From the IMG/VR virus record IMGVR_UViG_2695420685_000007: a DNA stretch of 4,754 bases; one strand, written 5' to 3'. This stretch comes from a virus. Lineage: Duplodnaviria > Heunggongvirae > Uroviricota > Caudoviricetes. The notes below the pieces were generated by a model. That model searched no databases. It saw nothing but the letters and a program-made list of their open reading frames with translations, and was not told the DNA's origin. Both the position numbers and the translations under genes were made by a program. Shown here one piece after another: positions 1 through 4,754 of the stretch (positions are counted from its first letter, which is position 1; each line of letters begins with the position of its first letter).

Positions 1-2391
1 GCGGGGATTTCCGTCGGGCAGTATAAAGCCGCCATGCGTATGCTGCCTGCACAGTTCACCGACGTGGCCACGCAGCTTGCAGGCGGGCAAAGTCCGTGGC
101 TGATCCTGCTGCAACAGGGTGGTCAGGTTAAGGACTCCTTCGGCGGGATGATCCCCATGTTCAGGGGGCTTGCCGGTGCGATCACCCTGCCGATGGTCGG
201 GGCCACCTCGCTGGCGGTGGCGACCGGTGCGCTGGCGTATGCCTGGTATCAGGGCAACTCAACCCTGTCCGATTTCAACAAAACGCTGGTCCTTTCCGGC
301 AATCAGTCGGGTCTGACGGCAGATCGCATGCTGGTCCTGTCCAGATCCGGGCAGGCGGCAGGGCTGACGTTTAACCAGACCAGCGAGTCACTCAGCGCAC
401 TGGTTAAGGCGGGAGTAAGCGGTGAGGCTCAGATTGCATCCATCAGCCAGAGTGTGGCGCGTTTCTCCTCTGCATCCGGCGTGGAGGTGGACAAGGTCGC
501 TGAAGCCTTCGGGAAGCTGACCACAGACCCGACGTCAGGGCTGACAGCGATGGCACGCCAGTTCCATAACGTGACGGCGGAGCAGATTGCGTATGTTGCT
601 CAGTTGCAGCGTTCCGGCGATGAAGCCGGGGCATTGCAGGCGGCGAACGAGGCCGCAACGAAAGGGTTTGATGACCAGACCCGACGCCTGAAAGAGAACA
701 TGGGCACGCTGGAAACCTGGGCAGACAGGACAGCACGGGCATTCAAATCCATGTGGGATGCGGTGCTGGATATTGGTCGTCCTGATACCGCTCAGGAGAT
801 GCTGATTAAGGCAGAGGCTGCGTTTAAGAAAGCGGACGACATCTGGAATCTGCGCAAGGATGATTATTTTGTTAACGATGAAGCGCGGGCGCGTTACTGG
901 GATGATCGTGAAAAGGCCCGTCTTGCGCTTGAAGCCGCCCGAAAGAAGGCTGAACAGCAGAGTCAACAGGACAAAAATGCGCAGCAGCAGAGCGATACCG
1001 AAGCATCACGGCTGAAATATACCGAAGAGGCGCAGAAGGCTTACGAACGGCTGCAGACACCGCTGGAGAAATATACCGCCCGTCAGGAAGAACTGAACAA
1101 GGCACTGAAAGACGGGAAAATCCTGCAGGCAGATTACAACACGCTGATGGCGGCGGCGAAAAAGGATTATGAAGCGACGCTGAAAAAGCCGAAACAGTCC
1201 GGCGTGAAGGTGTCTGCGGGCGATCGTCAGGAAGACAGTGCTCATGCTGCCCTGCTGACGCTTCAGGCAGAACTCCGGACGCTGGAGAAGCATGCCGGAG
1301 CGAATGAGAAAATCAGCCAGCAGCGCCGGGATTTGTGGAAGGCGGAAAATCAGTTCGCGGTACTGGAGGAGGCGGCACAACGTCGCCAGCTGTCTGCACA
1401 GGAGAAATCCCTGCTGGCGCATAAAGATGAGACGCTGGAGTACAAACGCCAGCTGGCTGTACTTGGCGATAAGGTCACGTATCAGGAGCGCCTGAACGCG
1501 CTGGCGCAGCAGGCGGATAAATTCGCACAGCAGCAACGGGCAAAACGGGCCGCCATTGATGCGAAAAGCCGGGGGCTGACTGACCGGCAGGCAGAACGGG
1601 AAGCCACGGAACAGCGCCTGAAGGAACAGTATGGCGATAATCCGCTGGCGCTGAATAACGTCATGTCAGAGCAGAAAAAGACCTGGGCGGCTGAAGACCA
1701 GCTTCGCGGGAGCTGGATGGCAGGCCTGAAGTCCGGCTGGAGTGAGTGGGAAGATAGCGCCACGGACAGTATGTCGCAGGTAAAAAGTGCAGCCACGCAG
1801 ACCTTTGATGGTATTGCGCAGAATATGGCGGCGATGCTGACCGGCAGTGAGCAGAACTGGCGCAGCTTCACCCGTTCCGTGCTGTCCATGATGACAGAAA
1901 TTCTGCTTAAGCAGGCAATGGTGGGGATTGTCGGGAGTATCGGCAGCGCCATTGGCGGGGCTGTTGGTGGCGGCGCATCAGCGTCAGGCGGTACAGCCAT
2001 TCAGGCAGCTGCGGCGAAATTCCATTTTGCGACCGGAGGATTTACGGGAACCGGCGGCAAATATGAGCCAGCGGGGATTGTTCATCGTGGTGAATTTGTC
2101 TTCACGAAGGAGGCAACCAGCCGGATTGGTGTCGGCAACCTGTACCGCCTGATGCGGGGCTATGCGGAAGGTGGTTATGTGGGCGGTGCCGGAAGTCCGG
2201 CGCAGATGCGGCGGGCTGAAGGCATTAATTTTAATCAGAACAACAACGTGGTGATTCAGAACGACGGTACGAATGGTCTGCCAGGTCCACAGATGATGAA
2301 GGCAGTGTATGACATGGCCCGCAAGGGTGCCCGTGATGAAATTCAGACACAGATGCGTGATGGTGGCCTGTTCTCCGGAGGTGGACGATGA
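1..2391 (+). CDS. H: Tail tape measure protein (lambda gpH-like), 5'-partial: the reading frame is open from base 1 and the real start lies upstream of the window
   Basis: Frame 1 is open from position 1 (AGISVGQYKAAMRM...) to TGA at 2389-2391, so the ATG at 34 in the ORF track is internal. Protein shows an N-terminal hydrophobic segment, a long charged Ala/Gln/Lys/Glu/Arg-rich helical region, a Gly-rich tract and a ...MRDGGLFSGGGR C-terminus, and I recognise it as lambda gpH. Position directly upstream of M-L-K-I matches lambda gene order. Confidence 0.94.
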   Translation, partial: AGISVGQYKAAMRMLPAQFTDVATQLAGGQSPWLILLQQGGQVKDSFGGMIPMFRGLAGAITLPMVGATSLAVATGALAYAWYQGNSTLSDFNKTLVLSGNQSGLTADRMLVLSRSGQAAGLTFNQTSESLSALVKAGVSGEAQIASISQSVARFSSASGVEVDKVAEAFGKLTTDPTSGLTAMARQFHNVTAEQIAYVAQLQRSGDEAGALQAANEAATKGFDDQTRRLKENMGTLETWADRTARAFKSMWDAVLDIGRPDTAQEMLIKAEAAFKKADDIWNLRKDDYFVNDEARARYWDDREKARLALEAARKKAEQQSQQDKNAQQQSDTEASRLKYTEEAQKAYERLQTPLEKYTARQEELNKALKDGKILQADYNTLMAAAKKDYEATLKKPKQSGVKVSAGDRQEDSAHAALLTLQAELRTLEKHAGANEKISQQRRDLWKAENQFAVLEEAAQRRQLSAQEKSLLAHKDETLEYKRQLAVLGDKVTYQERLNALAQQADKFAQQQRAKRAAIDAKSRGLTDRQAEREATEQRLKEQYGDNPLALNNVMSEQKKTWAAEDQLRGSWMAGLKSGWSEWEDSATDSMSQVKSAATQTFDGIAQNMAAMLTGSEQNWRSFTRSVLSMMTEILLKQAMVGIVGSIGSAIGGAVGGGASASGGTAIQAAAAKFHFATGGFTGTGGKYEPAGIVHRGEFVFTKEATSRIGVGNLYRLMRGYAEGGYVGGAGSPAQMRRAEGINFNQNNNVVIQNDGTNGLPGPQMMKAVYDMARKGARDEIQTQMRDGGLFSGGGR
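2377..2385 (+). promoter_or_regulatory. Ribosome-binding site for M (GGAGGTGGA), embedded in the 3' end of H
   Basis: GGAGG core at 2377-2381, 6 nt upstream of the M ATG at 2388. The H stop overlaps the M start (ATGA), consistent with translational coupling. Confidence 0.6.
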
Positions 2392-2717
2392 AAACCTTCC
2401 GCTGGAAAGTGAAACCTGGTATGGATGTGGCTTCGGTCCCTTCCGTAAGAAAGGTGCGCTTTGGTGATGGCTATTCCCAGCGAGCGCCTGCCGGGCTGAA
2501 TGCCAACCTGAAAACGTACAGCGTGACGCTTTCTGTCCCCCGTGAGGAGGCCACGGTACTGGAGTCGTTTCTGGCTGAGCACGGGGGCTGGAAAGCCTTT
2601 CTGTGGACGCCGCCTTATGAGTGGCGGCAGATAAAGGTGACCTGCGCAAAATGGTCGTCGCGGGTCAGTATGCTGCGTGTTGAGTTCAGCGCAGAGTTTG
2701 AACAGGTGGTGAACTGA
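2388..2717 (+). CDS. M: Tail tip assembly / minor tail protein M (lambda gpM-like), 109 aa
   Basis: ORF 2388-2717, 109 aa, MKTFRWKVKPGMDVASVPSVRKVRFGDGYSQRAP..., recognised as lambda gpM. Its ATG (2388-2390) overlaps the H stop TGA (2389-2391), and a strong Shine-Dalgarno GGAGGTGGA sits at 2377-2385. Confidence 0.94.
   Translation: MKTFRWKVKPGMDVASVPSVRKVRFGDGYSQRAPAGLNANLKTYSVTLSVPREEATVLESFLAEHGGWKAFLWTPPYEWRQIKVTCAKWSSRVSMLRVEFSAEFEQVVN
2704..2712 (+). promoter_or_regulatory. Ribosome-binding site for L (AGGTGGTGA), embedded in the 3' end of M
   Basis: 8 of 9 match to AGGAGGTGA, 4 nt upstream of the L ATG at 2717. The M stop and L start overlap (TGATG). Confidence 0.6.
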
Positions 2718-3415
2718 TGCAGGATATCCGGCAGGAAACACTGAATGAATGCACCCGTGCGGAGCAGTCGGCCAGCGTGGTGCTCTGGGAAATCGACCTG
2801 ACAGAGGTCGGTGGAGAACGTTATTTTTTCTGTAATGAGCAGAACGAAAAAGGTGAGCCGGTCACCTGGCAGGGGCGACAGTATCAGCCGTATCCCATTC
2901 AGGGGACGGGATTTGAACTGAACGGCAAGGGCAGTGCTGCCCGTCCGACACTGACGGTTTCTAACCTGCACGGCATGGTCACCGGGATGGCGGAAGATCT
3001 GCAGAGTCTGGTCGGCGGAACGGTGGTCCGGCGTAAGGTTTACGCCCGTTTTCTGGATGCGGTGAACTTCGTCAACGGAAACAGTGACGCCGACCCGGAG
3101 CAGGAGGTGATCAGCCGCTGGCGCATCGAGCAGTGCAGCGAACTGAGCGCGGTCAGTGCCTCTTTTGTACTGGCCACGCCGACGGAAACGGACGGCGCTG
3201 TTTTTCCGGGACGTATCATGCTGGCCCACACCTGCACCTGGACCTATCGCGGCGATGAGTGCGGTTATCACGGTCCGGCGGTCGCGGATGAATATGACCA
3301 GCCAACGTCCGATATCACGAAGGATAAATGCAGCAAATGCCTGAGCGGTTGTAAGTTCCGCAATAACGTCGGCAACTTTGGCGGCTTCCTTTCCATTAAC
3401 AAACTTTCGCAGTAA
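2717..3415 (+). CDS. L: Tail tip protein L (lambda gpL-like), 232 aa, with a C-terminal cysteine cluster
   Basis: ORF 2717-3415, 232 aa, MQDIRQETLNECTRAEQSASVVLWEIDL..., recognised as lambda gpL. Its ATG (2717-2719) overlaps the M stop TGA (2715-2717) by 1 nt, and AGGTGGTGA at 2704-2712 is a near-consensus Shine-Dalgarno. Cys residues at protein positions 173, 182, 205, 208 and 212. Confidence 0.94.
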   Translation: MQDIRQETLNECTRAEQSASVVLWEIDLTEVGGERYFFCNEQNEKGEPVTWQGRQYQPYPIQGTGFELNGKGSAARPTLTVSNLHGMVTGMAEDLQSLVGGTVVRRKVYARFLDAVNFVNGNSDADPEQEVISRWRIEQCSELSAVSASFVLATPTETDGAVFPGRIMLAHTCTWTYRGDECGYHGPAVADEYDQPTSDITKDKCSKCLSGCKFRNNVGNFGGFLSINKLSQ

Positions 3416-3420
3416 ATCCC

Positions 3421-4164
3421 ATGACACAGACAGAATCAGCAATTCTGGCGCACGCCCGGCGATGTGCGCCAGCGGAGTCGTGCGGCTTCGTGGTAAGCAC
3501 GCCGGAGCGGGAAAGATATTTCCCCTGCGTGAATATCTCCGGTGAGCCGGAGGCGTATTTCCGGATGGCTCCGGAGGACTGGCTGCGGGCAGAAATGCAG
3601 GGTGAGATTGTGGCGCTGGTCCACAGTCACCCCGGTGCTCTGCCCTGGCTGAGTGAGGCCGACCGGCGGCTGCAGGTGCAGAGTGATTTGCCGTGGTGGC
3701 TGGTCTGCCGGGGGGCGATTCACAAGTTCCGCTGTGTGCCACATCTTACCGGGCGGCGCTTTGAGCACGGGGTGACGGACTGTTACACGCTGTTCCGGGA
3801 TGCTTACCATCTGGCGGGAATTGAGATGCCTGATTTTCATCGTGAGGATGACTGGTGGCGTCACGGTCAGAATCTCTATCTGGATAATCTGGAGGCCACA
3901 GGGCTGTATCAGGTGCCGTTGTCAGCGGCGCAGCCGGGCGACGTGCTGCTGTGCTGCTTTGGTTCATCGGTGCCGAATCATGCCGCCATTTACTGTGGTG
4001 ACGGCGAGCTGCTGCACCATATTCCTGAACAACTGAGCAAACGAGAGAGGTATACCGACAAATGGCAGCGACGCACACACTCCCTCTGGCGTCACCGGGC
4101 ATGGCGCGCATCTGCCTTTACGGGGATTTACAACGATTTGGCCGCCGCATCGACCTTCGTGTGA
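3421..4164 (+). CDS. K: Tail tip assembly protein K (lambda gpK-like), 247 aa long form: N-terminal JAMM/MPN (JAB) metalloprotease-like domain fused to a C-terminal NlpC/P60 cysteine peptidase-like domain
   Basis: ORF 3421-4164. The frame opens after a TAA at 3397-3399 and the first ATG is 3421, 5 nt after the L stop. JAMM signature readable in the protein: Glu20 (AESCGF), then His68-x-His70-x7-Ser78-x2-Asp81 (VHSHPGALPWLSEAD, nt 3622-3663). NlpC/P60-like residues: Cys121 (GVTDCYTLF, nt 3781-3783), His187 (NHAAIY, nt 3979-3981), His199. An alternative internal in-frame start at 3565 would give the 199-aa form that, as I recall, is the historical lambda K annotation. Confidence 0.88.
   Translation: MTQTESAILAHARRCAPAESCGFVVSTPERERYFPCVNISGEPEAYFRMAPEDWLRAEMQGEIVALVHSHPGALPWLSEADRRLQVQSDLPWWLVCRGAIHKFRCVPHLTGRRFEHGVTDCYTLFRDAYHLAGIEMPDFHREDDWWRHGQNLYLDNLEATGLYQVPLSAAQPGDVLLCCFGSSVPNHAAIYCGDGELLHHIPEQLSKRERYTDKWQRRTHSLWRHRAWRASAFTGIYNDLAAASTFV
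3549..3553 (+). promoter_or_regulatory. Internal Shine-Dalgarno (GGAGG) upstream of the in-frame ATG at 3565 inside K
   Basis: GGAGG at 3549-3553 with an 11-nt spacer to ATG 3565-3567, which is codon 49 of the long K ORF. The 3421 ATG has no recognisable SD in the preceding 20 nt (aaactttcgcagtaaatccc). Confidence 0.4.
4043..4050 (+). promoter_or_regulatory. Ribosome-binding site for I (GAGAGAGG), inside the 3' part of K
   Basis: Purine-rich GAGAGAGG with an 11-nt spacer to the I ATG at 4062. Confidence 0.45.
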
Positions 4165-4733
4165 AAACGGGGGCTGAAGCCATTCGGGCGCTGGCCACAC
4201 AGCTCCCGGCGTTTCGTCATAAACTGAGCGACGGCTGGTATCAGGTACGGATTTCCGGGCGGGACGTCAGCACGTCCGGATTGACGGCGCAGTTACATGA
4301 GGTTCTGCCTGACGGCGCTGTGATTCATATTGTTCCCAGAGTCGCCGGGGCCAAGTCAGGGGGCGTATTCCAGATTGTTCTGGGGGCTGCCGCCATTGCC
4401 GGATCATTCTTTACTGCCGGAGCCACCCTTGCAGCATGGGGGGCAGCCATTGGGGCCGGTGGTATGACCGGTATCCTGTTTTCTCTCGGTGCCAGTATGG
4501 TACTTGGTGGTGTGGCGCAGATGCTGGCACCGAAAGCCAGAACTCCCCGTACACAGACAACGGATAACGGTAAGCAGAACACCTATTTCTCCTCACTGGA
4601 TAACATGGTTGCCCAGGGCAATGTTCTGCCTGTTCTGTACGGTGAAATGCGCGTGGGGTCACGTGTGGTTTCTCAGGAGATCAGCACGGCAGACGAAGGG
4701 GATGGTGGTCAGGTTGTGGTGATTGGTCGCTGA
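4062..4733 (+). CDS. I: Tail tip assembly protein I (lambda gpI-like), 223 aa; N-terminal ubiquitin-like region followed by a Gly/Ala-rich hydrophobic segment
   Basis: ORF 4062-4733, 223 aa, MAATHTLPLASPGMARICLYGDLQRFGRRIDLRVKTGAEAIRALATQLP..., recognised as lambda gpI. Shine-Dalgarno-like GAGAGAGG at 4043-4050. Start lies 103 nt inside the K ORF in the -1 frame relative to K. The stop at 4731-4733 is followed by a short spacer toward J, outside the window. Confidence 0.92.
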   Translation: MAATHTLPLASPGMARICLYGDLQRFGRRIDLRVKTGAEAIRALATQLPAFRHKLSDGWYQVRISGRDVSTSGLTAQLHEVLPDGAVIHIVPRVAGAKSGGVFQIVLGAAAIAGSFFTAGATLAAWGAAIGAGGMTGILFSLGASMVLGGVAQMLAPKARTPRTQTTDNGKQNTYFSSLDNMVAQGNVLPVLYGEMRVGSRVVSQEISTADEGDGGQVVVIGR

Positions 4734-4754
4734 TGCAAAACATTTTATGTGAAA

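What the first reader, a model, noticed from the sequence alone, without database searches (positions are those of the whole stretch)
3421..3567. K start-site ambiguity: only the upstream start (3421) includes the JAMM/MPN catalytic glutamate, while the internal start (3565) has the better Shine-Dalgarno
The long K ORF (247 aa from ATG 3421) carries a complete JAMM signature: Glu20 and His68-x-His70-x7-Ser78-x2-Asp81. The internal in-frame ATG at 3565 (codon 49) is preceded by GGAGG at 3549-3553 and would give a 199-aa protein that keeps the HxH...S..D part but loses Glu20 and the domain's N-terminal strands. The 3421 ATG has no obvious SD and sits 5 nt after the L stop, which suggests expression by translational coupling or re-initiation. 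Either the shorter annotation truncates a real metalloprotease-like domain, or two isoforms are made.
Basis: partly seen in the sequence, partly recalled or inferred. Interest (0 to 1): 0.5.

Follow-up and report, generated by a model that had tools for sequence, protein, structure and literature searches.

The report
Lambda gpK's real start is upstream
The tail-assembly gene K of this lambda-like phage almost certainly starts at the upstream ATG and encodes a 247-residue protein with two protease domains. The familiar 199-residue version traces to one base missing from the 1982 lambda reference sequence, so this is an annotation legacy and not new biology.

Summary
ATG 3421 lies 5 nt after the L stop and has no Shine-Dalgarno. 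ATG 3565 (codon 49) follows GGAGG at 3549-3553.

Codons 1-48 are translated:
- dN/dS is 0.09 for codons 1-48 against 0.14 for the rest of the gene.
- Pfam Prok-JAB scores 52 bits with them and 23 bits (below cut-off) without.
- In about 100 relatives at 31-58% identity, Glu19, Cys21, Gly22 and Asn38 are nearly invariant, while residue 49 is usually Ile.
- AlphaFold2 (pLDDT 97) puts residues 1-48 into the MPN fold. The best PDB match is Pyrococcus JAMM1.

In divergent prophages the K start sits a median 5 nt after the L stop, which fits translational coupling.

The short start has a clear origin. J02459/NC_001416 lacks one G (after 14266, window G3555), which puts the upstream ATG out of frame. 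Every independently determined lambda sequence I retrieved has that G. PGAP and the phage 434 and 21 records already use the long start.

A minor 199-aa by-product in lambda-type phages is not excluded, but sister phages have ATT or ATC at codon 49. Verdict: correct finding, already known.

The parts
3413..3415 (+). Stop codon (TAA) of gene L
   Evidence: Pfam Phage_tail_L matches the ORF 2717-3415.
3416..3420 (+). 5-nt spacer (ATCCC) between the L stop and the K start. It contains no Shine-Dalgarno.
   Evidence: SD duplex energy is +0.7 kcal/mol. The region is predicted to be unstructured. In 38 divergent prophages the equivalent gap has a median of 5 nt.
3421..3423 (+). Upstream ATG, the conserved and most likely functional start of K
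   Evidence: It is ATG in all 67 ungapped close relatives. An ATG lies at K-residue equivalents -1 to 4 in 47 of 48 divergent prophages. The N-termini of distant homologues align here.
3421..3564 (+). Codons 1-48: helix 1 (residues 3-15) and strands 1-2 (residues 21-26 and 31-36) of the JAMM/MPN domain
   Evidence: dN/dS is 0.09. Synonymous to non-synonymous variant codons are 14:12 in frame, against 3:23 and 2:24 in the other two frames. These codons add about 29.5 bits to the Prok-JAB score. AlphaFold2 pLDDT is 97-98 over these residues.
3475..3477 (+). Codon for Glu19, the catalytic glutamate of the JAMM motif, within the ExCG motif
   Evidence: Glu in 102 of 107 distant homologues, with Cys21 in 98 and Gly22 in 104. 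Glu in all 118 closer genes. It aligns with the EaCG of solved prokaryotic MPN proteins.
3490..3492 (+). GTG at codon 24, a third start used in some public annotations. It would also remove Glu19.
   Evidence: Used in the Perceval and mEp460_4F5 records. SD energy is -6.1 kcal/mol. The position is simply a Val/Ile/Leu codon in homologues.
3537..3576 (+). Two predicted local hairpins. Stem 3537-3542/3547-3552 pairs the GGAG of the internal SD. Stem 3559-3565/3570-3576 places the internal AUG at its tip.
   Evidence: The fold is not significantly more stable than shuffled sequence (z = -1.09), so this is weak evidence.
3549..3553 (+). GGAGG, made from the codons CCG GAG GCG (Pro43 Glu44 Ala45)
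   Evidence: It is retained in 79 of 107 related loci that have no start codon at position 49.
3555..3555 (+). The G (third base of codon 45) that is absent from the lambda reference J02459/NC_001416, where it would lie between 14266 and 14267
   Evidence: Alignment A3. 44 of 45 lambda-like loci have the G and none has the version without it. Only 4 of 122 phage records lack it. The MutaMouse lambda-gt10 transgene shows '14266 C>CG' (PMC6760142).
3565..3567 (+). Internal in-frame ATG (Met49), the legacy lambda start that gives 199 aa
   Evidence: Among 212 related loci this codon is ATG in 105, ATT in 59, ATC in 42 and ATA in 4. Among 107 distant homologues it is Ile in 65 and Met in 14.
3622..3663 (+). 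His68-Ser-His70-x7-Ser78-x2-Asp81, the zinc-binding part of the JAMM motif
   Evidence: His68, His70 and Asp81 are invariant and Ser78 is at least 90% conserved in alignment A1.
3751..4092 (+). NlpC/P60 (C40) papain-like peptidase domain, residues 111-224, with Cys121 (3781-3783), His187 (3979-3981) and His199 (4015-4017)
   Evidence: Pfam PF00877 gives 49.2 bits. Cys121, His187 and His199 are at least 90% conserved or invariant. Foldseek matches MepS and other NlpC/P60 structures.
3421..4164 (+). Full gene K (247 aa, about 28 kDa) including the TGA stop at 4162-4164
   Evidence: PGAP annotates exactly this ORF in a prophage of E. coli 2013C-4991 that is 100% identical over window 3380-3700, the stretch compared.

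Best explanation
Gene K starts at ATG 3421 and encodes a 247-residue, roughly 28-kDa tail-tip assembly protein. It has an N-terminal JAMM/MPN+ metalloprotease domain (residues about 3-100, motif Glu19...His68-x-His70-x7-Ser78-x2-Asp81) and a C-terminal NlpC/P60 cysteine peptidase domain (Cys121/His187/His199).

ATG 3421 has no Shine-Dalgarno and lies 5 nt after the L stop in an unstructured stretch. It is therefore most likely read by ribosomes that have just terminated on L (translational coupling or re-initiation). This is inferred, not shown.

The 199-residue gpK that starts at ATG 3565 is an annotation legacy. The 1982 lambda reference sequence lacks one G in codon 45. That puts the upstream ATG out of frame and left 14276 as the only available start. 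The choice was then copied by homology into genomes whose long ORF is intact.

The GGAGG before ATG 3565 is made of Pro-Glu-Ala codons. It is kept equally in sister phages whose codon 49 is ATT or ATC. Any internal initiation in lambda-type phages is therefore probably an incidental by-product.
For: Shown here:
1. Coding constraint. dN/dS for codons 1-48 is 0.09 (dS 0.55), against 0.14 for codons 49-247. Variant codons are 14 synonymous to 12 non-synonymous in frame, against 3:23 and 2:24 out of frame. None of 118 full-length genes has a stop in codons 1-48 and all have Glu19.
2. Distant homologues. 2,679 representatives match at E <= 0.001. In about 100 full-length ones at 31-58% identity, Pro17, Glu19, Cys21, Gly22, Asn38 and Phe47 are invariant or nearly so. 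Residue 49 is Ile in 65 and Met in 14. In 106 of 107 the N-terminus lies at or before K residue 18.
3. Domain integrity. Prok-JAB scores 52.3 bits for the long form and 22.8 bits (below cut-off) for the short form. A profile of the family matches solved stand-alone MPN proteins from profile position 2-3. The AlphaFold2 model has pLDDT 97 and pTM 0.91, with residues 1-48 forming helix 1 and two strands. The best Foldseek hits are PfJAMM1 5ld9/5lda at rmsd 2.5 A.
4. Gene context. In 38 prophages at 47-76% identity the gap from the L stop to the K ATG has a median of 5 nt, and 33 of 38 lie within -4 to +15 nt. A start at the codon-49 equivalent occurs only in the two closest of them.
5. Origin of the short start. 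NC_001416 lacks a G after 14266, so its ATG at 14133 opens only a 76-codon frame. All independent lambda sequences retrieved have the G. The lambda-gt10 transgene shows '14266 C>CG' (PMC6760142). With the G restored, lambda K is 247 aa and 97% identical to the window protein.
6. Existing annotation. PGAP on E. coli prophages, the curated phage 434 and 21 records, and a 2025 lambda record all use the long start.

From the literature: the JAMM glutamate is required for catalysis (Csn5 E56A; PMC300881).
Against: - There is no protein-level or ribosome-level evidence for either start in any tool or paper I could reach.
- ATG 3421 has no Shine-Dalgarno (+0.7 kcal/mol). ATG 3565 has one as strong as real starts in this operon (-9.5 kcal/mol, top 2% of ATGs). 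ATG 3565 is retained in all 67 closest relatives.
- The N-termini of database homologues come from gene callers and are not independent evidence. The residue conservation is independent.
- Coupling to L is inferred only from spacing.
- The hairpins that would hide the internal site are not more stable than shuffled controls.
Confidence: 0.85

Rival explanations
1. Two isoforms. Lambda-type phages make the full-length 247-aa gpK from ATG 3421 and also a 199-aa product from the internal site (GGAGG-N11-ATG 3565). The short product keeps the NlpC/P60 domain but lacks a working JAMM domain. This would resemble lambda's in-frame pairs C/Nu3 and S107/S105, which I cite from my own knowledge. The confidence given is for a functional short isoform. 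Detectable but non-functional internal initiation is more likely, roughly 0.3-0.4.
For: The internal SD is strong (-9.5 kcal/mol; only 2% of plus-strand ATGs match it). Of 11 GGAGG motifs in the window, only this one and the one at the true M start are followed by a start codon at a suitable distance. ATG 3565 is present in all 67 closest relatives and GGAGG in 65 of them. The upstream start has no SD, so ribosome traffic across the internal site may be light.
Against: Codon 49 is ATT, ATC or ATA in 105 of 212 related loci, including large groups of E. coli prophages about 85% identical to this K. GGAGG persists in 79 of 107 loci that lack a start there, so it is not maintained as a ribosome-binding site. 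Residue 49 is Ile in most distant relatives. The short form would begin inside the MPN fold, without helix 1 and two strands. Both the SD and the AUG are predicted to sit in local hairpins, though this is weak evidence.
Confidence: 0.08
2. Only the short form is real. K starts at 3565 as in the lambda reference, and 3421-3564 is an untranslated spacer or a decaying remnant.
For: The reference annotation gives K as 14276..14875, 199 aa, in J02459, NC_001416 and records derived from them. The SD upstream of 3565 is strong.
Against: Purifying selection on codons 1-48 is as strong as or stronger than on the rest of the gene. There are no stops or frameshifts in 118 genes, and catalytic and structural residues are conserved out to 31% identity. 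The reference annotation is explained by a missing base. With the short start there would be a 149-nt non-coding gap, the only one in the otherwise tightly packed H-M-L-K-I block.
Confidence: 0.02
3. K starts at GTG 3490 (codon 24) and gives 224 aa, as annotated in some phage genomes.
For: The Perceval and mEp460_4F5 records use this start. There is a cluster of 224-aa database proteins (P0028). A weak GGAG lies 13 nt upstream (-6.1 kcal/mol).
Against: This start removes Glu19, Cys21, Gly22 and helix 1, which are among the best-conserved parts of the family. The position is an ordinary Val/Ile/Leu codon in homologues.
Confidence: 0.02

Closest known systems
Lambda tail tip assembly protein K as annotated in the reference (NP_040598.1, 199 aa; J02459/NC_001416 14276..14875)
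   Same: It is the same gene. The window protein is 97% identical to lambda K once the missing G is restored. It is essential for tail assembly and is not found in virions (PMC10695390; PMC10721106).
   Different: The reference protein lacks the first 48 residues. It therefore lacks Glu19 and half of the MPN fold, because the reference DNA lacks one G after 14266.
[quoted passage not shown]
   Same: It has the same two-peptidase architecture. It also has the same neighbourhood, L-K-I-J, with gpI carrying a ubiquitin-like domain.
   Different: Nothing differs in substance. That paper predicts that the JAB domain releases the ubiquitin-like domain of gpI. This remains untested. It is compatible with only gpI residues 134/135-223 being resolved in virions.
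Stand-alone prokaryotic and archaeal JAMM/MPN+ enzymes (Pfam PF14464 Prok-JAB; PfJAMM1, PDB 5ld9/5lda; haloarchaeal desampylase, NF041370)
   Same: It has the E...HxH-x7-S-x2-D motif and the same fold (rmsd 2.5 A over about 107 columns). PfJAMM1 was solved bound to a ubiquitin-like protein.
   Different: In K the domain is fused to a C40 peptidase and works in phage tail assembly. Sequence identity is only about 25%. The NCBIfam desampylase score (29.5 bits) is far below its 130-bit cut-off, so K is not an equivalog of that enzyme.
Translationally coupled neighbouring genes in phage late operons
   Same: The stop and start are 5 nt apart and the downstream gene has no SD. The neighbouring junctions are equally tight: H/M is ATGA and M/L is TGATG.
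   Different: Dependence of K translation on L translation has not been tested.
Lambda in-frame internal-start pairs (C/Nu3, S107/S105), cited from my own knowledge
   Same: An in-frame internal ATG with a good SD lies inside a longer ORF.
   Different: In those cases both products are documented and functional. Here the internal start is missing from sister phages and no product has been reported.

Membership tests
JAMM/MPN+ metalloprotease (Prok-JAB, PF14464) | Motif E-x(n)-H-S/T-H-x7-S-x2-D | tested here: met
   Glu19, His68-Ser69-His70, Ser78 and Asp81 are present. All are invariant or at least 90% conserved in 101 sequences. The motif is complete only if translation starts at 3421.
JAMM/MPN+ metalloprotease (Prok-JAB, PF14464) | Profile score above the curated Pfam cut-off | tested here: met
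   52.3 bits against a cut-off of 25 for the 247-aa form. The 199-aa form scores 22.8 bits and fails.
JAMM/MPN+ metalloprotease (Prok-JAB, PF14464) | MPN fold | tested here: met
   AlphaFold2 model with pLDDT 97. Top Foldseek hits are 5ld9/5lda with target TM-score 0.66-0.68 and rmsd 2.5 A. This rests on a predicted structure, not a solved one.
JAMM/MPN+ metalloprotease (Prok-JAB, PF14464) | Zinc binding and (iso)peptidase activity | not testable with these tools
   This needs purified 247-aa gpK, a metal analysis, and a cleavage assay on gpI.
NlpC/P60 (C40) peptidase | Pfam score above cut-off and a conserved Cys-His-His triad | tested here: met
   PF00877 scores 49.2 bits against a cut-off of 23. 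Cys121 and His187 are at least 90% conserved and His199 is invariant. Foldseek hits include MepS and other NlpC/P60 proteins.
Phage TAPK (lambda gpK) family | JAB + NlpC/P60 protein encoded between gene L and the ubiquitin-like gene I in a tail-tip cluster | tested here: met
   Pfam matches in order along the window: Phage_min_tail (M), Phage_tail_L, K, Lambda_tail_I. The stretch is 96% identical in DNA to lambda.
Translationally coupled gene pair (L to K) | Stop and start within a few nucleotides, and no independent SD on the downstream gene | tested here: met
   The gap is 5 nt and the SD energy is +0.7 kcal/mol. The junction is conserved, with a median of 5 nt in 38 divergent prophages.
Translationally coupled gene pair (L to K) | Translation of K depends on translation of L up to its stop codon | not testable with these tools
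   This needs polar nonsense mutations in L combined with a K reporter fusion.
Dual-start gene producing two functional isoforms | Internal start codon and its SD conserved among relatives | tested here: not met
   Codon 49 is not a start in 107 of 212 related loci (ATT, ATC or ATA in 105). It is Ile in 65 of 107 distant homologues.

The most novel reading that the evidence does not exclude
In lambda-type phages that keep ATG 3565 behind GGAGG, a second 199-aa gpK without JAMM activity is made on purpose from the internal site. It would have its own role in tail-tip assembly, for example as an NlpC/P60-only subunit or as a regulator of the full-length protease. K would then be a third in-frame dual-product gene of lambda, alongside C/Nu3 and S107/S105.
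Probability: 0.07. Interest if true: 0.5.

Novelty: already known. Interest (0 to 1): 0.3.

Why it matters
Lambda is the reference phage, and its reference records still give a gpK without its first 48 residues. Both J02459/NC_001416 (NP_040598.1) and the DE3 RefSeq record do this.

Anyone who clones "gpK" from those records expresses a protein that lacks the catalytic glutamate and half of its MPN domain. A 2025 screen for triggers of bacterial immunity cites NP_040598.1 for its gpK construct (PMC12236752).

gpK is essential, is absent from virions, and has no known mechanism. Related open questions remain:
- What removes or hides the N-terminal ubiquitin-like part of gpI. Only residues 134/135-223 are seen in virions.
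- What cleaves gpH to gpH* (PMC10721106, PMC12617516).

An intact JAMM + C40 gpK is the obvious candidate for the gpI step, as predicted in 2006 (PMC1779556). Those experiments only make sense with the 247-aa protein.

The finding does not reveal a new kind of system.

Tried and rejected
- My first script for comparing close loci had an off-by-one error and found nothing. I fixed it.
A smaller alignment worked.
- The lambda ribosome-profiling paper (Liu et al. 2013, PMC3718152) and a lambda review I tried by recalled id (PMC4424060) are not held. I therefore could not check footprints or any published comment on the K start.
- Literature searches found no paper that discusses the K start site or links the 14266 insertion to K.
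- I considered using synonymous-site conservation at CCG/GAG (codons 43-44) to test for selection on the internal SD. At dS of about 0.55 between only two clades it has no power, so I dropped it.
- I considered predicting the 199-aa form with AlphaFold2. A model guided by an alignment would probably still draw the partial domain confidently, so the result would not be informative.
- The hairpins around the internal start are not significantly more stable than shuffled sequence. I give them little weight.
Full report
WHAT THE WINDOW IS

The window carries the tail-tip block of a lambda-like phage. The ORFs are the 3' part of H (34-2391), M (2388-2717), L (2717-3415), K (to 4164) and I (to 4733). 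Pfam matches confirm M, L, K and I. The stretch 3300-4200 is 96-98% identical to lambda, 434, 21 and many E. coli prophages. Window 3380-3700, the part I compared, is 100% identical to a prophage of E. coli 2013C-4991.

CHECKING THE OBSERVATION

Every coordinate in the finding holds except one.
- The L stop TAA is at 3413-3415, followed by the spacer ATCCC and ATG at 3421. That ATG is the first possible start after the in-frame stop at 3397.
- The ORF encodes 247 aa. The in-frame ATG at 3565 is codon 49.
- GGAGG lies at 3549-3553, 11 nt before ATG 3565.
- His68, His70, Ser78 and Asp81 are correct. The glutamate is residue 19, not 20.

Duplex energies with the 16S rRNA tail are +0.7 kcal/mol for 3421 and -9.5 kcal/mol for 3565. 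The real starts of M and L score -10.8 and -7.2. Only 2% of the 91 plus-strand ATGs score as well as 3565.

ARE CODONS 1-48 TRANSLATED?

Four independent lines say yes.

1. Selection. Between this clade and E. coli prophage K genes about 86% identical, codons 1-48 have dS 0.55 and dN 0.048, so dN/dS is 0.09. The rest of the gene gives 0.14. Among 59 distinct close sequences, variant codons are 14 synonymous to 12 non-synonymous in the K frame. The other two frames give 3:23 and 2:24. None of 118 full-length genes has a stop in this stretch, and all encode Glu19.

2. Distant homologues. An exhaustive HMMER search found 2,679 representatives at E <= 0.001.
- In about 100 full-length ones at 31-58% identity, Gly22 and Asn38 are invariant. 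Pro17, Glu19, Cys21 and Phe47 are at least 90% conserved.
- Residue 49 is Ile in 65 and Met in only 14.
- In 106 of 107 the N-terminus lies at or before K residue 18, usually within a few residues of Met1.
- Those N-termini are gene-caller output. The residue conservation is independent of that.

3. Domain models. Pfam Prok-JAB covers residues 3-98 (profile positions 3-103 of 114) at 52.3 bits. The 199-aa form keeps only profile positions 63-103 and scores 22.8 bits, below the 25-bit cut-off. A profile of the family matches solved stand-alone MPN proteins (2kks, 2kcq, 5lda) from profile position 2-3 onward. The ExCG of K aligns with their EaCG.

4. Structure. AlphaFold2 with the 101-sequence alignment gives pLDDT 97 and pTM 0.91. 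Residues 1-48 form helix 3-15 and strands 21-26 and 31-36. The best Foldseek matches in the PDB are Pyrococcus furiosus JAMM1, free and bound to the ubiquitin-like SAMP2. They align over about 107 columns at rmsd 2.5 A. NlpC/P60 enzymes follow for the C-terminal half.

A protein that starts at Met49 would begin inside the fold and lack the catalytic glutamate. That glutamate is required in Csn5 (PMC300881). The C-terminal NlpC/P60 domain is also intact, with Cys121, His187 and His199 conserved.

IS THE INTERNAL START CONSERVED?

No.
- In 212 related loci, codon 49 is ATG in 105, ATT in 59, ATC in 42 and ATA in 4.
- GGAGG is still present in 79 of the 107 loci that have no start codon there.
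- GGAGG is built from CCG GAG GCG (Pro43 Glu44 Ala45).
- Large clusters of E. coli prophage proteins 83-95% identical to this K read "FRIA" instead of "FRMA".
- In prophages at 47-76% identity, only the two closest have an ATG at that position, and neither has an SD.

The internal site therefore looks like a by-product of coding sequence and shared ancestry. The two clades are close relatives, so this argument is suggestive and not decisive. RNA folding places the GGAG and the AUG in two small hairpins, while the 3421 region is open. The fold is not more stable than shuffled controls.

HOW IS ATG 3421 USED?

H/M overlap as ATGA, M/L as TGATG, and L/K are 5 nt apart. In 38 divergent prophages with a recognisable upstream long ORF, the gap from the L stop to the K ATG has a median of 5 nt. 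In 33 of 38 it lies between -4 and +15 nt. SD strength at that start varies from none to good, with a median of -4.2 kcal/mol.

A conserved junction with a dispensable SD is what translational coupling predicts. The coupling itself is inferred, not shown.

WHERE THE 199-RESIDUE ANNOTATION CAME FROM

The distance from the L stop to the short start is 149 nt in NC_001416 and 150 nt in every relative. I therefore aligned the region.
- The reference reads GGAGGC-TATTTCC. Lambda imm21, HK630, 434, Ayreon and the window read GGAGGCGTATTTCC.
- The missing G (window 3555; between lambda 14266 and 14267) lies in codon 45.
- In the reference, the ATG at 14133 opens only a 76-codon frame ending at 14361. 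That left 14276 as the only start for K.
- With the G restored, lambda K is 247 aa (28.3 kDa, against 23.0 kDa for the short form) and 97% identical to the window protein.

Every independently determined lambda sequence I could reach has the G.
- These include lambda imm21, imm434 and h434 imm21, DE3, KT232076, LC730321 (48,503 bp) and PV340536.
- They also include lambda contigs with no mismatches from IMG/VR and from contaminated assemblies of unrelated bacteria. In total 44 of 45 loci have the G and none has the version without it.
- Only 4 of 122 phage records lack it: J02459, NC_001416 and two recent records, OR474059 and OR974322. I suspect these two are reference-derived but did not check.
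- The lambda-gt10 transgene of MutaMouse shows "14266 C>CG" (PMC6760142).
- The announcement of the 434, 21 and hybrid genomes mentions nine differences from the 1982 sequence that are present in many laboratory lambda strains, without listing them (PMC9119081).

STATE OF PUBLIC ANNOTATION

- The short start was copied into records whose long ORF is intact: lambda imm21, HK630, the DE3 RefSeq record and Ayreon.
- The long start is used by PGAP on E. coli prophages, the RefSeq record for ev017, the curated 434 and 21 records, vB_EcoS-640R1, PhiR40_1 and a 2025 lambda record.
- A third start, GTG 3490, appears in Perceval and mEp460_4F5.

COMPARISON WITH WHAT IS KNOWN

The JAMM motif of lambda K was listed in 2003 (PMC300881). 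The JAB + NlpC/P60 architecture was described in 2006, together with its link to the ubiquitin-like gpI (PMC1779556). That paper predicted that the JAB domain releases the ubiquitin-like domain of gpI.

Later findings fit a processing or chaperone role for gpK but do not prove one.
- Virion structures resolve only gpI residues 134/135-223.
- gpK is not detected in virions.
- The protease that makes gpH* is unknown.

I found no paper in the held library that discusses the K start or connects the 14266 base to it.

VERDICT

The suggestion of coupling is plausible. A functional second isoform is unlikely, at about 0.08, although some incidental initiation at 3565 in lambda-type phages cannot be excluded.

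The biology is already known and already encoded in many annotations. What remains is a correction to the lambda reference records and a caution for anyone who expresses "gpK".

Noticed in passing
window 4062-4163 (5' end of gene I, overlapping the 3' end of K): Gene I has at least four annotated starts in public records. ATG 4062 is used in lambda (223 aa), ATG 4101 by PGAP in the prophage identical over the compared stretch, position 4128 in mEp460_4F5, and GTG 4161 by PGAP and other annotation in many records (190 aa). In divergent prophages the conserved start is the Met14 equivalent (ATG 4101, 'MARICLYGDLQRFG'), and many have stops upstream in that frame. The Pfam Lambda_tail_I profile begins at residue 14. 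GTG 4161 would cut off the first strand of the ubiquitin-like domain. ATG 4062 has the strong SD (-9.3 kcal/mol).
   Followed up: partly
L086-L098, L107, L109, L111, L112, L126, L141, L164 (genome-contig hits): Contigs identical or nearly identical to lambda appear in assemblies labelled Neobacillus, Pseudoxanthomonas, Chromatium, Shewanella, Bradyrhizobium, Kitasatospora, Vibrio and others. Several carry about 1x coverage in the contig name. This is almost certainly lambda control or spike-in DNA contaminating the assemblies. A 'Campylobacter phage CJLB-4' record in the phage collection is also lambda-like.
   Followed up: partly
window 4062-4100 compared with loci L128-L161: The apparent cross-species similarity of gpI residues 1-13 in tblastn (for example 'LA*TYTFNLE') is probably imposed by the conserved C-terminus of K, which is read in another frame. 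It is not evidence of translation, because in-frame stops are common there.
   Followed up: partly
protein hits P0012, P0022, P0035, P0045, P0046 (L+K) and P0017, P0031, P0083, P0067, P0090 (K+I): Some database proteins join Phage_tail_L to K, or K to Lambda_tail_I, in one polypeptide. They could be frameshifts or assembly errors. They could also be real fusions of the kind noted for some prophages in PMC1779556.
   Followed up: no
window 3537-3576: The motif CCGGAG or CCGGAT occurs three times (3547, 3561, 3571) and CUCCGG twice. Together they form two adjacent small hairpins around the internal ATG. Their stability is not above shuffled controls.
   Followed up: partly
OR474059.1 and OR974322.1 (phage collection): Two recent 'lambda' records share the reference-specific missing G at 14266. 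One is described as an isolate from chicken cloacal swabs in South Africa and has the same coordinates as the reference. This suggests reference-guided assembly or lambda control DNA, not an independent isolate.
   Followed up: no

Follow-up and report, generated by a model that had tools for sequence, protein, structure and literature searches.

The locus examined here raises the question of what a phage tail tip assembly protein, the product of gene K, does with two fused peptidase active sites, one of the JAB/JAMM type and one of the NlpC/P60 type, and whether the ubiquitin-like protein encoded by the next gene, I, is the substrate of one of them. The window, by which we mean the whole 4,754-nt stretch of DNA that was analysed, carries on its plus strand the tail-tip section of a lambda-type module of tail genes (Table 1). 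K lies between L and I in a siphovirus tail module; the L-K-I order of the window, followed by J, recurs in 12 diverse phages, while J of the window itself lies outside it, past its end. Protein I is 223 aa long, as annotated in lambda. No E1 or E2 gene was found in the tail module, either in the window or in the 12 diverse phages.

The DNA comes from a prophage in an E. coli chromosome, not from lambda itself. Lambdoid phages such as phage 21 match the window over its whole length at 96-97% identity, and a prophage in the E. coli chromosome NZ_CP062855.1 matches its K-I segment (window 3300-4754) at 100%. The segment is present in 4,409 of 5,426 complete E. coli genomes (81%), with a median of 3 copies in the carriers, where it is annotated as 'C40 family peptidase' and 'tail assembly protein'. 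As gene K of a lambda-like prophage, K here is ordinary, and it sits in a module that is among the commonest of E. coli prophages.

Table 1. Positions in the window of the tail genes and of the predicted functional elements of K and I
Feature	Position (nt)	Strand	Basis
H (tape measure, 3' part)	ORF to 2391	+	Pfam TMP_2 and Tape_meas_lam_C
M	2388..2717	+	Pfam Phage_min_tail
L	2717..3415	+	Pfam Phage_tail_L
K, 247-aa tail tip assembly protein	3421..4164, stop codon included	+	ORF list; Pfam Prok-JAB and NLPC_P60
K: JAB/JAMM (MPN+) metalloprotease domain, aa 3-98	3427..3714	+	Prok-JAB PF14464
K: Glu19 codon GAG, predicted catalytic Glu of the JAMM motif, in AESCG	3475..3477	+	
K: JAMM motif HSHPGALPWLSEAD, aa 68-81	3622..3663	+	pattern H-x-H-x7-S-x2-D
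K: NlpC/P60 (C40) papain-like cysteine peptidase domain, aa 111-224	3751..4092	+	PF00877
K: Cys121 codon TGT, predicted nucleophile	3781..3783	+	
K: His187 codon CAT, predicted catalytic His	3979..3981	+	
K: His199-His200 codons; His199 is the predicted third triad member	4015..4020	+	
K/I overlap, 103 nt, I in the -1 frame relative to K	4062..4164	+	ORF list; same overlap annotated in lambda
I, tail tip protein, predicted K substrate	4062..4733	+	Pfam Lambda_tail_I, E 1.6e-26
I: ubiquitin-like beta-grasp domain, ~aa 14-97	4101..4352	+	
I: C-terminal tail of the ubiquitin-like domain, PRVAGAKSGG, aa 92-101, predicted cleavage region	4335..4364	+	
I: part retained in the virion, Gly/Ala-rich hydrophobic helices, then plug and beta-strand domain	4365..4730	+	

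A first-pass annotation of this DNA, made from its letters alone, had read K as a fusion of a JAMM and an NlpC/P60 peptidase and had named a profile search as one check. Pfam finds both domains in K, each above its curated cut-off: Prok-JAB (PF14464) with an E value of 6.2e-14 and 52.3 bits (cut-off 25), and NLPC_P60 (PF00877) with 5.8e-13 and 49.2 bits (cut-off 23), the latter match spanning profile positions 1-105 of 105. The residue assignments of that annotation also hold, with one correction. The JAMM motif lies exactly at nt 3622-3663 of the window, and Cys121 in GVTDCYTLF, His187 in NHAAIYCGDG and His199 in ELLHH are all where it had placed them; the catalytic Glu, which it had put at codon 20, is codon 19, codon 20 being Ser. 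The whole protein matches phrog_30, 'minor tail protein', at an E value of 1e-162. A single-sequence AlphaFold2 model of K had a mean pLDDT of 33 and was discarded.

K carries a complete JAMM motif, consisting of E19 followed by H68-S-H70-x7-S78-x2-D81, in which His68, His70 and Asp81 are the predicted zinc ligands, with Ser78 probably acting alongside them. A profile built from the K family matches solved JAMM/MPN chains, among them 2kks (1.7e-13), 2kcq (3e-13) and the archaeal JAMM1 desampylase 5lda (5e-11), and in a residue-by-residue alignment E19, H68, H70, S78 and D81 pair with the motif residues of 2kks. The NCBIfam 'desampylase' model also matches K, below its cut-off. In the second domain, the order Cys, His and polar third residue (again a His) that characterizes NlpC/P60 peptidases is present and conserved, and the family profile also matches Spr (2k1g, 1.3e-7), MepS, CwlO and LytE, with a sub-threshold match of K to TIGR02219, 'putative phage cell wall peptidase'.

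Conservation was assessed over 106 diverse full-length homologues (mean 39% identity to the query) collected by an exhaustive representative search. The JAMM residues are kept in nearly all of them (E19 in 102, H68 in 103, H70 in 102, S78 in 97 with Thr in 7 more, D81 in 103), and so are those of the NlpC/P60 site (D120 in 102, C121 in 101, H187 in 103, H199 in 104, H200 in 98), which, on these counts, is as conserved as the JAMM site. Just 15 positions of K are at least 93% conserved in the same set, and eight of the 15 are motif residues, namely E19, H68, H70, D81, D120, C121, H187 and H199, a concentration far beyond chance. A second set comprised 92 loci, 12 from diverse phages and 80 from mostly Pseudomonas genomes, none of them P. 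aeruginosa. There, 91 loci retain Glu19 and the JAMM residues, and C121 and H187 are each present in all 92 by an alignment-based count; seven gaps at H199/H200 are probably alignment gaps beside insertions. This pattern points to strong purifying selection on both active sites. Judged by this selection, both domains are very probably catalytically competent, and the NlpC/P60 site, like the JAMM site, is predicted to be active in catalysis. K lacks a signal peptide and any hydrophobic segment (the highest 19-residue hydropathy is 1.18), as well as a lipobox and a cell-wall-binding domain.

The length of K deserves a comment, as the lambda reference (J02459/NC_001416) annotates it as a 199-aa protein (14276..14875) that follows L after a 148-nt gap. 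An alignment with the window shows the reference to be one G short (at window nt 3555, codon 45), which breaks an otherwise identical 247-aa frame, and the 199-aa form lacks Glu19 together with the opening strands of the JAB domain. The G is present, and the 247-aa frame open, in the independently sequenced lambda or lambda-derived genomes LC730321, PV340536, KT232076 and DE3 (EU078592), and a 22-mer of the reference type, with the G missing, had no match in IMG/VR viral contigs. It is the G missing from the 1982 reference sequence that gives lambda K its 199-aa annotation. This form has spread to many records, including clusters with thousands of members, and DE3 (199 aa) and KT232076 (a 211-aa form) are annotated short although their DNA carries the G.

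The candidate substrate is the product of the next gene. I of the window shares about 98% of its residues with the gpI chains of the lambda tail structures 8iyk, 8iyl, 8k35 and 8xcg; the PDB chains of 9e7m correspond to residues 133-222. Its ubiquitin-like N-terminal region, which the first-pass annotation had noted, is borne out as a beta-grasp by fold search, with SAMP1, MoaD and CysO as the top matches, so that I starts with a ubiquitin-like beta-grasp domain of the prokaryotic ThiS/MoaD/SAMP subtype. Profile comparison gave a fainter signal: for an 88-residue N-terminal profile from 13 phages, the best PDB match other than gpI was the ThiS/MoaD chain 4n6e_B, at an E value of only 0.12, and one I family member matched Pfam ThiS at 0.018. 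A PSI-BLAST link of the N-terminus to ThiS/MoaD had already been published (PMC1779556).

The last strand of this domain comprises aa 87-92 and runs into the tail PRVAGAKSGG. Across 12 diverse phages P92 does not vary and G96 hardly does; in a set of 45 sequences both G96 and G101 are invariant; and 76 of the 77 I proteins surveyed contain the pattern P-x3-G-[SAG]-K-x-x-G. In mEp021 the domain ends in ...PVVEGG, with a hydrophobic segment directly after, an end that resembles the Gly-Gly ends of MoaD and ThiS. The hydropathy of the window's I peaks at approximately aa 102-123 and 138-156.

This architecture, and the hypothesis that follows from it, were known before, predicted in 2003-2006 and reported from experiment in 2025. 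Lambda K was listed in 2003 as a JAMM protein of unknown function (PMC300881). In 2006, Iyer, Burroughs and Aravind described TAPK as a JAB plus NlpC/P60 protein and TAPI as having a ubiquitin-like domain with a conserved C-terminal glycine, noted that TAPK/TAPI adjacency is conserved, and proposed that I loses its ubiquitin-like domain through cleavage by the JAB domain of K (PMC1779556). A 2025 meeting report states that the Davidson lab has demonstrated cleavage of gpI by gpK and credits the 'deubiquitinating domain' of K (PMC12908700); our literature search found this conference report and no full paper on the gpK-gpI cleavage.

Virion data agree with removal of the N-terminus. By cryo-EM and mass spectrometry, lambda virions contain gpI, and gpK was not found in them (PMC10721106, PMC12617516). 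The virion gpI has been modelled from residue 135 (PMC10721106) or 134 (PMC12617516), and in the closed tip it has been modelled from residue 101 (PMC11101478). In the published models the retained part, which runs to residue 223, lies inside the tail tip. In F-pyocin, a 2026 preprint reports that the N-terminus of PA0640, the gpI homologue, is present in stalled tips and absent from mature particles, that deletion of PA0639, the gpK homologue, yields tip-less tubes, and that the gpK homologue is not found in the mature F-pyocin. Its authors name no protease for PA0640. They also report that the N-terminus is lost when PA0640 is expressed alone in E. coli, and some of the trimming could therefore be non-specific. 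The suggestion of the first-pass annotation that gpK processes gpI during tip assembly is thus supported, matching the 2006 prediction (PMC1779556) and the virion data; its remark that biochemistry has yet to resolve the step has been overtaken by the 2025 meeting report (PMC12908700).

Taken together, the data are best described by a model in which K is a cytoplasmic assembly enzyme with two independent peptidase sites that is not kept in the virion. I would be synthesised as a ubiquitin-like leader (~aa 14-97) followed by hydrophobic helices and a plug/beta-strand domain. At the nascent J-I-L tip, K would bind the beta-grasp of I through its JAB domain and take the tail P92-A97 into the zinc site of that domain, where JAMM chemistry (zinc held by His68, His70 and Asp81, with Glu19 as general base and a contribution from Ser78) would cut a linear peptide bond within P92-R-V-A-G96-A97-K-S-G-G101. 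The leader and K would then leave, the hydrophobic-helix and plug part of I would stay inside the tail tip, and the cut would act as a checkpoint in stepwise tip assembly. The roles given here to single residues of K are those expected from the motif. The scissile bond lies most likely at or just after Gly96-Ala97, because G96 is the most conserved glycine of the tail, because mEp021 has only this Gly-Gly, and because the gpI density starts at residue 101, which would be lost if the cut fell after Gly101 (PMC11101478). We give a probability of roughly 0.85 to this explanation as a whole, that is, to removal of the ubiquitin-like leader of I by the JAB domain as an assembly checkpoint, with the NlpC/P60 site as a second site predicted to be active.

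Which of the two sites cuts I, and what the other one does, can be read differently. The NlpC/P60 site might itself remove the ubiquitin-like domain of I in the manner of papain-fold deubiquitinases, leaving the JAB domain to bind; its Cys-His-His triad matches the JAMM motif in conservation, and Iyer et al. raised NlpC/P60 processing of the ubiquitin-like protein as a possibility (PMC1779556). We regard this as very unlikely. A JAB domain that only binds would not need all five catalytic and zinc residues at ~97% conservation, its closest relatives are enzymes that cut after ThiS/MoaD/SAMP-type domains, and the meeting report assigns the activity to the 'deubiquitinating domain' of K (PMC12908700). 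By analogy, JAB rather than NlpC/P60 is the probable cutting site of I. A cell-wall role for the NlpC/P60 domain, as a peptidoglycan DL-endopeptidase that aids DNA entry or lysis, is suggested by its nearest solved relatives, the peptidoglycan endopeptidases Spr/MepS, CwlO and LytE, by the below-threshold match to TIGR02219, and by the fact that the lambda enzyme breaching peptidoglycan is unidentified (PMC11101478). Such a role nevertheless seems improbable: gpK was found in lambda virions neither by mass spectrometry nor by cryo-EM, its homologue was not found in mature F-pyocin, and K is without signal peptide or hydrophobic segment. With no export signal and no place in the virion, K has no evident route to the cell wall. 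Another use for the NlpC/P60 site, which we consider possible if still unlikely, would be that of a second assembly protease acting on a tail protein, either in the conversion of gpH to gpH* or in a second cut of I. How gpH cleavage is catalysed is stated as unknown in the Ur-lambda paper (PMC12617516). The NlpC/P60 active site is conserved, K is cytoplasmic and transient, and the glycine-rich C-terminal cleavage region of gpH resembles the linker of I in being Gly/Ala-rich. Against gpH as the target, lambda genetics puts its cleavage at a late stage, once the tube has polymerised, and the action of K at an early one, at the tip; moreover, the usual targets of NlpC/P60 enzymes are peptidoglycan stem peptides or lipids, not proteins. 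Were a second protein-directed protease present after all, one transient enzyme would control two proteolytic checkpoints in tip assembly.

The overlap of the two genes invites yet another reading, in which a programmed -1 ribosomal frameshift within it yields a K-I fusion of enzyme and substrate. I is in the -1 frame of K, and PHROG families 28576 and 35166, together with several database proteins, resemble K-I fusions. However, the fusion junctions all differ, several with internal deletions, and the fusions fall nearly all into clusters of 1-2 members, against thousands for the 247-aa form. The overlap itself is not conserved in distant relatives, where it is absent or 8-58 nt long and K and I are often separated by unrelated genes; the two lie a median of 1,285 nt apart in the 77 loci that yielded an I. 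A programmed frameshift was rejected on these grounds (heterogeneous junctions, rare fusions and lack of conservation of the overlap), and we consider it barely credible.

Removal of the leader of I by the JAB domain of K, the reading we prefer, would make the K/I pair a clear case of a ubiquitin-like domain and a JAB peptidase cooperating outside eukaryotes, here in timing a step in the building of a virus tail. The pair is relevant to where deubiquitinases came from in evolution, to the way hydrophobic tail-tip proteins are restrained before assembly, and to the engineering of phage tails and F-type tailocins. Nothing in the K/I pair of this window is new in itself; it is textbook-level lambda biology. 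Lambda gpK (TAPK; LC730321, PV340536, KT232076 and DE3) has the same residue as the window's K at 240 of 247 positions, the seven substitutions falling at no catalytic residue, and lambda shares with the window the JAB plus NlpC/P60 architecture, the L-K-I order and the 103-nt K/I overlap.

Beyond lambda, the closest parallels are prokaryotic. The archaeal JAMM1 desampylase has the E...HxHx7Sx2D motif in common with K and is recovered in the profile matches (5lda/5ld9), and I, with SAMP1, MoaD and CysO as its top fold matches, is of the same beta-grasp subtype as the partners of prokaryotic JAMM peptidases. Mec+ of M. tuberculosis, acting with CysO, and QbsD of Pseudomonas, acting with QbsE, are JAMM peptidases that cut after ubiquitin-like domains. 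In the prokaryotic JAMM systems the ubiquitin-like protein carries sulfur or is conjugated as a modifier, and works with an E1-like enzyme; in K/I, in contrast, the ubiquitin-like part is the N-terminal leader of a structural protein, and a single linear cut, with no E1 or E2, is proposed. The JAMM zinc site predicted in K is the same as that of the eukaryotic MPN+ deubiquitinases Rpn11, CSN5 and AMSH. With the NlpC/P60 DL-endopeptidases MepS/Spr of E. coli and CwlO and LytE of B. subtilis, K shares a full-length Pfam match and the same Cys-His-His order, but it differs from them in its cytoplasmic location, its absence from the virion and its fusion to a JAB domain. Bil-type bacterial ubiquitin-like conjugation likewise includes a JAB deubiquitinase and serves in defence, whereas the K/I pair is encoded by the phage and promotes its assembly.

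Alignment of the K gene with the 1982 lambda reference (J02459/NC_001416) revealed that one G, at window position 3555 in codon 45 of K, is missing from the reference (about position 983 of locus L013). The absence of this base breaks the 247-aa K frame in that record and accounts for the widely copied 199-aa K annotation, in which K loses its predicted catalytic Glu19 together with the first part of the JAB domain. Four genomes of lambda or lambda derivatives that were sequenced independently (LC730321, PV340536, KT232076, and DE3 EU078592) carry the G, as the window does, and a reference-type 22-mer without the G has zero matches among IMG/VR viral contigs.

The K and I genes overlap in different frames, and the databases hold "K-I fusion" proteins as well as two corresponding PHROG families (28576 and 35166). 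Programmed frameshifting that joins K and I is disfavored because the fusion junctions are heterogeneous and nearly all of the fusions are clusters of 1-2 members; the fusions look like indels or assembly errors instead. We note that the long K/I overlap is restricted to lambda-like phages.

The start codon of I is ambiguous, with two candidates in the window. A GAGAGAGG stretch, recognized by eye, lies ∼11 nt 5′ of the upstream ATG. The database cluster for the 210-aa form has 5,268 members vs 1,140 for the 223-aa form, and the I homologues of distant phages start close to the equivalent of Met14. In the predicted model, residues 1-13 are mostly of low confidence, with pLDDT <50 for residues 1-6.

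Upstream of I, the genes are tightly packed: the stop codon of H and the start codon of M overlap as ATGA (window 2388-2391), a single base (window 2717) is common to the M stop and the L start, and 5 nt separate the L stop from the K start (window 3413-3423), a segment with no obvious Shine-Dalgarno sequence before K. Taken together, this arrangement suggests that H, M, L, and K are translationally coupled.

Unrelated inserted genes often separate K from I, as in four of the diverse phages (L001, L004, L005, and L006) and most of the Pseudomonas loci (L018-L097), and across the 77 loci with an identified I, the two genes lie a median of 1,285 nt apart. The insert of Pseudomonas phage OQ658364 codes for two proteins, one of 80 aa that is hydrophobic and one of 138 aa with an N-terminus (MKKLIGLAMLMALVGCS) that looks like a lipoprotein signal. 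Such inserts may be accessory genes (morons), e.g., superinfection-exclusion factors. Phage mEp021 carries an insertion on the other side of I; its short I protein, of 176 aa, has no K-S-G-G segment, and the ubiquitin-like domain therefore terminates directly as ...PVVEGG.

Locations of the K/I overlap, candidate I starts, and inserted genes
Feature	Location	Remark
K/I overlap	window 4062-4164	103 nt; I in -1 frame
I, 223-aa form	window, ATG 4062	start annotated in lambda
I, 210-aa form	window, ATG 4101	Met14; larger database cluster
Insert between K and I	L005 3254-4003	unrelated genes
Putative HNH endonuclease gene	L002 (phage mEp021) 3721-4287	inserted between I and J

The C-terminal part of L contains a cysteine cluster (HTCTW, DECGY, and DKCSKCLSGC; window about 3250-3370) that corresponds to the iron-sulfur cluster site published for both lambda gpL and F-pyocin PA0638. 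In F-pyocin maturation, the gpI homologue PA0640 loses its N-terminus by a mechanism that the authors declare unknown, and the gpK homologue PA0639 is handled only as a "maturation factor" (bioRxiv 10.64898/2026.02.24.707460). If the analogy to K and I is followed, the obvious candidate for the protease that removes the PA0640 N-terminus would be the PA0639 JAB domain.
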